Shown here: piece after piece, positions 1-64,000 of the stretch
How the letters are laid out: each line of letters opens with the position of its first letter
Position numbering within the stretch: the first letter of the stretch is position 1
From: Candidatus Aminicenantia bacterium
Lineage (GTDB): Bacteria; Acidobacteriota; Aminicenantia; Aminicenantales; Saccharicenantaceae
Direction of reading: 5' to 3'
DNA length: 64,000 nt
Assembly (NCBI GenBank): GCA_041479905.1
Contig: JBGOYY010000010.1
Location: forward strand, 1,370 to 65,369
The notes under the pieces: generated by a model
Told to the model about the DNA's origin: nothing
Database searches by the model: none
The model's input: only the letters and a program-made list of their open reading frames with translations
Program-made: the position numbers and the translations under genes

Positions 1-229
1 GGCGTTGAACAGGATGGCGGGCGTCCCGATGTACCGGGCCATCCCCGGTTGGCGTTCCTATCTCGCCGCCGGCGGTGACGGGGAGATCGTCAAGAGGACC
101 CGCGAACGCCTGAAGACGGGGCGGCCGGCGGGGGATGCGGAGTTCGTGCGGAAGCTTGAAGAGATCGTGGGGCGAAGGCTTGGTGCGATGCCGAGAGGAA
201 GGCCGAGGAAGGCCGTGCCTGTGAGGTAA
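1..229 (+). CDS. C-terminal fragment, open at the left window edge, of a putative IS200/IS605-like (Y1, RAYT-type, COG1943-like) transposase
   Basis: The frame is open to position 2. The tail ...RERLKTGRPAGDAEFVRKLEEIVGRRLGAMPRGRPRKA resembles the characteristic C-terminal tail of COG1943-type transposases as I remember them. The segment is high-GC. Confidence 0.45.
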   Translation, partial: ALNRMAGVPMYRAIPGWRSYLAAGGDGEIVKRTRERLKTGRPAGDAEFVRKLEEIVGRRLGAMPRGRPRKAVPVR

Positions 230-235
230 GCTGAC

Positions 236-727
236 ATGAATTTCTTCCCCACTTCAATCCCAGAGGTTATTCGGGTCGAACCATGCGTGTTCGGTGACGC
301 ACAAGGATTCTTCATGGAGACTTATCGCGCCGATCAAATGGCCGCGGCGGGAATTCCAGCTCATTTTGTGCAGGACAACCATTCAGGGTCACAAATAATC
401 ATTCTTCGCGGCCTGCACTATCAGGTCCGCCAGCCGCAAGGGAAGCTCGTTAGAGCGGTGAGCGGGGAAGTATTCGATGTGGCGATAGATTTGCGCCGGA
501 GTTCGTCCGCTTTTGGCCGCTAGACAGGCGAAATCCTATCTGCCGACAACAAAATAATGCTCTGGATACCACCACGGTTTGCTCAGGGCTTCTATGTCCT
601 CAGTGATTGGGATGATGTTCTGTACAAAACCACGGAATATTATTCGCCGGAGTGGGAGCAGACGCTCCTCTGCAACAATCCGGCGGTCGTTATCCTCTGG
701 CCGATCTTGCCGGGCTTGGTGAGCTAA
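236..727 (+). pseudogene. rfbC: dTDP-4-dehydrorhamnose 3,5-epimerase (RmlC/RfbC) interrupted by an in-frame TAG
   Basis: Family-typical motifs are present: RGLHYQ, GKLVRAVSGEVFDVAIDLRRSS. A TAG at 521-523 sits where RmlC proteins normally have Trp (..FG[K/R]W..). The same frame continues as TGEILSADNKIMLWIPPRFAQGFYVLS... to a TAA at 725-727. Confidence 0.85.
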
Positions 728-764
728 TCCGCAAAAACTGGACAGGGGGCATAAGTGGATATTA

Positions 765-800
765 AGCCTGCCATATCTTAATAAGGAGATATGGCAGGCT
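765..800. terminator. Perfect 14-bp stem / 8-nt loop hairpin downstream of the rfbC remnant
   Basis: AGCCTGCCATATCT-taataagg-AGATATGGCAGGCT. No U-tract follows on the + strand. Confidence 0.3.
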
Positions 801-909
801 AACGAGCATGAAGAAGACGTACGATTTGAAAGGGACGCTGAAAAATCCTAAAAACCTGATTACGGTAAATATCTAAAGAAAATCCTATCATTAAAGAAGG
901 CATGTAATT

Positions 910-2205
910 ATGAGAGAGATTGACGCACTGATTGACCAACTTGTTAAAAAAGTTGGAATTCCAGAGTATGCATATAATTGCAAAGAGTTCGATTCAGAAA
1001 AAGATACTGTGTTCTACTCAGGTCCATATTGGGATGAGAATGAAGTAAAGGCTGGCGTCAAAGCCTTTCTCACTGGAAAGTGGCTGGTTTCTGGTGAAAA
1101 TGTTGCTAAGTTTCAATTGGTTTTTGGAAAGAAGTTTAATGTAAAACATTGTCACATGGTGAACTCGGGTTCATCAGCCAACCTCACTATGATCACAGCT
1201 CTAAAGAAGTGTTTTGGTTGGAAAGATGGTGATGATATCATTGTATCACCTGTCGGATTTCCAACAACAATTGCTCCAATTGCGCAAAATAATCTCCAGC
1301 CCAGATTTATCGATATTGAGATGAATACTCTCAATTTTGATGTCACGCAGATTGATAAGTGGATTACCTCAAGAACTAAAGCAATATTTGTATCACCAGT
1401 TCTTGGCAATCCGCCAGATATGGATGTTCTAAAGGATATTTGTGACCGACGCGGAATTCTGCTGATTGGTGATAACTGCGATAGCCTTGGAACGAAGTGG
1501 GATGGTAAGTTAATTACTGACTATTACTATTCTTGGACGACATCATTCTACCCAGCTCACCATATTACAACAGGTGAGGGTGGAATGGTGTGTTCAAACG
1601 ATGAGCAACTGATCAATGTTGCTCGTAGCGTTTCTTGGTGGGGTAGAGATTGCCGTTGTGTTGGCGCAGCAAATCTACTCGCTTGTGGAACCTGCGGAAA
1701 TCGTTTTGACAAGCGGCTCGAAGGATACAGTGGAATAATTGATCATAAGTATCTCTTCACAAACATGGGCTATAATCTAAAGCCGCTCGATCTTCAAGGT
1801 GCTATTGGGCTTGAGCAATTAAAGAAGATCGATGATATTGCCTCATTGCGCCGTCATAACTTTAAAGTGATCTCAGACTTAATTTATTTCTACATTGACG
1901 CCGTAAGGATTGCCACACGTCTAGAAAAAGCCGATCCTTCTTGGTTTGGTGTACCAATCATTACTGAAACAATAAAGTTAAAGGAGAGACTACAAGCTTT
2001 TTTTGAAGCTAATAGAATTCAAACCAGAAACTATTTTGCTGGAAACATTTTGCTACATCCTGGATACAAACACCTAGATGACGCATCAATGTTTAAGAAC
2101 GCAAATCTTGCGCTTTCAAACGTTTTCTTCGTTGGTTGCCCACCACACTATGGAGACGCGGTATTTGAATACTATCAGAATGTATTAAGAAAATGGGAAA
2201 ATTAA
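910..2205 (+). CDS. ddhC: CDP-6-deoxy-L-threo-D-glycero-4-hexulose 3-dehydrase (E1; DegT/DnrJ/EryC1 fold, RfbH/DdhC-like)
   Basis: 431 aa. Carries the VNSGSSANL motif and a Cys cluster, CRCVGAANLLACGTCGNRF, compatible with the E1 [2Fe-2S] site. Lies in an AT-rich block. Confidence 0.8.
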   Translation: MREIDALIDQLVKKVGIPEYAYNCKEFDSEKDTVFYSGPYWDENEVKAGVKAFLTGKWLVSGENVAKFQLVFGKKFNVKHCHMVNSGSSANLTMITALKKCFGWKDGDDIIVSPVGFPTTIAPIAQNNLQPRFIDIEMNTLNFDVTQIDKWITSRTKAIFVSPVLGNPPDMDVLKDICDRRGILLIGDNCDSLGTKWDGKLITDYYYSWTTSFYPAHHITTGEGGMVCSNDEQLINVARSVSWWGRDCRCVGAANLLACGTCGNRFDKRLEGYSGIIDHKYLFTNMGYNLKPLDLQGAIGLEQLKKIDDIASLRRHNFKVISDLIYFYIDAVRIATRLEKADPSWFGVPIITETIKLKERLQAFFEANRIQTRNYFAGNILLHPGYKHLDDASMFKNANLALSNVFFVGCPPHYGDAVFEYYQNVLRKWEN

Positions 2206-3035
2206 ACGTCTTTGGTGGAAAGGGATTTGTTGGTTCTGAGTTCTGTAAGAACAAGCAGAATCTAATAATTACCGAGAGAGAAGACTACAATGTCTACTCT
2301 GGAGATGTGCTCTATTTTATAAGCACTGTACACAACTATAATGTATACACAAATCCTCATCTTGATATTGACACAAATCTTACAACTTTAGTGAGCGTTT
2401 TAGAGAACTGGAGAAAGGTTCAACCAAGTGGCGTTTTTAACTTTATCAGTTCTTGGTTTGTCTATGGAAGAGAATGTTTTTTTGATGTAATCAGCGAGGG
2501 TATCAAGGAAGATGATATTTGTGATCCAAAGGGATTCTATTCAATTACAAAACGAGCCGCTGAGCAATTGCTAATCTCATATTGCGAAACCTATAATTTA
2601 CAATATAGAATTCTTAGACTAGCTAATGTTTTGGGGAAAGAAGATAAAAAAGTATCAGCGCAAAAGAACGCATTACAGCATCTAATCAACGAAATGAAGG
2701 AAAACAAGCCCATTAATCTATATGAAAATGGGCTATTTTTTAGGGATTATATTGATGTCTCTGATTGTGTAAAAGCAATAGAGTTAGTTCTAGAGAAAGG
2801 GAACCTAAACGAAATCTACAATATTGGTAACGGAATAGCACTGACTTTTAAGGATCTATTACTTTACGCTCATGAAAAAATGGAATCGAAGAGCACGATA
2901 AACAATATACCGCAAATGGTTTTCCATAAAAAAGTACAGGCGAAGTCCTTTTTTATGAATAATGAGAAGCTAAAATCATTAGGATATACACCCTCTAAAA
3001 CTATCTATCAGACAATAGACAACCTCTTAATATAA
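2193..3035 (+). CDS. Short-chain NAD(P)-dependent sugar epimerase/reductase, possibly a CDP-3,6-dideoxyhexose 4-reductase by context
   Basis: 280 aa. N-terminal GGKGFVGSE Rossmann motif and a YxxxK motif (YSITKRAAE). Overlaps the ddhC stop by 13 nt. The functional subtype is context inference only. Confidence 0.6.
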   Translation: MGKLNVFGGKGFVGSEFCKNKQNLIITEREDYNVYSGDVLYFISTVHNYNVYTNPHLDIDTNLTTLVSVLENWRKVQPSGVFNFISSWFVYGRECFFDVISEGIKEDDICDPKGFYSITKRAAEQLLISYCETYNLQYRILRLANVLGKEDKKVSAQKNALQHLINEMKENKPINLYENGLFFRDYIDVSDCVKAIELVLEKGNLNEIYNIGNGIALTFKDLLLYAHEKMESKSTINNIPQMVFHKKVQAKSFFMNNEKLKSLGYTPSKTIYQTIDNLLI

Positions 3036-3400
3036 AAAATAAATGAATTTCTCCTCATCCCCCAGCCATGCGGACGGGGAAACTGTCATTTTGGGACGCG
3101 GTCGGTCCTGGCGCAGGCCTCGTAGGCCATGGTTTAGCAAGGGCTGGCTTGAGATCGTCCTTCCTAGGGCCAATGGTGAAGCCGATTTATCGATGTCCAC
3201 GGCAAAAATGGCTTCAGGGCTTAAAAATGGATAAAATGGTCGCGAGAGGCAGGCCCTCAATCCACTTTCAGGAAGTCCCTTAGCTGTCCAACGAATGGGG
3301 AGGGCCTGCTCATGGGTTCATCGTTTCTACGAAAGACGCGTCAGAAGCTCGGCTGGAGGACGCGGAAGTCTACGGACAGGCCCTGGCGGTATTAGTTTAG

Positions 3401-4486
3401 ATGCGAAAAGTATTAGTCACAGGTGGAGCAGGCTTCATCGGCTCAAATTTCGTCCATTATCTTCAACGCGCCGAACCGGATGCGTTTATTGTCAACTTGG
3501 ATGCTCTTACTTATGCCGCTAATCTGGAAAACCTACGAAATTTGCCAGCTCCAAACCGCCACTGCTTTATCGAAGGGGATATCTGTAATCGTGAATTAGT
3601 GGATCGCATGCTGCATGAGCATGAGATCGACACGATTGTCCATTTTGCCGCGGAATCTCATGTCGACCGCTCTATTCATGCCCCCGGTAAGTTTGTCCAG
3701 ACGAATATCGTCGGAACGTTTATTTTGCTCGATGCCGCCCGCCAGGCCTGGCTGATGGATAAGTCCGTTCCAATCGAGCATGCGCGTTTTCATCATGTGT
3801 CCACCGATGAGGTTTTCGGTTCCCTCAGCCCTGGAGACGCTGCTTTCACGGAGGCAACGCCATACGCGCCGAATTCTCCTTATGCTGCTTCTAAAGCCTC
3901 GAGCGACCATCTCGTCCGTTCTTATTTTCATACCTACGGCCTGCCGGTTACGATCACCAATTGCTCGAATAACTATGGCCCTTACCAGTTTCCAGAGAAA
4001 TTGATCCCCTTAACCATTCTTAACGCGTTGAACGGCCTGCCGCAGCCTATTTATGGAGATGGAATGCAAGTGCGGGACTGGCTTTATGTTGAGGATCACT
4101 GCGAGGCGATTTGGCAAGTGGTTCGACGAGGCCGCCCAGGGGAAACATATAATATCGGCGGAAACAACCAGCCTCCCAATATCCAGGTGGTTATGGAGAT
4201 CTGCGCTATCCTCGATAATCTGGCGCCCGATTCTGGCCACGCCCCCCACGAACACTTATGCTGTTTCGTAGCAGATCGGCCGGGACATGACCGCCGGTAT
4301 GCGATGAACATTGAGAAAATTCGGCAAGAATTGGATTGGCACCCGAAAGAAGACTTGCATAGCGGCCTCCTAAAAACCGTGCATTGGTATCTGAACAATC
4401 CGGAATGGGTAAAGACAATTGCCGGCAGGCCTGAATATCAGGCTTGGCTGCAAAAGAATTATCAGGCAAGAGGGGCAAAAAAATGA
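3401..4486 (+). CDS. rfbB: dTDP-glucose 4,6-dehydratase
   Basis: 361 aa. Motifs [26 protein letters not shown] and [15 protein letters not shown]. The TGA overlaps the rfbA ATG (ATGA). Confidence 0.93.
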
Positions 4487-5364
4487 AGGGAATCATCCTT
4501 GCAGGGGGGAGGGGAACCCGTCTCCATCCCCTGACAAAAGCGACTTCCAAGCAGCTTCTCCCCGTTTACAATAAACCGATGATTTATTACCCGCTTTCCA
4601 TTTTAATGCTGGCGGGAATCAGAGAGGTCCTCGTCATAAGCACGCCCGAAGACTTGCCACTCTTTAAGCGCCTGCTGGCAGATGGCAGTCAATGGGGCCT
4701 GCAATTCTCCTATGCGGAACAGGCAGAGCCGCGCGGCTTAGCCGATGCCTTCCTGGTAGGGGAGCGATTCATATCCGGTCAATCCTGCGCGCTGATCCTG
4801 GGAGACAATATTTTTTACGGCGCCGGCTTGCCCAAAATCCTGCGTCAAGCGGTGGCCCTCACCGAAGGGGCAGTAATATTTGCCTATCCGGTCAAAGATC
4901 CGGAGCGTTATGGGGTAATTGAGTTAGATTCGAAAGGAAGCGCAGTCTCGATTGAAGAAAAGCCCAATGCCCCTAGGTCGAATTATGTGATACCCGGGAT
5001 GTATTTCTACGATGATAAGGCCGTTAGTTACGCACGGCGACTTCAACCCTCCGATCGGGGTGAAATCGAAATTAGTGATTTGAATCGGTTTTACTTGACC
5101 GCTGGCAAGTTACGCGTGTCTTTTCTGGGGCGGGGAGTCGCTTGGCTGGATGCTGGAACCTATGAATCGCTCCTACAGGCAGCCAGTTTTGTCCAGACGG
5201 TTGAAGAGCGACAAGGTTTGATGATCTCATGCCCGGAAGAAATTGCCTATCAAATGGGTTACATTGACGCCCAACAATTGCGCGCTCAGGCTGAACCCAT
5301 GGCAGCCAATGGGTATGGTGCCTATCTTTTGAACCTGCTCAAAGCAACGGGTAAACAGGCCTAA
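4483..5364 (+). CDS. rfbA: Glucose-1-phosphate thymidylyltransferase
   Basis: [39 protein letters not shown]. The start was chosen at the internal ATG (4483) that overlaps the rfbB stop. Confidence 0.93.
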
Positions 5365-5965
5365 TGAAGATCTTACTGTTTGGCAAGTATGGCCAGTTGG
5401 GGTGGGAGTTCCATCGGTCCCTACAAGGCTTGGGAAAAGTATTAGCATAAGATTATCCGGAAATTGATTTTACCGTTCCAACTTCGCTAAGGTGGCTTGT
5501 CGAAGATTTCGGGCCGCTGATAGAGTCATTAATGCTGTGGCCTATACGGAAGTGGATAAAGCAGAATCGAAGACCGGACAAGCGAATCTCATAAACGCGG
5601 AAGTGCCGGCCATCTTGGCCGAAATTATGACGCAACTTTTGGCCAAGGTTGGGCAGGCCCCTCTTCCCTGGCTGTCTGAACGCCGCGGGTTGTATCACCT
5701 TGCCGGCTGGGGTTTCACCAGTCGGCTGGAGTGGGCGAAAGGAATTTTGCAGAATGACCCTAACCAAACCCACCAAGTCGTCGAGAGAGTGCTTCCGGCG
5801 CGATGCGTAGAATTCCCAACCGCGGCAGTAAGACCTCTTTTTTCGGGGCTGGAAGGCGGGAAGTTCGAGCGAACTTTCGCGTTGCCCTTGGCGATCGCAG
5901 GAAAATCGGCAGTGATAAAAGATTGGCCTGGAACGAACATTGCCGAACGACATGAAAGTATTTAA
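5364..5965 (+). pseudogene. rfbD: dTDP-4-dehydrorhamnose reductase (RmlD/RfbD) remnant with a premature TAA plus a frame change
   Basis: The ATG at 5364 overlaps the rfbA TAA. Translation [28 protein letters not shown] then meets a TAA at 5448-5450. RmlD-like sequence resumes in another frame (5492-5965: INAVAYTEVDKAES...YHLAGWGFTSRLEWAKGI...). Confidence 0.8.
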
Positions 5966-6003
5966 AATATCGAATCGGGAATATCGCAGTTTCCAAGTGA
6001 TCC

Positions 6004-7110
6004 ATGTTTAATAATAGTTATCAAAATAAGACCGTTTTAGTTACCGGGCACACAGGCTTCAAGGGCTCCTGGCTCTCCATATGGTTAAGGGAATTAGGCG
6101 CCCACGTTGTGGGATTCTCTCTTGAACCGCCGAGCGATCCCAGCAACTTCATAGCGACTAGACTTAAAAAAAAGATTACCCACATACATGGAAATATTCG
6201 TGAGATTGACCAATTGTCCGCAGCTTTCCACGAGTACCAGCCTGAATTTGTCTTTCACCTTGCCGCCCAGCCCATCGTCCGCTTCTCCTATGACGAACCG
6301 AAATTGACCTTTGATACGAATGTTGGCGGTACGGTCAATGTCTTTGAGGCAGTCCGTAAAACCCCCAGCGTCAAAGTTCTGGTCAACATCACTAGCGACA
6401 AATGCTATGAAAACAAGGAATGGGTCTGGGGCTACCGGGAAAACGATCCGATGGGCGGTCACGACCCCTACAGCGCCTCCAAGGGGTGTGCGGAACTCGT
6501 TTTCAGCGCTTATCTGAAATCGTTCTTCTCTCAGAATGCCGCGCAAAACAGGGCTATCGGTGCCGCCTCCGCCAGGGCGGGCAACGTCATCGGCGGCGGC
6601 GACTGGGGTGCGGACCGCCTCGTTCCCGACTGCATCCGCGCCCTCAGTTGCGGGCAGAAAATCGGCATCCGCAGTCCCCATGCCGTCCGGCCCTGGCAGC
6701 ACGTCCTGGAGCCTCTTAGCGGCTATCTACAGCTCGGTGCACTTCTTTTGCAAGATCCACAAAAATACTCCGGTGCCTGGAACTTCGGACCAGATGACAG
6801 TAGTTATTTGACCGTTTCAAAAATGGCAGATAGGCTGATAAAATACTGGGGCGATGGTTCCTGGAATGACCTGTCCGATCCGCAGGCCCTTCACGAAACG
6901 AGCCTTCTCAAACTTAATTGTGAAAAAGCCCATGCCGAACTCAACTGGCGCAGCGCTCTCACCATCGACGAATGCTTACAGATGACGGCGGATTGGTATA
7001 AGAAATTCTACACAGATAGCCAGAAAGAAGACATATATCCATTCTGCGTGGGGCAAATCCGTAAATATGAAAAAAAGACAATAGCAAAGAGGCAGACAAC
7101 CCATGATTGA
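6004..7110 (+). CDS. ddhB: CDP-glucose 4,6-dehydratase
   Basis: 368 aa. Motifs KTVLVTGHTGFKGSWLSIWL and YSASKGCAELV. Confidence 0.9.
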   Translation: MFNNSYQNKTVLVTGHTGFKGSWLSIWLRELGAHVVGFSLEPPSDPSNFIATRLKKKITHIHGNIREIDQLSAAFHEYQPEFVFHLAAQPIVRFSYDEPKLTFDTNVGGTVNVFEAVRKTPSVKVLVNITSDKCYENKEWVWGYRENDPMGGHDPYSASKGCAELVFSAYLKSFFSQNAAQNRAIGAASARAGNVIGGGDWGADRLVPDCIRALSCGQKIGIRSPHAVRPWQHVLEPLSGYLQLGALLLQDPQKYSGAWNFGPDDSSYLTVSKMADRLIKYWGDGSWNDLSDPQALHETSLLKLNCEKAHAELNWRSALTIDECLQMTADWYKKFYTDSQKEDIYPFCVGQIRKYEKKTIAKRQTTHD

Positions 7111-7894
7111 AAACCTGAAAGTAGTCATCCTTTGCGGTGGTGTGGGGACGCGCCTTCGCGAGGAAACAGAGTTTCGACCTAAACCGATGGTTAATATCGG
7201 TTCACATCCCATCCTTTGGCACATCATGAAGTATTATTCGCAATTTGGATGCAAAGACTTTGTCCTTGCCCTCGGATATAAAGGCGAAACGATCAAGAAT
7301 TATTTCTGCCATTATGAACTCATGAACAATGACGTCACGATTGAACTGGGGCAACCTGAAAAAACCAGCATCCATTACGCCCACGAAGAAGCCGGCTGGA
7401 AGATCACTCTTGCCGATACAGGGGAGAAATCCCTCAAAGGCGCCCGCCTTAAGAAAGTGGAGAGATATATCACCGGCGATACATTCATGATGACCTATGG
7501 CGACGGCATCGCCGATATAGACATCAACCAACTGCTGGCCTTCCACAAAGCGCACGGGAAAATGGCGACCGTTACGGGGATCAATTCTGCCGCCCGCTTC
7601 GGTGAGCTTAAAATTGACGGTGATCGTGTAGAAACCTTCAGCGAGAAACCACAGAATGGAGATGGTCTCATCAATGGAGGCTTTTTCGTATTCAACCGTA
7701 AGATCTTAGATTTCCTGACAACGGATGATTTATGCGATCTTGAGATCGGCCCTTTGGAGCAAATTGCCAAAGAGGGGCAACTGATGGTGTACAAACACCG
7801 GGGATTCTGGGCTTGTATGGACACCCTGCGGGATATGGAATATCTCAATAAAATATGGAATGACGGCAAGGCCAAGTGGAAAATCTGGAAATAA
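7103..7894 (+). CDS. ddhA: Glucose-1-phosphate cytidylyltransferase
   Basis: 263 aa. VVILCGGVGTRLREETEFRPKPMVNIGSHPILWHIMKYY. Overlaps the ddhB stop by 8 nt. Confidence 0.9.
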   Translation: MIENLKVVILCGGVGTRLREETEFRPKPMVNIGSHPILWHIMKYYSQFGCKDFVLALGYKGETIKNYFCHYELMNNDVTIELGQPEKTSIHYAHEEAGWKITLADTGEKSLKGARLKKVERYITGDTFMMTYGDGIADIDINQLLAFHKAHGKMATVTGINSAARFGELKIDGDRVETFSEKPQNGDGLINGGFFVFNRKILDFLTTDDLCDLEIGPLEQIAKEGQLMVYKHRGFWACMDTLRDMEYLNKIWNDGKAKWKIWK

Positions 7895-8460
7895 AAAAGA
7901 AAAAGCGATTCGACTTCCATCCGACGCCGCTTGAGGGGCTTTGGGTTGTGCAGCGGAAGCCCGTCGAGGATCCGCGGGGCTTTTTCTGTCGCTTCTTTTG
8001 CGCCGAAGAATTCCTGGCAGCCGGGTTAAGAAAACCAATCGCACAGATCAACCATACCTATACCGTAAAAAAGGGGACCGTCCGCGGCCTGCATTTCCAA
8101 TATCCGCCGTATTCCGAAGGCAAGATTGTTAGTTGCCTTTGCGGTGAGGTTTACGATGTCGCCGTGGATATCCGAAAAGGGTCTCCCACATTCCTGCACT
8201 GGCACGGAGAAATTCTTTCCGCTAAGAACCAAAGAAGCCTCTTAATCCCCGAAGGCTTTGCTCACGGCTTCCAAACGCTGACAGAAAACTGTGAGTTACT
8301 TTACCTTCATTCCGAAACGTTTCATCCTCAGGCGGAAGGCGTACTGCATATTGCAGATCCAAGGATTGGAATCGTCTGGCCCATAGCGATGACGGAACTA
8401 TCGGAACGTGATCGCAGCCATCCGGTCATCGGCTCGGATTTTGCGGGGCTTTCCTTATGA
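7876..8460 (+). CDS. RmlC-like cupin NDP-4-keto-6-deoxyhexose 3,5- (or 3-/5-) epimerase
   Basis: 194 aa. Motifs RGLHFQ, GKIVSCLCGEVYDVAVDIRKGSPTF and PEGFAHGFQTL. Confidence 0.8.
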   Translation: MENLEIKKKKRFDFHPTPLEGLWVVQRKPVEDPRGFFCRFFCAEEFLAAGLRKPIAQINHTYTVKKGTVRGLHFQYPPYSEGKIVSCLCGEVYDVAVDIRKGSPTFLHWHGEILSAKNQRSLLIPEGFAHGFQTLTENCELLYLHSETFHPQAEGVLHIADPRIGIVWPIAMTELSERDRSHPVIGSDFAGLSL

Positions 8461-9683
8461 ACTGCCGCCACTGTCGCACGCCGTTGGAACATGTCTTTCT
8501 TGACCTTGGCTTTGCCCCGCCGTCCAACGCCTACCTGAAAGTGGAAGACCTTGCTAAACCGGAGCTTTACTTTCCCCTTAAGCTCTATGTCTGCGACCAC
8601 TGCTGGCTGGTTCAGACAGAAGACTACACCCGCGCCGATGAACTGTTCACCGGTGACTACGCCTATTTCTCCTCCATATCGCAGAGCTGGCTCGATCGCG
8701 CCGCCCGGTATGTGGAAAAAATAACGGAGCGGCTCGGCCTTTGCCCGGCAAGTTTTGTGATCGAGGTCGGCTCCAACGATGGATACCTGCTGAGAAACTT
8801 CGTGGCGGGAAACATCCCCTGCCTCGGCATCGAACCGACCGCGGGAACGGCCAAAGCAGCTGAGAAAATCGGCATTCCGGTTCTTCGCGAATTCTTCGGC
8901 GCGGCGCTGGCCAACCAGCTCAGGAGCGAGGGCAGACAGGCCGACCTCATCATCGGCAATAATGTCTATGCCCATGTACCCGACATCAACGACTTCACCG
9001 CCGGCCTGAAAACCGCGCTCAAACCTGGCGGCACGATTACCTTGGAATTTCCCCACCTGATGCGCCTCATCGAGCAGACCCAGTTCGATACGGTTTATCA
9101 CGAGCATTTTTCTTATTTCTCTCTTCACACGGTCAACCGCATCTTCGAGGCAGCTAGCCTACGGGTGTTCGATGTAGAAGAGCTGATCACCCACGGCGGC
9201 AGTCTGCGTGTGTATGGCTGCCATGCGGACGATCCTCGCCCCCAGATGACAGTGGTGCCGGCGCTCCTGGCTGAAGAAGAAAGGCAGGGGCTGAGAAAAT
9301 TGTCTACTTTCCGACATTTCCAGCGTCGGGCCGGTCGGGTAAAGGACGATCTACTGGAATTCTTGATAGAACAAAAGCGCTCCAGCAAGAAAGTAGCCGG
9401 CTACGGTGCCGCAGCCAAGGGGAACACCCTGCTCAACTACGCGGGAATCAAGCCCGACTTGCTACCGTATGTATGTGATGCCGCACCCTCCAAGCAAGGA
9501 AAATTCCTGCCCGGCAGCCATATTCCCATTTTGCCGCCTGTGGCCCTGAGGGAAAAAAAACCTGATATCGTACTGATTCTCCCCTGGAATATCGCTGACG
9601 AGGTCATTCAGCAATATGGCTATGTGCGGGAGTGGGGAGGGGCATTTATGGCGGCTGTGCCTGAGATGAGAAGAATAACATGA
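8457..9683 (+). CDS. NDP-hexose C-methyltransferase (TylCIII/EryBIII type): Zn-ribbon N-terminus, class I SAM domain, C-methyltransferase C-terminal domain
   Basis: 408 aa. N-terminus CRHCRTPLEHVFLDLGFAPPSNAYL, SAM motif VIEVGSNDGYLL, and C-terminal AGYGAAAKGNTLLNY...SKQGKFLPGSHIPI. Confidence 0.8.
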   Translation: MNCRHCRTPLEHVFLDLGFAPPSNAYLKVEDLAKPELYFPLKLYVCDHCWLVQTEDYTRADELFTGDYAYFSSISQSWLDRAARYVEKITERLGLCPASFVIEVGSNDGYLLRNFVAGNIPCLGIEPTAGTAKAAEKIGIPVLREFFGAALANQLRSEGRQADLIIGNNVYAHVPDINDFTAGLKTALKPGGTITLEFPHLMRLIEQTQFDTVYHEHFSYFSLHTVNRIFEAASLRVFDVEELITHGGSLRVYGCHADDPRPQMTVVPALLAEEERQGLRKLSTFRHFQRRAGRVKDDLLEFLIEQKRSSKKVAGYGAAAKGNTLLNYAGIKPDLLPYVCDAAPSKQGKFLPGSHIPILPPVALREKKPDIVLILPWNIADEVIQQYGYVREWGGAFMAAVPEMRRIT

Positions 9684-10624
9684 AGATAAATAATGATGCG
9701 TCAAAGCGTGTTTTAGTGACAGGTGGGGCAGGTTTTATTGGCAGGCACTGCCTGCCATTTTTAGTAGCCCAGGGCTTCGACGTACATGCAGCAGATGTCA
9801 TTATTCCAGAAAATAGTTTGTACGAAGTGCATTGGCATGACGTAGATTTGTTAGACACGCAGAAAACAAATGAATTGATTGTAACAATTCGTCCAACCCA
9901 TCTTCTTCACTTTGCCTGGTATGCTAAGCCAGGTGAATACTGGACCTCGACTGAGAACGTTCGGTGGTTGGAGGCTAGTTTGCATTTACTTCGTGTTTTT
10001 CAAAAGACTTGTGGTGAGCGCGTGGTTATGGCTGGTACCTGCGCCGAATACGATTGGAAGTTTGGATATTGTTCAGAACACGTTACGCCGCTTGCTCCTT
10101 CATCGTTATATGGTACCTGTAAAAACGCTATGCAACATTTATTGAAAGACTTCTCCCGGGAAATAAGGTTAAGTAGTGCTTGGGGAAGGATTTTCTTTCT
10201 CTATGGACCTCACGAGAATCCCAATCGTCTTGTTTCATCGGTCATCTTAAAATTGATCCATAATAAGGTCGTACTATGTTCACACGGGAATCAAATCCGA
10301 GATTTCTTGCATGTTAAAGATGTTGCATCGGCTTTTGTTTCATTACTAATGAGCAATGTCGATGGGCCGGTAAATATAGCATCCGGGAAACCAATTGCCT
10401 TAAAGGAAATTATCTTATCAATTGCAGATAAATTAGGTAAAAATAACCTTGTTAAATTAGGTGCACTGCCGCAAAAAGAAAATGAGCCAGCTGTATTATT
10501 CGGCGATACCAAGAGACTATTTAGCGAAGTTATTTGGCAGCCCCAATATGATATAGATGGAGGAATTAGAGAAACCATTGATTGGTGGCAAGAAAGGTGT
10601 GGCAATGAAGCCAAGTCAGAATAA
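9680..10624 (+). CDS. NAD-dependent sugar epimerase/4-ketoreductase
   Basis: 314 aa. Motifs [13 protein letters not shown] and YGTCKNAMQHL (YxxxK). Confidence 0.75.
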   Translation: MKINNDASKRVLVTGGAGFIGRHCLPFLVAQGFDVHAADVIIPENSLYEVHWHDVDLLDTQKTNELIVTIRPTHLLHFAWYAKPGEYWTSTENVRWLEASLHLLRVFQKTCGERVVMAGTCAEYDWKFGYCSEHVTPLAPSSLYGTCKNAMQHLLKDFSREIRLSSAWGRIFFLYGPHENPNRLVSSVILKLIHNKVVLCSHGNQIRDFLHVKDVASAFVSLLMSNVDGPVNIASGKPIALKEIILSIADKLGKNNLVKLGALPQKENEPAVLFGDTKRLFSEVIWQPQYDIDGGIRETIDWWQERCGNEAKSE

Positions 10625-10642
10625 CGATGCAATCGCAAAAGC

Positions 10643-11719
10643 ATGACCGATAACATCATCTATCGCATGGAGGGCCTGCCTGTTCAGCAGAACCGCTTCT
10701 ATGCAACGGCAAAAGACGCTATCGCCTGTCCAACGGGTAACCTGATACTAGTATTAGATCCGTTGACTGGTATCGTGCAAAATACGGTATTCCGGCCAGA
10801 GTTGATGACTTACGACGAAAATTACCAGAACGAGCAAGGTTATTCTAACGTATTTGAACAACACCTGTATCAGGTTATTGAAATCGTCCGGGGCCACTTC
10901 ATTGGAAAATCCATACTCGAAATCGGCTGTGGTAAGGGCAGGTTTCTCAAACTTATGAGGGATCAGGGCTTCTCGGTCGTTGGGATAGATCCTGCCTACG
11001 AAGGGGACGATCCGAATGTTGTCAAAGAATCATTTTCGCCATCGCTTGGCATGACCGGAGAGGCCATCATCCTCCGCCATGTTCTCGAACACATTCCGAA
11101 CCCAATGCGCTTTCTTGCTTCCATTACCGAAGCAAACGGCGGCAAAGGGCTTATTTATATCGAAGTGCCATGTCTTGACTGGATAAGGGATCATAGAGCG
11201 TGGTTCGATCTATTTTATGAACACGTCAATTACTTTCGACTGTCCGACTTCTTCCGCATATTCGACAGGATCCTTGATTCAGGCAGATTTTTCGGCGGGC
11301 AATACCTTTATGTGGTCGCTGATCTCACGTCTCTACGCATGAATCCCAAGGAGGACGTTCAAAGATTCCACCTGCCGGCAGATTTCCTTGACGGCATTGA
11401 TTGCGATATCGCCGCGTTGAAAAACCAGCGCGGCAGAAAACATATCATATGGGGCGGGGGATCGAAAGGGGTAATTTTTGCTTTGCAGTTGCTGCGGCGC
11501 GGTGGCGTAACCCCGGATTTCGTCATCGACATAAATCCGTTCAAACAGGGAAAGTACCTGCCGGTGACAGGGTTACCTGTGCTATCGCCCGAGAATGGCG
11601 TGTCCGGCATGGCCCGCCACGATGCCATATTTGTCATGAACTCCAACTACTTTGACGAAATCATAGCGACTGCGGGAGATAAATTTACATACTACAAGGT
11701 GGATCAAAATGAACTATGA
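10643..11719 (+). CDS. Second class I SAM methyltransferase with a C-methyltransferase-type C-terminal domain and no Zn-ribbon
   Basis: 358 aa. SAM motif ILEIGCGKGRFL and C-terminal IWGGGSKGVIFALQL...FKQGKYLPVTGLPV, parallel to the C-terminus of the 8457-9683 product. Confidence 0.65.
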   Translation: MTDNIIYRMEGLPVQQNRFYATAKDAIACPTGNLILVLDPLTGIVQNTVFRPELMTYDENYQNEQGYSNVFEQHLYQVIEIVRGHFIGKSILEIGCGKGRFLKLMRDQGFSVVGIDPAYEGDDPNVVKESFSPSLGMTGEAIILRHVLEHIPNPMRFLASITEANGGKGLIYIEVPCLDWIRDHRAWFDLFYEHVNYFRLSDFFRIFDRILDSGRFFGGQYLYVVADLTSLRMNPKEDVQRFHLPADFLDGIDCDIAALKNQRGRKHIIWGGGSKGVIFALQLLRRGGVTPDFVIDINPFKQGKYLPVTGLPVLSPENGVSGMARHDAIFVMNSNYFDEIIATAGDKFTYYKVDQNEL

Positions 11720-11951
11720 ACAAGAAGTCCGATCAAGAATTGAAGATAATGGAAAGAACGCTCTTCTGCTTCGGGCCAAATCAGAATTTATGCATCAATC
11801 GATTATGGCCAATTATTCATATACGTTCTCCTGACTTGGTTGCCCAATCATCCAGTATCCTCAGGATATTGTCGCCTTGCAGGAGATCACCTGGCAGGTC
11901 AAGCCTGATCTTATTTTTGAGGCCGGCAGTGAAAGAGCGACTCATGGTTAA
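11709..11951 (+). pseudogene. N-terminal remnant of a CmcI / cephalosporin-hydroxylase-family (sugar O-methyltransferase-like) gene with an in-frame TGA
   Basis: My own translation in the frame of the ATG at 11709: MNYEQEVRSRIEDNGKNALLLRAKSEFMHQSIMANYSYTFS*LGCPIIQYPQDIVALQEITWQVKPDLIFEAGSERATHG*. The family normally reads ..Y.F.WLG.PI[IL]Q.P.D......E.[IL]W..KPD.[IL][IF]E.G. The TGA at 11832-11834 sits at the Trp position, and the gene is truncated after about 80 codons. Confidence 0.7.
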
Positions 11952-11990
11952 TGGCCAGAATGCCGATCTGCCAGGGAATGGAGGTTAAGC

Positions 11991-12872
11991 GTGTCAGGCA
12001 TTGCTGTTATACACTTGGTCTGGGCGCCACTTGGCATTGAGCCATTTCGTGACTTTATACAATCTTATATCAGGCAACCGGCGGGCATTGACCATGACTT
12101 AATTATTCTATTCAATGGTTTTTCAACTGATGAAGAAACAATAGAATATAAACTGCTGTTGAAAGATGTGGAATATTCATCCTTGTTTTTTAAAGATACT
12201 TGTTTTGATATTACCGCATATCGTATTGCTGCCAGTAAGTTTAATCATGACTTCTTCTGTTTTCTTAATTCCTACAGTGTCCTTCTGGATAACGATTGGC
12301 TGGTGAAACTGTATAATTATGCATCTCAGCCTACAGTCGGGTTAGTAGGGGCGACGGGATCGTATGAGAATACTTATCGTAGCTCCATTAGCGGGCTGAA
12401 ATCATCTGAAGATCAAACTACTTACTGGAGACGCTTCATATTTTGTGATCGCTCCTTCTACCGCAGGTTTATAAAGGCTTTTAATGCAATTAAGGTAAGA
12501 CTTCTTCTCTATTACTGGTACGGCCCGTTGCCTAATTATAGCATTAGGACAAACGCCTTTATGATTAGGAAAAAAGTATTGAATAGAATTAAATGGGGAA
12601 AGGTCGTTTCAAGATCGGATAATCTAAGGTTTGAGAGCGGGAGGAAGTCCCTGAGTAAACAAATAGTTAACATGGGTTATGAATTGTTAGTGGTTGGCCG
12701 TAATGGTAGAGCATACAAAAGGGACGCTTTTCATAAAAGTAATTGTTTCCGCCAAGGGGAGCAGGAAAATCTTCTTATCGCTGATAATAGAACGGACGAG
12801 TACTTAAAGGCAGATAGTGACAGGAGGCTGTATTTAGCCGCTCTCGCTTGGGGCGATAAGGCGGTGCTTTAA
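11991..12872 (+). CDS. Hypothetical protein in an AT-rich block, possibly a glycan-modifying enzyme
   Basis: 293-aa ORF with a GTG start. I recognise no motif. Its position in the locus is the only functional hint. Confidence 0.5.
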   Translation: MSGIAVIHLVWAPLGIEPFRDFIQSYIRQPAGIDHDLIILFNGFSTDEETIEYKLLLKDVEYSSLFFKDTCFDITAYRIAASKFNHDFFCFLNSYSVLLDNDWLVKLYNYASQPTVGLVGATGSYENTYRSSISGLKSSEDQTTYWRRFIFCDRSFYRRFIKAFNAIKVRLLLYYWYGPLPNYSIRTNAFMIRKKVLNRIKWGKVVSRSDNLRFESGRKSLSKQIVNMGYELLVVGRNGRAYKRDAFHKSNCFRQGEQENLLIADNRTDEYLKADSDRRLYLAALAWGDKAVL

Positions 12873-12999
12873 TGAGATATCGATGGCAGGTACGCTAAAC
12901 ATGAAAGCGGGCAATGAAAGAGGCTGATGACCAGATTGTGTTTGTCTCCCAAGATGGGCGTCTGATGCGTGTATATCAAGTGTCCTTTCTGATAGGCGG

Positions 13000-14523
13000 T
13001 TGCCTTACGTGAGTTTACTTAAAAGAAACATAGCAGCCAACTTCAGTGGCAGTATTTGGACTGGGCTGATGGGGCTGGTTTTTATACCCCTCTATATCCA
13101 CTTCATGGGCATCGAAGCATACGGGCTGATGGGCGTCTTTGCCACTCTGTTGGCACTCTTTGGATTACTCGACATGGGGCTGAGCAGTACCCTGAATCGT
13201 GAGATGGCACGGCTGGCTGTGCAGGATGATAAGGCTCAGGAGATGCGAGATCTCGTGAGGACCTTGGAGATCCCTTACTGGGCGGTGGGTTTACTCATCA
13301 GCCTTATCGTCATTGCGGCCTCACAATTCATTGCCTATCATTGGGTGAATGCAGAAAACCTGGCTCCGAGAACGGTTCAAACCGCTATAATTCTCATGGG
13401 ATTCGTGACGTTGTTCCAGTGGCCGATCGGTTTTTACTCGGGCGGACTGAGGGGGCTCCAGCGACAGGTGCTGCTGAACACTATCAACATGGCGATGGCG
13501 ACCTTCCGCGGGTTGGGTGCCGTGTTAGTCCTGTGGCTTGTCTCGCCTACGGTGGAGGCATTTTTCTCATGGCAGATCATCGTCAGCGTCATCCAGGTTG
13601 GCTTGATCGTTTTCTTTCTCTGGCGCAGCTTACCGCACGCCGCTTCACCACCGCGTTTCCGGCAAGAACTGCTACGGAACATCTGGCGCTTCGCCGCTGG
13701 AATGACTGGGATCGCACTGCTCTCAACGATCCTCGGCCAACTGGATAAAGTTATTTTGAGCCGCATGTTAAACCTAGAGTTTTTTGGTTACTATACCCTG
13801 GCAAGTTCCATCGCTATGAACCTTTATAGTTTTATAAGTCCAGTTTTTTCAGCCACGTACCCCCGTTTGACCAATCTGGTGGCGTTGGGCGCCACGGAGG
13901 AGATAACAAGACTGTATCACAAGAGCGCGCAGTTAGTGTCAGTGCTCGTGCTGCCTGCCGCGCTCGTGGTCGCGCTCTTCTCTAAAGAGGTACTGTTGCT
14001 GTGGACCCAGAGTTCCGTAACAGCCGAGCATACCCATGTGCTGGTGAGCATCCTTATTATGAGCATAGCCATCAATGGCCTCATGAACATCCCCTACGCG
14101 CTGCAATTGGCCTTTGGGTGGACACGACTCACTTTCCTTGTCAACGTTATGTCTGTGCTGCTCATGGTGCCGCTTATGATTGTCTTCACGAAATGGTATG
14201 GCGCGGTGGGTGCGGCCAGTGTCTCGGTAATTCTGAACGCGGGGTATATTTTCGTTAGCCTCCCGATCATGCACAGGCGGTTACTGCCCACCGAGAAGTG
14301 GCGCTGGTACTTGGAAGATGTCGGCCGCCCTCTGCTTGCGGCGGTTGTGATCAGCATTATTGGACGCTTTATTATTAAATCCGATTGGTCCCCGTTGCTG
14401 CTCATTGTAAGCTTGGGTCTGGTAAGCGGGGGAACTCTTTTTGCTTCTGCCTGTGCTGCCGATCAACTTGAAGTTGTAGCGAGAATTAAGTCGTTTATGA
14501 TCTTGCGTCGACAAATATCTTGA
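13000..14523 (+). CDS. wzx: Wzx-type oligosaccharide flippase (polysaccharide biosynthesis protein, MOP superfamily)
   Basis: 507 aa with many predicted TM segments. N-terminus LLKRNIAANFSGSIWTGLMGLVFIPLYIHFMG. The start is non-ATG (TTG 13000 or GTG 13009). Confidence 0.8.
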   Translation: MPYVSLLKRNIAANFSGSIWTGLMGLVFIPLYIHFMGIEAYGLMGVFATLLALFGLLDMGLSSTLNREMARLAVQDDKAQEMRDLVRTLEIPYWAVGLLISLIVIAASQFIAYHWVNAENLAPRTVQTAIILMGFVTLFQWPIGFYSGGLRGLQRQVLLNTINMAMATFRGLGAVLVLWLVSPTVEAFFSWQIIVSVIQVGLIVFFLWRSLPHAASPPRFRQELLRNIWRFAAGMTGIALLSTILGQLDKVILSRMLNLEFFGYYTLASSIAMNLYSFISPVFSATYPRLTNLVALGATEEITRLYHKSAQLVSVLVLPAALVVALFSKEVLLLWTQSSVTAEHTHVLVSILIMSIAINGLMNIPYALQLAFGWTRLTFLVNVMSVLLMVPLMIVFTKWYGAVGAASVSVILNAGYIFVSLPIMHRRLLPTEKWRWYLEDVGRPLLAAVVISIIGRFIIKSDWSPLLLIVSLGLVSGGTLFASACAADQLEVVARIKSFMILRRQIS

Positions 14524-14524
14524 A

Positions 14525-15670
14525 ATGGAAACTGGAGAGTCCTTGAACTTAGATGAACCATTGAAACCAATGATAACTACGATCATCCCAACATACCGGC
14601 GACCTCAGCAGTTGAAGCAAGCGATTCTTAGCGTATTGCATCAGACCTATCCTCATTTCCGGGTATGCGTTTATGATAACGCTTCAGGGGATGACACGGC
14701 TTTAATTGTCGCTGAATTGGCAAAGGTTGATCCACGCGTTAAATACTATTGCCATGAAGAGAATATTGGCGCAATTAAGAATTTCCAGTTTGGATTGGAG
14801 CATGTTGAGACACCGTTTTTTTCTTTCTTGTCAGACGATGATTTTCTTCTTCCCGATTTTTACCAGATTGCGCTGGGCAGGTTTGAGAAATACCCCGATG
14901 CAATGTTTTCTGCGACGGATGTCATTATAAGCAACAAAATGCAAGTCATAATGAGATATACCTTGGATAATTACGAAGCTGGTTACTACAGTCCTCCCAC
15001 TGGATTACTGGAATTGTTTCAAAAGGGGAATCTTACCTGGACTGGTATTTTGTTTCGACACGACGTGAAGGAGATTGTTGGATTACTTGACTGCAACGTC
15101 GGCGCGCCGCACGATCACGATTTCATAAATCGCATTGCGGCAAAGTGTCCTTTTGTCCTAACCAGACGGCCCGGAGCTGTTTTTATAAACTGGGGCCAGG
15201 ATAGCTATTATTTTCAATCTAAGGCTGGACTCAGAAGGATGATAGCCAACCTGAAGAAAAGCAATGTTCCTGCTGATATACTACGCCCCATAGAACATGC
15301 GATGATTCGGAGGTATCAGCGACGAACTTTCTCTCGGTGCCTTTATTATCTGAAGAGGGAAGACGGACGAAATGCCTTGATGCTGGCCCAAGAATTGAAG
15401 AAGGATCCAGGGAGTAATGCGGTATATGCTGCGCTTGAAGCCCTTCTTAGATGGCCTTTTTATTGCTCATTATTTGGTCATTGTGTTCGTGCCATTCGCG
15501 ACACACAAGATTTTCTGCTTGAGCTTATCGGCGCCAAGCGACAAGCGGTTTCACCGCGGTGCCCGGATACATATCTTGAAAGTGACGTCCAGAATATTAA
15601 AGCTCAACTTGAAGAACAGCGGCAGGATAGTGGGCGTCCGAAATATTGCAATAGTAATCCCAGTATATAA
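14525..15670 (+). CDS. Glycosyltransferase family 2
   Basis: ITTIIPTYRRPQQLKQAILSVLHQTYPHFRVCVYDNASGDDT. The true start may be the internal Met before ITTIIP. Confidence 0.8.
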   Translation: METGESLNLDEPLKPMITTIIPTYRRPQQLKQAILSVLHQTYPHFRVCVYDNASGDDTALIVAELAKVDPRVKYYCHEENIGAIKNFQFGLEHVETPFFSFLSDDDFLLPDFYQIALGRFEKYPDAMFSATDVIISNKMQVIMRYTLDNYEAGYYSPPTGLLELFQKGNLTWTGILFRHDVKEIVGLLDCNVGAPHDHDFINRIAAKCPFVLTRRPGAVFINWGQDSYYFQSKAGLRRMIANLKKSNVPADILRPIEHAMIRRYQRRTFSRCLYYLKREDGRNALMLAQELKKDPGSNAVYAALEALLRWPFYCSLFGHCVRAIRDTQDFLLELIGAKRQAVSPRCPDTYLESDVQNIKAQLEEQRQDSGRPKYCNSNPSI

Positions 15671-16745
15671 TGCGGAGAAGTACCTTCATCGGTGCATTGA
15701 GTCGATACTTTCGCAGAGCTATGAGGATTATGCGGCGGTGTCTGTTGACGAGGGTTCTATGACGACCCCAACTATTTCTGCAATGACAAATGGAATCGGC
15801 CTCTCTATTGTTATTCCTCTCTATAATAAAGCCCATCATATCAAGCGGGCAATCAACTCTGTTTTGGCTCAGAGCTATACCAATTATGAGCTGATCATAG
15901 TTGACGACGGATCTACCGATGGCAGCAGCGAGTTGGTCCGTCAGATGACTGATCCGCGTATCCGTTTGATTGCACAGCCAAACGGGGGAACAGGAGCTGC
16001 CCGGAACACAGGGATTCTGGAGGCACGCGCTGAATTGGTGGCCTTTCTGGATGCGGACGACGAATGGTTGCCGAACTTCCTCGAGACAGTGATGGGGTTG
16101 CAGGCACGGCATCCAACAGCAGGAATATTCGCCACTGCGTATCGAAACTGTCTGAAAGGGGAAACCGTGCATATTGCTTTCTTGGGGTGTGTTGCTTCCC
16201 CCGAGGGCGGTTTGTTGGAGGATTACTTTCGCGCGGCATTGGGCCCTCCGCCCATATGCGCATCTGCCGTTATGATTCCGAAGCCCGTGCTCGCTGAGGT
16301 TAATTTCTTTCCCGTTGGGATCAAACTGGGAGAAGATCTTGAAACTTGGGCAGCCATTGCGCTTCGTCACCGTGTGGCCTGGTCTCCAGTGGAGGGGGCC
16401 GTCTATAATCTGTCCGCGACCAACCGTGCGTGTTTATTCTACCCCCTACCTATGGATGTGCGCCCAGCCGTTCCTGTAGAGGCTTTTCTGGCGGGTGGCA
16501 TGCAGCCCATTTCCTCCCGGTTCTATGCGGAGGAGTACTTGACGAGACTGCGGTTGGAGGTCGCGAAAGCCCACTTGCTTGCCGGGCAAAGGGCATGGGT
16601 GCGAAGATTGGTACAGAAAACAGCCGGAACGGTGCTATTCCAAAAGAAGAGATGGGTATTGCGTCTGATGTTCTGGATTCCGACCAGGCTGCTACGGGTT
16701 ATGGCAGGAACTTTCCGGAACATTCGGGGTCTGATGGGCCGGTAA
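15630..16745 (+). CDS. Glycosyltransferase family 2 preceded in-frame by a second, degenerate GT2 N-terminal module
   Basis: Complete GT2 start LSIVIPLYNKAHHIKRAINSVLAQSYTNYELIIVDDGSTDGS. About 45 codons upstream, in the same frame, is IAIVIPVYNAEKYLHRCIESILSQSYEDYAAVSVDEGS. Candidate starts are GTG 15630, ATG 15759 and ATG 15783. The track ORF start at 15417 lies inside the previous gene. Confidence 0.75.
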   Translation: MGVRNIAIVIPVYNAEKYLHRCIESILSQSYEDYAAVSVDEGSMTTPTISAMTNGIGLSIVIPLYNKAHHIKRAINSVLAQSYTNYELIIVDDGSTDGSSELVRQMTDPRIRLIAQPNGGTGAARNTGILEARAELVAFLDADDEWLPNFLETVMGLQARHPTAGIFATAYRNCLKGETVHIAFLGCVASPEGGLLEDYFRAALGPPPICASAVMIPKPVLAEVNFFPVGIKLGEDLETWAAIALRHRVAWSPVEGAVYNLSATNRACLFYPLPMDVRPAVPVEAFLAGGMQPISSRFYAEEYLTRLRLEVAKAHLLAGQRAWVRRLVQKTAGTVLFQKKRWVLRLMFWIPTRLLRVMAGTFRNIRGLMGR

Positions 16746-16940
16746 CAAAGATCCCGTTTTCAAAGAAGGCGATCGACTAGTCCTTGACGCCACACCGACC
16801 AACCAATTCTTAGCGTCAGGAAGACCACCTGCCTCAGCTCCATTCTATATGGCCCATTATCGACAGTTGCTTTTTCGAAGTTCCTGTAAAAGAATAAATT
16901 ACGAGCTGGTAAAAAAAGTTTGGCACTACGGTTTCTCATC

Positions 16941-17429
16941 TCAGCCGATCATTGTCACTGAGGACGGCGGTCGAACTCCGGCCGCCCGAAACGCCTGATG
17001 GGCCGTGCCTTGAAGGTCGGTCCGCAAAACATAGGTCTGCCCATCGGCTTCCAGTCTGACCGCATGGACCTGGCCCAGGTCCCTCATCAGAGTCGGCCAG
17101 GACACATCGATGCCGTGCGCCTCGAGCCTTCTCTGCAGGTCCACTTCCAGTCGCAGGGCCAGGAAGCCGACCACGATGTGCCCGATCGACGTGTCGTCGC
17201 GGTGATGGAAGATCGGCCGGACGTCCAACGTGCTTTTCGTCTCCCGAAACGCCCGCTCCACCCGCCACAGGCTCTTATAGGTCTTCGCCACTTCAGCCGC
17301 GGGAAGATCGGTGTTCGTCCGCAAGACATATTTTCCGTCGTAGCGGGCCTCCGCGGCCACCTTGTCCTCATTGATCCGCATGGCGTCTTTTGTCATCCAG
17401 AGATACCGAGCATAGCCCTTGTTCCCCAC
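16941..17429 (-). mobile_element. C-terminal remnant of an IS1634/IS4-type DDE transposase (no N-terminal part, no ends identified)
   Basis: 162 aa: ...YDGKYVLRTNTDLPAAEVAKTYKSLWRVERAFRETKSTLDVRPIFHHRDDTSIGHIVVGFLAL. This is a high-GC segment between AT-richer glycan genes. Confidence 0.65.
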
Positions 17430-17515
17430 CTCACACGAAGCCCAAGAGATTGCGAATATCTATGAAAGCGTGTGGCGAGAGATATCGGCGGGGCGTTCAA
17501 CGAGGGATAGAGTAG

Positions 17516-18982
17516 ATGGCTAGCAACAGATCCATAGAATTGGATCGAAGACTCTTCGTAGATCTTATCAGTGTTACCCTTACTGTAAGCCTGCTAGTAG
17601 GAGTGATTATTAGTATAGGCTCTGATCTAGTAAAGGTAGCTGTCGTGGTATGCGCCAGCATATTATTCTTCATTCTCGCTTTTTTGAAGCCTAAGACAGT
17701 ACTGTTGATCATTGGCTTTATCATTCCATTAGAGAAGTTTGGAGCACTTGGAGTTGGGCTTATTGACTACATTACGGTTGCCAAAGCACTTGGCCTAGTT
17801 TTGTTTACTAGTGTAGTGGTTCGAAGTATTGTCCGCCGACGCCCGATCATCACCAAAATGAACTCGCTTGATTACTTGGTAATCATCTACATTATAAGCG
17901 CTGTGATTCCCTCGCTTTTTAGATTGTTTCTGAACGATTCATACAGAATAGACACATCAGTTCTCACAGTGGTGATATCTTATATATCCCTTCTAGCGTT
18001 TTATCTGGTTGTTAGATCGCTATGCGACGCTCAGCTCTTGGATAAACTGTGGTACGCGGTGTTATTTGGTTTTTGGTTGTCGGCAGCAATCTCACTGACG
18101 CCTCTTGGCATGGAGGTAATTAATGGGGTAGCGTCTAGGGCGTCAGGTGGATTCCTAGAAGAAAACAATGCGGGCCTTAACAGTCTGATTGCCATGGCGA
18201 TTGGGATCTGGCTAGCATTCGCCAGCAGGCGTAAGAAAGCACAACTGTTTGGTATTCTTTCAGCAGGAGCGAGTCTGATGCTAATTGTCCGATCATTCTC
18301 CAGAGGAGCGGCTGTTGGCTTGGCGGTATTACTCATTCTGTTCCCAGTCATTCTCTGGAAAGAACGCAAGAGCCTTGCTTTGTCCAAAAAGAAAACATAC
18401 TGGAGAGCAACCCTACTCATATCGTTGTCTGTTTTGATTGTGCTCGGTAGTCTGCTGATTACCGACATGGCTCCACACCGCTATTGGGAGCGACTTAGCA
18501 CTATTTCCGACGTGAATAAAGACCCTGCCATTGACGCAAGATTGGCAGCGTGGAAAATCGGCTTGCAGCTGTTTCAGCTATCGCCTGTGTTTGGTATGGG
18601 CATAGGTAGCATTCCTGTACTCAGCTTTGATATGATGCCCACTCACCTGGTCAATATTGGAGTTCTCGCAATCGGATCTCATAATACTTACATATCTATT
18701 CTGGCTGAGAGTGGTCTTGTTGGGTTTCTACCTTTCGTTGCGATGTTGGTCCTATGTTTCAAGGCTTTTCTTTCATCGAGCAGAAGTTCCGGATCGATGA
18801 AAAGGGCCCTATTTGTTGGGCTCGGAGCTTTCTTGGTCGGAGCGGTGTTTTTGGATTCTCGCACAGAAAAGATGTTCTATTTGCTAATTGCTTCGGCAGG
18901 CGTGATCGTCAGTATTACTGACAAAGCGTTGTTCGACAGAAATATTGCCTTTAAGAAGTTAAAATTCGTTAGAAACTCTTGA
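17516..18982 (+). CDS. wzy: O-antigen polymerase / O-antigen-ligase-family (Wzy_C) membrane protein
   Basis: 488 aa, polytopic. Wzy_C-type motif GSHNTYISILAESGLVGFLPFVAML. Confidence 0.75.
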   Translation: MASNRSIELDRRLFVDLISVTLTVSLLVGVIISIGSDLVKVAVVVCASILFFILAFLKPKTVLLIIGFIIPLEKFGALGVGLIDYITVAKALGLVLFTSVVVRSIVRRRPIITKMNSLDYLVIIYIISAVIPSLFRLFLNDSYRIDTSVLTVVISYISLLAFYLVVRSLCDAQLLDKLWYAVLFGFWLSAAISLTPLGMEVINGVASRASGGFLEENNAGLNSLIAMAIGIWLAFASRRKKAQLFGILSAGASLMLIVRSFSRGAAVGLAVLLILFPVILWKERKSLALSKKKTYWRATLLISLSVLIVLGSLLITDMAPHRYWERLSTISDVNKDPAIDARLAAWKIGLQLFQLSPVFGMGIGSIPVLSFDMMPTHLVNIGVLAIGSHNTYISILAESGLVGFLPFVAMLVLCFKAFLSSSRSSGSMKRALFVGLGAFLVGAVFLDSRTEKMFYLLIASAGVIVSITDKALFDRNIAFKKLKFVRNS

Positions 18983-19020
18983 TGATTTATAACTCTCATA
19001 GCAGGCGAAGCGATTAAGAT

Positions 19021-19090
19021 GATTAACCAAAACCTTTGCAGTATGCCCCGCGACTTGCCGCGGGGCATACTGCAAAGGTTTTGGTTAATC
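19021..19090. repeat. Perfect 32-bp-stem / 6-nt-loop hairpin (foldback)
   Basis: GATTAACCAAAACCTTTGCAGTATGCCCCGCG-acttgc-CGCGGGGCATACTGCAAAGGTTTTGGTTAATC, checked base by base. Confidence 0.9.
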
Positions 19091-19131
19091 CAATTACATT
19101 GATCAGGGAGAAAGCAGATATTAGCGGGTTT

Positions 19132-20555
19132 CCGAATAGACATCGTGAACAGTAAAACCATAAGGACATCGTGAACACTTAGAGGAATCGCCTACACTTC
19201 TTCCGAAATCGATCGGAAGGAGAAGGCGATCATGAAAGAGCGATGTGAATATGAAATCCGGCTCAACGCCATTCGAATCTATGAAGAAACCGGTCGGTTC
19301 GGCCACGCCGTGGAAAGTGTCCATCGAAGCCGGGGTTGGCTCTCCAAATGGCTCCGTCGCTATCGCAAGTTCGGTCTCGCTGGACTTCGTGACCAAAGTC
19401 GGGTGGCGAAACATATCCCTCATCAAACGCCGGAGTCTTTGGTCCGGAAGATCTTGGCCCTGCGCAACGAGTTGGCGGCCCACAAGACCCGCCGCACCGC
19501 CTTCGCCGGCATCGGCGCCGAGACGATCCATCATGAGCTCCATGACCGGGGTGTTCGTCATCTCCCGGTCATCTCGACCATTGAAAAGATCCTGGCCCGG
19601 GCCGGCAAGACGAAAAAGGTCAAGGTCAAGCGTACTTCCGGTGGGCCGCCCTATCCATACGTTCGAGCCCGAAAGATGGGTGATCTCCAGCAAACCGACT
19701 TGGTCGGTCCCCGCTATCTGCGAGGACCCCGGGGAATCACTCGGTTCTATTCCTTCCACACCATCGATGTCATCGGCCAAACGGTCTCGGCCAGCCAGTT
19801 CCCCGATAAGCAGACAATCTCGCTCTGCCGCCATCTCGTTGATTCCTGGCGATCTATGGGACTTCCCAGAGTCGCTCAGATGGACAACGAGATGTCTGCG
19901 TCGGGAGGCGGCCGCTATCGCCACAGCCTCTCCCAGGTCATCCGGTTGCATCTTCTCTTCGGCATCCATCTTGTCTTCATTCCGAAGGGGGAGCCAGGCC
20001 GCAACGCGACCGTGGAGAGCTTCAACAACACTTGGCAGATACGGGTCCTGCGGCACCGCTGCGCCAATCTTTGGGCCGTTCGGCGTTACAGCGATCGATT
20101 CCTCGAGTATTATCACGTCCGGAAGCCCAGCCGGAGTCTCACCGTGGCCGACCATGGAACGCGACTTCCCGGGGTCCTCCGAGATCAACTCTGGGCGACT
20201 CTCCGTCATCTGCCCATCGGCTTTACTATCGATCCATACTTTGACGCCCGGGGTCATCCGGCCCTTCCTTTTGCCAAAGGCTTGGTCTCTTGGGTTCGCA
20301 AGGTCGATGCCCACGGTTGTATCGAGTTCAACGGCGCCGAATACTTCATCCGCCGGAAACTGGAAAGACAGTACGTCGTGGCGACGCTCTCGACGTACCA
20401 CCGTAGAGTCTTCGTCAAATTTGAGGGAAAAATTATCAAGATGTTTCCATTTCCGTTTGTCGGAAAGACTGTTGATCCGATCGCTTGATCCGTCAAGTGT
20501 TCACGATGTCCTTACGGTTGGAAGCATTAGAAAACTGTTCGCGATGTCCTTACGG
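19132..20555 (+). mobile_element. Apparently intact insertion sequence (about 1.4 kb) with a single rve-type transposase and two copies of a roughly 16-18-bp subterminal repeat at each end
   Basis: Left end: TAGACATCGTGAACAG (19137-19152) and TAAGGACATCGTGAACAC (19161-19178). Right end, inverted: GTGTTCACGATGTCCTTA (20497-20514) and CTGTTCGCGATGTCCTTA (20535-20552). Exact termini and any target duplication were not resolved. Confidence 0.7.
19232..20488 (+). CDS. DDE transposase with an N-terminal HTH and an integrase-core (rve) domain, IS481-like / IS3 superfamily
   Basis: 418 aa. Candidate catalytic triad context: QTDLVGP, AQMDNEMS, NATVESFNNTW. Confidence 0.8.
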   Translation: MKERCEYEIRLNAIRIYEETGRFGHAVESVHRSRGWLSKWLRRYRKFGLAGLRDQSRVAKHIPHQTPESLVRKILALRNELAAHKTRRTAFAGIGAETIHHELHDRGVRHLPVISTIEKILARAGKTKKVKVKRTSGGPPYPYVRARKMGDLQQTDLVGPRYLRGPRGITRFYSFHTIDVIGQTVSASQFPDKQTISLCRHLVDSWRSMGLPRVAQMDNEMSASGGGRYRHSLSQVIRLHLLFGIHLVFIPKGEPGRNATVESFNNTWQIRVLRHRCANLWAVRRYSDRFLEYYHVRKPSRSLTVADHGTRLPGVLRDQLWATLRHLPIGFTIDPYFDARGHPALPFAKGLVSWVRKVDAHGCIEFNGAEYFIRRKLERQYVVATLSTYHRRVFVKFEGKIIKMFPFPFVGKTVDPIA

Positions 20556-20595
20556 CTACCAATTAGCTGGTAGCCGTACTGGTGGAGGAAGCCTT

Positions 20596-22113
20596 GTGAA
20601 AATACGTCATATCAAATTTGGCCAAAGCCATTTTTATTCGAGCAATACGGTTGCCTATTTGCTGACAGCGATTGTCCTCCTAGCAGGGATACTTTGGACA
20701 TATAACCTAGGCTCTTACAGTCTCTGGGGCGACGAGACGTTGAGCATTCTTCATGCGCGATCGTTAACAAGCGTATCATCGGTCCTCTCTATGCAATTCT
20801 TCAATGCCCATCCACCTTTGTATTTTATACTCTTGCGCGCATGGTTATTTTTAGGTGGTGAAAGTGAAAGCTGGACTCGGCTCCTTTCAGTGTTGTTTGC
20901 ACTCTTGACCATCCCATTTGTGTATAAACTGGGAAGACTACTGTTTAGCTCCTCAACGGGAGTAATAGCTTCGTTGTTGTACTCGATAATGCCTCTGATG
21001 TTAATTTACAACCGCGAAGTGCGAATGTACTCGTTGCTCGTGATGCTTTCTTGCCTGTCGCTTTTGCTCCTATTGAGATGTCTTGAGGAAGATCGTACAG
21101 CAGACTGGATTTTATTCTCTTTATTCACTTTCATGACCCTGATTACACACTACCATGGATTTCTCATATTACTGGCACAGGGGATATTTTTCCTTTTACG
21201 CTTAGCCAGAGTGCATAATCGCTCGCGTTTCATCTTTAAATTCATGCTGGCATCTTTCGTAGCAATCCTTCTATTCATACCCTTCATTCCTGCTTTACGG
21301 GAAGCGCTTGGTACCACTGGCGAAATGTGGCGATCTGGCGCCAAATCAATTCTCGTTTCTAGAGGCTATCTGATCTTTTCGCTTACACTTGGGCAGACGA
21401 TCATGCCGTGGAATCCTATTGCCCTGATTGGTGGTTTGGGAATTGCGGCCCTATTCGTAAACGGCATCTGGAACAATCGATCCAATCACAATTTCCTATT
21501 ATTGTTAGTATCATATGGGTTTGTTGTGTTTGTGGTTGGCCCCGCAATTTCTCACGACATGCCCCGCTACTACCTTTTCATGATACCGCTCATTTGTATT
21601 GGCATAGCTATTGGGATCACGAGCATGAAATCTCGAATCATGTCTCTGGTATTCACCACAATGCTGTTGTTTAGCTGGGTTGTTTCGGGAATCAACTACT
21701 ACACTGGCCATGATTTTCACGTTATGGCCACAGTGGATCCATGGCGCGAGGTAGCCAAGTATTTACAAGAACATATTGGAGATGATCCAACTAGCAAGAT
21801 TATTGTGAATTCTAGCCCCTCGCTCACGAATTATTATCTCCCAAGATATGGCTTACAGAATCGGCTCTTAACAGATAATGTCTCATTTGGCACTGTAGAC
21901 ATCTGTACATCAAATACCCTCTGGCTCGTTGTTGGCAATCCAGTTAATACGATATCTGGCAAGCAACTGCGCCAGGACATTATGAACCAATGTGGCTTTA
22001 CCGTGGTCGACACTATCCGGTTTCTTCGTGATCCGAAATACATGAAAAAGAATAAGTTTTTCAACAAAGAATTCGCAGAATTCCGTGTTGAGGTATTTAA
22101 ATTACACAGATGA
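20596..22113 (+). CDS. GT-C fold glycosyltransferase (PMT_2 / ArnT-like, GT39/GT83-type)
   Basis: Polytopic. Has an early periplasmic-loop DE-type motif, SLWGDETLSILHA. GTG 20596 is preferred as the start (GGAGGA lies 6 nt upstream). The 5' part of the track ORF (from 20485) lies in the IS end. Confidence 0.7.
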   Translation: MKIRHIKFGQSHFYSSNTVAYLLTAIVLLAGILWTYNLGSYSLWGDETLSILHARSLTSVSSVLSMQFFNAHPPLYFILLRAWLFLGGESESWTRLLSVLFALLTIPFVYKLGRLLFSSSTGVIASLLYSIMPLMLIYNREVRMYSLLVMLSCLSLLLLLRCLEEDRTADWILFSLFTFMTLITHYHGFLILLAQGIFFLLRLARVHNRSRFIFKFMLASFVAILLFIPFIPALREALGTTGEMWRSGAKSILVSRGYLIFSLTLGQTIMPWNPIALIGGLGIAALFVNGIWNNRSNHNFLLLLVSYGFVVFVVGPAISHDMPRYYLFMIPLICIGIAIGITSMKSRIMSLVFTTMLLFSWVVSGINYYTGHDFHVMATVDPWREVAKYLQEHIGDDPTSKIIVNSSPSLTNYYLPRYGLQNRLLTDNVSFGTVDICTSNTLWLVVGNPVNTISGKQLRQDIMNQCGFTVVDTIRFLRDPKYMKKNKFFNKEFAEFRVEVFKLHR

Positions 22114-22285
22114 AGATGTGTTCAATTATTAAGGAGATGGATTTCTGCCGCGCTTGGCCGAGACGGGATTTGGATATTTCGATTCTTGCGTCGGCAATAA
22201 GATGCTTTGCAGCAGGCGAGTTGAGAACGCTTGTATTTGTTGACCTTCATATTCACTGCCTGCTCTTTTTATTCTGGAAACCAGA

Positions 22286-23041
22286 ATGGAGAGTTGGATG
22301 CAAAATGGTCGACTCGTCGAATTAAGTATCATTGTTCCTTGCTTGAATGAAAATGATAATTTGCCTATCATCTTGCCTAAGCTCGCCAACCTAATCTTGT
22401 CAAACAGCCTGAATGCTGAATTAGTGATTCTCGATGATGCAAGTACTGACGATACTTATAGATTAGCAGAGAGAATTATGAGCCAGCATACTGAAATTAA
22501 ATGGTCGTTGTATCAACGCCATGAACCGAGACGAGGGTATGGGGCAATAATGCGATTTGGATTAGCCCATGCTATAGGGCGTTACGCGATTCCAGTGTCA
22601 GCCGATGATGTGGATCCAATTGATGTAATCCCAGTATTCCTCGAGCACATGCGCAATGGCGCTGACCTTGTACAATGCTCGCGGTATTCAAGACCAAAAG
22701 ATGCTGAGACAATTCCATTCAAATATAAATTTTACCAAACGATATACCGAGCACTCGTGAAATTCTTGATAGGACAGGAGATACGCGATAGCACGTATTC
22801 GTTCAAAATGCATAATCGAATTCTTATGATGGCGGTTGGTCTCTCGTCGAATCGTTTCAGCATCAGCCCCGAAATCACGTTCAAAACCTTGCTAACAGGT
22901 GGCAAGATTGTCTATGTGCCCGGAAGTCAGGGGGTTCGTATCTATGGGATCTCTAAGTTTAAGTTCTTGAGGGAGGGTCCCGGATTTGCCTGGGTGCTGT
23001 TTCGAGCTGCTCTACATAGGCTCGGCATACTCTGGTTTTAG
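22286..23041 (+). CDS. GT2 polyprenyl-phosphate sugar synthase (ArnC/GtrB/DPM1-like)
   Basis: LSIIVPCLNENDNLPIILPKL...VILDDASTDDT, with C-terminal TM-like segments. An alternative start is ATG 22298. Confidence 0.7.
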   Translation: MESWMQNGRLVELSIIVPCLNENDNLPIILPKLANLILSNSLNAELVILDDASTDDTYRLAERIMSQHTEIKWSLYQRHEPRRGYGAIMRFGLAHAIGRYAIPVSADDVDPIDVIPVFLEHMRNGADLVQCSRYSRPKDAETIPFKYKFYQTIYRALVKFLIGQEIRDSTYSFKMHNRILMMAVGLSSNRFSISPEITFKTLLTGGKIVYVPGSQGVRIYGISKFKFLREGPGFAWVLFRAALHRLGILWF

Positions 23042-23083
23042 TAATAAAAATAATGCGTATATAAAGGAAGAGGCTGAAAACTA

Positions 23084-23974
23084 GTGAAAAATATTCTTGT
23101 TCTCGGCGGCGAAGGAATGCTTGGCCATAAGATGACTCAGATACTTCGGACGAGGTTCCCTAATACAGCATGTTCGATCATAGGGTCTTTGAAAGAAGAA
23201 TATTATAGGAATAATGAGTTATTCAGCCAAGGGCCTGTAATTGAGAAATTGAACGCTATGAACCTTCCCGCTTTTGAGAAGTCGCTAAGAAGTAATAAAT
23301 GGGACATTATCGTTAACTGTATTGGAATTGTCAAACAGAGGGAAGAGGCCCACAACGCACTGATAAGCATAACTTTGAACTCACTGCTGCCGCATAAGCT
23401 TGCCACGATTGCTTCCGAATGGGGGGGGCGAGTGATCCACTTCAGCACAGATTGTGTATTCGATGGCAAGCGGGGAAGATATACAGAGGAGGATGTTTCG
23501 AACGCTAAAGACCTTTACGGAAAAAGTAAATATCTTGGAGAAGTATCTTGCACACGTAACGTGCTGACAATTAGGACTTCGATAATAGGACGCGAGTTGA
23601 ATAAATTCAAGTCGTTACTTGAATGGTTCCTTGCGCAAGACAATAAAATAGTTCGAGGTTTTAAGCGACATATTTATTCTGGTGTCACAACTAACTATCT
23701 AGCTACTCTTGTTGGAGAATTGATCGAACGCTTTCCTGAGTTGTATGGCCTTTTTCAGGTTGTTGGAGATACAATTTCAAAATATGACCTATTGTGCATG
23801 TTACGAAATGCTTTTAAGATGGATGTCGAAATTCTTTCGGACGTAACAGAGACCTGTGATCGCAGTATGATAGGAGACAAATTTAAAAATGCTACAGGTC
23901 TTGTTTGTCCGCCATGGATTGAGCTAGCCGCACAATTAGCAAATGATCCGACTCCCTACGGGAAATGGAGATAA
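23084..23974 (+). CDS. RmlD-fold NAD(P)H-dependent 4-reductase (WbvR-like rather than FnlB-like, judged by size)
   Basis: 296 aa. Motifs ILVLGGEGMLGHK, STDCVFDG and YGKSKYLGE. Confidence 0.65.
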   Translation: MKNILVLGGEGMLGHKMTQILRTRFPNTACSIIGSLKEEYYRNNELFSQGPVIEKLNAMNLPAFEKSLRSNKWDIIVNCIGIVKQREEAHNALISITLNSLLPHKLATIASEWGGRVIHFSTDCVFDGKRGRYTEEDVSNAKDLYGKSKYLGEVSCTRNVLTIRTSIIGRELNKFKSLLEWFLAQDNKIVRGFKRHIYSGVTTNYLATLVGELIERFPELYGLFQVVGDTISKYDLLCMLRNAFKMDVEILSDVTETCDRSMIGDKFKNATGLVCPPWIELAAQLANDPTPYGKWR

Positions 23975-23979
23975 GATAA

Positions 23980-25044
23980 ATGAAACTATTTGAGGATCAG
24001 TGTTTGTTAATAACCGGAGGAACGGGATCGCTAGGCAAGGTACTCATTCGAAAGCTACTAAGCGGAGAGATGGGTAATCCTAAGAAGATAATTGTTTTTT
24101 CGCGCGATGAGGCGAAGCAGCATTTCATGCGGTTGGAATATCAAAATCGGATGGCTGCAACCGACGAGATCATTTATCGTAATTTTCAACAGAAGCTGGA
24201 ATTTAGGATTGGCGATATAAGGAATTATGGGAGTGTTACATCGGTCCTGCCTGGAGTTGACATAGTAATAAATACGGCGGCAATGAAGCAAGTGCCGACT
24301 TGCGAATATTCCCCTTACGAAGCCGTTAGCACCAACGTATTGGGTGCTGAAAACATCGTGAGAGCTATCCAGGAACACAATTTGCCGGTAAAGACCGTGG
24401 TGGGCGTATCAACCGATAAAGCGTGTAAGCCTGTCAACGTTATGGGCATGACTAAAGCGATACAGGAGCGAATATTCGTGCAAGCCAACATGCGTTGCCC
24501 GAGAACCCGGTTTATCTGTACGCGTTATGGAAACGTTCTTGCTTCGCGCGGGTCAGTTATCCCTTTATTTTTAGATCAGATCAGAAAAGGGGGACCGATA
24601 ACGATCACAACTTCCGAGATGACGAGGTTTCTTCTCAGTTTGGAAGATGCAGTCACTTTGGTAATTGATGCCATCCAGGCGGCAGCGCCTGGGGAGACAT
24701 GGGTGCCGCACGTGCAGTCATCCTTGGTAATTAATATTGCAAAAGCTCTCATGGGCGATAGGGATATTAAGATAATATTCACTGGAATTCGGCCCGGCGA
24801 AAAGGTTCATGAGATTATGATAAGTGAGGAGGAAGTCTCTCGCACAATTGAACGCGGAAATCATTATGCAATCGTGCCGATGCTTCCGGAAGTATCTGGA
24901 GACAAACCGTTAAAACCGGCGCGTACAAAAGAATATTCTTCTGCCGAAAACCTAATGAGTTTAGAAGAGACGATTCAATTATTAAAAGACCGAAAGCTTA
25001 TGCTAGAGGATCTGAATCCATATGAGGCGGAGACATTGCGATGA
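23980..25044 (+). CDS. UDP-GlcNAc 4,6-dehydratase/5(3)-epimerase (FnlA/CapE/WbvB family)
   Basis: 354 aa. Motifs LLITGGTGSLGKVL, FSRDEAKQ, MGMTKAIQE and YGNVLASRGSVIPLF. Confidence 0.85.
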   Translation: MKLFEDQCLLITGGTGSLGKVLIRKLLSGEMGNPKKIIVFSRDEAKQHFMRLEYQNRMAATDEIIYRNFQQKLEFRIGDIRNYGSVTSVLPGVDIVINTAAMKQVPTCEYSPYEAVSTNVLGAENIVRAIQEHNLPVKTVVGVSTDKACKPVNVMGMTKAIQERIFVQANMRCPRTRFICTRYGNVLASRGSVIPLFLDQIRKGGPITITTSEMTRFLLSLEDAVTLVIDAIQAAAPGETWVPHVQSSLVINIAKALMGDRDIKIIFTGIRPGEKVHEIMISEEEVSRTIERGNHYAIVPMLPEVSGDKPLKPARTKEYSSAENLMSLEETIQLLKDRKLMLEDLNPYEAETLR

Positions 25045-26156
25045 AAATAATGAGCATTGTCGGAACGCGGCCAGAAATAATCAGGTTGAGTCTTATTATC
25101 AGGTTATTGGACCAATATGCCAAGCACGTTTTGATACATACCGGTCAAAATTATGACGACCGATTGAGCGCATTATTTTTCCGTGAGCTGCAGGTTCGGG
25201 AGCCGGATGTATACATGGGCGTACGCGGGCAGGGGTTTGCTAACCAAGTTGGGCAGATACTGGCGGGGTGCGAGCCGCTATTTCTTGAGCATAAGCCTGA
25301 CCGCCTTCTCGTACTGGGCGACACCAACAGCGGCCTTACCGCACTGATCGCACGCCGACTTGGGATACCTGTTTATCATATGGAGGCGGGGAATCGCTGC
25401 TACGACGACCGAGTGCCGGAGGAAGTAAACCGCCGTGTAATCGACCACTCCAGCAGTGTTCTGATGCCATATACCAATCGGAGCAAAGAAAACCTGATTC
25501 GCGAGGGAATAGCGAGGGAGAGAATATATGTCACAGGAAATCCGATTAAGGAAGTGATCGATCACTTTTCCACGAATGTTTCAAGTTCTACCATGCTTGA
25601 GGAACATGAAGTAGAGAAAGGCAAGTATTTTCTGGTCACTATGCACCGAGCCGAGAATGTGGATATCGAGGAGCGATTGAGAAAATTGGTTGAAGCATTG
25701 GAGATGCTGAATAAAGAATACGGCTATCCGGTAATATGCTCATTCCATCCACGCACAAGGGAGAAGGTCCAGCGTTTTGGCGTAGATATCAAGCACAAGG
25801 GACTGAAGTTCGTGGAACCTCTTGGCTTTTTCGATTTCGTCAATCTTGAAAAGTCGGCGTTCTGCATGCTCTCGGACAGCGGTACAGTTCAGGAAGAGGC
25901 CTGCATCCTAGGTATTCCGAACGTAACAATCCGCGATGTCACAGAACGCCCCGAAACAATTGAGTGTGGTTCGAATATACTTTCAGGCTGCGATCCAAAA
26001 ACCATATTGAATCTTGTCAACCTTGTGGTCGCCCAGAAGGGTTTGTGGGTACCTCCGGCGGAGTACTTAACTGAAAATGTGTCGTGGACGGTAGCCCGAA
26101 TCATGCTTGGATATCGATTGCCTGATCTTGCTGAACAAGAGTGGCGGCGAAAGTAA
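25041..26156 (+). CDS. UDP-2-acetamido-2,6-dideoxy-hexose / UDP-GlcNAc 2-epimerase, non-hydrolysing (FnlC/Cap5G/WbvD family)
   Basis: 371 aa. Motifs SIVGTRPEIIRLS, HTGQNYD, LGDTNS and SDSGTVQEEA. Confidence 0.85.
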   Translation: MKIMSIVGTRPEIIRLSLIIRLLDQYAKHVLIHTGQNYDDRLSALFFRELQVREPDVYMGVRGQGFANQVGQILAGCEPLFLEHKPDRLLVLGDTNSGLTALIARRLGIPVYHMEAGNRCYDDRVPEEVNRRVIDHSSSVLMPYTNRSKENLIREGIARERIYVTGNPIKEVIDHFSTNVSSSTMLEEHEVEKGKYFLVTMHRAENVDIEERLRKLVEALEMLNKEYGYPVICSFHPRTREKVQRFGVDIKHKGLKFVEPLGFFDFVNLEKSAFCMLSDSGTVQEEACILGIPNVTIRDVTERPETIECGSNILSGCDPKTILNLVNLVVAQKGLWVPPAEYLTENVSWTVARIMLGYRLPDLAEQEWRRK

Positions 26157-26208
26157 TGAAGATTTAATTTTATTCCCTTCTTAAGTGGTAGTCAGTTTTG
26201 AATAAACA

Positions 26209-27435
26209 ATGAGAATTCTTATTCTGTCACAATATTTCTGGCCAGAAGATTTTTTAATCAACGACTTCGCGAAGAACTTGTGTGATCGCGGGCATTATGT
26301 CGAAGTACTTACTGGATTCCCCAACTATCCATCCGGAAAAATATATCCAGGGTATAGCTTTAGGGGTCCATATCACGATGAGTATAATCGTATTCAAATC
26401 TGGCGTAGCCCGATATTCCCGAGGGGTAATGCATCCGGATGGCGTTTAATTATTAACTATTTCTCCTTTGCACTCTTAGCTGGTATACGGGGCTTCTTGG
26501 CCTGTTGGCGCAGTTTTGATGTCATTCTGGTTTACCAACTCTCGCCCATCACAGTGGGTATACCTGCCCGCGTAATGAAGGCTCTTACAGGAGCGAAGTT
26601 GTTTTTCTGGGTTCAGGACTTGTGGCCCGAGAGCCTTTCGGCTACAGGGGTAATTCAATCAGATTATATTTTAAAATGGTTTGGTGAACTTACGCGATGG
26701 ATTTACAAGGGATGTGATCTTATCCTAGTTCAATCTCGAGCATTCATTGAATCCGTACTTAGGTATGGAGTAGACAGTAAAAAGATACGATATTTCCCTA
26801 ATTGTGCCGAAGATTTTTTCCGCCCGATCAATCCTCGAAAGTGCACTTCCGAAAACGCTTTAATGCTTCCGGGCTTTCGTGTGATGTTCGCCGGGAATAT
26901 TGGGAAGTCTCAAGATTTCGAAACAATACTATCCGCCGCCGAATTGACTCAAGGGAAGCCAGGCATTCAATGGGTAATTCTAGGTGATGGAAGACATAGG
27001 TTATGGGTTGAGCAGGAAATACGTCATCGTGAGTTGAATAACGTGCATTTGCTTGGCCATCATCCAAAAGAAAGAATGCCAGCTTTCTTTTCATTGGCAG
27101 ATGTTTTGCTGATTACGCTCAAACGAAAACCATTATTTGCTTTGACGGTTCCCTCAAAGGTTCAAGCTTATCTTGCCTGTGGCAAAGCCATTATTGCTTC
27201 CCTCGATGGTGAGGGCGCCCGTATAATCCAGGAAGCACAGGCGGGCATAACTGTACCTGCTGAGAATCCAAATGAGTTGGCGAATGCAGTTCTGCAATTG
27301 AATGAGCTCGATCAAGAACAGCTTAAGGTCATGGGCCAAAATGCTCGTAAGTATTATGAAATGCATTTTTCTAATACGCATTTATTGGATATATTTGAAC
27401 AATGGCTGGATGAATTATCCGAGGATTCTGATTAG
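26209..27435 (+). CDS. GT4 glycosyltransferase, WbuB-like (typically transfers the L-FucNAc/L-QuiNAc-type sugar)
   Basis: 408 aa. N-terminus MRILILSQYFWPEDFLINDFAKNLCDRGHYVEVLTGFPNYPSGKIYPGY. Confidence 0.75.
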   Translation: MRILILSQYFWPEDFLINDFAKNLCDRGHYVEVLTGFPNYPSGKIYPGYSFRGPYHDEYNRIQIWRSPIFPRGNASGWRLIINYFSFALLAGIRGFLACWRSFDVILVYQLSPITVGIPARVMKALTGAKLFFWVQDLWPESLSATGVIQSDYILKWFGELTRWIYKGCDLILVQSRAFIESVLRYGVDSKKIRYFPNCAEDFFRPINPRKCTSENALMLPGFRVMFAGNIGKSQDFETILSAAELTQGKPGIQWVILGDGRHRLWVEQEIRHRELNNVHLLGHHPKERMPAFFSLADVLLITLKRKPLFALTVPSKVQAYLACGKAIIASLDGEGARIIQEAQAGITVPAENPNELANAVLQLNELDQEQLKVMGQNARKYYEMHFSNTHLLDIFEQWLDELSEDSD

Positions 27436-27743
27436 TGATCTATTTAGGCGATCGCCGCCCTCAATTTCTGGTGACGGGTGCTCCGGACGCTTTGGGGAGA
27501 AGAACGGCTCGAGTGCGCCTTCCGGTGGCCCCTCTGCACATTTGTGCGGAGATTGTAGACAAAGGAGCGAGGCTTTTCGGCCTCGGGCTTCCCGGCTTTA
27601 GGAGTGCATTAGACAAGTACACCGAAGATATGGCTGTCGATGGGAATCGGATCCAACACGAGATCAGGTTTAGCCCAAAATATGATCTTCTTTCCGGATG
27701 GAAAGAGACAAGAGAAGAAATGCGCACAAGAGGAGAGCTATAG
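27435..27743 (+). pseudogene. Probable C-terminal remnant of an NAD-dependent sugar epimerase (WbpK/WbpV-position gene)
   Basis: Only about 100 codons. The tail ..FSPKYDLLSGWKETREEM looks like the C-terminus of SDR sugar epimerases. No Rossmann N-terminus is present. The GTG start overlaps the upstream stop. Confidence 0.4.
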
Positions 27744-27744
27744 G

Positions 27745-28782
27745 TTGCTGATCATTGGCTTTGCAGTCGCAGCAGGCGCTCTTGTCTTATCATACCTGTG
27801 CGTCGCGGGATTGCGCCGCTGGGCGGCCGGGTGGATGCTTGATATTCCGAATGTCCGTAGTACGCATACCCGGCCGACTCTCCGGGGAGGCGGGCTAGGT
27901 ATCGTTATCAGTGTTCTTGTCGGAGCCTGGAGCTTATTTGCTACGCAAATCATAAGTATGCCGTTATTGGAGATCGCGGCTCTCAGCCTCGGCGGGGGTA
28001 TCGTGGCGTTGATTGGATGGCTTGATGATATCCGCCGGTTGCCGTATCGAATACGACTGGTCGTCCAAGCGATAAGCTCGGCAATAGTCATATTTGCTAT
28101 CGGCTATTATCATGCCGTAACAGTCCCTTTTGCTAGTGAGATTCATTTGTATTCAATAGGTATCCCATTCACGCTTTTATGGATGATGGGTTTGACTAAT
28201 GCTTATAATTTCATGGATGGGATAGATGGGATTGCAGGTGGTCAAGCAGTTATTGCTGGGTTGGGGTGGACCATTATCGGCTTTATGAGCGGTCAATCGT
28301 TCATTGGCCTAATTGGATTGCTCTTAGCCGCGTCCAGCCTAGGTTTTCTATTCCACAACTGGCCTCCTGCTAGAATATTTATGGGGGATGTGGGGAGTGC
28401 TTTTATTGGATTTACCTTGGCGGTTCTTCCCATTCTTGCGGCCCAAAGGGACACACGCTTCATGGTTGCAGGAGTCTTGATGGTTTGGCCGTTCATTTTT
28501 GACACTTCATTCACGTTGGTGCGCCGTTTGTTTAATAAAGAAAATATTTTCGTGGCCCATCGGTCGCATATATATCAACGGTTGGTCATTGCTGGATATA
28601 GCCATCGCTTTGTGACGCTCGTCTACATAGCCTTGGCGGCCATAGGGGCCGTCATCTCTCTGCTATGGTATAAAAGAGCGCCTTTTGTTAATGTAGCTGT
28701 ATTTGTGCTCCCAATCCTGCTCTTCGCTGGGTTGTGGCGATTTACAGTCAGAGCTGAATCGCGCGCTCATTCAGGAGCGTAG
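27745..28782 (+). CDS. Polyprenyl-phosphate HexNAc-1-phosphate transferase (MraY/WecA/WbpL family), the initiating glycosyltransferase
   Basis: Polytopic. Motifs NAYNFMDGIDGIAGG and HNWPPARIFMGDVGS. TTG 27745 is preferred as the start (AGGAGAG lies 7 nt upstream). Confidence 0.8.
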   Translation: MLIIGFAVAAGALVLSYLCVAGLRRWAAGWMLDIPNVRSTHTRPTLRGGGLGIVISVLVGAWSLFATQIISMPLLEIAALSLGGGIVALIGWLDDIRRLPYRIRLVVQAISSAIVIFAIGYYHAVTVPFASEIHLYSIGIPFTLLWMMGLTNAYNFMDGIDGIAGGQAVIAGLGWTIIGFMSGQSFIGLIGLLLAASSLGFLFHNWPPARIFMGDVGSAFIGFTLAVLPILAAQRDTRFMVAGVLMVWPFIFDTSFTLVRRLFNKENIFVAHRSHIYQRLVIAGYSHRFVTLVYIALAAIGAVISLLWYKRAPFVNVAVFVLPILLFAGLWRFTVRAESRAHSGA

Positions 28783-28839
28783 CGGCTCGTTTTATCTGCT
28801 AATAGAAAAAGCGGGAGAACTGGTTTAGGGGTTGATGAA

Positions 28840-30759
28840 ATGAATATGCGTTTTCTGAAACCAGGAAAAAGCATGGGCCGAATGACGCCGCTTAAGAGGC
28901 GCGGGTTTTTCTTTTTAGCCGATTTGCTCTTAATCGCGTTCTCGATATATGGGTCATTCTGGCTGAGGTTCGACGGCGCGATTCCGGCCGATTTCGTTCG
29001 AAAATTCCCTTTCTACTTTGGGCTGGCTCTTATCGTCAAAATATCGTTCCTCGCCATCTTCGGCATGTATAGCGTTTCTTGGCGATTTTTTGGTCTCAGC
29101 GATTTGGTGAAGCTCATCGCAGCGGTCTCGACCGCCTCTCTTGTCCTGGCGGCGATCTTTCTGGGCTTTCGGATCCGCGGACCGTTGGCTGGCTTTCCGC
29201 GGGCCGTAATGCTTGCGGATTACGTTATGACGCTGGGCGCCCTTGGCGCGCTACGCATTTCCAAAAGGGCCGTCATTGAATACTTTAGCAAATCGGGGAG
29301 AATGAGGCGAGGGCGCACACGGATTCTGATCGTCGGCGCGGGAGATGCCGGCAGTGCGATTGGCCGGGACATGCTGATCAATAAAAAATCCAAGTATTCC
29401 CCCATTGGATATGTCGACGACGATTTATCCAAGAGAGGGATGAGCATTCAAGGCATTAAGGTGATCGGGACACGGTACGACATCCCAACGCTGTTGAAAG
29501 CGAACGCGGTGGATGAAGTCCTGATTGCCATTCCGTCTTTTCGTTCAAAGGACATTCGGGCCGTTGTCGAGATCATCCGGAATTCTGGCGGGCCGGCGAA
29601 AGTAAAGATCCTCCCAGGAATCCTGGATCTCATGGACGGGAATGTCACCCTCTCCGACATCAAGGAAGTCCGGGTCGAAGATCTTTTGGGGAGGGAAAAA
29701 GTTGAGATCGATTTTGAAGCCATACGTGCCTTCTTGAACAGAAAGCGTGTCCTGATTACGGGGGCAGGCGGGTCCATCGGAAGCGAGCTCACCCGGACGG
29801 TGCTCCAGTATGAACCGCGTGCGGTCGCCTTCCTGGATATTGATGAAACTGAGCTTTTTCACTTAATGAATCGTTTCCGCGGGACAGGCGTGGAGATCGT
29901 TGAAGTGATAGGGGATATAAAGGACAGGGTCAAAATGGAGGATGTTTTTGCCAACTTCCGTCCAGAAATCATCCTCCACTCTGCCGCCTACAAGCATGTT
30001 CCGGTGCTCGAGAGCTATCCGGAAGAAGCGGTAAAAACAAACGTTTTGGGAACGAAAATATTGGGTGAGCTGTCCTTGAAATATAAGGTCGAGAAATTCG
30101 TCTATATATCGACGGACAAGGCCATTAATCCCACGAGCGTCATGGGCTCTACTAAACGGGTGGGAGAGGAGATGCTCAGGGTCCTCAACGGGCGAAACGG
30201 GACGAAGTTCATTTCGGTGAGGTTCGGGAACGTCCTGGGAAGTCGCGGGAGCGTCATCCCGGTTTTTGAGGAGCAGATCAAGAAGGGAGGGCCGGTGATG
30301 GTGACCCATCCCGAGATGAAGAGATATTTCATGGCGACCTCGGAAGCGGTCCTCCTCGTGCTCGAAGCGGCGGCGATCGGGGAGGGGGGCGAAGCCTATG
30401 TCCTCGATATGGGCGAACCCATTAGGATCCTCGACCTAGCCAAGGAAATGATCAGGCTCAGCGGTCACGAGCCGGATGTCGATATCCCCATCGTATTCAG
30501 CGGGCTCAGGCCCGGGGAGAAGCTCTTCGAGGAGCTGCTGGGAGCAGAGGAAGGGTCGGAACCGACCGAGCATGCCAGGATCTTCAGGGTGCGAAACCCC
30601 AAGGTCAGGCCCGAGGACGAAACGCTCCAAAAGATCGAGAAGCTGATCAACGCATGTTATGATGGGAGCGATCGGAGGAACATCATTGACGGCCTTGTGG
30701 ATATCGTCCCGACCTATAAGCCGGGCACACTCGGAAGTGGGCCCAAGGCTGGGCTATAG
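28840..30759 (+). CDS. Membrane-anchored NDP-sugar 4,6-dehydratase (WbpM/CapD/PglF family)
   Basis: 639 aa. N-terminal TM helices, then VLITGAGGSIGSEL, STDKAINPTSVMGSTKR and FGNVLGSRGSVIPVF. Confidence 0.88.
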   Translation: MNMRFLKPGKSMGRMTPLKRRGFFFLADLLLIAFSIYGSFWLRFDGAIPADFVRKFPFYFGLALIVKISFLAIFGMYSVSWRFFGLSDLVKLIAAVSTASLVLAAIFLGFRIRGPLAGFPRAVMLADYVMTLGALGALRISKRAVIEYFSKSGRMRRGRTRILIVGAGDAGSAIGRDMLINKKSKYSPIGYVDDDLSKRGMSIQGIKVIGTRYDIPTLLKANAVDEVLIAIPSFRSKDIRAVVEIIRNSGGPAKVKILPGILDLMDGNVTLSDIKEVRVEDLLGREKVEIDFEAIRAFLNRKRVLITGAGGSIGSELTRTVLQYEPRAVAFLDIDETELFHLMNRFRGTGVEIVEVIGDIKDRVKMEDVFANFRPEIILHSAAYKHVPVLESYPEEAVKTNVLGTKILGELSLKYKVEKFVYISTDKAINPTSVMGSTKRVGEEMLRVLNGRNGTKFISVRFGNVLGSRGSVIPVFEEQIKKGGPVMVTHPEMKRYFMATSEAVLLVLEAAAIGEGGEAYVLDMGEPIRILDLAKEMIRLSGHEPDVDIPIVFSGLRPGEKLFEELLGAEEGSEPTEHARIFRVRNPKVRPEDETLQKIEKLINACYDGSDRRNIIDGLVDIVPTYKPGTLGSGPKAGL

Positions 30760-30803
30760 GCCAGACGAAATTTGCCGGTGCGAGCATTCCCTTGATTAAA
30801 CAC

Positions 30804-32042
30804 ATGCCTGGGCGAAGAGTACTTGCCGTTGCGATAGTCCTGCTCATGACGGGCTTGAGCGTATCATTCGCCGAAACCTGGAAGGGCCAGGAGCTCGAGA
30901 GGAAGTGGCACGCGGCCGCCTGGCGCTTCGGGCCGTTCCGCATCCAGCCGTCGCTTGTCATTTCGAACGCCGGGGTGGATTCGAACCTCTACTATTCGAC
31001 GAACGAGCCAATCAAGGACTTTACGATAACCGCGGGACCGGCAGGCACCGTTTATGTCCCAATTCACAGGAAGTTCGTCCTATCTGCTTACGGCTCGCCC
31101 CAGTACGTCTGGTACTCAAAGACCGATCGGGAAAGGACTTGGAACTATTATTTCAGCGGGGCGGCCCAGCTCAGCTTGAAGAACGTCTTCTTCAGCCTTG
31201 AGGGAAACTACTCCGACGCTCGGGAACGTTGGAACACGGAGATCGACATCCGGCCGAGGCGAAAAGAAGAAGGTTACGGCGGTTCAGTCCTGGTCAAGGC
31301 GGCCTGGAAGACCTCGTTCTCCTTGGGCTACCGGACGGTCAAGTATGACTATGAGAGCGTTGTGTATGGGGATAGCTTCGATGTCCGGGAGCGACTGAAC
31401 AGGAAGGAGAGCTACGCGAATTTCTCGATGTTCTACCAGGCGTCGACGCAGAGGCGTTTTTTTCTGGACTTCGAATATGGCCAGTACGAATTCGAATTCA
31501 CAACACAGGCGGCCATCGGGAATTCACGAAGCGGGGCCGCTTTTGCTGGGCTCGAGTTCTCGCCCTTGGGGCGGCGCGTCCGCGGCCGCATCCGGGTCGG
31601 CTACAAGAAGTTCGACATCCGTAACCCGGAAGTGCCGGACAACGGAGGGATCGTCGGCGACTCCCAGCTTTCGGTCCGACTGGCGAAACCCTTTGTCATC
31701 CGCGGGTCATACGTTCGCGATGTCCGCTTTTCGCTTTGGTATGACAATCCCTATTACGTCGAGAGCCGCCCGGGCGCGGGTGTGTCGCTTTATCTACTGC
31801 GGTTCCTGCGCCTCGATTACGATTATTCAGTGGGAAGAAACAGGTATCCCGTGGTCGGGGGCGGCGGTCCGGACGTGAAAAGGCTCGATGAATACAGGAT
31901 TCATTCTGCCGCTGTCTATTTCAGGATCAAGAAGAGCGTCGCACTCGGCTTCATCGCCAGTTGGTGGGCGCGGAAGTCGAATCTGAGCGCCGAGGATGAC
32001 AAAAGGACGTTCTTTGGGTTAAACTTGACGTACGATTTTTAG
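30804..32042 (+). CDS. Predicted outer-membrane beta-barrel protein associated with the export module
   Basis: Has a signal peptide (RRVLAVAIVLLMTGLSVSFAE), an alternating amphipathic pattern, and a C-terminal ...GLNLTYDF ending in an aromatic residue. The track start at 30792 is TTG; ATG 30804 is preferred. Confidence 0.6.
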   Translation: MPGRRVLAVAIVLLMTGLSVSFAETWKGQELERKWHAAAWRFGPFRIQPSLVISNAGVDSNLYYSTNEPIKDFTITAGPAGTVYVPIHRKFVLSAYGSPQYVWYSKTDRERTWNYYFSGAAQLSLKNVFFSLEGNYSDARERWNTEIDIRPRRKEEGYGGSVLVKAAWKTSFSLGYRTVKYDYESVVYGDSFDVRERLNRKESYANFSMFYQASTQRRFFLDFEYGQYEFEFTTQAAIGNSRSGAAFAGLEFSPLGRRVRGRIRVGYKKFDIRNPEVPDNGGIVGDSQLSVRLAKPFVIRGSYVRDVRFSLWYDNPYYVESRPGAGVSLYLLRFLRLDYDYSVGRNRYPVVGGGGPDVKRLDEYRIHSAAVYFRIKKSVALGFIASWWARKSNLSAEDDKRTFFGLNLTYDF

Positions 32043-32071
32043 CTTTGGATGGGAATGAATTGTTGGAGAGG

Positions 32072-32944
32072 ATGAAGATGAATATCGCCGCGCTCGTATT
32101 CGCCGTCGCAATCGTAGCCGCACCGGGCCAGGCTCCAGCCCAAGCTCAAGCTCAGGAGGCGCGGGACGTCTTCGTCCGGGCCTACCGGGTCGGGCCGGGG
32201 GACCTGCTCGAGCTCAAGGTCTTCGAAGTCAAGGAGCTCGACCAGGTCGTCCGCGTCTCGGAGGACGGCTCGATCACCCTGCCGCTCCTTGGGCGCATTA
32301 TCGTCGAGGGCCTGACCCAGGAAGGGGTCGTCCAGAAGCTCACCGGCCTGCTCCAGGCCAAGTATGTCAAGAACCCCCAGGTGACGATATTCATCAAGGA
32401 GTACAAGAACCAGCAAGTGGCTGTGATCGGGGCAGTCGAGAAGGCCGGAAGCTACGAACTCGTCGGCCGCAAGAACCTGCTCCAGATCATCTCCATGGCC
32501 GGCGGGTTCAGCGAGACTGCCGGCAATGAGATCTTCATCCTACGCGAGGGACCGGACGGCGCGACATCGAGCGTGGCCATCGACCTCAAGGACCTCCTCG
32601 TCAACGGCAACCAGAAGCTCAATATCCCCATTGAGCCGAACGACGTCATCAACGTGCCGGTGGACAGGGAAATCCGGGTATTCGTCATGGGCCGGGTCAC
32701 CAAGCCCGGGGCGATCAAGTCGAAGCTCTCCGAGGGTGTGACGCTCCTCCAGGCCATTGCCGACGCGGGAGGGCTGGCCGAAGGTGCTAAAGAGAGCGCA
32801 ATCACGATCACACGCAAGGACAAAGCGGGGAAAGAACAGAAGATCAGGGTGAACCTGAGGGATATCCTCAAGGGCAAGAAAAAGGACGTCGTGCTGCAGG
32901 AAGGTGACGTTGTGTATGTGCCGGAGTCGTTTTGGGAGCCATAA
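32072..32944 (+). CDS. wza: Polysaccharide export protein (Wza / Poly_export + SLBB)
   Basis: YRVGPGDLLELKVFEVKELDQVVRVSEDGSITLPLLGRIIVEGLT, with later SLBB-like repeats. The start may be ATG 32072 or 32078. Confidence 0.85.
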   Translation: MKMNIAALVFAVAIVAAPGQAPAQAQAQEARDVFVRAYRVGPGDLLELKVFEVKELDQVVRVSEDGSITLPLLGRIIVEGLTQEGVVQKLTGLLQAKYVKNPQVTIFIKEYKNQQVAVIGAVEKAGSYELVGRKNLLQIISMAGGFSETAGNEIFILREGPDGATSSVAIDLKDLLVNGNQKLNIPIEPNDVINVPVDREIRVFVMGRVTKPGAIKSKLSEGVTLLQAIADAGGLAEGAKESAITITRKDKAGKEQKIRVNLRDILKGKKKDVVLQEGDVVYVPESFWEP

Positions 32945-35236
32945 ATGAAAAACGGTAATGAGATCCAGATCGCGGATTATGAAGTCGCCGAAAGGCAGGA
33001 GCAGGAGATCAATCTCCGGGAATACTGGGAAAAAATCCTGCGGCGCAAGGGTACGATCCTTTCGGTCACCCTGGCCGTCTTCGTCCTCGGGGCGTTCTGG
33101 ACGTACACCCGGAAGCCCGTCTATACGGCCACATCGACGCTACTCATCGAAAAGGAGCCGAATATCCTCTCGTTCGACCAGGTCCTCCAGATCGAGTCCG
33201 GGAGGGACGATTACTACCAGACGCAGTTTAAGCTCCTGAGCAGCCGGGGCCTGGCCGACAACGTCGTCGACAGGCTCAAGCTCTACGAGAACCCGGAGTT
33301 CGTCGGTAAGCCCGGCAAGCGGGAAAAGCCTATCGACCCGACTGACTACGTCTTTCGCGAGGGCCTGGTCGGCGGATTCCTCGGGAGGCTCTCGGTTAAG
33401 CCCGTGCGCTTGACGCGCCTGGTGGAAGTCTCGTTCTCGGCCGGGGATCCCAAGCTCGCCGCCGAGTGCGCCAACGAGCTGGCCGCCGCCTTCATCGACC
33501 TCAACATCAACATTAAGTACGCCGCGACCGAACAGGCGACGACCTTCCTCTCGGAGCAGATCAAAGGGCTCCAAAGCGAGATCGAGCAGAAGGGAAAACA
33601 GCTCCAGGGATTCGAGGCCGAGGCCAACATCATCGCCCTGAGCGACAACGAGACGACCGTCATCGACCGGCTGAGCCAGCTCAATAAGGCCCTGACCGAG
33701 GCCCAGATCGACCGTTCGCAAGCGGAAGCGACGTGGAACGGGCTGAAGAATGTCAGCCCGGACTATGTCCCCGGGGCCATCAATAATCCGCTCATCCAAC
33801 GCCTGCGCGAGGACTACGTCCGGCTCAAGCGGGAATACCAGAAGATGGAGGAACGCTTCCAGCCGGACTACCCCGAGCTCCAGCGGACCAAGGTCGAGCT
33901 GGAGTCGGCCCGCAAGGCGCTCGAGGACGAGACCCAGAACCTGGTCAAGGGGGCTTACTCGGAATACCAGACTGCCCTCAAAAAGGAGAGGTCGCTCGAA
34001 ACCGAGTTTAACGAGCAGAAAAGCGCGGCCTTCGAGATGAACAGCAGCGCTGTCCTCTACAACGGGCTCAAGGTCGAGATCCAGAACAAGAAAACACTCC
34101 TCGACTCGCTGTTGAGGAGAGAGAGCGAGACGGGGGTCGAAGCCCGGCTCAAGGGACTACGGACGTCGAACGTCAGGGTCGTGGACAGGGCCCGCGTGCC
34201 GGTGCGGCCGTCGAGCCCGAACAAGAAGCGGAATTTGATACTGGCCCTGATCCTGGGACTGGGCGGGGGAGTGGGGCTCGCGTTACTCTTCGATTTCCTC
34301 GACAATAGCGTCAAAACGAGCGAGGACGTCGAGCGTTACGCCGGGTTGCCCACGCTCGGGGTCGTGCCCAAGTTCAGCCTGGAGGGTGCGAACAAAGCCT
34401 ATAGCTACGGGAGGAGGCTGAAGGGGAGAAAGGAGCCGAAGCAGATCGGTGCCGGTGCGGGAGAGGCGGTCGAGGCGGGCGCGGAAACGGCCTCCCCTGT
34501 CTCCGGTGACCCCGCGCCTTTCGTCGCCGAGGTCGAGAAGGCCGAGCGCCCCGGGAGCATCGAACTCATTCCCCATTATTTCCCGAACTCGCGGCTGGCC
34601 GAGAGCTACCGGTCGATACGGACGGCGCTTCTCCTGTCGTCCGCCGACCATCCCGTCAAGACGATCGCCGTGACCAGCGCCCTGCCCGGGGAAGGGAAGA
34701 CGGTCTCGGCGGCCAACCTGGCCATCACCCTGGCCCAGTCGGGGAAGACCGTGGTCGTCGTGGACGCGGACCTGAGGCGGCCGCGCCAGCACCGGCTGTT
34801 CAAGGTCAAGAACACCTACGGGCTGACGACCTACCTCACGGATTCGGTGCCGATCAAGGACGTCGTCAAGTCCACGGACATCCCGAACCTGTTCCTGGTC
34901 AACTCCGGGCCCATTCCGCCCAATCCGGCCGAGCTCCTCGGCTCGGACAAGATGACCAGGTTTATCAAGATGATGGGCGAGGAATGCGACTACCTCCTCT
35001 TCGACCTGCCGCCCATGCTCGAGATCAGCGATGCGCTCGTCTTGGGCGCCAAGGTCGACGGTGTCGTCCTCGTCGTCTGGGGCGACAAGACGTCGCGAGA
35101 GGCGCTGAAAAAGGTGCGGGAGAAGCTGGACATGCTCAAGGTCAGGACGCTCGGCGTCATCATCAACAACGTCACTTTGCCCCATCATGGGGCGTATTAT
35201 TATAAAGACTATTATCATGGGTATTATAGGTCATGA
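32945..35236 (+). CDS. wzc: Polysaccharide co-polymerase / BY-kinase (Wzc/GumC-type tyrosine autokinase)
   Basis: 763 aa. Has a Wzz-like N-terminus with a TM helix, a long coiled coil, a second TM helix, the Walker A motif TSALPGEGKTVSAANLA, VVVDADLRRP, and the Tyr-rich tail HHGAYYYKDYYHGYYRS. Confidence 0.9.
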   Translation: MKNGNEIQIADYEVAERQEQEINLREYWEKILRRKGTILSVTLAVFVLGAFWTYTRKPVYTATSTLLIEKEPNILSFDQVLQIESGRDDYYQTQFKLLSSRGLADNVVDRLKLYENPEFVGKPGKREKPIDPTDYVFREGLVGGFLGRLSVKPVRLTRLVEVSFSAGDPKLAAECANELAAAFIDLNINIKYAATEQATTFLSEQIKGLQSEIEQKGKQLQGFEAEANIIALSDNETTVIDRLSQLNKALTEAQIDRSQAEATWNGLKNVSPDYVPGAINNPLIQRLREDYVRLKREYQKMEERFQPDYPELQRTKVELESARKALEDETQNLVKGAYSEYQTALKKERSLETEFNEQKSAAFEMNSSAVLYNGLKVEIQNKKTLLDSLLRRESETGVEARLKGLRTSNVRVVDRARVPVRPSSPNKKRNLILALILGLGGGVGLALLFDFLDNSVKTSEDVERYAGLPTLGVVPKFSLEGANKAYSYGRRLKGRKEPKQIGAGAGEAVEAGAETASPVSGDPAPFVAEVEKAERPGSIELIPHYFPNSRLAESYRSIRTALLLSSADHPVKTIAVTSALPGEGKTVSAANLAITLAQSGKTVVVVDADLRRPRQHRLFKVKNTYGLTTYLTDSVPIKDVVKSTDIPNLFLVNSGPIPPNPAELLGSDKMTRFIKMMGEECDYLLFDLPPMLEISDALVLGAKVDGVVLVVWGDKTSREALKKVREKLDMLKVRTLGVIINNVTLPHHGAYYYKDYYHGYYRS

Positions 35237-35261
35237 AGAACGCAATCAAAAAGAGCAAGAA

Positions 35262-35342
35262 GGGGTCAGACCTACACAATTACGCATGTCGGGCAATGAA
35301 GAAAGCAGCAGAGCTCATGCGTAATTGAGTACGTCAGACCCC
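35262..35342. other. Long imperfect hairpin (27-nt arms, 27-nt loop) in the wzc-cpsB intergenic region
   Basis: Left arm GGGGTCAGACCTACACAATTACGCATG; right arm CATGCGTAATTGAGTACGTCAGACCCC. There are 3 mismatches by eye. Confidence 0.7.
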
Positions 35343-35367
35343 TAAGAGAAAACCCCAAAGAGAAGAT

Positions 35368-36249
35368 ATGATCGACCTGCACACGCATTTGCTCTGGGAC
35401 TGGGATGACGGGCCGGACGACCGCGCCCAGGCCCTGGAGATGTGCCGGATGGCCGAGAAGGACGGGGCCAAGGCGATCTGCCTCACGCCCCACCTCTTTC
35501 GGGCCAACCGGTATGGCGACAACCTGGAATTACTCCGCCAGAGGATGGTCGAGTTCGACGAGGAGATGCGCGCCTCCGGCATCGGCCTCGAGTTCCACTG
35601 GGGGGCCGAGGTTTACGTCCATGCCGAGGTCGTCCGGGCGGTCGAGAAGTTCAGGTTCACCGTCGACCAGACGAGCTATGTCTTCCTCGAGTTCGCCGCC
35701 GACGGCGTGCCGGTCGGGGCGGCCAACATGCTGGCCCAGCTGATGAGCAAGGGCTTCGTGCCCATAATCAGCCACCCGGAGAGAAACCGCGGTTTCGCCG
35801 CCCGCCCCGAGCTCCTCTTCGAGTTCGTCAACATGGGCTGTGCGGCCCAGGTTACCGCGTCGAGCCTAACCGGGGAGTTGGGGAAGGAGGCGCGGACGAC
35901 GGCCGGCCTGTTCATGGTCAATAACCTGGTCCACATCATCGCCAGCGATGCCCACCGGACTATCGGACGGCCTCCCGGTCTCAGCCGCGCCGTCGAGGCG
36001 GCGTCGAAGATCGTCGGCGAAAGCAAGGCCCGGGCCATGGTCACCGAGGTGCCGCGGGCGATCCTCGACAACAAAGCCCTGCCGGACTGGGGCGAGCCGG
36101 AGAACCCGCTCCGGCACAAGACCTGGACCCAGCGGCTCCTCGGGATGCCGCGGCGGTCGACGAGGACTGCGGGCTGGGGAGGGGGCGGGGGGCAGCGGGC
36201 TGGTTCCGGCCATACGACCGTCCTGAAAATCAAAAAGAATAGTACTTGA
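35368..36249 (+). CDS. PHP-family (CpsB/YwqE-type) protein-tyrosine phosphatase with a Gly/Arg-rich C-terminal extension
   Basis: MIDLHTHLLWDWDDGPDD..., ISHPERN and IIASDAH. The last roughly 40 aa (..RRSTRTAGWGGGGGQRAGSG..) look non-family. Confidence 0.8.
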   Translation: MIDLHTHLLWDWDDGPDDRAQALEMCRMAEKDGAKAICLTPHLFRANRYGDNLELLRQRMVEFDEEMRASGIGLEFHWGAEVYVHAEVVRAVEKFRFTVDQTSYVFLEFAADGVPVGAANMLAQLMSKGFVPIISHPERNRGFAARPELLFEFVNMGCAAQVTASSLTGELGKEARTTAGLFMVNNLVHIIASDAHRTIGRPPGLSRAVEAASKIVGESKARAMVTEVPRAILDNKALPDWGEPENPLRHKTWTQRLLGMPRRSTRTAGWGGGGGQRAGSGHTTVLKIKKNST

Positions 36250-36271
36250 CAGACAAAAAATGGTGTATAAT
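36246..36271 (+). promoter_or_regulatory. Promoter-like TTGACA / TATAAT pair upstream of paralog 1, with a short 14-nt spacer
   Basis: TTGACA at 36246-36251 and TATAAT at 36266-36271. This is an AT-rich patch in a GC-rich context, and the spacer is sub-optimal. Confidence 0.3.
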
Positions 36272-36290
36272 TACCCTAAGGAGCCCGAAA

Positions 36291-36827
36291 ATGTTAAAAG
36301 TTACTTCATTTCGTTCTAGGAGTCTGGCCGGCGGGTTGATCGCGGCCTTTGTGCTCCTTTTGATGCCCCTGCCGAGTTTCTCGGGGCAGCAGCCTCAGTC
36401 CTACGCGAGACAGGGGTCGCTCCAGGGGAACGTTTACTCGGAAGGGATGAGAACGCGCGTCACGAACGCCGTCGTCAAGCTCAGGAACCTCAACAATCAG
36501 AAGGAATACGCGAGCCAGCCGACCGACGTCAAGGGCGGCTATAAGATCCTGGGGATCGAGGAAGGCTGGTACACGCTCGGCGTCACCACGGCCGCCGGGG
36601 ACTTCAACCTGAATTACGGCGTCTACGTCAAGGCCGGCGTGACGGCCAAGCTCTCCGTCGTGATGCTCCCCGGGGGGATGCTCGAAGGTAAGGGCGGGAG
36701 CGGAGGCGGCGGGAAGAGCTTTTTCAAGACGCCGGCCGGCATCCTGACCATCGTGGCCCTCGGGGCCGGGGTAGGGTTCGGCATTTATGAGTTGACCAAA
36801 CAGAAAGAAGCTTCGCCGGTAAAATAG
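36291..36827 (+). CDS. Paralog 1: signal peptide, carboxypeptidase-regulatory-like beta-sandwich, then the C-terminal FFKTPAGI-TM-EASPVK tag
   Basis: AAGGAG lies 7 nt before ATG 36291. Sequence features: NAVVKLRNLNNQKEYASQPTDVKGGYKILGIEEGWYTLGV and the end ..SFFKTPAGILTIVALGAGVGFGIYELTKQKEASPVK. Confidence 0.8.
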   Translation: MLKVTSFRSRSLAGGLIAAFVLLLMPLPSFSGQQPQSYARQGSLQGNVYSEGMRTRVTNAVVKLRNLNNQKEYASQPTDVKGGYKILGIEEGWYTLGVTTAAGDFNLNYGVYVKAGVTAKLSVVMLPGGMLEGKGGSGGGGKSFFKTPAGILTIVALGAGVGFGIYELTKQKEASPVK

Positions 36828-36839
36828 GGGAGGCAAAAA

Positions 36840-37376
36840 ATGAGAAAATCTCCTATTTTTCGTTCCAAAGTCTTGATTGTGTTTTTGGCTGCGGCATTCA
36901 TCCTGCTGACGGTTCCCGTCCGGGATTTCGCCGCGGGCGCGCCTAAAGCGAATGGGGCGCTTTCCGGCTACATCTACGGCGAGGACATGAGAACACCCGT
37001 CCGCAACGCCGTGGTCAAGCTCCGTAACGTGGCCAGCCAGAAGGAGTACGAGAGCGAGCCGACCGATCTCGAGGGGATGTACAGGATCCCTGGGATCGAG
37101 GAAGGCCGTTATGTGATGGGGGTCATGTCCGTCCAGGGAGACTACAACTTCCATTACAGCATCCTCATCAAGTCGGACGCGCTGGCCAAGCTCTCGGTGG
37201 CCATGAAGCCCAATAGCGCCCCCGTGCGGATCGAGCAGGGGACGAGCACGACCGAGAAAAAGGGCATCGGCGATTTCTTCAAGTCACCGGCCGGCATCCT
37301 GACCCTGATCACCGTCGTAGAAGTCACGCTTTTCGCCATCGTCCTGAGCGAGGGTGAAGCTTCGCCGATCCGCTAA
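36840..37376 (+). CDS. Paralog 2: same architecture, tag FFKSPAGI-TM-EGEASPIR
   Basis: NAVVKLRNVASQKEYESEPTDLEGMYRIPGIEEGRYVMGV and the end ..DFFKSPAGILTLITVVEVTLFAIVLSEGEASPIR. GGGGAGG RBS. Confidence 0.8.
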   Translation: MRKSPIFRSKVLIVFLAAAFILLTVPVRDFAAGAPKANGALSGYIYGEDMRTPVRNAVVKLRNVASQKEYESEPTDLEGMYRIPGIEEGRYVMGVMSVQGDYNFHYSILIKSDALAKLSVAMKPNSAPVRIEQGTSTTEKKGIGDFFKSPAGILTLITVVEVTLFAIVLSEGEASPIR

Positions 37377-37442
37377 GCGGTCGGCCATATTTTGTGTACG
37401 ATTCTGGGAGCCCGGGAGGCTCAAAAAAGGGGAGGTTTTTTT

Positions 37443-37946
37443 ATGAGAAAATCGATTTCGAAGTCTAGGTGGATGATCTGGGGGGCGCTGGCGGCGTTCT
37501 CGCTCTTTATCGTCCCGGTCGGCGAAGTAGCCTGGGCGAAGGCCGAGGGCGGCTCGCTCGTCGGGTTCGTCTACGCGCAGGACTTGAAGACGCCCGTAGT
37601 CGGCGCCGTCGTCAAGGTCCGGAATATCGCCAACCAGAAGGAATTCGCGAGCGGCACGACCGATGCCAACGGGATGTACAAGATCGACGGCGTCGATGAA
37701 GGCCGGTACATTCTGGGCGTCACGGCGACGCAGGGCGATTTCAACTTCGATTACGTCATGCTTCTCAAGGGCGGCGAGATGGCCAAGCTGTCGGTCGCCC
37801 TGGCACCCGGGGGGCAGACCACGGGCGCAGACGCACCGAAGAAAAGCTTCTTCAAGTCGCCGATAGGGATCATCACGATAGTTGTGGTGGCCGGGGCGCT
37901 CCTCTTCGTTATCTTCCACGAAGGCGAAGCCTCACCGATCAGGTAA
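37443..37946 (+). CDS. Paralog 3: same architecture, tag FFKSPIGI-TM-EGEASPIR
   Basis: ATG 37443 is preceded by GGGGAGG. Sequence features: GAVVKVRNIANQKEFASGTTDANGMYKIDGVDEGRYILGV and the end ..SFFKSPIGIITIVVVAGALLFVIFHEGEASPIR. Confidence 0.8.
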   Translation: MRKSISKSRWMIWGALAAFSLFIVPVGEVAWAKAEGGSLVGFVYAQDLKTPVVGAVVKVRNIANQKEFASGTTDANGMYKIDGVDEGRYILGVTATQGDFNFDYVMLLKGGEMAKLSVALAPGGQTTGADAPKKSFFKSPIGIITIVVVAGALLFVIFHEGEASPIR

Positions 37947-38017
37947 GCCGCAGAACTCGACATGAGATAGGGGTCGGACCACAGCGAGTCCAATAAAATC
38001 AATCGCTTAACTCTGTT

Positions 38018-38050
38018 TTAAGGCCGATTTAGGGCCTTAATTCTACGTTT
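38018..38050 (+). terminator. Candidate intrinsic terminator after the paralog array
   Basis: TTAAGGCC-gatttag-GGCCTTAA (8-bp perfect stem), followed by ttctacgtttt. Confidence 0.4.
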
Positions 38051-38137
38051 TCACCCCCAAAAATCCCGAAATAGCGCCAAGGGCGGAGGTGTGGTAATTC
38101 CCACTGTTTTTTCATATGATACGGGCTCGAGTTTAAG

Positions 38138-40279
38138 TTGATCAGACACATCGTCTTCTGGGGGCTCTGCGCGGTACTTGTCTTCGTCCCCCTGCCCATC
38201 GGCTCGGTCGAGGAGTGGGCCATATTCGTGTTCGAGGCGGCGACGATCGGCCTGTTCCTCGTTTACCTGGGCGGGGAGATAGCCAGCCGAAGAAAACGTC
38301 TCATGGAGGACGATCCCCTGGCGCCTACTCCGGCCCGCCTTCCTTTCGTCTTCAAGATCCTCCTCGCCGTCTTCCTAGCGGTCTCTTTTCTCCAGGTCGT
38401 GCCGCTTCCCGCATCAATCGTCAAGGTCCTCTCGCCCCAGGCTTACGGAATCACCCTCGGCCTCGTCCGCGACGGGCTCGCCGCGCCGTCGGGATGGCTG
38501 ACGCTATCGCTTGCGCCGAGCGCCACCCTGTCCGAGCTCATCCTCATCCTCTGCTACGGGATTTTCGGTTTTCTCGTCCTGCGCACGGTCCGCTCCCGGC
38601 GCCAGGTCGAGATCTTCGTCCTGGTCATGATCGGATCGGCCCTCTTCCAGGCCTTCTACGGCATGGCGGAGACGTTCAGCGGTTCGGAGAGAATTTTCGG
38701 ATACACGAAGAAATATCCTGGAAGCGTGACCGGAACTTACATCAACCGCAACCACTTCGCCGGCTTCCTGGAGATGGCCTTCCCGCTGAGTCTGGGCTAT
38801 CTCCTGGTCAAGGCCCGATACTTTGCCATGGAGAAGGGGCTGTCCATAAGGCAGAGGATCCTCTGGTTCGGCCAGGAGAGCCTCCAGTGGACGCTCCTCC
38901 TGGGACTCGTGCCCGCTTTCATCGGAGTCGGGCTTGTCTTTTCCAAATCACGGTCCGGCATCATGGTCCTCGTCGTCACGGCCGTCCTCGCCGCCGCGGC
39001 GACCGCTTCGTGGCGCGAATTCTCCGAGGAGGAAGGGGAGGGGTCCGAGCGTGGGACAAAGCGCCGTTTCGGGAGGATCGTCCGTCTCGTCGTCATGGTC
39101 GTCCTGGCCGCGGCGGTCTGGCTCGGCATCGGTCCGGTCATCGACCGGTTTTCCGAGATGGACATTTCCTACGAGGCCCGGCGCCTTTTTTACGAGAACA
39201 CACTCCACATGATCGGCGATTTCCCATTGGCCGGGACGGGCAAGGGGACCTATGTCGACGCCTATGCCATGTATGAGAAGGTCGACGACGGCATGAAGCT
39301 TTCGTACGCCCATAACGACTACCTGGAGTTCGCGGCCGAGAACGGCGTCGTCGCCGGCGGGGCGCTCGCCGCGGCCGGCATCGGATTGGCCGTCTGGCTG
39401 GCGGCGATGTGGCGCCGTCGCCGGAGCTCGTTCGCCAAGGGCATCGGGCTCGGGGCCATACTGGGCGTCACGGCCATCCTCATCCACGGCTTCACAGACT
39501 TCAACCTCCAGATCCCGGCCAACGCGGTCTACTTCACGGCGCTGGCCATGCTGGGGGTGGTGGTGTTGGGGAGGGCGGGACGAGGAGAAGAAAGGGGGCA
39601 TGTCCCCAAAGAGGCCGGCAGGAGACGCCTCAAGCGGCTCGGCCCGCCCCTCGCGGCCCTCCTGGCCTTGGGCCTCTTCGCCGCCGCTTTCCACGATTTC
39701 CGCGGCTTCCAATACCTGGGGCAATACAGCCGGGCCCGGAGCGAGGCGCGGAGCGTCGAGAGCGCTTTCCCGGCGCTCGAAGCTCTCCTCGAGAAGGCCG
39801 TGAACGCCTCCCCTCTGTCCGAGTTCCGGATCGAGCTGGCCCGGCTCTACACGGAGATGGCCCGTGTCGCCAACGACTCGGGACGCGAAGAAGAGCGCGA
39901 AGTTTTCTGCGACCGTGCTGCCTCGGCCTACGAGCGGGCCATCGCCGCGAACCCCGTCCACGCCTTCACCTATTACGAGACGGGGCTCGTCTATCTCCTC
40001 TCCAACTATCCACTGATGACCTACGCCGACCGGGCCAAGACATACTTCCGCAAGGCCATCGAGCTCAAGCCGGCCGACGATTTCCTCAACCTGAACGTCA
40101 TCTTCCTCTATTTCAATTGGTGGCAGACGCTCGAGGATACGGAGAAGTCCTATGCGGCCGGCCTCTGCCGCCAGGCCGTCGCTCGCGACCCCGGTTTCGG
40201 CGCCAAGCTCGAAGCCCGCTGGAAGCAGAGCTTCAAGACGGCCGACCGCCTCGCCGCCATCCTGGCCGAGATGCAGTGA
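38138..40279 (+). CDS. O-antigen-ligase-family (Wzy_C) polytopic membrane protein fused to a C-terminal TPR-like domain
   Basis: 713 aa with a TTG start. Wzy_C signature SYAHNDYLEFAAENGVVAGG. The C-terminal roughly 230 aa are soluble, with TPR-like repeats (..AFTYYETGLVYLL...AKTYFRKAIELKPADD..). Confidence 0.8.
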   Translation: MIRHIVFWGLCAVLVFVPLPIGSVEEWAIFVFEAATIGLFLVYLGGEIASRRKRLMEDDPLAPTPARLPFVFKILLAVFLAVSFLQVVPLPASIVKVLSPQAYGITLGLVRDGLAAPSGWLTLSLAPSATLSELILILCYGIFGFLVLRTVRSRRQVEIFVLVMIGSALFQAFYGMAETFSGSERIFGYTKKYPGSVTGTYINRNHFAGFLEMAFPLSLGYLLVKARYFAMEKGLSIRQRILWFGQESLQWTLLLGLVPAFIGVGLVFSKSRSGIMVLVVTAVLAAAATASWREFSEEEGEGSERGTKRRFGRIVRLVVMVVLAAAVWLGIGPVIDRFSEMDISYEARRLFYENTLHMIGDFPLAGTGKGTYVDAYAMYEKVDDGMKLSYAHNDYLEFAAENGVVAGGALAAAGIGLAVWLAAMWRRRRSSFAKGIGLGAILGVTAILIHGFTDFNLQIPANAVYFTALAMLGVVVLGRAGRGEERGHVPKEAGRRRLKRLGPPLAALLALGLFAAAFHDFRGFQYLGQYSRARSEARSVESAFPALEALLEKAVNASPLSEFRIELARLYTEMARVANDSGREEEREVFCDRAASAYERAIAANPVHAFTYYETGLVYLLSNYPLMTYADRAKTYFRKAIELKPADDFLNLNVIFLYFNWWQTLEDTEKSYAAGLCRQAVARDPGFGAKLEARWKQSFKTADRLAAILAEMQ

Positions 40280-40372
40280 CTTCCCGCGCCGGCGCAGGAG
40301 CGGTCTGATGAGGATCTGGCGAAATTGATTTTCAGGTCAAAAAAGGGCATACTAATCACACGAGGGTAGACA

Positions 40373-40582
40373 ATGAAAAAAGAAACGAAAGTCCAAAAAA
40401 ACCTAACTCTAATATACTGGAAGGGCAAACGCTACTGGCTGGGAAAACTCGTCGAGAATCCAGAGATCATGTCCCAAGGCAGGACCCTCAAAGAGTTGAT
40501 CGAGAACATTAAGGACGCCTATTATCAGATGACCCTCGACGAGGTCCCCGCGGATTACCGAACTCTCGAAATCTCCGTATGA
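40373..40582 (+). CDS. hicB: HicB-like antitoxin (short form, no obvious DNA-binding extension)
   Basis: 69 aa: ..GKLVENPEIMSQGRTLKELIENIKDAYYQM.. Its stop overlaps the hicA ATG (ATGA). Confidence 0.6.
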   Translation: MKKETKVQKNLTLIYWKGKRYWLGKLVENPEIMSQGRTLKELIENIKDAYYQMTLDEVPADYRTLEISV

Positions 40583-40761
40583 AACGGAAGGAATTTATCC
40601 GCCAACTCACTGAAGGCGGTTGTGTTCTATATCGTCACGGTTCCCGTCACGACATCTACATAAACGCCATCAACGGTAAAAAACAACCCGTTCCCCGTCA
40701 TGGGGAAATCGAAGAGCCTCTGGCCAAGCACATTAAGAAGTACTTGGGACTATCCGACTAG
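40579..40761 (+). CDS. hicA: HicA mRNA-interferase toxin
   Basis: 60 aa: MKRKEFIRQLTEGGCVLYRHGSRHDIYINAINGKKQPVPRHGEIEEPLAKHIKKYLGL. Confidence 0.8.
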   Translation: MKRKEFIRQLTEGGCVLYRHGSRHDIYINAINGKKQPVPRHGEIEEPLAKHIKKYLGLSD

Positions 40762-40875
40762 ACCCGGAGTAGGTTGAGTAGGTTGCTTCTTTTTCGCCCA
40801 GAAAACACGGCTTCAAGACCGGGTTTTCGCAATTAAACAATGCACAAGGCTTAAGACCCGGTTGATTCTTCACAC

Positions 40876-40911
40876 TTGACATTCTTACATAATTAACATA
40901 TATGTTAATTA
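40876..40911 (+). promoter_or_regulatory. Sigma70-like promoter overlapped by a perfect 22-bp palindrome (candidate operator) upstream of the AbiE-like pair
   Basis: TTGACA at 40876-40881, a 17-nt spacer, then TATATG at 40899-40904. The palindrome TAATTAACATATATGTTAATTA spans 40890-40911. Confidence 0.55.
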
Positions 40912-40926
40912 ACTAGGAATTGCTCG

Positions 40927-41601
40927 ATGAACCAAAACCTTGCTGAAAGCCTGGCCGAGAGGCTCAAAATCGCTGTTGAACAGGTCGTCAGGGAGGAGTT
41001 TGAGCTTTCTCTCCTGAAGAGCCTTTTCGAATCCGGGATCGGCAAGGCCCTCGTATTCAAGGGCGGGACGGCTCTCCGCATCGCGTTCGGTTCCCCGCGT
41101 TTCTCGGATGACCTGGATTTCTCCGCAAGCTTTGCCGTCCCCGAGGCGGCTTTTCGGACGGCCGCCCGGGCGGCTCTAAAAGGTCTGCCCGAGGCAACCC
41201 TCGTAGAAGCGCCGGCCAAGCGCTTTACCCTGTTCGCCCTTTACAGGTTCAATGTCCCCTACATCGCGCGCCCCTTCTCCATTAAGGTCGAGGTTTCGAC
41301 CCGGGAGGAGAGCCGCCGCCAGGCCGACGAGTCGGAGCTCCGGCTCCTTTCGAGCGAGGTCACGAATCTCACGGTCCTCGCCCGGGTCGCGACGCTCGAA
41401 CGGGCCCTCGAAGACAAGAAGGCTGCCTTTGCCGCGAGGCGCCAGCCGCGCGACCTATACGACCTGTGGTTCATCTCCCAGAAGCTGGGGCTCCCCTTTA
41501 AGGCGGACCTCGCCGGTTTCGACCCGAGGATCGTCAGGCGGGAGCTCAGGAAATACCTTCCCAGGGCCCACTGGAGCGTCATCGACCAATGGACAGGATA
41601 A
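40927..41601 (+). CDS. Nucleotidyltransferase AbiEii/AbiGii-family toxin (DUF1814)
   Basis: 224 aa. Motifs VFKGGTALRIAFGSPRFSDDLDFS and RQPRDLYDLWF. Confidence 0.8.
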   Translation: MNQNLAESLAERLKIAVEQVVREEFELSLLKSLFESGIGKALVFKGGTALRIAFGSPRFSDDLDFSASFAVPEAAFRTAARAALKGLPEATLVEAPAKRFTLFALYRFNVPYIARPFSIKVEVSTREESRRQADESELRLLSSEVTNLTVLARVATLERALEDKKAAFAARRQPRDLYDLWFISQKLGLPFKADLAGFDPRIVRRELRKYLPRAHWSVIDQWTG

Positions 41602-42203
41602 AGCCGCGGGATATAGACCTCGTCAGACAACTGGCCAGGTTCAACAAGCCTTTCTGGTCGGTGGCCGACCTTGAGAAGGTCCTGGGGTACGGGTCCAGGA
41701 AGAGCCTCCTCGTCGCGCTCCATCGGCTGACCGCGTCGGGGATCCTGGAAAGGGTCCGCCAGGGTTATTATCGGGTTTCGACGCGCCCCGCGGACGAGGC
41801 CGCCCTGGCCAACGTCCTATACAGGCCTTCTTATTTGTCTTTCGAGTCGGCCCTGGCACGTCATGGGATCCTGAGCCAGATCCCTTACACCATGACGTTC
41901 GCCACGACCCGGCGGTCCAAGAGGATGACGATCGGCGGCCGGGAGGCGGAATTCCGACAGATCAAGAAGGATCTGTTTTTCGGGTACAGACTCGAAGGCG
42001 GTCTTTATGTCGCCGAGCCGGAGAAGGCGCTGTTGGACGAGCTCTACATGATGAAGAGGGGTAGGGCTGCGATTCCGCTCGAGGAGCTGGACGTCGACAG
42101 GCTGTCAAAGGGAAGGCTTCGGGAATTCGCGTCACGCTTCCCGGACAGTGTGCGGGATCAGGTCTCAACATCGAAAGAACTCTTTTTCGCCGCAACACGT
42201 TAA
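41589..42203 (+). CDS. AbiEi-like (winged-helix) antitoxin / transcriptional regulator
   Basis: 204 aa. ..WSVADLEKVLGYGSRKSLLVALHRLTASGILERVRQGYYRV.. and a C-terminal ..YVAEPEKALLDELY. Overlaps the upstream gene by 13 nt. Confidence 0.7.
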   Translation: MDRIKPRDIDLVRQLARFNKPFWSVADLEKVLGYGSRKSLLVALHRLTASGILERVRQGYYRVSTRPADEAALANVLYRPSYLSFESALARHGILSQIPYTMTFATTRRSKRMTIGGREAEFRQIKKDLFFGYRLEGGLYVAEPEKALLDELYMMKRGRAAIPLEELDVDRLSKGRLREFASRFPDSVRDQVSTSKELFFAATR

Positions 42204-43435
42204 ATCTCGCGGAGGTCGATCCTCCCCAGGTCACCCGTTCCCAGCCCTTTCCTGGCGCAGGCGGCGACGTGCGTCGCGATGCCGCGGATCGATCCGAGCC
42301 CCTGGGCCGCCCGCTTTTCCTCGAGGATGTCGAGCCCGATCCGGTCCATGGCCACCGGGTCGCGGCTGAAAAAGATACGGTTGTCGCGGGCGATCTGCGC
42401 TCCGGCCACGCTTACGGTTGAGATTTTGGCGGCCTCGCCGATGTGCAGGACCGTCTTGTCCTTGAGGCAAGGCTGGGCCAGGATCTCGGGGATGGACTTC
42501 TCGCAGTAGTCGATGTGGAAGCGGACCTTGTTCGTGGTCACGCCCAGAGCGATGTTCTTCGTCGCCCAGGTGACGCCGCTGTCCTCGTTATGCTTGAGGA
42601 CAGCGATGTTGACGAGCTTGGTGATGTCCTTCGTCACGATGTCCGCGAAGTAGGATTTCTCCTCGTCCTCGATGGCGACGCCGTCGAACTCGTTGGCGAC
42701 CTCCTCGGCGATCCTCTTGATGCCCTCGCGGTCGTTGTAATCCATGTAGAGCCGGCGGATTTCCTTGTCGTATTTTATGGCCTTTTCGTTGCCCTGCTGG
42801 ATGAGCGTCCAGAGCCAGGCGACCGAGTTGAAGATCTCTCGGTGCGAGCCCTCCTTGGTGAAACCGCGCCCCACGAGCTCCCGGAATTTCTTAAGAGTCC
42901 CGTCTTCGAACGAGACGTAAACCTTCCGGTCGTACCCCGTGACCCAGGGCACGACGCCCTCCCATTCGGTCGAACAGCCCATGACCCGCACTCCACTCGG
43001 GCCGCGGTTGATTTCGAGGCCCGTCCTGCGGAAGCCGCTGTCCATTCGGTCCCAGATGACGATGTTGTTTTCCTTCACGCCCGCGCTTTTCAGGCCGGCG
43101 ATCGTCTCGTTGATCGAGACGAGGGACGAGGAAATCCTAGGGGCGCCGATGCAGTTGATCTTGATGCCCACGACGTCGTCGGGGGAGACGAGCGACGACC
43201 AGGCGTTTTCTAGAGTCCCCTCGCCCGTGAGTTCCTTCAAGCCGGCGGCGAAAGCCCGATGGACGGCCCCGGCGTTGTATTCGAGGTCGACGAGCATGTC
43301 CTCTGCGGCGACGGATACGACCCGGCTTTTCCCCCCGGCCTTCGTCCCGCCGCGGCAGGCGACAGAGCCCCCGAACAGAGCCGCGCCCCCGGCGAGAACC
43401 GCCGAATTCCTGACGAATTGCCTGCGCGTTATCAT
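42200..43435 (-). CDS. DUF362 domain protein with a twin-arginine signal peptide
   Basis: MITRRQFVRNSAVLAGGAALFGG and VVGIKINCIGAPRISSSLVSINETIAGLKSAGVKENNIVIWDR. Confidence 0.75.
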   Translation of the reverse strand: MITRRQFVRNSAVLAGGAALFGGSVACRGGTKAGGKSRVVSVAAEDMLVDLEYNAGAVHRAFAAGLKELTGEGTLENAWSSLVSPDDVVGIKINCIGAPRISSSLVSINETIAGLKSAGVKENNIVIWDRMDSGFRRTGLEINRGPSGVRVMGCSTEWEGVVPWVTGYDRKVYVSFEDGTLKKFRELVGRGFTKEGSHREIFNSVAWLWTLIQQGNEKAIKYDKEIRRLYMDYNDREGIKRIAEEVANEFDGVAIEDEEKSYFADIVTKDITKLVNIAVLKHNEDSGVTWATKNIALGVTTNKVRFHIDYCEKSIPEILAQPCLKDKTVLHIGEAAKISTVSVAGAQIARDNRIFFSRDPVAMDRIGLDILEEKRAAQGLGSIRGIATHVAACARKGLGTGDLGRIDLREI

Positions 43436-43466
43436 CTGACGACCTCCCTTGCTTGTGCTTGGCGCG

Positions 43467-45065
43467 TTATTTCCGCGCCGGTTTCAGCAGCAGGTCCTGG
43501 AAGTCGTAGCTGAAGTCCGTGTCAGGCGAGAAGGCCTTCATCCTGGCCTCGACGATGGCCCCGTCCGGGTCGAGCGTGAAGGTGACGTAGGCGTCGGCCC
43601 GAAGCTCGCGATCGCGCCAGCGGACGACGAACGTCTCCCGGCTCCAGTGCTCCATGTCGCCGACCATGCCCGGCGTCTTGGTGAAGCTCATGACGAGCTT
43701 GCCGCTCTCGCCCCCGCCTTCGAGCGCGATCGAGATCGGCCCGTACCAGGCGTCCTCGTAGGTCCCGGCGTAGTCCGCGAGCGGAAGCGATGGCCGGGCC
43801 GCCGTGTCCCTCTTTGCCGCCGCCTTCTTCAACGCCTCGGCCGTCCCCGCGATCCCCCTCTCGTTCACTTTCAGGTAGGCCTGCGCCCAGTCGGTCGGGG
43901 AGACGCCCATGGCCTGGTCGAGGACGGCGTAGATGACGGAGTTGTAGGCCGCGCCCGACTCCTGGTTGGTGAGGACCGTGATGCCCAGCCCGAGCTCGGG
44001 GACCATGACCAACCGGGAGACGTAGCCCGAAAGCCCGCCCGTGTGGCTGACGACCTTGCGGCCGCGGTAGTCGTTGACGCTGAAGCCGAGGGCGTAGCCG
44101 CGGAAGTTCATCCGCTGGGCGGCAAACTCAGCCGGCGGGTCGGAAATGGGGATCGGCGTCACGAGCGAAGTCAGTTCGCGCTCCGTTTTGGCCGCGAACA
44201 GCCTCGTCCCGTCGGCGAGGCGTCCCTCACCGAGGTGAACGAGCATCCACTTGGCCATATCCTCGGCGCACGACAAGATCCCGCCGGCGGGATTCATGTT
44301 GTCGTTCTCGTCGGGCGGCACCGGGACGATACCCGTTTCGAGCGGGGCGTGGGGGATGGCCACGTTCATCCCCGTGACATCGGCTGAGTGGCGAGGCCGA
44401 CTCCCCGCCATCCCCACCTTCTTCAGGATGCGCTCGGCGACGAAGTCTTCCCACGTCCGGCCGCTCACGGCGGCGATGACCTCGCCCGCGGCAAGATAGA
44501 GGATGTTGTCATAGGCGTAGGCGCCGCGGAAACTCGTCGCCGGCTTGACGAAGCGGAGGCGCTCGAGGATCTCGCGCCGGCTGTACGTCGACTCCGGGAA
44601 GATGAGGAGGTCGCCCGCGCCGAGCCCGAGGCCGCTCCTGTGGACGAGGAGGTCGCGGACGGTCATTTCGCGCGTGACGTATGGGTCCCACATCTGGAAC
44701 CAGGGCAGGTAGCGGATGACGGGCGCGTCCCACGCAATTTTCCCTTCCTCGACGAGAAGGCCGAGGGCCGTGGCCGTGAAGGCCTTGGTGTTCGAGGCGA
44801 TGCCGAAGAGGGTTTGGGCGTTGACGGGCGCCGCCTCGCCGAGCTTGCGGACGCCGTAGCCCTTGGCCAGAACGACCCGGCCGTCCTTGACCACGGCGAT
44901 ACCCATGCCGGGGACGGCGAAGGTCTTCATCGCCCGGGCGACCAGGGCGTCGAAACCCGGCGGGAGAGCTTCCGCCAGGGATTGAGTCTTGGCGCCCGAG
45001 GCCGGAATTAACCCTAATGCGACGACTAAAACGGCTATGACAAGGAAGACGGTTCGTTTTCTCAT
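43467..45065 (-). CDS. Serine hydrolase of the beta-lactamase / class C PBP family with a DUF3471-like C-terminal domain
   Basis: SxxK motif IASNTKAFTA and a signal peptide starting from MRKRTVFLVIAV (ATG at 45065). Confidence 0.8.
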   Translation of the reverse strand: MRKRTVFLVIAVLVVALGLIPASGAKTQSLAEALPPGFDALVARAMKTFAVPGMGIAVVKDGRVVLAKGYGVRKLGEAAPVNAQTLFGIASNTKAFTATALGLLVEEGKIAWDAPVIRYLPWFQMWDPYVTREMTVRDLLVHRSGLGLGAGDLLIFPESTYSRREILERLRFVKPATSFRGAYAYDNILYLAAGEVIAAVSGRTWEDFVAERILKKVGMAGSRPRHSADVTGMNVAIPHAPLETGIVPVPPDENDNMNPAGGILSCAEDMAKWMLVHLGEGRLADGTRLFAAKTERELTSLVTPIPISDPPAEFAAQRMNFRGYALGFSVNDYRGRKVVSHTGGLSGYVSRLVMVPELGLGITVLTNQESGAAYNSVIYAVLDQAMGVSPTDWAQAYLKVNERGIAGTAEALKKAAAKRDTAARPSLPLADYAGTYEDAWYGPISIALEGGGESGKLVMSFTKTPGMVGDMEHWSRETFVVRWRDRELRADAYVTFTLDPDGAIVEARMKAFSPDTDFSYDFQDLLLKPARK

Positions 45066-45138
45066 GACCGGAGGATAACCTAGTTGCCTTGGCTCTTGCA
45101 ACTATTGAAAACGCCCGCAAAAGGGCTATGATAAAGAG

Positions 45139-45525
45139 ATGAAAAAAGTCATCACCTACGGCACGTTCGACCTGATCCACCGCGGGCACATCAATATCCT
45201 GCGCCGGGCCAAGGCCATGGGCGACTACCTCATCGTGGCCCTGTCGACCGACGAGTTCAACGCCGGCAAGGGCAAAGAAGTCTACTACACCTACGAGGAG
45301 CGCAAGCAGATCCTCGAGGCCATCAAGTACGTCGACGAGGTCATCCCGGAAACGCGCTGGGAGCAAAAGGTCGATGACGTCGTCAAGAACGGCGTCTCGG
45401 TCTTCGTCATCGGCGAAGATTGGAAGGGGAAGTTCGACTTCCTCACGCCCTACTGCGAGGTCATCTACCTGCCCCGTACCGAAGGCATCTCGACGACCCA
45501 GATCAAAAACGACCTCAAGAAATAA
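45139..45525 (+). CDS. tagD: Glycerol-3-phosphate cytidylyltransferase
   Basis: 128 aa: VITYGTFDLIHRGHINILRRAKAMGDYLIVALSTDEFN...RTEGISTT. Confidence 0.88.
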   Translation: MKKVITYGTFDLIHRGHINILRRAKAMGDYLIVALSTDEFNAGKGKEVYYTYEERKQILEAIKYVDEVIPETRWEQKVDDVVKNGVSVFVIGEDWKGKFDFLTPYCEVIYLPRTEGISTTQIKNDLKK

Positions 45526-45702
45526 GGTTCTTCGCCTGATTTCGGGGAATATCCCACGGCAGTGAATACCGCCCCTTTCCCCCCGGCCCCCGGGAACCAG
45601 TCCCGGCGGTTCCCCCATCGCCAAGCGCTGGGTCCCCCTCCGCTACGGGGGTCTTCAGGGCGGCATTCACTGCCGTGATTCCCCGAAAACGGCGGAAGAA
45701 CC
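45526..45702. repeat. Structured GC-rich element, copy A: a roughly 45-bp imperfect outer stem enclosing a conserved core of about 80 nt
   Basis: The outer arms 45526-45574 and 45658-45702 are complementary (GGTTCTTCGCC..TTTCGGGGAAT..CACGGCAGTGAATACCGCCC vs GGGCGGCATTCACTGCCGTG..ATTCCCCGAAA..GGCGGAAGAACC). The core 45576-45653 matches 61825-61904. Confidence 0.8.
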
Positions 45703-45725
45703 AGAATTAAACGTCCCGCCCTCTC

Positions 45726-48700
45726 TCATTTGATTGTGACCAGCGCGCCGGCGGAGTAGGCCGCGAACTCGGGGGCGTACATCGACTGGAGCGACGCCGG
45801 CGCGGCCTTGAACGTCCCGGCCATGGCGCAGCGCATCCGGTGCTTGAGCGTGTACTCGCCCTCCGGCAGCCATTCGACGAAGAAGTTCGTCCCACTGTCG
45901 CGGATCTCCTCGTAGCGGACGAGCCCCAGGTCCCACTTGTAGCCCGACGTGAGCGTCACCGGCTCGCACCCCGACGGCCGCGGGTCCCTCAAGTGGACGT
46001 ATTCGGCCTGATGGCGGGCCCGGATCGCGAGCTGGGCCTCGATCTCGTCGCCCACGGCGAGCGGCGTGCCTTCCGCGAGCGGCTTGAGGACGACCTCCTC
46101 GCCCTTCTTCTCCCGCTTGAAATAGGTCCGTTCGACCGCGAACAGGTCGCCGTCGCCCTTCTCGGGCATCCTCTCGGTGCTGAAGTGCCAGGTCGCGCTG
46201 GCGAAGGCCATGCCTTTGCCTTCTTTTGAGACCCGCACCGTGGCGCACTCCGGCCCCATTTTATCGCCCGGGACGACCAGCTGGTTTTTCTTGCCGGTGT
46301 ACTTGTCCGGCTCGAAGAGGAATACAGTCTTCGTGCCGCAGGCCTCGGCCGCGACCGACTCCCGGACGCCCAGCGCGCCGGTCTTCTTCAGGAAATACGC
46401 CACCGAGTAGATGACTTCGGACGTGGCCCGGGTCGATTTCCAGTGGTTGAGCTTCTTGTTAAGGAAAAGCCATTGGACGAGCCCCTCGCTCCGCGCGTCC
46501 GCCGGCATGAGCTCCATGAGCGTCCGCAGGGCGAAGGCGTGGGTTTCGATCGTGTCGTTGTACCAGAGCCAGCCGCGGTCCTCCGGCGCCCAGCTCGTGC
46601 CGCCGTCGACGGTCGTCTTGGCGCTGTCCATGACGCTCGCCCAGACGAGGGCCGCGTCCTTCGGCCGTACCGCCCGCTTCAACGTAAGTGACAGGTATCC
46701 CTTGAGATAGGGGGCGTGCTCCTTCCAGTGCTTGAACGAGAAGTCGAGCATCTGCTTCCGATCGGCGTCGGTAAAGACGCCGCCCGTCCACGACGCGTCG
46801 GGGAAATTGCTGATCGTGTAGTTGAGGAAGGTGACGAATTCCCAGCCCGTATCGTGGGCCATCATCGTCGACACGATCTCGTCGAGGTAATGCTGGTGCA
46901 GGTAGGCGAAGGCCCTGGCCACCGCCTCCTTAGGCACGTCGACGCCGAACTCGAGCGCCTTGGAAAAGCCCTGGACGATGTAGAGGGTCATGTAGGGCGA
47001 CGGCGGTCCGCCCGGCCACCACGGGAAGGCGCCGAGCGACGTCTGGGCCTTGAGGAGCTTGGCCAGCGACGATTCGCGCTGGGCCTTGGCCACGCGTGGG
47101 TCGAGCACCTTCGCCGCGCCAAAACCCGCGTCCTTGCCGCCCTGCGCCGTTTCGAGCCAGGGCGTCTCCTCGAGGGCCATCTTCCGGTTCGGGTCGGCGG
47201 CGTCGAACGTTTCGTAGACCGTTTCCCGTTTACTCAGGGCCTGGGCCATCCGCGCGACCTGCGGGTATTTATCGTAGAGGCTCGTCAGGATGCCCGTCGA
47301 CAGGAAGCGGTTGAGCGTCTGCTCCGTGCACTCGTAGGGATAGTTGATGAGATAGGGCAGGGCTTCGAGGAGCCCGTAGAAAAGCTGGGCGTCCACGGTG
47401 ACCACGAGCTGTTCGTTGATACGCGTCGGGTCGTCCGTCTTGGCCAGGTCGTCGAACCTGAGTTCGCGCGGCTTGCCCTCCTTGACCGTCACGAACCGCG
47501 ACTGGACGAGGTGCATCCGCCCCGGAAGGACCGGGAGCGGCCTGAGCTCTCCGTCTGATAGAGCGCCGGATTTCGCCACGACCTTGAAGGCGACCGTCCC
47601 GACGCGTGCCGGCGCGAGGAGCGGGAAGACGACGGCCGCCCCGCCTCCCGCCGCGACGCTGAACGCCCTGGCCGGAACGCTCGCCGGCAGTCCGAAGGCC
47701 GGGGCCAGGTTCTCGTTCGTCAGCGGGTCGTAGATCTCGAGAGAAACGTCGCCCGCGAGCGCCGCGACCCCGGCGTTGTTGACCATCACCCGGAGCTCGG
47801 CCTTGTCGCCTTCGCGGAAGAAGCGCGGCAGGTACGGCCGGACCATGAGGTCCTTGACCGTCCGGGCTTCTGTCTCGAGCGTCCCGCCCAGAAGGTCCCG
47901 CGTAACGCCATGCACGAAGACGCGCCAGCCCGTCACGGAATCGGGCACGGTGAACTCGATCGTCGCCGTCCCGTCCGCCCCCGTGAGCAGGTGGGGCTGC
48001 CAGAAAGCGGTCTCGGCGAAATTCGAGCGGAGCTGCGGCTGCGCTTCTTGCCCGACGATCACTGCCGCCTCTTCTTTCGCCGACGCACTATCACTCATGG
48101 AAGCGGATTTGGCCATTTGGGGCGAGGACATTCTCTCTTCGACGATGCCCCCCAGGACGCCGCCGACGACACCGCCCAGGACGCCGCCCTCGACGCCGCC
48201 CTCGACGCCGCCGCGCATCCGGCCGCCCGGGCCCCCGATCCCATAGCCGTCGAGCCCGAAGAGCTTGTCCGGATTGAAGGTGGGGTAGCCGGGGACGCGG
48301 TTCCAGTCATCATCGAAAGTGAAAGACATTGGGGCCGTCCCGAGCGCGGCGTCCCACCAGGCCGTGCCCGTCCGTCCGGGATAGAGGCCCAGCAGGCGCG
48401 GCGGCCGGTGCGGTGCGAAGAGGTCGAGGCTCCGGTCGTACATGTAGGCCAGGAGCTCAGCCGCGCCTTGGACGGCCGTTTTCCCGTCCGGAGTCTTGAC
48501 CGTCATGCGCCAGGTCTCCCGGCCTCCGGGAGTGAGCTTATCGCGGAACGTGGAGAAGGAGATCCCGAGCTCCTTGTTGTCCCAGGGTACGAAGACCGAG
48601 GCCTCTTCGCTCATGAACTGGTGGTCGCGGACGGCCGTGACGCGGGCGCCGAAGCCGCCCCTCAGGTCTTCCGTGACGGGCATGTCGATGATGCCGCCGT

Positions 48701-51700
48701 CCTTTCCGGCCTCGATCCAGCGGCGCTCCCAGAGTACGCCGCCGCGGAACGTCTCGAGAAGGACCGGCTGGCCGTTCCAGCCGCAGTCGACGAAGAGGCG
48801 CGCGGTGCCGCCGACCGGCACGGACGATCTTTCGGCCCGCAGGACGAGAGGCAGCTTGAGCTTGAGGGCGGGCTTCGCCTCGCCTACGACCAGGAAGTCC
48901 AGGCTGTCGCGGCAGAGGGCCCCGAAATCGTCCTTCGTCTCGTAAAGTATCCGGTAGGCTCCCGGCCCGAGCGCCGGGACGGCGACCGTCGCCATCCCCT
49001 TGGCGTCGTGATCGGCCGCTCCCTTGGCTGCTTCGCTTCCTTCCTTCCACAGGCGAAGGATGGCATCCGGAGAGCATGGATCCCACCGGGCCCGCAGGCG
49101 GTCGCCGGGCGTCGGCGGGAACATCGGGTCTTCCGTCCCCGGCTGGGGAGCGGGGAGGGGCTGGTCGGCCGGCAGGAGTGTCGCCTCGGGCTGGATGAGA
49201 CGAACGACGTGCCACGCGCCCTTTCCGGCTTTCGGCGTTCCGTTGAGGTCGGAGCGGGTGACCGTGAAGACGCCCTTGGCGTCGGCGCGGACGAACTCGC
49301 TTTCCGCTTCGAGCCGGGCCTCGACGCTGACGAAACCGAGCCTGAACGAACGGGAGGCCGAGCGCGTCTCGCCGCCCTCGTCGGTGACATCGACCGAGAG
49401 CGTGTAGCGGTAGGACAATCCCGATTCCGCCCCGTCCTTTTTTTCATCGGCACGGGGAGTGAATTCGACGTCGAACGCGCCGTCCGCGCCGATTATCGCC
49501 CGTCCGCCGGCGACGGTCTGACTGCGGCCGCCGCCGGTCTCCCACCACCACCAGCGCGGGTAGACCGGTTGGCGCTTGACCTGCCAGACGGCCTCGCCCC
49601 TCGCGACGGGAAGTCCGAAGTAATACCGGGCTTCGCCTTTGAGCGCCGCGGGCCGGTTCAGGCGCAAGGGCTTTTCCGGGTCCTTGACCGAAACCTCGAA
49701 GGTCGGCCGCTTGTACTCTTCGACGCGCACCGCGGCCTGGCCGTCGGGAGAGGAGCGGAGGCGCCAGCCGCCGAGGGGCCGGCCGGCCGCCGGGACAACG
49801 AACTCGCCGCTCGCCGTGCCGAAAGCGTTGGTCGAGGCGACGGCTACGGCGACGCGTTGATTGTTGATGTCTTCGAGCCAGACCGAGACGCCGGTTCCCG
49901 CGTCGGGGCTGAGCTTGCCCAGGTCGGCGCGGCCTTTATAGGCGAGTATCTTCCAGAAGATCTTCTGTCCGGGGCGATAGATGCTGCGGTCGGTGTAGAT
50001 GAGGGCGGCCCGGGAATCGCGCGGCTCGGAGCCGCCGGAAAGATAGAGGTAGTCGGGATCGAAGGCGGCGTCCCGGCCCTTTTTCGCGAAGAGAAAATAG
50101 GGGCCGGAGCGCTCGCGGGGAGCGAACCAGACGCGGCCCTGGGCGTCGGTCGTTTTCGACTCGACCCGGGTGTGGCCCTTTCGCCATTCGAAGGCGTAGA
50201 GGTCGACCGTCACCCCGGAGAGGGGGAGGCCCGTCGCGCCGGAAAGGACGAGGACTTCCTTGCCGCCGGCGATGTCGGCGTTCCGGACGCGGGCCCGGCC
50301 GCCGCCGTCGCGCTTGATCATGACCAGTTCGCCGAGGATGACGCTGAGGCCGATCGTGCGGTTGCCGGCGGCGGCGAAATCCTCGCGCGCGGACGCGGCG
50401 ATGAGATAGAGGCCGGGTGCGAGTGATCGCGGCAGGACGGCGAAAGTGCGGTGGTCCCGGTAGTCCGAGCTCTTGGGCAGGTCGACGGCCCAAGCGGCGT
50501 CGGGGCGGCGGGCGTCGACGATCTTGCGGGCTTCCTCGCTCTCCGGGAAGATGTTGTAGTCCTGGGCCGTCTTGACGAGCGCCTCGATGTCGAGGGCGTA
50601 GGCGCGCAGGAACACCCGGTCGAGGTTGCGGTGGCTGACGCGGACGGAGCGGCGGCCCGGGGCGTCGGCGCGCATCGATTCGATCGAGTACTCGGGCGCC
50701 TCGATCGACTTGAGGATGTGCAGGCATTGCAGGCCGCCGGGAGAGGAGGGGAAGCGCTCGACGCCTTCGGCGGCGAGTTTGCGGGCGCGGACGAGAGCGT
50801 CGGGGGCGGCCTCCTCCCGCGTGTATTCGGCGAGGAGCGCCTGGCCGACGGCCCACCAAGCGTGCTTGCGTTGGGAGGGCAGGAATTCGGCCAGGTGCGC
50901 GCGGATGGCGGCGCGGCTTTCGTCGGAGTCGAACGCGGCGTAGAGCGCCCGGACGAGCTCGAAGCGGGCTTCGAGGGCGGCTTCGGGACGGGAGGCGCGG
51001 CGGCTGAAGGATTCGTGCTCGCCGAGGAGGGCGCGGATCTTTTCAACCGGGTGGTTGGCGGGCGATTCGAGAGCGCGGGCGGCGGCGGTGTTGCCGGAGC
51101 CGGATTTCCCGGCTTGCGCCAGGAGTTTATCGAGGTCGAGGAGCCAGGTCTCGTTCGACTGGCGCGGCGTCCAGAAGCCCGTATCGGCGAGGAGCCGGGC
51201 CATGAGGTAGACGACGCCGTCTCGCAGGGTGTCGCGCACGCCGGCCGGGTAGGTGCCGGCCGTCCAGAAGTCGGGGAATTCAGCGGCCTTGCGCTCGGCC
51301 AGGCGCTCGCGGTCCTTCCAGACGCGAAGGGCCGACTTCCAGGCCTCGTCGAAGATCTGGTCCCTCGTCCATGATTTGAGGTCGACGGGGCCTTTGGCCT
51401 CGACGCGCTCGCGGCGGTTGATGTCCCAGGAATAGGCGTGGTAGTAAGTGACGAGCGACTGGGCGTAGAAGAGGTCGAGCATGTCGCGCTCGAGAGGGGA
51501 GTCCGGCCAGGTCTGCTCTTTGAAGAACCGGACGGCCGTTTCGTAGCCGTGAAGCGCCGTCCGCAGCTGGCCCTCTTTGATCAGGGCCCAGGTCCAGAGG
51601 GGATTGTCGCCGAGACGGCGGGCCTCCTCGCGGACGCGGGCGGCTTCCTCGGCGGCGGCTTCGAATTTCTGTTCCGCGACGAGCTTTTCGACGGCCTGGC

Positions 51701-51941
51701 GGGCGGCCTTGAGCTTCGATTGGGATTCGACAGCCATGGATGCATCCTCGGTATCATCGGTTCGCGGCGCCGCGGTCGATACCACGCGCCCCGCGGACAG
51801 AGGACAGGGGCGGTTCGCGATGATCGCGAAGAGACCGGTAGCAAGGACGGCGGCCAGGACCGCCGCCGCGGCGACGACCGGAGACCGCCTCCGGGAGCGA
51901 TCTTTCATCGGGGATTTCTTGTCGGGTTCTTGGCTGTTCAT
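45726..51941 (-). CDS. Alpha-2-macroglobulin family protein (bacterial A2M) with an intact thioester motif
   Basis: 2071 aa. Has an N-terminal TM/signal anchor, MG-domain-like repeats, and the thioester motif YPYECTEQTLNRF. Confidence 0.9.
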   Translation of the reverse strand: MNSQEPDKKSPMKDRSRRRSPVVAAAAVLAAVLATGLFAIIANRPCPLSAGRVVSTAAPRTDDTEDASMAVESQSKLKAARQAVEKLVAEQKFEAAAEEAARVREEARRLGDNPLWTWALIKEGQLRTALHGYETAVRFFKEQTWPDSPLERDMLDLFYAQSLVTYYHAYSWDINRRERVEAKGPVDLKSWTRDQIFDEAWKSALRVWKDRERLAERKAAEFPDFWTAGTYPAGVRDTLRDGVVYLMARLLADTGFWTPRQSNETWLLDLDKLLAQAGKSGSGNTAAARALESPANHPVEKIRALLGEHESFSRRASRPEAALEARFELVRALYAAFDSDESRAAIRAHLAEFLPSQRKHAWWAVGQALLAEYTREEAAPDALVRARKLAAEGVERFPSSPGGLQCLHILKSIEAPEYSIESMRADAPGRRSVRVSHRNLDRVFLRAYALDIEALVKTAQDYNIFPESEEARKIVDARRPDAAWAVDLPKSSDYRDHRTFAVLPRSLAPGLYLIAASAREDFAAAGNRTIGLSVILGELVMIKRDGGGRARVRNADIAGGKEVLVLSGATGLPLSGVTVDLYAFEWRKGHTRVESKTTDAQGRVWFAPRERSGPYFLFAKKGRDAAFDPDYLYLSGGSEPRDSRAALIYTDRSIYRPGQKIFWKILAYKGRADLGKLSPDAGTGVSVWLEDINNQRVAVAVASTNAFGTASGEFVVPAAGRPLGGWRLRSSPDGQAAVRVEEYKRPTFEVSVKDPEKPLRLNRPAALKGEARYYFGLPVARGEAVWQVKRQPVYPRWWWWETGGGRSQTVAGGRAIIGADGAFDVEFTPRADEKKDGAESGLSYRYTLSVDVTDEGGETRSASRSFRLGFVSVEARLEAESEFVRADAKGVFTVTRSDLNGTPKAGKGAWHVVRLIQPEATLLPADQPLPAPQPGTEDPMFPPTPGDRLRARWDPCSPDAILRLWKEGSEAAKGAADHDAKGMATVAVPALGPGAYRILYETKDDFGALCRDSLDFLVVGEAKPALKLKLPLVLRAERSSVPVGGTARLFVDCGWNGQPVLLETFRGGVLWERRWIEAGKDGGIIDMPVTEDLRGGFGARVTAVRDHQFMSEEASVFVPWDNKELGISFSTFRDKLTPGGRETWRMTVKTPDGKTAVQGAAELLAYMYDRSLDLFAPHRPPRLLGLYPGRTGTAWWDAALGTAPMSFTFDDDWNRVPGYPTFNPDKLFGLDGYGIGGPGGRMRGGVEGGVEGGVLGGVVGGVLGGIVEERMSSPQMAKSASMSDSASAKEEAAVIVGQEAQPQLRSNFAETAFWQPHLLTGADGTATIEFTVPDSVTGWRVFVHGVTRDLLGGTLETEARTVKDLMVRPYLPRFFREGDKAELRVMVNNAGVAALAGDVSLEIYDPLTNENLAPAFGLPASVPARAFSVAAGGGAAVVFPLLAPARVGTVAFKVVAKSGALSDGELRPLPVLPGRMHLVQSRFVTVKEGKPRELRFDDLAKTDDPTRINEQLVVTVDAQLFYGLLEALPYLINYPYECTEQTLNRFLSTGILTSLYDKYPQVARMAQALSKRETVYETFDAADPNRKMALEETPWLETAQGGKDAGFGAAKVLDPRVAKAQRESSLAKLLKAQTSLGAFPWWPGGPPSPYMTLYIVQGFSKALEFGVDVPKEAVARAFAYLHQHYLDEIVSTMMAHDTGWEFVTFLNYTISNFPDASWTGGVFTDADRKQMLDFSFKHWKEHAPYLKGYLSLTLKRAVRPKDAALVWASVMDSAKTTVDGGTSWAPEDRGWLWYNDTIETHAFALRTLMELMPADARSEGLVQWLFLNKKLNHWKSTRATSEVIYSVAYFLKKTGALGVRESVAAEACGTKTVFLFEPDKYTGKKNQLVVPGDKMGPECATVRVSKEGKGMAFASATWHFSTERMPEKGDGDLFAVERTYFKREKKGEEVVLKPLAEGTPLAVGDEIEAQLAIRARHQAEYVHLRDPRPSGCEPVTLTSGYKWDLGLVRYEEIRDSGTNFFVEWLPEGEYTLKHRMRCAMAGTFKAAPASLQSMYAPEFAAYSAGALVTIK

Positions 51942-52092
51942 GCGTTCCTCCCGGCGGTCCGCCCGCCGTCATCTCGAGCGTTGATGGGCACCGGCCTCAT
52001 CGATAGATACAACCGGCGAAAAAAAATAGTCCCTCATCCATGCTTTTCCTCATCATATGGCAGGAGTGCGGCCGTGTAAATAGTCGCGGGAG

Positions 52093-52122
52093 TTGACCAG
52101 GTCGAGCTGGGTGGCTTAGAAT
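52093..52122 (+). promoter_or_regulatory. Sigma70-like promoter for the DUF2961 gene
   Basis: TTGACC at 52093-52098, an 18-nt spacer, TAGAAT at 52117-52122, then GGAGGG before ATG 52143. Confidence 0.45.
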
Positions 52123-52142
52123 GAGCCCGAAGGAGGGCACGC

Positions 52143-53348
52143 ATGAACAAACGACACTTCTTCAAGGCCGGACTGGCCATCCTCGCTTTGGCCGTCTTCG
52201 TCTCGGCCGGGGCCCCGGCCTTGCCAGGACCGGGACTGGGAAGCCCGGCCCAGGACGAGAAGAAATTCAACGGCATCGGCACGGGCCTCGGCAACCTGTC
52301 GCGCCTCTCGAAGGCCCAGACGCGGTCCATCAGCCCGGAGAACTTCACCGGGGAGAAGGGCAAGGCCGGCATGTCGACCGACGGCCCGGCCATGAAATCG
52401 GCCCGCGACCTCGGACAGGGCTGGAAAGTGTCGCCCTACGTCCGCGTTCCGCCCAAGGAGACCTTCGTCATGGCCGACGTCAAGGGCGAGGGCGCCATCC
52501 AGCAGATCTGGCTGACGCCGGCCGGCAACTGGCGCTTCGCCATCCTCCGCTTTTACTGGGACGGCGAGACCGAGCCCTCGGTCGAGTGCCCCGTCGGCGA
52601 CTTCTTCGCCAGCGGCTGGGGCCAGTACGCCCAAATCTCGTCGCTCCCCGTCTGCGTCAATCCGGGCAGCGCCTTCAATTCGTACTGGGAGATGCCCTTC
52701 CGCAAGGGCTTCAAGATCACCATCGAGAACCTTGCCGACGACATCTTCACGGTGTACTACCAGATCAACTACGCTCTGACGAGCGTCCCCGACGCCGCGG
52801 CCTATTTCCACGCCCAGTTCCGGCGCGTCAACCCGCTCCCCTATAAGGACGTCTATACCGTCCTCGACGGCGTCAAGGGCTGGGGCCACTACGTCGGCAC
52901 TTACATGGCTTGGGGCGTCAACAACAACGGCTGGTGGGGCGAGGGCGAGATCAAGTTCTTCCTCGACGGCGACACGAAGTTCCCGACGATCGCCGGCACG
53001 GGCACCGAGGATTATTTCTGCGGCTCCTACGACTTCGACGCCAAGGCCCCGGACGGCTCGATCCAGTACCACGAGTTCACGACGCCGTACACGGGCCTTT
53101 CCCAGGTCATCCGCGGCGACGGGCACTACCAGGTCCAGCAGAGGTTCGGGCTGTACCGCTGGCACATCACCGACCCCATCCGCTTCGAGAAGGACCTCAA
53201 GGTGACGATCCAAGCGCTGGGCTGGCGGACGGGCGGGCGCTACTTGCCCCTCCAGGACGACATCGCCTCGGTCGCGTTCTGGTACCAGCAGGAGCCGCAC
53301 GCCAAGTTCCCCAAGCTCCCGGACAAGGATTACCTGGAGATCATTTAG
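52143..53348 (+). CDS. DUF2961 (GH172-like) secreted protein
   Basis: 401 aa with a signal peptide. Sequence features: RSISPENFTGEKGKAG... and ...VAFWYQQEPH. Confidence 0.75.
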   Translation: MNKRHFFKAGLAILALAVFVSAGAPALPGPGLGSPAQDEKKFNGIGTGLGNLSRLSKAQTRSISPENFTGEKGKAGMSTDGPAMKSARDLGQGWKVSPYVRVPPKETFVMADVKGEGAIQQIWLTPAGNWRFAILRFYWDGETEPSVECPVGDFFASGWGQYAQISSLPVCVNPGSAFNSYWEMPFRKGFKITIENLADDIFTVYYQINYALTSVPDAAAYFHAQFRRVNPLPYKDVYTVLDGVKGWGHYVGTYMAWGVNNNGWWGEGEIKFFLDGDTKFPTIAGTGTEDYFCGSYDFDAKAPDGSIQYHEFTTPYTGLSQVIRGDGHYQVQQRFGLYRWHITDPIRFEKDLKVTIQALGWRTGGRYLPLQDDIASVAFWYQQEPHAKFPKLPDKDYLEII

Positions 53349-53357
53349 CGGAGCGGC

Positions 53358-54677
53358 TCAGTTATCGCGGCCTTCGACCTGATCGAGGACGGCCTTGACG
53401 TAATTGCCGGAGGCGGCCATCCGGACTTCGAAGGCGTTCTTCAGGGCCATCAACTCTTTCAGGAAGGGCCGGAAGTCGGAGGGGTCGCTCCAGTTGGCCA
53501 TCGTCAGCCGCTCGATGATTTCCTTCATGCCCTGGGCGCTGATGACCTCGGCGAAGGTCTCGGGCAGCTTGCCGTTCTCTTTGTCGCAGAACCGGACGAC
53601 GCGAAAGAAGACCTTGCGCAGGACTTCCTGCTGGTTGAGGATCTCCTGCTTGAGCAGGAAGAGGTCCTTCACCGATCCGGTCTTGTCGAGCTGGGAATGG
53701 AGATGGCCGGCGCTCTCGACGATCTTGCCGACCGCCGTCATGAAGGATTCGGCGTCGAGGACGGCGCCGGCCTCGGCCGCGAAAAAGCCGAGCTCGATGC
53801 CATTGTTCACGGGCTCGGTCCGGCGGTAACGGGCCAGGGCGGCGAGGCAGAATTCGCGTTCCGCGTCCGGAGCCGGCGCGGCCGGTTCGACCGCGGGCTG
53901 GGGCTCGGCGGGCAGGACGGCGGCTTCCTTGTAAGGCTCTTTAGCGAGAACCGGTGAGACCGTGACGTTCCCGGCCTGGCTGCCGGGGATATCGCCCCAG
54001 GCGGGGTTGGAGTCGGCGAACTCGACGTCGTCCAAGACCCCGTCGTCTTCCGCGGACACGGGGGACGCGAAGGTCACGGGGACGGCGGGCGGTTCGGGCG
54101 TCACGGCCTCGGGCGCCGGGGCGAATTCGGTCTGCCGGAGCGTCGACAGGAGGTCGCGGACCTTCTTCAGCTTGAGCATCTCTTCGTTCCAGTCCACGCC
54201 GCTCGCCGCGCTCTCGGCGGGCGCGGGGATCCGGGCGGCGATGCCGGCGTATCCGGCGAGGTTCTTCTTGATGTTCTTGTATTCATCCTCGGCCCGCAGG
54301 CGGATCTTTTCGAGGTCCTGGTTGAGGCCGGCGATCCTTTCGAGCTCGTCCCCGGCCAGGCCGGCCGCGTTCTCCATCATCTTCTGGTAATTCACGGCGC
54401 GGTCGAGGTGGCCCCGGATCTGGCCCCGGATATTCTCCTCGGCCCCCTGGAGCTCGGCCATGACAGACTTGTGCTCGTCGAGGAAGCCCCGGACCTGGGC
54501 GAATTCCTGGTTGACGGCCTCGATCTTCCTGAGCGCCTCTTCCTTCTCGCGGGTGATCGTTTCGATGAGGCCCTGCTCCACCTCGGTTTTCTGGGCCGAG
54601 AAGATCTCGCTGACGCGTTGTTCGATGTCGTCGAGGAAGGCTGTCGGCTCGGTGCGGTGTTCGGCGATGTGACTCAT
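53358..54677 (-). CDS. Hypothetical protein: N-terminal coiled coil, Pro/Ala-rich linker, C-terminal globular domain
   Basis: 439-aa ORF with GC-rich third codon positions, 11 nt downstream of the PilZ gene. I recognise no family motif. Confidence 0.65.
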   Translation of the reverse strand: MSHIAEHRTEPTAFLDDIEQRVSEIFSAQKTEVEQGLIETITREKEEALRKIEAVNQEFAQVRGFLDEHKSVMAELQGAEENIRGQIRGHLDRAVNYQKMMENAAGLAGDELERIAGLNQDLEKIRLRAEDEYKNIKKNLAGYAGIAARIPAPAESAASGVDWNEEMLKLKKVRDLLSTLRQTEFAPAPEAVTPEPPAVPVTFASPVSAEDDGVLDDVEFADSNPAWGDIPGSQAGNVTVSPVLAKEPYKEAAVLPAEPQPAVEPAAPAPDAEREFCLAALARYRRTEPVNNGIELGFFAAEAGAVLDAESFMTAVGKIVESAGHLHSQLDKTGSVKDLFLLKQEILNQQEVLRKVFFRVVRFCDKENGKLPETFAEVISAQGMKEIIERLTMANWSDPSDFRPFLKELMALKNAFEVRMAASGNYVKAVLDQVEGRDN

Positions 54678-54688
54678 GGGGAACTCCT

Positions 54689-55147
54689 TTAGGCCTGGAT
54701 GGTCGTCGAGACGTTTTGGCCTTTTCCATAAAGATGGTTGATGAGGACCAGGACGCCGGTGGGGATGCCGTGTTCGAATTCGACCCCGATCTCGTAGAGG
54801 CCGTCTTCGATCATCCGAACCCAGCGGACATCGGCCCGGACCTTGGTGACCTGTTTCGACTTGGACAGGTAAAGCGTCATCCGGAGAGAGGAACCGACCT
54901 CGAAAAGCCTGTCCGTGACGATCCGCGCGCCGCCCAAGGAGAGGTCCTTGGTCAGGGCGTTGATGACGCGGGAGTCGGGAGAGGTGGGCGCACCGGGGAG
55001 CTCGATGGCGACCCTGTTTTCCTCGGTGAGTCTCTTGTCTTTTCTGCTTTCGCGCATCATGCGCTCTCTTTCCGGACCTTGTGCTCCATTGCGGTCGGCG
55101 ATTCCGTTCTTCGCACTGATGATAAACCGGCTAAAAAACGAGTCCAT
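54689..55147 (-). CDS. PilZ domain protein (c-di-GMP receptor-type)
   Basis: RxxxR-type stretch RESRKDKR, then DLSLGGARI and a beta-barrel-like tail ..VRADVRWVRMIEDGLYEIGVEFE. The start may be an internal Met. Confidence 0.7.
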   Translation of the reverse strand: MDSFFSRFIISAKNGIADRNGAQGPERERMMRESRKDKRLTEENRVAIELPGAPTSPDSRVINALTKDLSLGGARIVTDRLFEVGSSLRMTLYLSKSKQVTKVRADVRWVRMIEDGLYEIGVEFEHGIPTGVLVLINHLYGKGQNVSTTIQA

Positions 55148-55251
55148 CGCCGTTGGGGGTGAAACAGGGGGGGATTATCCCTCCCCCCCCTCGGCCCTCA
55201 AAAGAGGGCCCCCCCGGCGAGGGGTCGGAGGGCCGGGGAGGTCAGGGGAAA

Positions 55252-55953
55252 TCAGGGAAAGTACACACGCGAGAAGGGGGAGGGGGCGGCGGGCGCGGGC
55301 CGGCTGCCGCGGAGGAATATGGCCATACGGACGTATTTCCGGTCCGTCGGGTCGAGGGGCGGGTCACCCTCGTAGTCGTGCCAGCGGTCGACGAATTCGG
55401 ACCGGGGGATCGTGCCGCGCGAACCGAGGAGGGACGGGTCCTCGAAATAGAGGTTTTCGCCGTCCATGCCCAGGAGGACCATGTAGTGGCCGTCGTCCCA
55501 GGTTTCGGTCCAGGGGAGATCGGCGCGGTCGCGCCAGGCCTGGAGGTCGACGATGACCGTCGTCCCGGCGGCGAGGGCAGCTTCGAGGTCGGAGAGCTCG
55601 AGGCCCTCGCGGAGGTCGGCCGAGAGGCCGAATTCGCGGGCGACGCGGACGATGTCGAGTGGATGCGTCCCGGCCTCGGGGGTGCTGCGGAGGCGGGCGG
55701 CGAGACGGTCCTCGCGTTCCTCCGTCCCCCAGTAGGCCAGGACGGCCTGAAGCGCGGATGCGCCGCAGGTGTAGCCGGTGCTCTGACGGACGTCGGGGAC
55801 GCCTTCGAGCAGCGAGGGCAGGGCGGCTGGAGAGGCGGGGAGCGAAGTGACAGAAAGTGGTTCCGCTCCGCCTTTGAACAAGGGGACGGGGAGGAGCGTG
55901 CCGGCGATCCATCCGGCGGCAACGGCGACGAACAGGAATGTGATTTTTTTCAT
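55252..55953 (-). CDS. Secreted C39-like / papain-fold cysteine peptidase
   Basis: Signal peptide MKKITFLFVAVAAG. Candidate nucleophile in QSTGYTCGASALQAVLAYWG and candidate His in WDDGHYMVLLG. The ATG overlaps the HAD stop (ATGA). Confidence 0.55.
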   Translation of the reverse strand: MKKITFLFVAVAAGWIAGTLLPVPLFKGGAEPLSVTSLPASPAALPSLLEGVPDVRQSTGYTCGASALQAVLAYWGTEEREDRLAARLRSTPEAGTHPLDIVRVAREFGLSADLREGLELSDLEAALAAGTTVIVDLQAWRDRADLPWTETWDDGHYMVLLGMDGENLYFEDPSLLGSRGTIPRSEFVDRWHDYEGDPPLDPTDRKYVRMAIFLRGSRPAPAAPSPFSRVYFP

Positions 55954-56642
55954 TGATGACCTCCGGCCTGGAAGCACTCGAGCAGGTCGAGGGGCGATGC
56001 GATCAGGGCGGCGGCGCCGCTTTCGCGGAGCTCCTCGGCCGTGCGGAAACCCCAGAGCGCCCCGACGGGGAACATGCCGGCGGCGCGGGCCGTGTTCATG
56101 TCGACGCTCGTGTCGCCGAGAAAAATGCAGGCTGCCGGTTCGACGCCCAGCTCGCCGGCGATCGAGAGGGCCGAAGCGGGGTCGGGCTTGAGCGGGACGC
56201 CGGGAAGGGCGCCGCGGACGGAGTCGAACCGGAAGCCGGCAAGAAGCTCAGCCGTCATCAGGGTTGTGAACGCGTGGGACTTGTTCGAGAGGACGGCCGT
56301 TTTGACGCCGCGCCGGCCGATCTCGGCCAGGAGTTCGGGGACGCCGGGGTAGGGGCGGCTGTGAGATCGCCAGCACGACTGATACTCACGGCGGTAGTCG
56401 GTGACGACGCCGGCGACGTCGGCGTCGGAGAGCGCGCCGATGCCGCGCTGGGCGAAGGTCCGCCGGACCATCTCCTCGATGCCGTCGCCGACGAGAAGCT
56501 TTGTTCCCTCGGCGCTGAAGGGAGCCAGGCCGCGGGCTTCGAGGACCCGGTTCGTGGCTCCGGCGATGTCCTCGATCGTGTCGAGGAGAGTCCCGTCGAG
56601 GTCGAAAATCACGGCCTGATAATTCAAGGACACAATACTCAT
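55950..56642 (-). CDS. HAD-superfamily hydrolase (phosphoglycolate-phosphatase-like)
   Basis: AVIFDLDGTLLDT (motif I), VLSNK and GDTSVDMNTA. Confidence 0.8.
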   Translation of the reverse strand: MSIVSLNYQAVIFDLDGTLLDTIEDIAGATNRVLEARGLAPFSAEGTKLLVGDGIEEMVRRTFAQRGIGALSDADVAGVVTDYRREYQSCWRSHSRPYPGVPELLAEIGRRGVKTAVLSNKSHAFTTLMTAELLAGFRFDSVRGALPGVPLKPDPASALSIAGELGVEPAACIFLGDTSVDMNTARAAGMFPVGALWGFRTAEELRESGAAALIASPLDLLECFQAGGHQ

Positions 56643-56645
56643 TTC

Positions 56646-57176
56646 CTATTTGCCGGATCTATGGAGGTCGCGGAGGCGGGCGTAGGTCTTCCAGGCGTTC
56701 TCGAGGCGGGTCCGGTCCTCGTCGGTGAGCTCCCGCCTGATCTTGGCCGGGACTCCGGCGGCGATGACGCCCGGCGGGATCTCCATCCCCTCGGGGACGA
56801 CGGCGCCGGCCGCGACGACCGAGCCCTTCCCGATCTTGGCTCCGGAGAGGATTGTGGCGCCCATGGCGATCAGGGCATCATCTTCGATCACGGCCGCGTG
56901 CAGGACGGCGCCGTGGCCCACCGTCACTCGCGCCCCGACCAGGCAGGACATGTCCCGGTCCACGTGGACGACCGACCCGTCCTGGATGTTGGCGTCCTCG
57001 CCGATGTCGATCACGGCACCCTCCATGTCGGAACGGAGAACACAGCCGTACCAGACGCTCGCCCCCCTGCGGACGATGATCTTGCCGACGAGGACGGCCC
57101 CGGGCGCGACCCAGGCCTCCGGGTCGATCTCGGGCTCGCCCAATTTTTTCGGAACTCCGAAATCGTCCATGCTCAT
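56646..57176 (-). CDS. Gamma-carbonic-anhydrase-like / left-handed beta-helix (hexapeptide repeat) protein
   Basis: 176 aa starting from MSMDDFG. ..VWYGCVLRSDMEGAVIDIGEDANIQDGSVVHV...VGHGAVLHAAVIEDDALIAMGATIL. Only this part of the 1026-aa track ORF is credible. Confidence 0.8.
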   Translation of the reverse strand: MSMDDFGVPKKLGEPEIDPEAWVAPGAVLVGKIIVRRGASVWYGCVLRSDMEGAVIDIGEDANIQDGSVVHVDRDMSCLVGARVTVGHGAVLHAAVIEDDALIAMGATILSGAKIGKGSVVAAGAVVPEGMEIPPGVIAAGVPAKIRRELTDEDRTRLENAWKTYARLRDLHRSGK

Positions 57177-57228
57177 TTCTCCTTCGTGTGCGGCAAAATA
57201 GATTTTATCATGCAACAATAAAAAAATC

Positions 57229-57257
57229 TTGCATTCGGCGGGAGGCAGGCCTATAAT
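57229..57257 (+). promoter_or_regulatory. Sigma70-like promoter upstream of nrdJ
   Basis: TTGCAT at 57229-57234, a 17-nt spacer, and TATAAT at 57252-57257. Confidence 0.5.
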
Positions 57258-57320
57258 TCTTAGTAATCCACTAGTGATTATTTCCCCGGGCGAAAATTCA
57301 TCGCCACGTTGGAGGATAGA

Positions 57321-59405
57321 ATGGCTGCGACCAGCGGTTTCAACGAGAACGCCCTGAAGATCCTGAAGGCCCGCTACTTCCTGAAGAACGAGGAAGGCGA
57401 GCCCGTCGACAAGTCCCCCGAGGACCTTTTCCGGCGCGTGGCGACCTTCGTCGCCTCGGCCGAAAAGAACAAGGGCGACCGGAACAAATACGCCGAGGAA
57501 TTCCTGCGGGTCATGGCGGCCCGCGACTTCCTGCCCAACAGCCCCACTCTGACCGGCGCCGGCCGGGGCATGTGCCTGAGCGCCTGCTTCGTCCTGCCCA
57601 TCGAGGACTCGCTCGACTCTATCTTCGAGACCGTAAAGAACGCGGCTCTCGTCCATAAAGAAGGGGGCGGCACGGGCTTCGACTTCAGCCTTCTCCGGCC
57701 CAAAGGCAGTTTCGTCCGCAAGACCCAGGGCGTCGCCTCTGGCCCCGTTTCCTTCCTCAAGGTCATCGACGCCGCGACCGAGGCCGTCAAGCAGGGCGGC
57801 ACGCGCCGCGGCGCCAACATGGGCATCCTCCGGGTCGACCACCCCGACGTCGAGGAGTTCATCCAGATGAAGCTCGACGGGACGAGCGCCGCGAACTTCA
57901 ACATCTCCGTGGCCGTCACCGACGCCTTCATGGCCGCCCTCAAGGCCGGCTCCGAATACGAACTCGTCGACCCGCACCAGGGGACGCCCGTCGGCAAGAA
58001 GGACGCCCGCAAGGTCTTCGCGCTCATCGTCGAGTCGGCCTGGGCGGTCGGCGATCCCGGCCTCATCTTCATCGACCGCGTCAACGCCGGCAACCCGACG
58101 GCCGGCCTCGGTCCCATCCGGGCGACCAACCCCTGCGGCGAACAGCCCCTCCACGACTACGAGTCCTGCAACCTCGGCTCCGTCAACCTGGCCAACTTCT
58201 TCGACGCCAAGAAAAAGGACCGCTTCGACTGGGACCGCTTCGCGAAGGTCGTCCGCCTCGGCGTCCGCTTCCTCGACAACGTCATCGACGTCAACAAATA
58301 TCCTCTGCCCCAGATCGACAAGACGACGCGGGCTTCGCGCCGCATCGGGCTCGGGGTCATGGGCTGGGCCGACCTGCTCCTCCTGATGAAGGTCAGATAC
58401 GACTCGGCCAAGGCCTTGGCCCTGGCCGACAAGGTCGGGGCGTTCCTGCGGGCCGAGGCCACGGCCGCCTCGCGCGGGCTGGCCGCCGAGCGGGGGAGCT
58501 TCCCGGCCGTCGGCCAGTCGGTCTACAAGGGCACGAAGATGCGCAACGCCACGGTCTTCACCATCGCCCCGACCGGCACCATCTCGCGCATCGCCGGCTG
58601 TTCGTCCTCGATCGAGCCCGTCTTCGCCTTCGAGGTGACCTCGAAGATCATCGACTCCGAGCTCAAGGATGTCCACCCCATCTACGCCGAGTGGAAGGAG
58701 AAGAACCCGGGGAAGCCGCTCCCGGACTATTTCCGGGCCGCGCACGAGATCCCGCCCGAGTGGCACGTCCGGACCCAGGCCGCCTTCCAGAAGCACGTCG
58801 ATAACTCCGTCTCCAAGACGATCAACTTCCCTCACGAGGCCTCGGTCGACGACGTCGAGAAGGCCTACATGCTGGCTTGGAACATGGGGACCAAAGGGAT
58901 CACCATCTACCGCGACGGCTGCCGCGAGAGCCAGGTCCTCTACAAGAACGGGACGGAGATCCTCCATCCCCAGGGGCGGCCGACCTCGCTCCCCTCGGTC
59001 ACCGACAAGATCAAGACCGGCTTCGGCAACCTCTACGTGACCATCTCGTTCCACAACCAGAAGCCCTTCGAGGTCTTCGCCTCGATCGGCAAGAGCGGCT
59101 ATTCGACCATGGCCGACGCCGAGGCCCTCGGCCGGCTCATCTCGATGGCCCTCCGGAGCGGCGTCGAGGCCGAGGAGGTCATCCAGCAGCTCAAGGGCAT
59201 CGGCGGCTCCGAACCCATCTTCACCGAGGGCGGCCTCATCCAATCCATTCCGGACGCCATCGCCAAGGTCCTGGAAAAGCACTTCGGCGAAGTCAAACAA
59301 AACGCCAAGGATTTCTACACCGTCCGCTGTAAGATCTGCGGGGCCCTCCTGCCCGACGAGAAGTGCCCCGTCTGCATCAACTGCGGCTGGAGCAAGTGTG
59401 CCTGA
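57321..59405 (+). CDS. nrdJ: Class II (adenosylcobalamin-dependent) ribonucleotide reductase
   Basis: NENALKILKARYFLKNEEGE, ATNPCGEQPL, and a C-terminal Cys-rich tail CKICGALLPDEKCPVCINCGWSKCA. ATG 57321 follows GGAGGA. Confidence 0.9.
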   Translation: MAATSGFNENALKILKARYFLKNEEGEPVDKSPEDLFRRVATFVASAEKNKGDRNKYAEEFLRVMAARDFLPNSPTLTGAGRGMCLSACFVLPIEDSLDSIFETVKNAALVHKEGGGTGFDFSLLRPKGSFVRKTQGVASGPVSFLKVIDAATEAVKQGGTRRGANMGILRVDHPDVEEFIQMKLDGTSAANFNISVAVTDAFMAALKAGSEYELVDPHQGTPVGKKDARKVFALIVESAWAVGDPGLIFIDRVNAGNPTAGLGPIRATNPCGEQPLHDYESCNLGSVNLANFFDAKKKDRFDWDRFAKVVRLGVRFLDNVIDVNKYPLPQIDKTTRASRRIGLGVMGWADLLLLMKVRYDSAKALALADKVGAFLRAEATAASRGLAAERGSFPAVGQSVYKGTKMRNATVFTIAPTGTISRIAGCSSSIEPVFAFEVTSKIIDSELKDVHPIYAEWKEKNPGKPLPDYFRAAHEIPPEWHVRTQAAFQKHVDNSVSKTINFPHEASVDDVEKAYMLAWNMGTKGITIYRDGCRESQVLYKNGTEILHPQGRPTSLPSVTDKIKTGFGNLYVTISFHNQKPFEVFASIGKSGYSTMADAEALGRLISMALRSGVEAEEVIQQLKGIGGSEPIFTEGGLIQSIPDAIAKVLEKHFGEVKQNAKDFYTVRCKICGALLPDEKCPVCINCGWSKCA

Positions 59406-59478
59406 GCCGAGGAGTTTGACCAAATCCTGGAATTCTGATATTTTTTCAGTAATAATAGAAAAATAAGGAGTTTCCATA

Positions 59479-59928
59479 ATGAAAAAAGCAGCTCTCATGT
59501 TGATCATTCTCGGCTGTCTCGCCGGATTATCCTTCGGACGCGACGGCAACATCGGGCTTGGCCTCATCTTCGGCGAGCCGACAGGCCTCAGCGCCAAGTT
59601 GTGGACCGGCAAGACCACGGCCTTCGACGCCGGGGCCGCCTGGTCGTTCGTCAGCGGCGGATTCTTCCAGGTCCACGGCGACCTCCTCTTCCACGACTTC
59701 AACCTCTTCAAGGTCGAGACGGGCAAGATGGCTCTCTATTACGGCTTCGGCGGCCGGGTGAAGATGGCCGACGTGACGATCATCAGTGTCCGCGTCCCGA
59801 TCGGCATCTCCTACCAGTTCGAGAAGACGGCGATCGAGCTTTTCCTCGAAATCGTCCCCATGCTCGACATCGTTCCGGCCACCGAGGTCGGGATCGGCGG
59901 CGGCGCCGGCTTCCGCTATTATTTCTGA
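59479..59928 (+). CDS. Small predicted outer-membrane beta-barrel protein
   Basis: 149 aa with a signal peptide and Gly/aromatic-rich alternating strands. The C-terminus is ..GGGAGFRYYF. An upstream TTGACC-N17-TATTTT pair lies at 59416-59444. Confidence 0.6.
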   Translation: MKKAALMLIILGCLAGLSFGRDGNIGLGLIFGEPTGLSAKLWTGKTTAFDAGAAWSFVSGGFFQVHGDLLFHDFNLFKVETGKMALYYGFGGRVKMADVTIISVRVPIGISYQFEKTAIELFLEIVPMLDIVPATEVGIGGGAGFRYYF

Positions 59929-60018
59929 TGATCATCTCTCGAGGGCTGGTAAACAACGGCAGCTAAAACCTCCGGGCCTTCCGAGCCGACGCACGGGCGG
60001 CGGAGACTCCTGTGGGCC

Positions 60019-61782
60019 GTGGCCGGCGCGGCCGTCCTGGCCGGAGGCCTCATCTTCCCGGGTCCGACTACGATTTCCGGCCCTCGGGCTGTTCTGGTCT
60101 CTCCTCAGTCCCCCCGCCCGGGCGGGCACCTGCGCGTCCTGGTCGCCTTCGAAGCCGACGCCGCCAAGGTCCAGGCCTTTCTCCGCGGGCCGGCGGGCGC
60201 CCTCGAACCCCTCAAGATGAAGAGGGGAGGGGGGCCTCCGTTCTGGGTCTCAGCTGAGTTTTCGGCCGGTCTGGCGGGGTCTTACGCCTTGATGCTCAAA
60301 GAGGGCCGGGACGAATGGCAGGCGCAGACCATCGAAGTTTCGGCGGGCGGCGCCCCGAAGGCCGGTCTGGCCGGGGGCGCGCTCGGCGCGAAGGGCTGGT
60401 CGTGGGCCGAAGAAAGCCTCTACGCCGCCTGGATCGAGGCGCTCTTCGCCGAAGCGGACGAGCGCTCGTCCTGGAAAGCCCTCCACGAGGTCATGCGCGA
60501 CCCGGCGCGGAACATCCTCCACGACCATTTCGGTCTCGGCGAGGACGAGGCCTCCGGCCCGAACGCCCTCGTCATGACCCCGGACTGCGCCGACAACCCC
60601 TATTTCCTGCGGGCTTACTTCGCCTGGAAGCTCGGCCTGCCCTTCGGCTTCCACGAAACGAGCTGGGGGACTCGGGAGCAGGCCCCGCGCGGCCTGCGCT
60701 GGCGGACCGAAGCTCCCGCGACCGGGCCCGACAAATTCAGGCGCCTGCTGGCCGTGGTCAAGAACATCGTCCACGCCGGGAACGGCAGGACCGCGCTTCG
60801 GGCGGACGAAGCCGACTATTACCCGCTCCCCCTCACCAGGAAGGCCCTCAAACCGGGCACGGTCTATGCCGACCCGTACGGGCACACTCTGACGATCGTC
60901 CGGTGGATCCCTCAGACCGCGAAGCGCCCGGGTTTGCTCCTGGCCGTCGACGCCCAGCCCGACGGAACGATCGGGGTCAAGAGATTCTGGAAGGGGAATT
61001 TCCTGTTCGCGACGGAGGATGTCATCGGCGAGCCGGGTTTCAAGGCCTTCCGCCCGATCGCCCTCGAGAACAGCCGGCCGCGCCTCCTGACGAACCGGGA
61101 GATCGCCGCGGACCTCGACTTCGGCGATTTTTCGCTCGAGCAGGAGAAGATGACGGGCGACGCGTTCTACGCGGCGATGGAGAAGCTCATCAACCCCGAG
61201 CCCCTCGACGCCGCGGCCGCCTTCGAAGACCTCTTCCAGGCCCTCCACGAACAGCTCATCGTCCGCGTCGACTCGGTGGCGAACGGCGAGGAGTTCATGA
61301 AGGCGCACCCGGGCACGGTCATCCCCATGCCGTCGGGCCCGGCCGTTTACCAGACCCTGGGGCAGTGGGAGGATTTCTCGACGCCGAACCGCGATCTGCG
61401 CCTGCTCATCGCCATCGACACCATCCTAGAATTCCCGGACAAGGTCGCCGCGAATCCCGGAGCCTATGACATATCCGGAAAGAAGACGCCCGACGGGGTC
61501 CGGAGCGGGCTTCTCGCCCTCCGGAAAAAATTGGCGGCCGGCCTCTCCATCACCTACCGGAGGTCGGACGGGGCGTCCCGGGTCCTGACGCTCGAGGACA
61601 TCTTCGCCCGGCGGGACGCCTTCGAGATGAGCTACAACCCGAACGACAGCGCCGAGGTCCGCTGGGGGGCCCCCGAGGGGAGCGAGGAGCGCTCGACCGC
61701 GCGCCGCCGGGCCCCCGCTTCCCAATTCGAGAAAATGAAGGCCCTCCGGCCCTGGTTTCACAAACGTCTAAGGCCCTCTTGA
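60019..61782 (+). CDS. Hypothetical (probably exported) protein
   Basis: 587-aa ORF with strong GC3 bias and a GTG start. The upstream in-frame RRRLLWAVAGAAVLAGG suggests the true start may be a non-canonical codon slightly upstream. I recognise no family motif. Confidence 0.6.
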   Translation: MAGAAVLAGGLIFPGPTTISGPRAVLVSPQSPRPGGHLRVLVAFEADAAKVQAFLRGPAGALEPLKMKRGGGPPFWVSAEFSAGLAGSYALMLKEGRDEWQAQTIEVSAGGAPKAGLAGGALGAKGWSWAEESLYAAWIEALFAEADERSSWKALHEVMRDPARNILHDHFGLGEDEASGPNALVMTPDCADNPYFLRAYFAWKLGLPFGFHETSWGTREQAPRGLRWRTEAPATGPDKFRRLLAVVKNIVHAGNGRTALRADEADYYPLPLTRKALKPGTVYADPYGHTLTIVRWIPQTAKRPGLLLAVDAQPDGTIGVKRFWKGNFLFATEDVIGEPGFKAFRPIALENSRPRLLTNREIAADLDFGDFSLEQEKMTGDAFYAAMEKLINPEPLDAAAAFEDLFQALHEQLIVRVDSVANGEEFMKAHPGTVIPMPSGPAVYQTLGQWEDFSTPNRDLRLLIAIDTILEFPDKVAANPGAYDISGKKTPDGVRSGLLALRKKLAAGLSITYRRSDGASRVLTLEDIFARRDAFEMSYNPNDSAEVRWGAPEGSEERSTARRRAPASQFEKMKALRPWFHKRLRPS

Positions 61783-61946
61783 CGCGCCTTGTACCGCCCG
61801 TTTTGGCGGGGATGGGGGCCACGCCTATCCCCCGGCCCCCCGGGCACCAGTCCCGACGGTTCCCCCGCCGCGGAAGCGGCGGGTCCCCCTCCGCTACGGG
61901 GGCTAGACATGGCCCCCATCCCTGCCCGGGCGGCACAACGCGCGCC
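61781..61946. repeat. Structured GC-rich element, copy B: a roughly 40-bp imperfect outer stem enclosing the same conserved core
   Basis: The outer arms 61781-61821 and 61910-61946 are complementary (..GCGCCTTGTACCGCCCG..GGCGGGGATGGGGGCCA vs TGGCCCCCATCCCTGCC..CGGGCGGCACAACGCGCGCC). The core 61825-61904 matches 45576-45653. Confidence 0.8.
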
Positions 61947-62022
61947 GGAAGAAGGCGTAAAAAAACGGCTCTTGATTTCCGGGCCGGTTTGGGCTAAGAA
62001 AAGGGATATTAAGGAGGGCGCG

Positions 62023-63141
62023 ATGCGCAAGAAAGGCTTTAGGGGAGTTCTGGCTTTTCTCTTTGCCGCGGCGGCCTTTCTGCCCGGAGGGCTCTCGGCC
62101 CAGGAGACGTCTGCCGAAGCGGAGTCCTACCGGTCGTTCAGCCCTTTCCCGATCCTGATGTACGATTCGGACATCGGCTTCGGCTACGGCGGCCGGGTCA
62201 AGTTCGTCGATTATTTCAAGAAAAAAGAATCCCTGGACCTCATCCTGTTCAACTCGACGAAAGGGGAACGCTGGTACGTTTTTTCCTTCTCCATCCCCGA
62301 CCTCGAGATCCGTCAGGGAAAGCGCTACGGCCTGTCCTTCGACCTCAAGGCCGAATACGACAAGTTCCTCAACTACAGCTTCTACGGCATCGGCGCCGGG
62401 ACGTCCGCGGCGAACGAGACGGTCTTCACCCACGAGACGATCAACGTTCCCCTCACCTTCGGCCGCGGCCTGACGCCCCAACTCGTCGTCGAGGCCGCCT
62501 ACGTCCTGCGCTGGATCCGGTACGCCGAACCCCGGGAAGGCCCCTTCCAGGAGGAGATCGCCGGGCTCGCCGGCCGGGGCCGCTTGTTCGTGCCCTACCT
62601 CTCGTTTATCCTGAAGTACGACACTTCCGACAGCCAGATCCACCCGACCCGCGGCTTCCGCTTCATCCTTCAGGACGACTGGGCCGCGGGGTTCATGGGC
62701 AGCCGCGACGCGGCCTTCAACCGCCTGACGATCGACCTCCGCAAGTACCAGCGCATTTTCGGCGAAAAGGACGTCTTCGCCGTCCGGGCCCTGGCCCAGT
62801 ACGTCGGCGGCGGCGAAATCCCCCTCTTCGACCACGCCTCCCTCGGCGGCGGAAATACCCTGACGGCCATGCGCGGCTACGGGCTCAACCGCTTCCTCGA
62901 CCGCGGCAAGTTCCTGGTCAACGCCGAGTACCGCTTTCCGCTCGTCGGACGTCTCGGGGGAAACGTTTTCTGCGACACGGGGACCGTCTGGCCCTCGCTC
63001 GGCGGCATCGACCTCCGGAATATCGCCTTCGACTCCGGCGTCGGGCTCAGGTTCTACATGCCGGACTTCGTCGTCCGCGTGGACGTGGCCTGGAGCAAGG
63101 AAGGAATGGGCCTCTACTTCAATTTCGGCCACATTTTCTGA
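62023..63141 (+). CDS. Omp85/BamA-family (surface antigen D15) beta-barrel protein without recognisable POTRA domains
   Basis: ATG 62023 follows AAGGAGGG. Has a signal peptide (FRGVLAFLFAAAAFLPGGLSAQE), ..LGGGNTLTAMRGYGLNRF.. and the C-terminus ..GLYFNFGHIF. Confidence 0.7.
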   Translation: MRKKGFRGVLAFLFAAAAFLPGGLSAQETSAEAESYRSFSPFPILMYDSDIGFGYGGRVKFVDYFKKKESLDLILFNSTKGERWYVFSFSIPDLEIRQGKRYGLSFDLKAEYDKFLNYSFYGIGAGTSAANETVFTHETINVPLTFGRGLTPQLVVEAAYVLRWIRYAEPREGPFQEEIAGLAGRGRLFVPYLSFILKYDTSDSQIHPTRGFRFILQDDWAAGFMGSRDAAFNRLTIDLRKYQRIFGEKDVFAVRALAQYVGGGEIPLFDHASLGGGNTLTAMRGYGLNRFLDRGKFLVNAEYRFPLVGRLGGNVFCDTGTVWPSLGGIDLRNIAFDSGVGLRFYMPDFVVRVDVAWSKEGMGLYFNFGHIF

Positions 63142-63195
63142 TAGACTTAAAGGAACATGGAAGAAACGTCCATAAAATCCACAGGAGGAAACTTC

Positions 63196-64000
63196 ATGCA
63201 TTTCCGTATCCCTCGTTTCTTATTGACCCTTCTGGCCCTGGGCTTCGTCCTGGGCGCCGGGGCGACGGTCCTGGCCCAAGCGCAGGTCACGGCCGAAGAT
63301 CTCAACCAGTTCGGCTGGCGCTGGGTGGGCCCGGTCAACTTTTCGGGCCGGATCACCGAATTCGCCGTGCCCCCGGGGCAATCCCAGGTCTACTACGTCC
63401 TGACCGCCAGCGGCGGGCTGTGGAAGACCGAGGACGCGGGCACGCATTTCGAGCCCCTCTTCACCAACTACGGCAACATGAGCATGGGCTTCCTGGCCAT
63501 CGCCCCGTCCAACCCCAACATCCTCTACTTGGGGACGGGCGAGCCGATGCACGCCCGCTCGAGCTCCCACGGCAACGGGATGTGGAAGTCGATCGACGCC
63601 GGCAAGACCTGGACGAAGATCGGCCTGGAGAAGAGCTACTTCATCCCCAAGGTCGCGGTCGACCCCAAGAACCCGGACGTCGTCTACGTCGCCGCGGAAG
63701 GCAAGCTCTACGACAACGCCATGGATTGCGAGCGCGGCTTCTACAAGACGACCGACGGCGGCAAGACCTGGGAACGCCTCTGGCCCCTCGACGACCGGGG
63801 CGTCGGCGACTTCGTCATCGACCCGCGCAATTCCGACGTCATCGTCGCCGCGGCCTACAAGACCTACCGCCGGACCTGGACTTACATCGACCGCCAGCCG
63901 GGGAACCACCTCTACAAGACGACCGACGGCGGTAAGACGTGGAAGAAGCTCGTCGAGGGCCTGCCCGTCAACGCCGAGCTCGGCCGCGCCGGCCTCGACA
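63196..64000 (+). CDS. BNR/Asp-box repeat beta-propeller protein (sortilin/VPS10-like 'glycosyl hydrolase BNR repeat' type), 3'-truncated by the window edge
   Basis: Not in the ORF track because no stop lies within the window. I translated it codon by codon from ATG 63196 (AGGAGGA lies 6 nt upstream) with no stop through 64000. It has a signal peptide and repeated SxDxGxTW-type boxes: TEDAGTHF, SIDAGKTW, and TTDGGKTW twice. Confidence 0.75.
   Translation, partial: MHFRIPRFLLTLLALGFVLGAGATVLAQAQVTAEDLNQFGWRWVGPVNFSGRITEFAVPPGQSQVYYVLTASGGLWKTEDAGTHFEPLFTNYGNMSMGFLAIAPSNPNILYLGTGEPMHARSSSHGNGMWKSIDAGKTWTKIGLEKSYFIPKVAVDPKNPDVVYVAAEGKLYDNAMDCERGFYKTTDGGKTWERLWPLDDRGVGDFVIDPRNSDVIVAAAYKTYRRTWTYIDRQPGNHLYKTTDGGKTWKKLVEGLPVNAELGRAGLD

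Follow-up and report, generated by a model that had tools for sequence, protein, structure and literature searches.

The window analysed here is a stretch of 64,000 nucleotides from a Candidatus Aminicenantia bacterium, in which two intergenic regions carry nearly the same GC-rich sequence. The first one, copy A, fills the gap between the stop codon of a tagD-like gene (45523-45525) and that of a convergent gene on the other strand (ORF end at 45726). Domain searches recovered a PF01467 cytidylyltransferase ending at 45525 and an alpha-2-macroglobulin (A2M) bMG10 domain in the gene ending at 45726, in agreement with the tagD and A2M labels of the preliminary description. The second one, copy B, is located between a 587-aa ORF (60019-61782) and an Omp85-family gene starting at 62023.

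In both regions a GC-rich core of 77-78 nt occupies the tip of a long foldback (Table 1). The two cores align as a near-identical block of about 78 nt (45577-45653 and 61827-61904), so that the core of about 80 nt first described for copy A does recur at a second site. The 21-mer GGTCCCCCTCCGCTACGGGGG is identical in the two copies and is present exactly twice in the window against 0.01 occurrences expected by chance, and a covariance model of the core found these two cores in the window and no others. The observation of two cores is real and highly non-random.

As had been proposed, the whole gap at copy A is one foldback, whose arms pair over about 45 bp. Refolding gave one long hairpin for each copy, whichever strand was taken, with a stability far beyond that of shuffled controls (z from -7 to -9). 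The RNA minimum free energies were -107.5 kcal/mol on the plus strand and -118.5 kcal/mol on the minus strand for copy A (z about -9), and -115.1 and -134.2 kcal/mol for copy B (z -7 to -9), the minus strand being 11-19 kcal/mol more stable in both. We also recovered the contrast between non-homologous stems and preserved pairing, since the flanks of the two cores fail to align, yet each pair of arms is self-complementary. Similarly, the small internal hairpin differs in sequence but stays a hairpin (catcGCcaaGCgctg in copy A, cGCCGCggaaGCGGCg in copy B). The GGGAACC/GGTTCCC helix described as shared is perfect in copy A, whereas copy B has one mismatch in it (GGGCACC).

Table 1. Positions of the features of copies A and B in the window, with the basis of each assignment.
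Feature	Position	Strand	Basis or remark
Copy A, left target-site duplication AGAAATAA	45518..45525	.	contains tagD-like stop TAA (45523-45525); empty site L111 reads AGAAATAG once
Copy A, complete element, 177 bp	45526..45702	+	absent as a block from L111 (tagD 97% identical); full-length homologous copies in L075 and L023
Copy A, left terminal inverted repeat GGTTCTTCGCC	45526..45536	+	common to type-1 copies beginning GGTTCTTCTCCC
Copy A, core	45577-45653	+	covariance-model match, 93.2 bits; C-rich as read on +
Copy A, C-tract	45579-45591	+	core coordinates
Copy A, hairpin Ha	45592-45614	+	consensus structure
Copy A, variable hairpin Hb	45614-45632	+	consensus structure
Copy A, hairpin Hc, CCCCC[TCCGCTAC]GGGGG	45634-45651	+	consensus structure
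Copy A, right terminal inverted repeat GGCGGAAGAACC	45691..45702	+	terminal comparison of type-1 copies
Copy A, right target-site duplication AGAATTAA	45703..45710	.	7/8 identical to left copy
Copy B, left direct repeat CTCTTGA	61776..61782	.	contains stop TGA of upstream ORF; empty site L198 reads TTCTTGA once
Copy B, inserted block, 186 bp	61783..61968	+	193-bp indel relative to L198, neighbouring Omp85 81% identical
Copy B, hairpin	61783-61944	+	fold
Copy B, part common to other type-2 copies	61794-61934	+	extent of homology
Copy B, TTTT bulge	61801-61804	+	fold and alignment
Copy B, core	61827-61904	+	covariance-model match, 86.5 bits
Copy B, C-tract	61829-61841	+	core coordinates
Copy B, hairpin Ha	61842-61864	+	core coordinates
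Copy B, hairpin Hb	61864-61883	+	core coordinates
Copy B, hairpin Hc	61885-61902	+	core coordinates
Copy B, 24-nt tail CCGGAAGAAGGCGTAAAAAAACGG outside hairpin	61945-61968	+	indel relative to L198
Copy B, right direct repeat CTCTTGA	61969..61975	.	comparison with L198

Insertion of the two window copies

The genes flanking the window copies match none of the first 109 loci of the family at the DNA level, and empty sites were reached via their protein neighbours. A metagenome scan with the tagD-like protein yielded L111, in which the stop codon is directly followed by the end of the A2M gene (...ctcaAGAAATAGgcgtcccgccctctctca...), where the window reads ...ctcaAGAAATAA[177 bp]AGAATTAAacgtcccgccctctctca... 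The 177-bp element and the 8-bp target duplicate are the only difference between the two sequences. Copy A is also absent from L112, an 87% relative.

For copy B, homologs of the downstream Omp85 protein were collected and their contigs aligned. The relatives at 93, 91, 87, and 84% Omp85 identity carry the element at the same place. In contrast, L198 (81%) has a 46-nt spacer reading ...gcccTTCTTGAttcacgggccgg... against ...gcccTCTTGA[186 bp]CTCTTGAtttccgggccgg... in the window, and the 77% relatives L199 and L200 are also without copy B. The simpler reading is an insertion in the ancestor of the closer relatives. The outermost inserted bases of copy B (CGCGCC... / ...AAAAACGG) are not inverted repeats; the hairpin arms pair, and immediately beyond the hairpin lies a GGAAGAAGGCG that corresponds to the ancestral left flank in inverted complement.

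At both sites the duplicated target takes in the stop codon of the preceding gene, and neither the L111 nor the L198 target contains a palindrome. The preliminary description had considered a small mobile element inserting into the loops of pre-existing terminator palindromes. Mobility is borne out by these comparisons; the proposed target is not, because at both empty sites there is no palindrome into which the core could have dropped. For the window copies the unit that moves comprises the entire hairpin, the arms as well as the core. With lengths of 177 bp (A), 186 bp (B), and 140-280 bp for other copies, terminal inverted repeats in copy A, target duplications at both sites, and dispersed copies present or absent among relatives, the element behaves as a non-autonomous DNA transposon according to the definition of prokaryotic MITEs, i.e., 50-800 bp with terminal inverted repeats (TIRs), a target-site duplication of 2-10 bp, and no transposase (PMC11602168).

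Distribution of the family

An exact scan for the core 21-mer over one genome per species gave, among the matches listed, at least 109 stretches from 31 assemblies, almost all of them Aminicenantes MAGs, with at least 25 loci in one assembly. Genomes rich in the family include OY969696.1, the CAVSCD and CAZGJS assemblies, and that of the window. The assemblies are nearly all labelled Candidatus Aminicenantes or Acidobacteria, and the few with other labels look mislabelled or mis-binned. The family is multi-copy, which disposes of a duplication private to this window. Two contigs end exactly inside the core.

The covariance model recovered about 103 full-length cores (E < 1e-7) in 870 kb of matching genomes. 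Eight of them are without the exact 21-mer and retain it with one or two changes; its conservation is therefore not only an ascertainment artefact. The core had no match in viral contigs, phage records, or plasmid records. At gathering thresholds Rfam gave no match anywhere in the window, so that the core belongs to no family of that database, and a lenient scan of both copies and of one class-2 locus (see below) gave chance-level matches to long-hairpin (miRNA precursor) models. Full-text searching of the literature found nothing on Aminicenantes repeats, and general papers alone on MITEs in Acidobacteria. Within the genomes sampled, the family is restricted to Aminicenantes (Acidobacteriota), and it is a previously undescribed MITE-like repeat.

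Structure of the core and of the arms

We aligned the cores of 92 distinct copies and obtained an RNAalifold consensus. Read on the plus strand of the window, the asymmetric core of about 77 nt begins with a C-tract of 13-15 nt, CCCCC(C)GG(C)CCCCC(C), followed by three adjacent hairpins: Ha, GGAACC[AGTCCCGNC]GGTTCC; Hb, CCC-GYC...GRC-GGG with a variable top of 3-26 nt; and Hc, which on the G-rich (minus) strand carries GTAG in its loop (CCCCC-GTAGCGGA-GGGGG). The length of Hb varies out of frame across copies, so that no ORF is possible in the element. Over the 92 copies, 98.3% of the cells in the core helices are paired. Compensatory changes were found in two of the three helices, Ha (A-U to G-C on both sides in 14 copies) and Hb (G-C to A-U in 17 copies, U-A to C-G in 40). 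In total, double-sided changes affect 71 cells, compared with 17.9 +/- 9.7 after shuffling, a signal that disappears when the partner is slid by one column; these counts, like the mismatch counts given below, come from related copies and hence not from independent events. The covarying helices of the preliminary description were thus recovered, although the RNA nature that they might suggest does not follow, covariation in a DNA palindrome being support for pairing of either strand, as DNA or RNA. The TTC/GAA and CAAG/CTTG tetraloops were considered as a signature of one strand and dropped since both orientations occur. Comparison by eye, on both strands, with HDV-like, hammerhead, and tRNA-like topologies suggested that the order of the helices does not fit any of them.

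Nearly every core lies at the apex of a hairpin, with 51-58 nt between the end of the 5' arm and the 21-mer and 2-6 nt between the 21-mer and the start of the 3' arm. Several subfamilies can be distinguished by their arms. Copy A belongs to type 1, of about 180-195 bp, with the ends GGTTCTTC...GAAGAACC, and copy B to type 2, of the form ...GCCGCCCG-TTTT-GGCAGTGATGGGGGCCATGCAT[core]CTATGCATGGCCCCCATCACTGCCCGGGCGGC..., in which the four-base bulge is conserved. In about 12 copies, Hb, or Ha plus Hb, is replaced by a different module of about 80-100 nt ("class 2") with its own covarying hairpin, inserted at Hb in either orientation. Hb is also the segment in which orthologous copies with about 90% similar arms differ en bloc, and it is a hotspot of insertion and replacement.

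The conservation is the reverse of that of a canonical MITE: the centre is better conserved than the ends. Between loci, identity reaches 0.815 in the core over the 58 nt outside the 21-mer, against 0.56-0.59 in the 50-nt arms, for which the shuffled baseline is 0.52. The arms are thus near-random between copies, yet within each copy they pair with one another (84% Watson-Crick and 8% wobble). The contrast noted at first in two copies extends in this way to the family as a whole.

The mismatches in the arms are biased toward one strand. Those compatible with wobble pairing number 194 on the minus strand versus 97 on the plus strand, or 179 versus 96 when identical contexts are counted once; the direction is the same in every subfamily, and 52 copies versus 14 favour the minus strand. 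In 87 of 91 copies this strand also gives the more stable fold, with part of the energy gap a trivial consequence of the G-rich core. Because the orientation of the elements is random with respect to genes and elements flip between orthologous loci (see below), the wobble bias must be tied to the element itself, and it must reflect selection on, or exposure of, one particular strand.

Target sites, nesting, and turnover

Insertion duplicates about 8 bp of target, and the sites are A/T-rich and often at or next to a stop codon, many copies, including both of the window, lying right after one. In each of seven elements (L016, L014, L023, L058, L075, L086, and the window copy) the two flanking 8-mers are A/T-rich and agree at 7-8 of 8 positions, and the two flanks of type-1 copies are more alike than permuted pairs (2/5000). 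The stems of type-2 copies often extend 8-16 bp into locus-specific sequence (0/1000 permutations).

In L033 and L100, a hairpin with its core sits at the centre of a 69-bp palindromic MITE, which is found alone in L021, and the ATTCGGGACAC-ended subfamily has the appearance of another MITE that encloses the hairpin. Since the subfamilies have unrelated termini, one enzyme acting on one TIR cannot explain all copies. Arm sequences without a core were searched in 870 kb; there were none for type 1, and two weak fragments were noted for type 2.

Orthologous loci of related species reveal turnover, in the form of inversion, degradation, or nested insertions into the elements. BLAST among the first 109 loci gave four inverted pairs (L003/L059, L007/L080, L022/L052, and L077/L091), to which the window and L191 add a separate one; L077/L090 and L003/L084 are co-oriented. 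In the flips that were read base by base, the bulge and mismatch asymmetries near the base of the stem were found on the other side. As these diagnostic asymmetries switched sides, the flip acts at or near the termini and does not result from crossing-over inside the arms.

Gene context and search for a partner transposase

With crude gene calls, 83 of the 90 scorable copies are intergenic. Convergent genes surround 27 copies and divergent genes 22 (24%), whereas copies between tandem genes are read on the plus strand in the same direction as the genes in 25 cases and in the opposite direction in 16. The slight tandem excess is on the less well-folding strand, and the lack of orientation bias relative to the neighbours argues against a cis-acting role in mRNA. 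A terminator or a 3'-UTR element would follow the upstream gene and avoid divergent spacers. A scan for promoter-like or terminator-like sites in and next to both window copies found none; at neither copy did it pick up a short G+C-rich stem-loop with a T-run behind it in the direction of the upstream gene.

A scan of 1.29 Mb for an autonomous partner, with matching ends 0.6-3.5 kb apart and a credible duplication, was negative. An IS-like element of the window (19156-20519) was considered for this role and discarded, its ends being unrelated. The 74-aa ORF at positions 5-229, previously proposed to be a fragment of a possible RAYT-type Y1 transposase, found no support as such: it has no match in Pfam or NCBIfam, and its homologs, of 71-124 aa, are domainless.

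Discussion

We consider that both features are copies of one small non-coding, non-autonomous MITE-like family of about 140-200 bp, a reading to which we give a probability of roughly 0.75. We infer that a transposase moves the element. Supplied in trans, this enzyme would cut the two strands of the target with an 8-bp stagger, in the manner of a DDE enzyme, and the ends GGTTCTTC...GAAGAACC of copy A would be its putative binding sites; its gene would be bounded by GGTTCTTCTCCC...GGGAGAAGAACC and flanked by an 8-bp duplication. Purifying selection, acting at the level of element propagation, presumably maintains the core, since its identity holds at 81% where that of the arms has fallen to near-random values. 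The arms could be kept complementary either by selection for the fold-back of one strand or by hairpin-templated conversion or repair, and the folding strand would be the G-rich one (minus in the window), as single-stranded DNA or RNA. Our best guess is that mobilisation or retention requires the core as a cis-acting structure.

The signal for movement might also reside in the three-hairpin tip instead of the ends. An enzyme would then recognise the folded G-rich strand, as single-stranded DNA or as an RNA copy, and process the base of whichever stem is attached to it. Such a structure-dependent mobilisation would explain the free arms and termini, the strand bias of the wobble pairs, the flips in place, and the locus-specific growth of the stems. 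If they are tied to movement, the reversed conservation, the strand-biased wobble, and the flips point to recognition of a folded single strand over that of terminal sequences. We regard this variant as unlikely; if true, the family would represent an undescribed kind of bacterial hairpin transposon or SINE-like element.

The other explanations rank well below the MITE-like reading. The core could be a structured non-coding RNA, either an independent small RNA or a cis-acting 3'-UTR terminator or stabiliser with the arms as its basal stem, as the compensatory changes in two of three helices, the preference of wobble mismatches and fold energies for one strand, and the many copies starting directly after a stop codon might suggest. 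Palindrome covariation, however, fits either strand and either nucleic acid, nearly a quarter of the copies lie between divergent genes, tandem copies show no orientation bias relative to the neighbouring genes, and the element is flipped between orthologous loci. Neither a promoter-like or terminator-like site nor an Rfam match was found at the window copies, and presence/absence together with target duplication indicates that the element arrives as DNA. We do not think that the core is a host regulatory RNA, and an RNA gene pure and simple appears quite improbable.

A mobile core of 80 nt, integrating alone into the loops or centres of old palindromes, is not an absurd idea given the nesting observed elsewhere, the class-2 modules inserted at Hb in either orientation, and the locus-specific extension of type-2 stems. 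It is nevertheless wrong for both window copies, where the whole hairpin is the indel and the empty sites have no palindrome. Moreover, the nested cases are hairpins with their own arms and not bare cores, and arms without a core were never found in full in the 870 kb. As a general explanation of the family it seems very doubtful.

We give as little credit to REP/REPIN repeats moved by a domesticated Y1 transposase (RAYT or TIRYT) acting on a single-stranded hairpin. Y1/HUH transposases (IS200/IS605) leave no target duplication, whereas 8-bp duplications flank the present insertions. GTAG is indeed present on the G-rich strand, but in the loop of Hc and not at the foot of a palindrome of 20-40 bp, and the ORF at the start of the window offers no Y1 domain. 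The hairpin-forming intergenic repeats and the strand asymmetry are in line with such a system, as are the conserved structured spacers reported between the inverted units of REP dimers and the Y1 TIRYT genes with long TIRs reported in Acidobacteria (PMC3733652), which are the nearest parallels in the literature. Another hairpin family of these genomes (GGGGACAYGTAC), absent from the window, fits the published TIRYT motif better.

Finally, an invertible DNA switch with the arms as inverton repeats and the core as payload, which the inverted and co-oriented orthologous pairs and the two contigs broken exactly in the core might evoke, is highly unlikely, since the class-1 core (about 77% G+C) contains no promoter-like site, recombinase genes do not regularly adjoin it in the contexts examined, the flips seen between species include the arms themselves, subfamilies with different ends all flip, and assembly breaks are expected at hairpins anyway.

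The MITE-like family adds an undescribed repeat to an uncultivated lineage that is widespread in sediment and groundwater. It explains why assemblies of Aminicenantes genomes break in intergenic regions, including the two contigs that stop within a core, and it provides a ready marker for insertion polymorphism at the strain level. For annotation, the message is that structure alone does not justify naming such hairpins terminators or small RNAs.

Comparison with known systems

Among the DDE insertion sequences, the IS6/IS26 and ISL3 families produce 8-bp duplications and have ends starting with GG(T/C)TCT. Copy A shares with them the 8-bp duplication, the GGTTCT start, and the A/T-rich targets, a likeness limited to six bases at the terminus; in contrast to these families, the 1.29 Mb scanned yielded no transposase gene bounded by such ends. 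In organisation, the family resembles hairpin-folding bacterial MITEs such as Correia/NEMIS of Neisseria, ERIC/IRU of enterobacteria, and RUP of pneumococcus. Like them, the present elements are 100-200 bp long, non-coding, and intergenic, with tens of copies per genome, TIRs, short target duplications, presence/absence among relatives, and a foldback of the whole element. Unlike in those MITEs, the centre is conserved here, the arms are near-random but self-complementary, the same core is associated with unrelated ends, and the family has no known parent insertion sequence.

Integron attC sites and IS200/IS605 ends are recombination sites read as folded single strands. As in the present family, structure is kept over sequence in their stems and one strand is favoured, and the TTTT of type-2 copies is a conserved extrahelical bulge such as those of attC and IS200/IS605 ends. 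Here, however, there is no integron or Y1 context and target duplications are present; the comparison serves as an analogy for a possible way of reading the arms, with no claim of membership.

REP dimers, BIMEs, and REPINs (PMC3733652) likewise consist of two inverted arms forming one large stem-loop around a spacer, which can be conserved and contain small stem-loops, are intergenic and often just downstream of genes, and share the GTAG motif. Their units are conserved palindromes of 20-40 bp with GTAG/CGTC at the foot of the stem, whereas the hairpins described here have variable arms of 40-80 bp and are framed by 8-bp duplications.

A second module and other repeats associated with the hairpin elements

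The hairpin elements, whose arms pair around a conserved core, were associated with a second repeated module that either replaced or interrupted Hb, the variable hairpin of the core, both orientations being observed. This module had the layout GATATTTCCCAGAA-hairpin-GGTCGCTCC...GCTCCCTGCC and carried a covarying hairpin of its own. It was also recovered without the core, in one case as a divergent pair preceding the start of a gene by about 60 nt, and its A/T-rich 5' end could act as a promoter. In two loci from other assemblies (L033:299-509 and L100:7688-7964), the hairpin-plus-core unit was enclosed by the ATTCGGGACACAATACCAATTTCC ends of a palindromic MITE found in L021 (see table).

The minus strand of the core (window 45577-45653 and 61827-61904) exhibited five G-tracts of 3-6 G each within about 75 nt, the plus strand being the C-rich counterpart; judging from these tracts, the minus strand could form a G-quadruplex. 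Short-read assembly evidently breaks at the hairpin elements, or at loci occurring in both orientations.

Coordinates of the features in the window and in loci (L) from other assemblies
Feature	Location	Strand	Description
ORF	window 5-229		74 aa, truncated by window start
Perfect palindrome	window 19021-19090		32-bp arms, 6-nt loop
Insertion-sequence-like unit	window 19156-20519		25-nt terminal inverted repeats (AACCATAAGGACATCGTGAACACTT)
ORF within this unit	window 19232-20488	+	418 aa
Imperfect palindrome	window 35261-35343		28-nt arms (89% complementary), 27-nt centre
Second repeated module	L022:3650-3860, L056:7270-7345, L093:6120-6226, L197:520-700		~80 nt
Palindromic MITE	L021:2349-2417		69 bp, 24-nt ends ATTCGGGACACAATACCAATTTCC
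Hairpin repeat family	L067:1990-2040, L071:6440-6490, L193:2280-2410, L199:1090-1150, L200:1130-1160		GGGGACAYGTAC...GTACGTGTCCCC
Public contigs (n=2) terminating exactly within core of orthologous element	L001:1446-1526, L191:1-56		

Candidate transposases and palindromes in the window

The ORF at the window start, previously proposed to be a fragment of a RAYT (a Y1-type transposase), could not be confirmed as such: it had no match in Pfam or NCBIfam, and its homologs (71-124 aa) were devoid of domains, one of them being called "putative transposase" in its source. The 418-aa ORF looks by sequence like a DDE/integrase-core transposase, and the termini of the unit that encodes it were unrelated to the hairpin-element ends. 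The perfect palindrome directly adjoins this unit in A/T-rich surroundings, and the imperfect one lies within A/T-rich intergenic DNA.

Comparison with known inverted repeats

The GGGGACAYGTAC...GTACGTGTCCCC hairpin repeats, none of which was present in the window, were common in intergenic regions of Aminicenantes, and in L193-L195 one had replaced most of the orthologue of copy B, the second hairpin element of the window. These repeats match the GGGGWSAS motif reported for the TIRs adjoining Y1 "TIRYT" transposases in Acidobacteria (PMC3733652).
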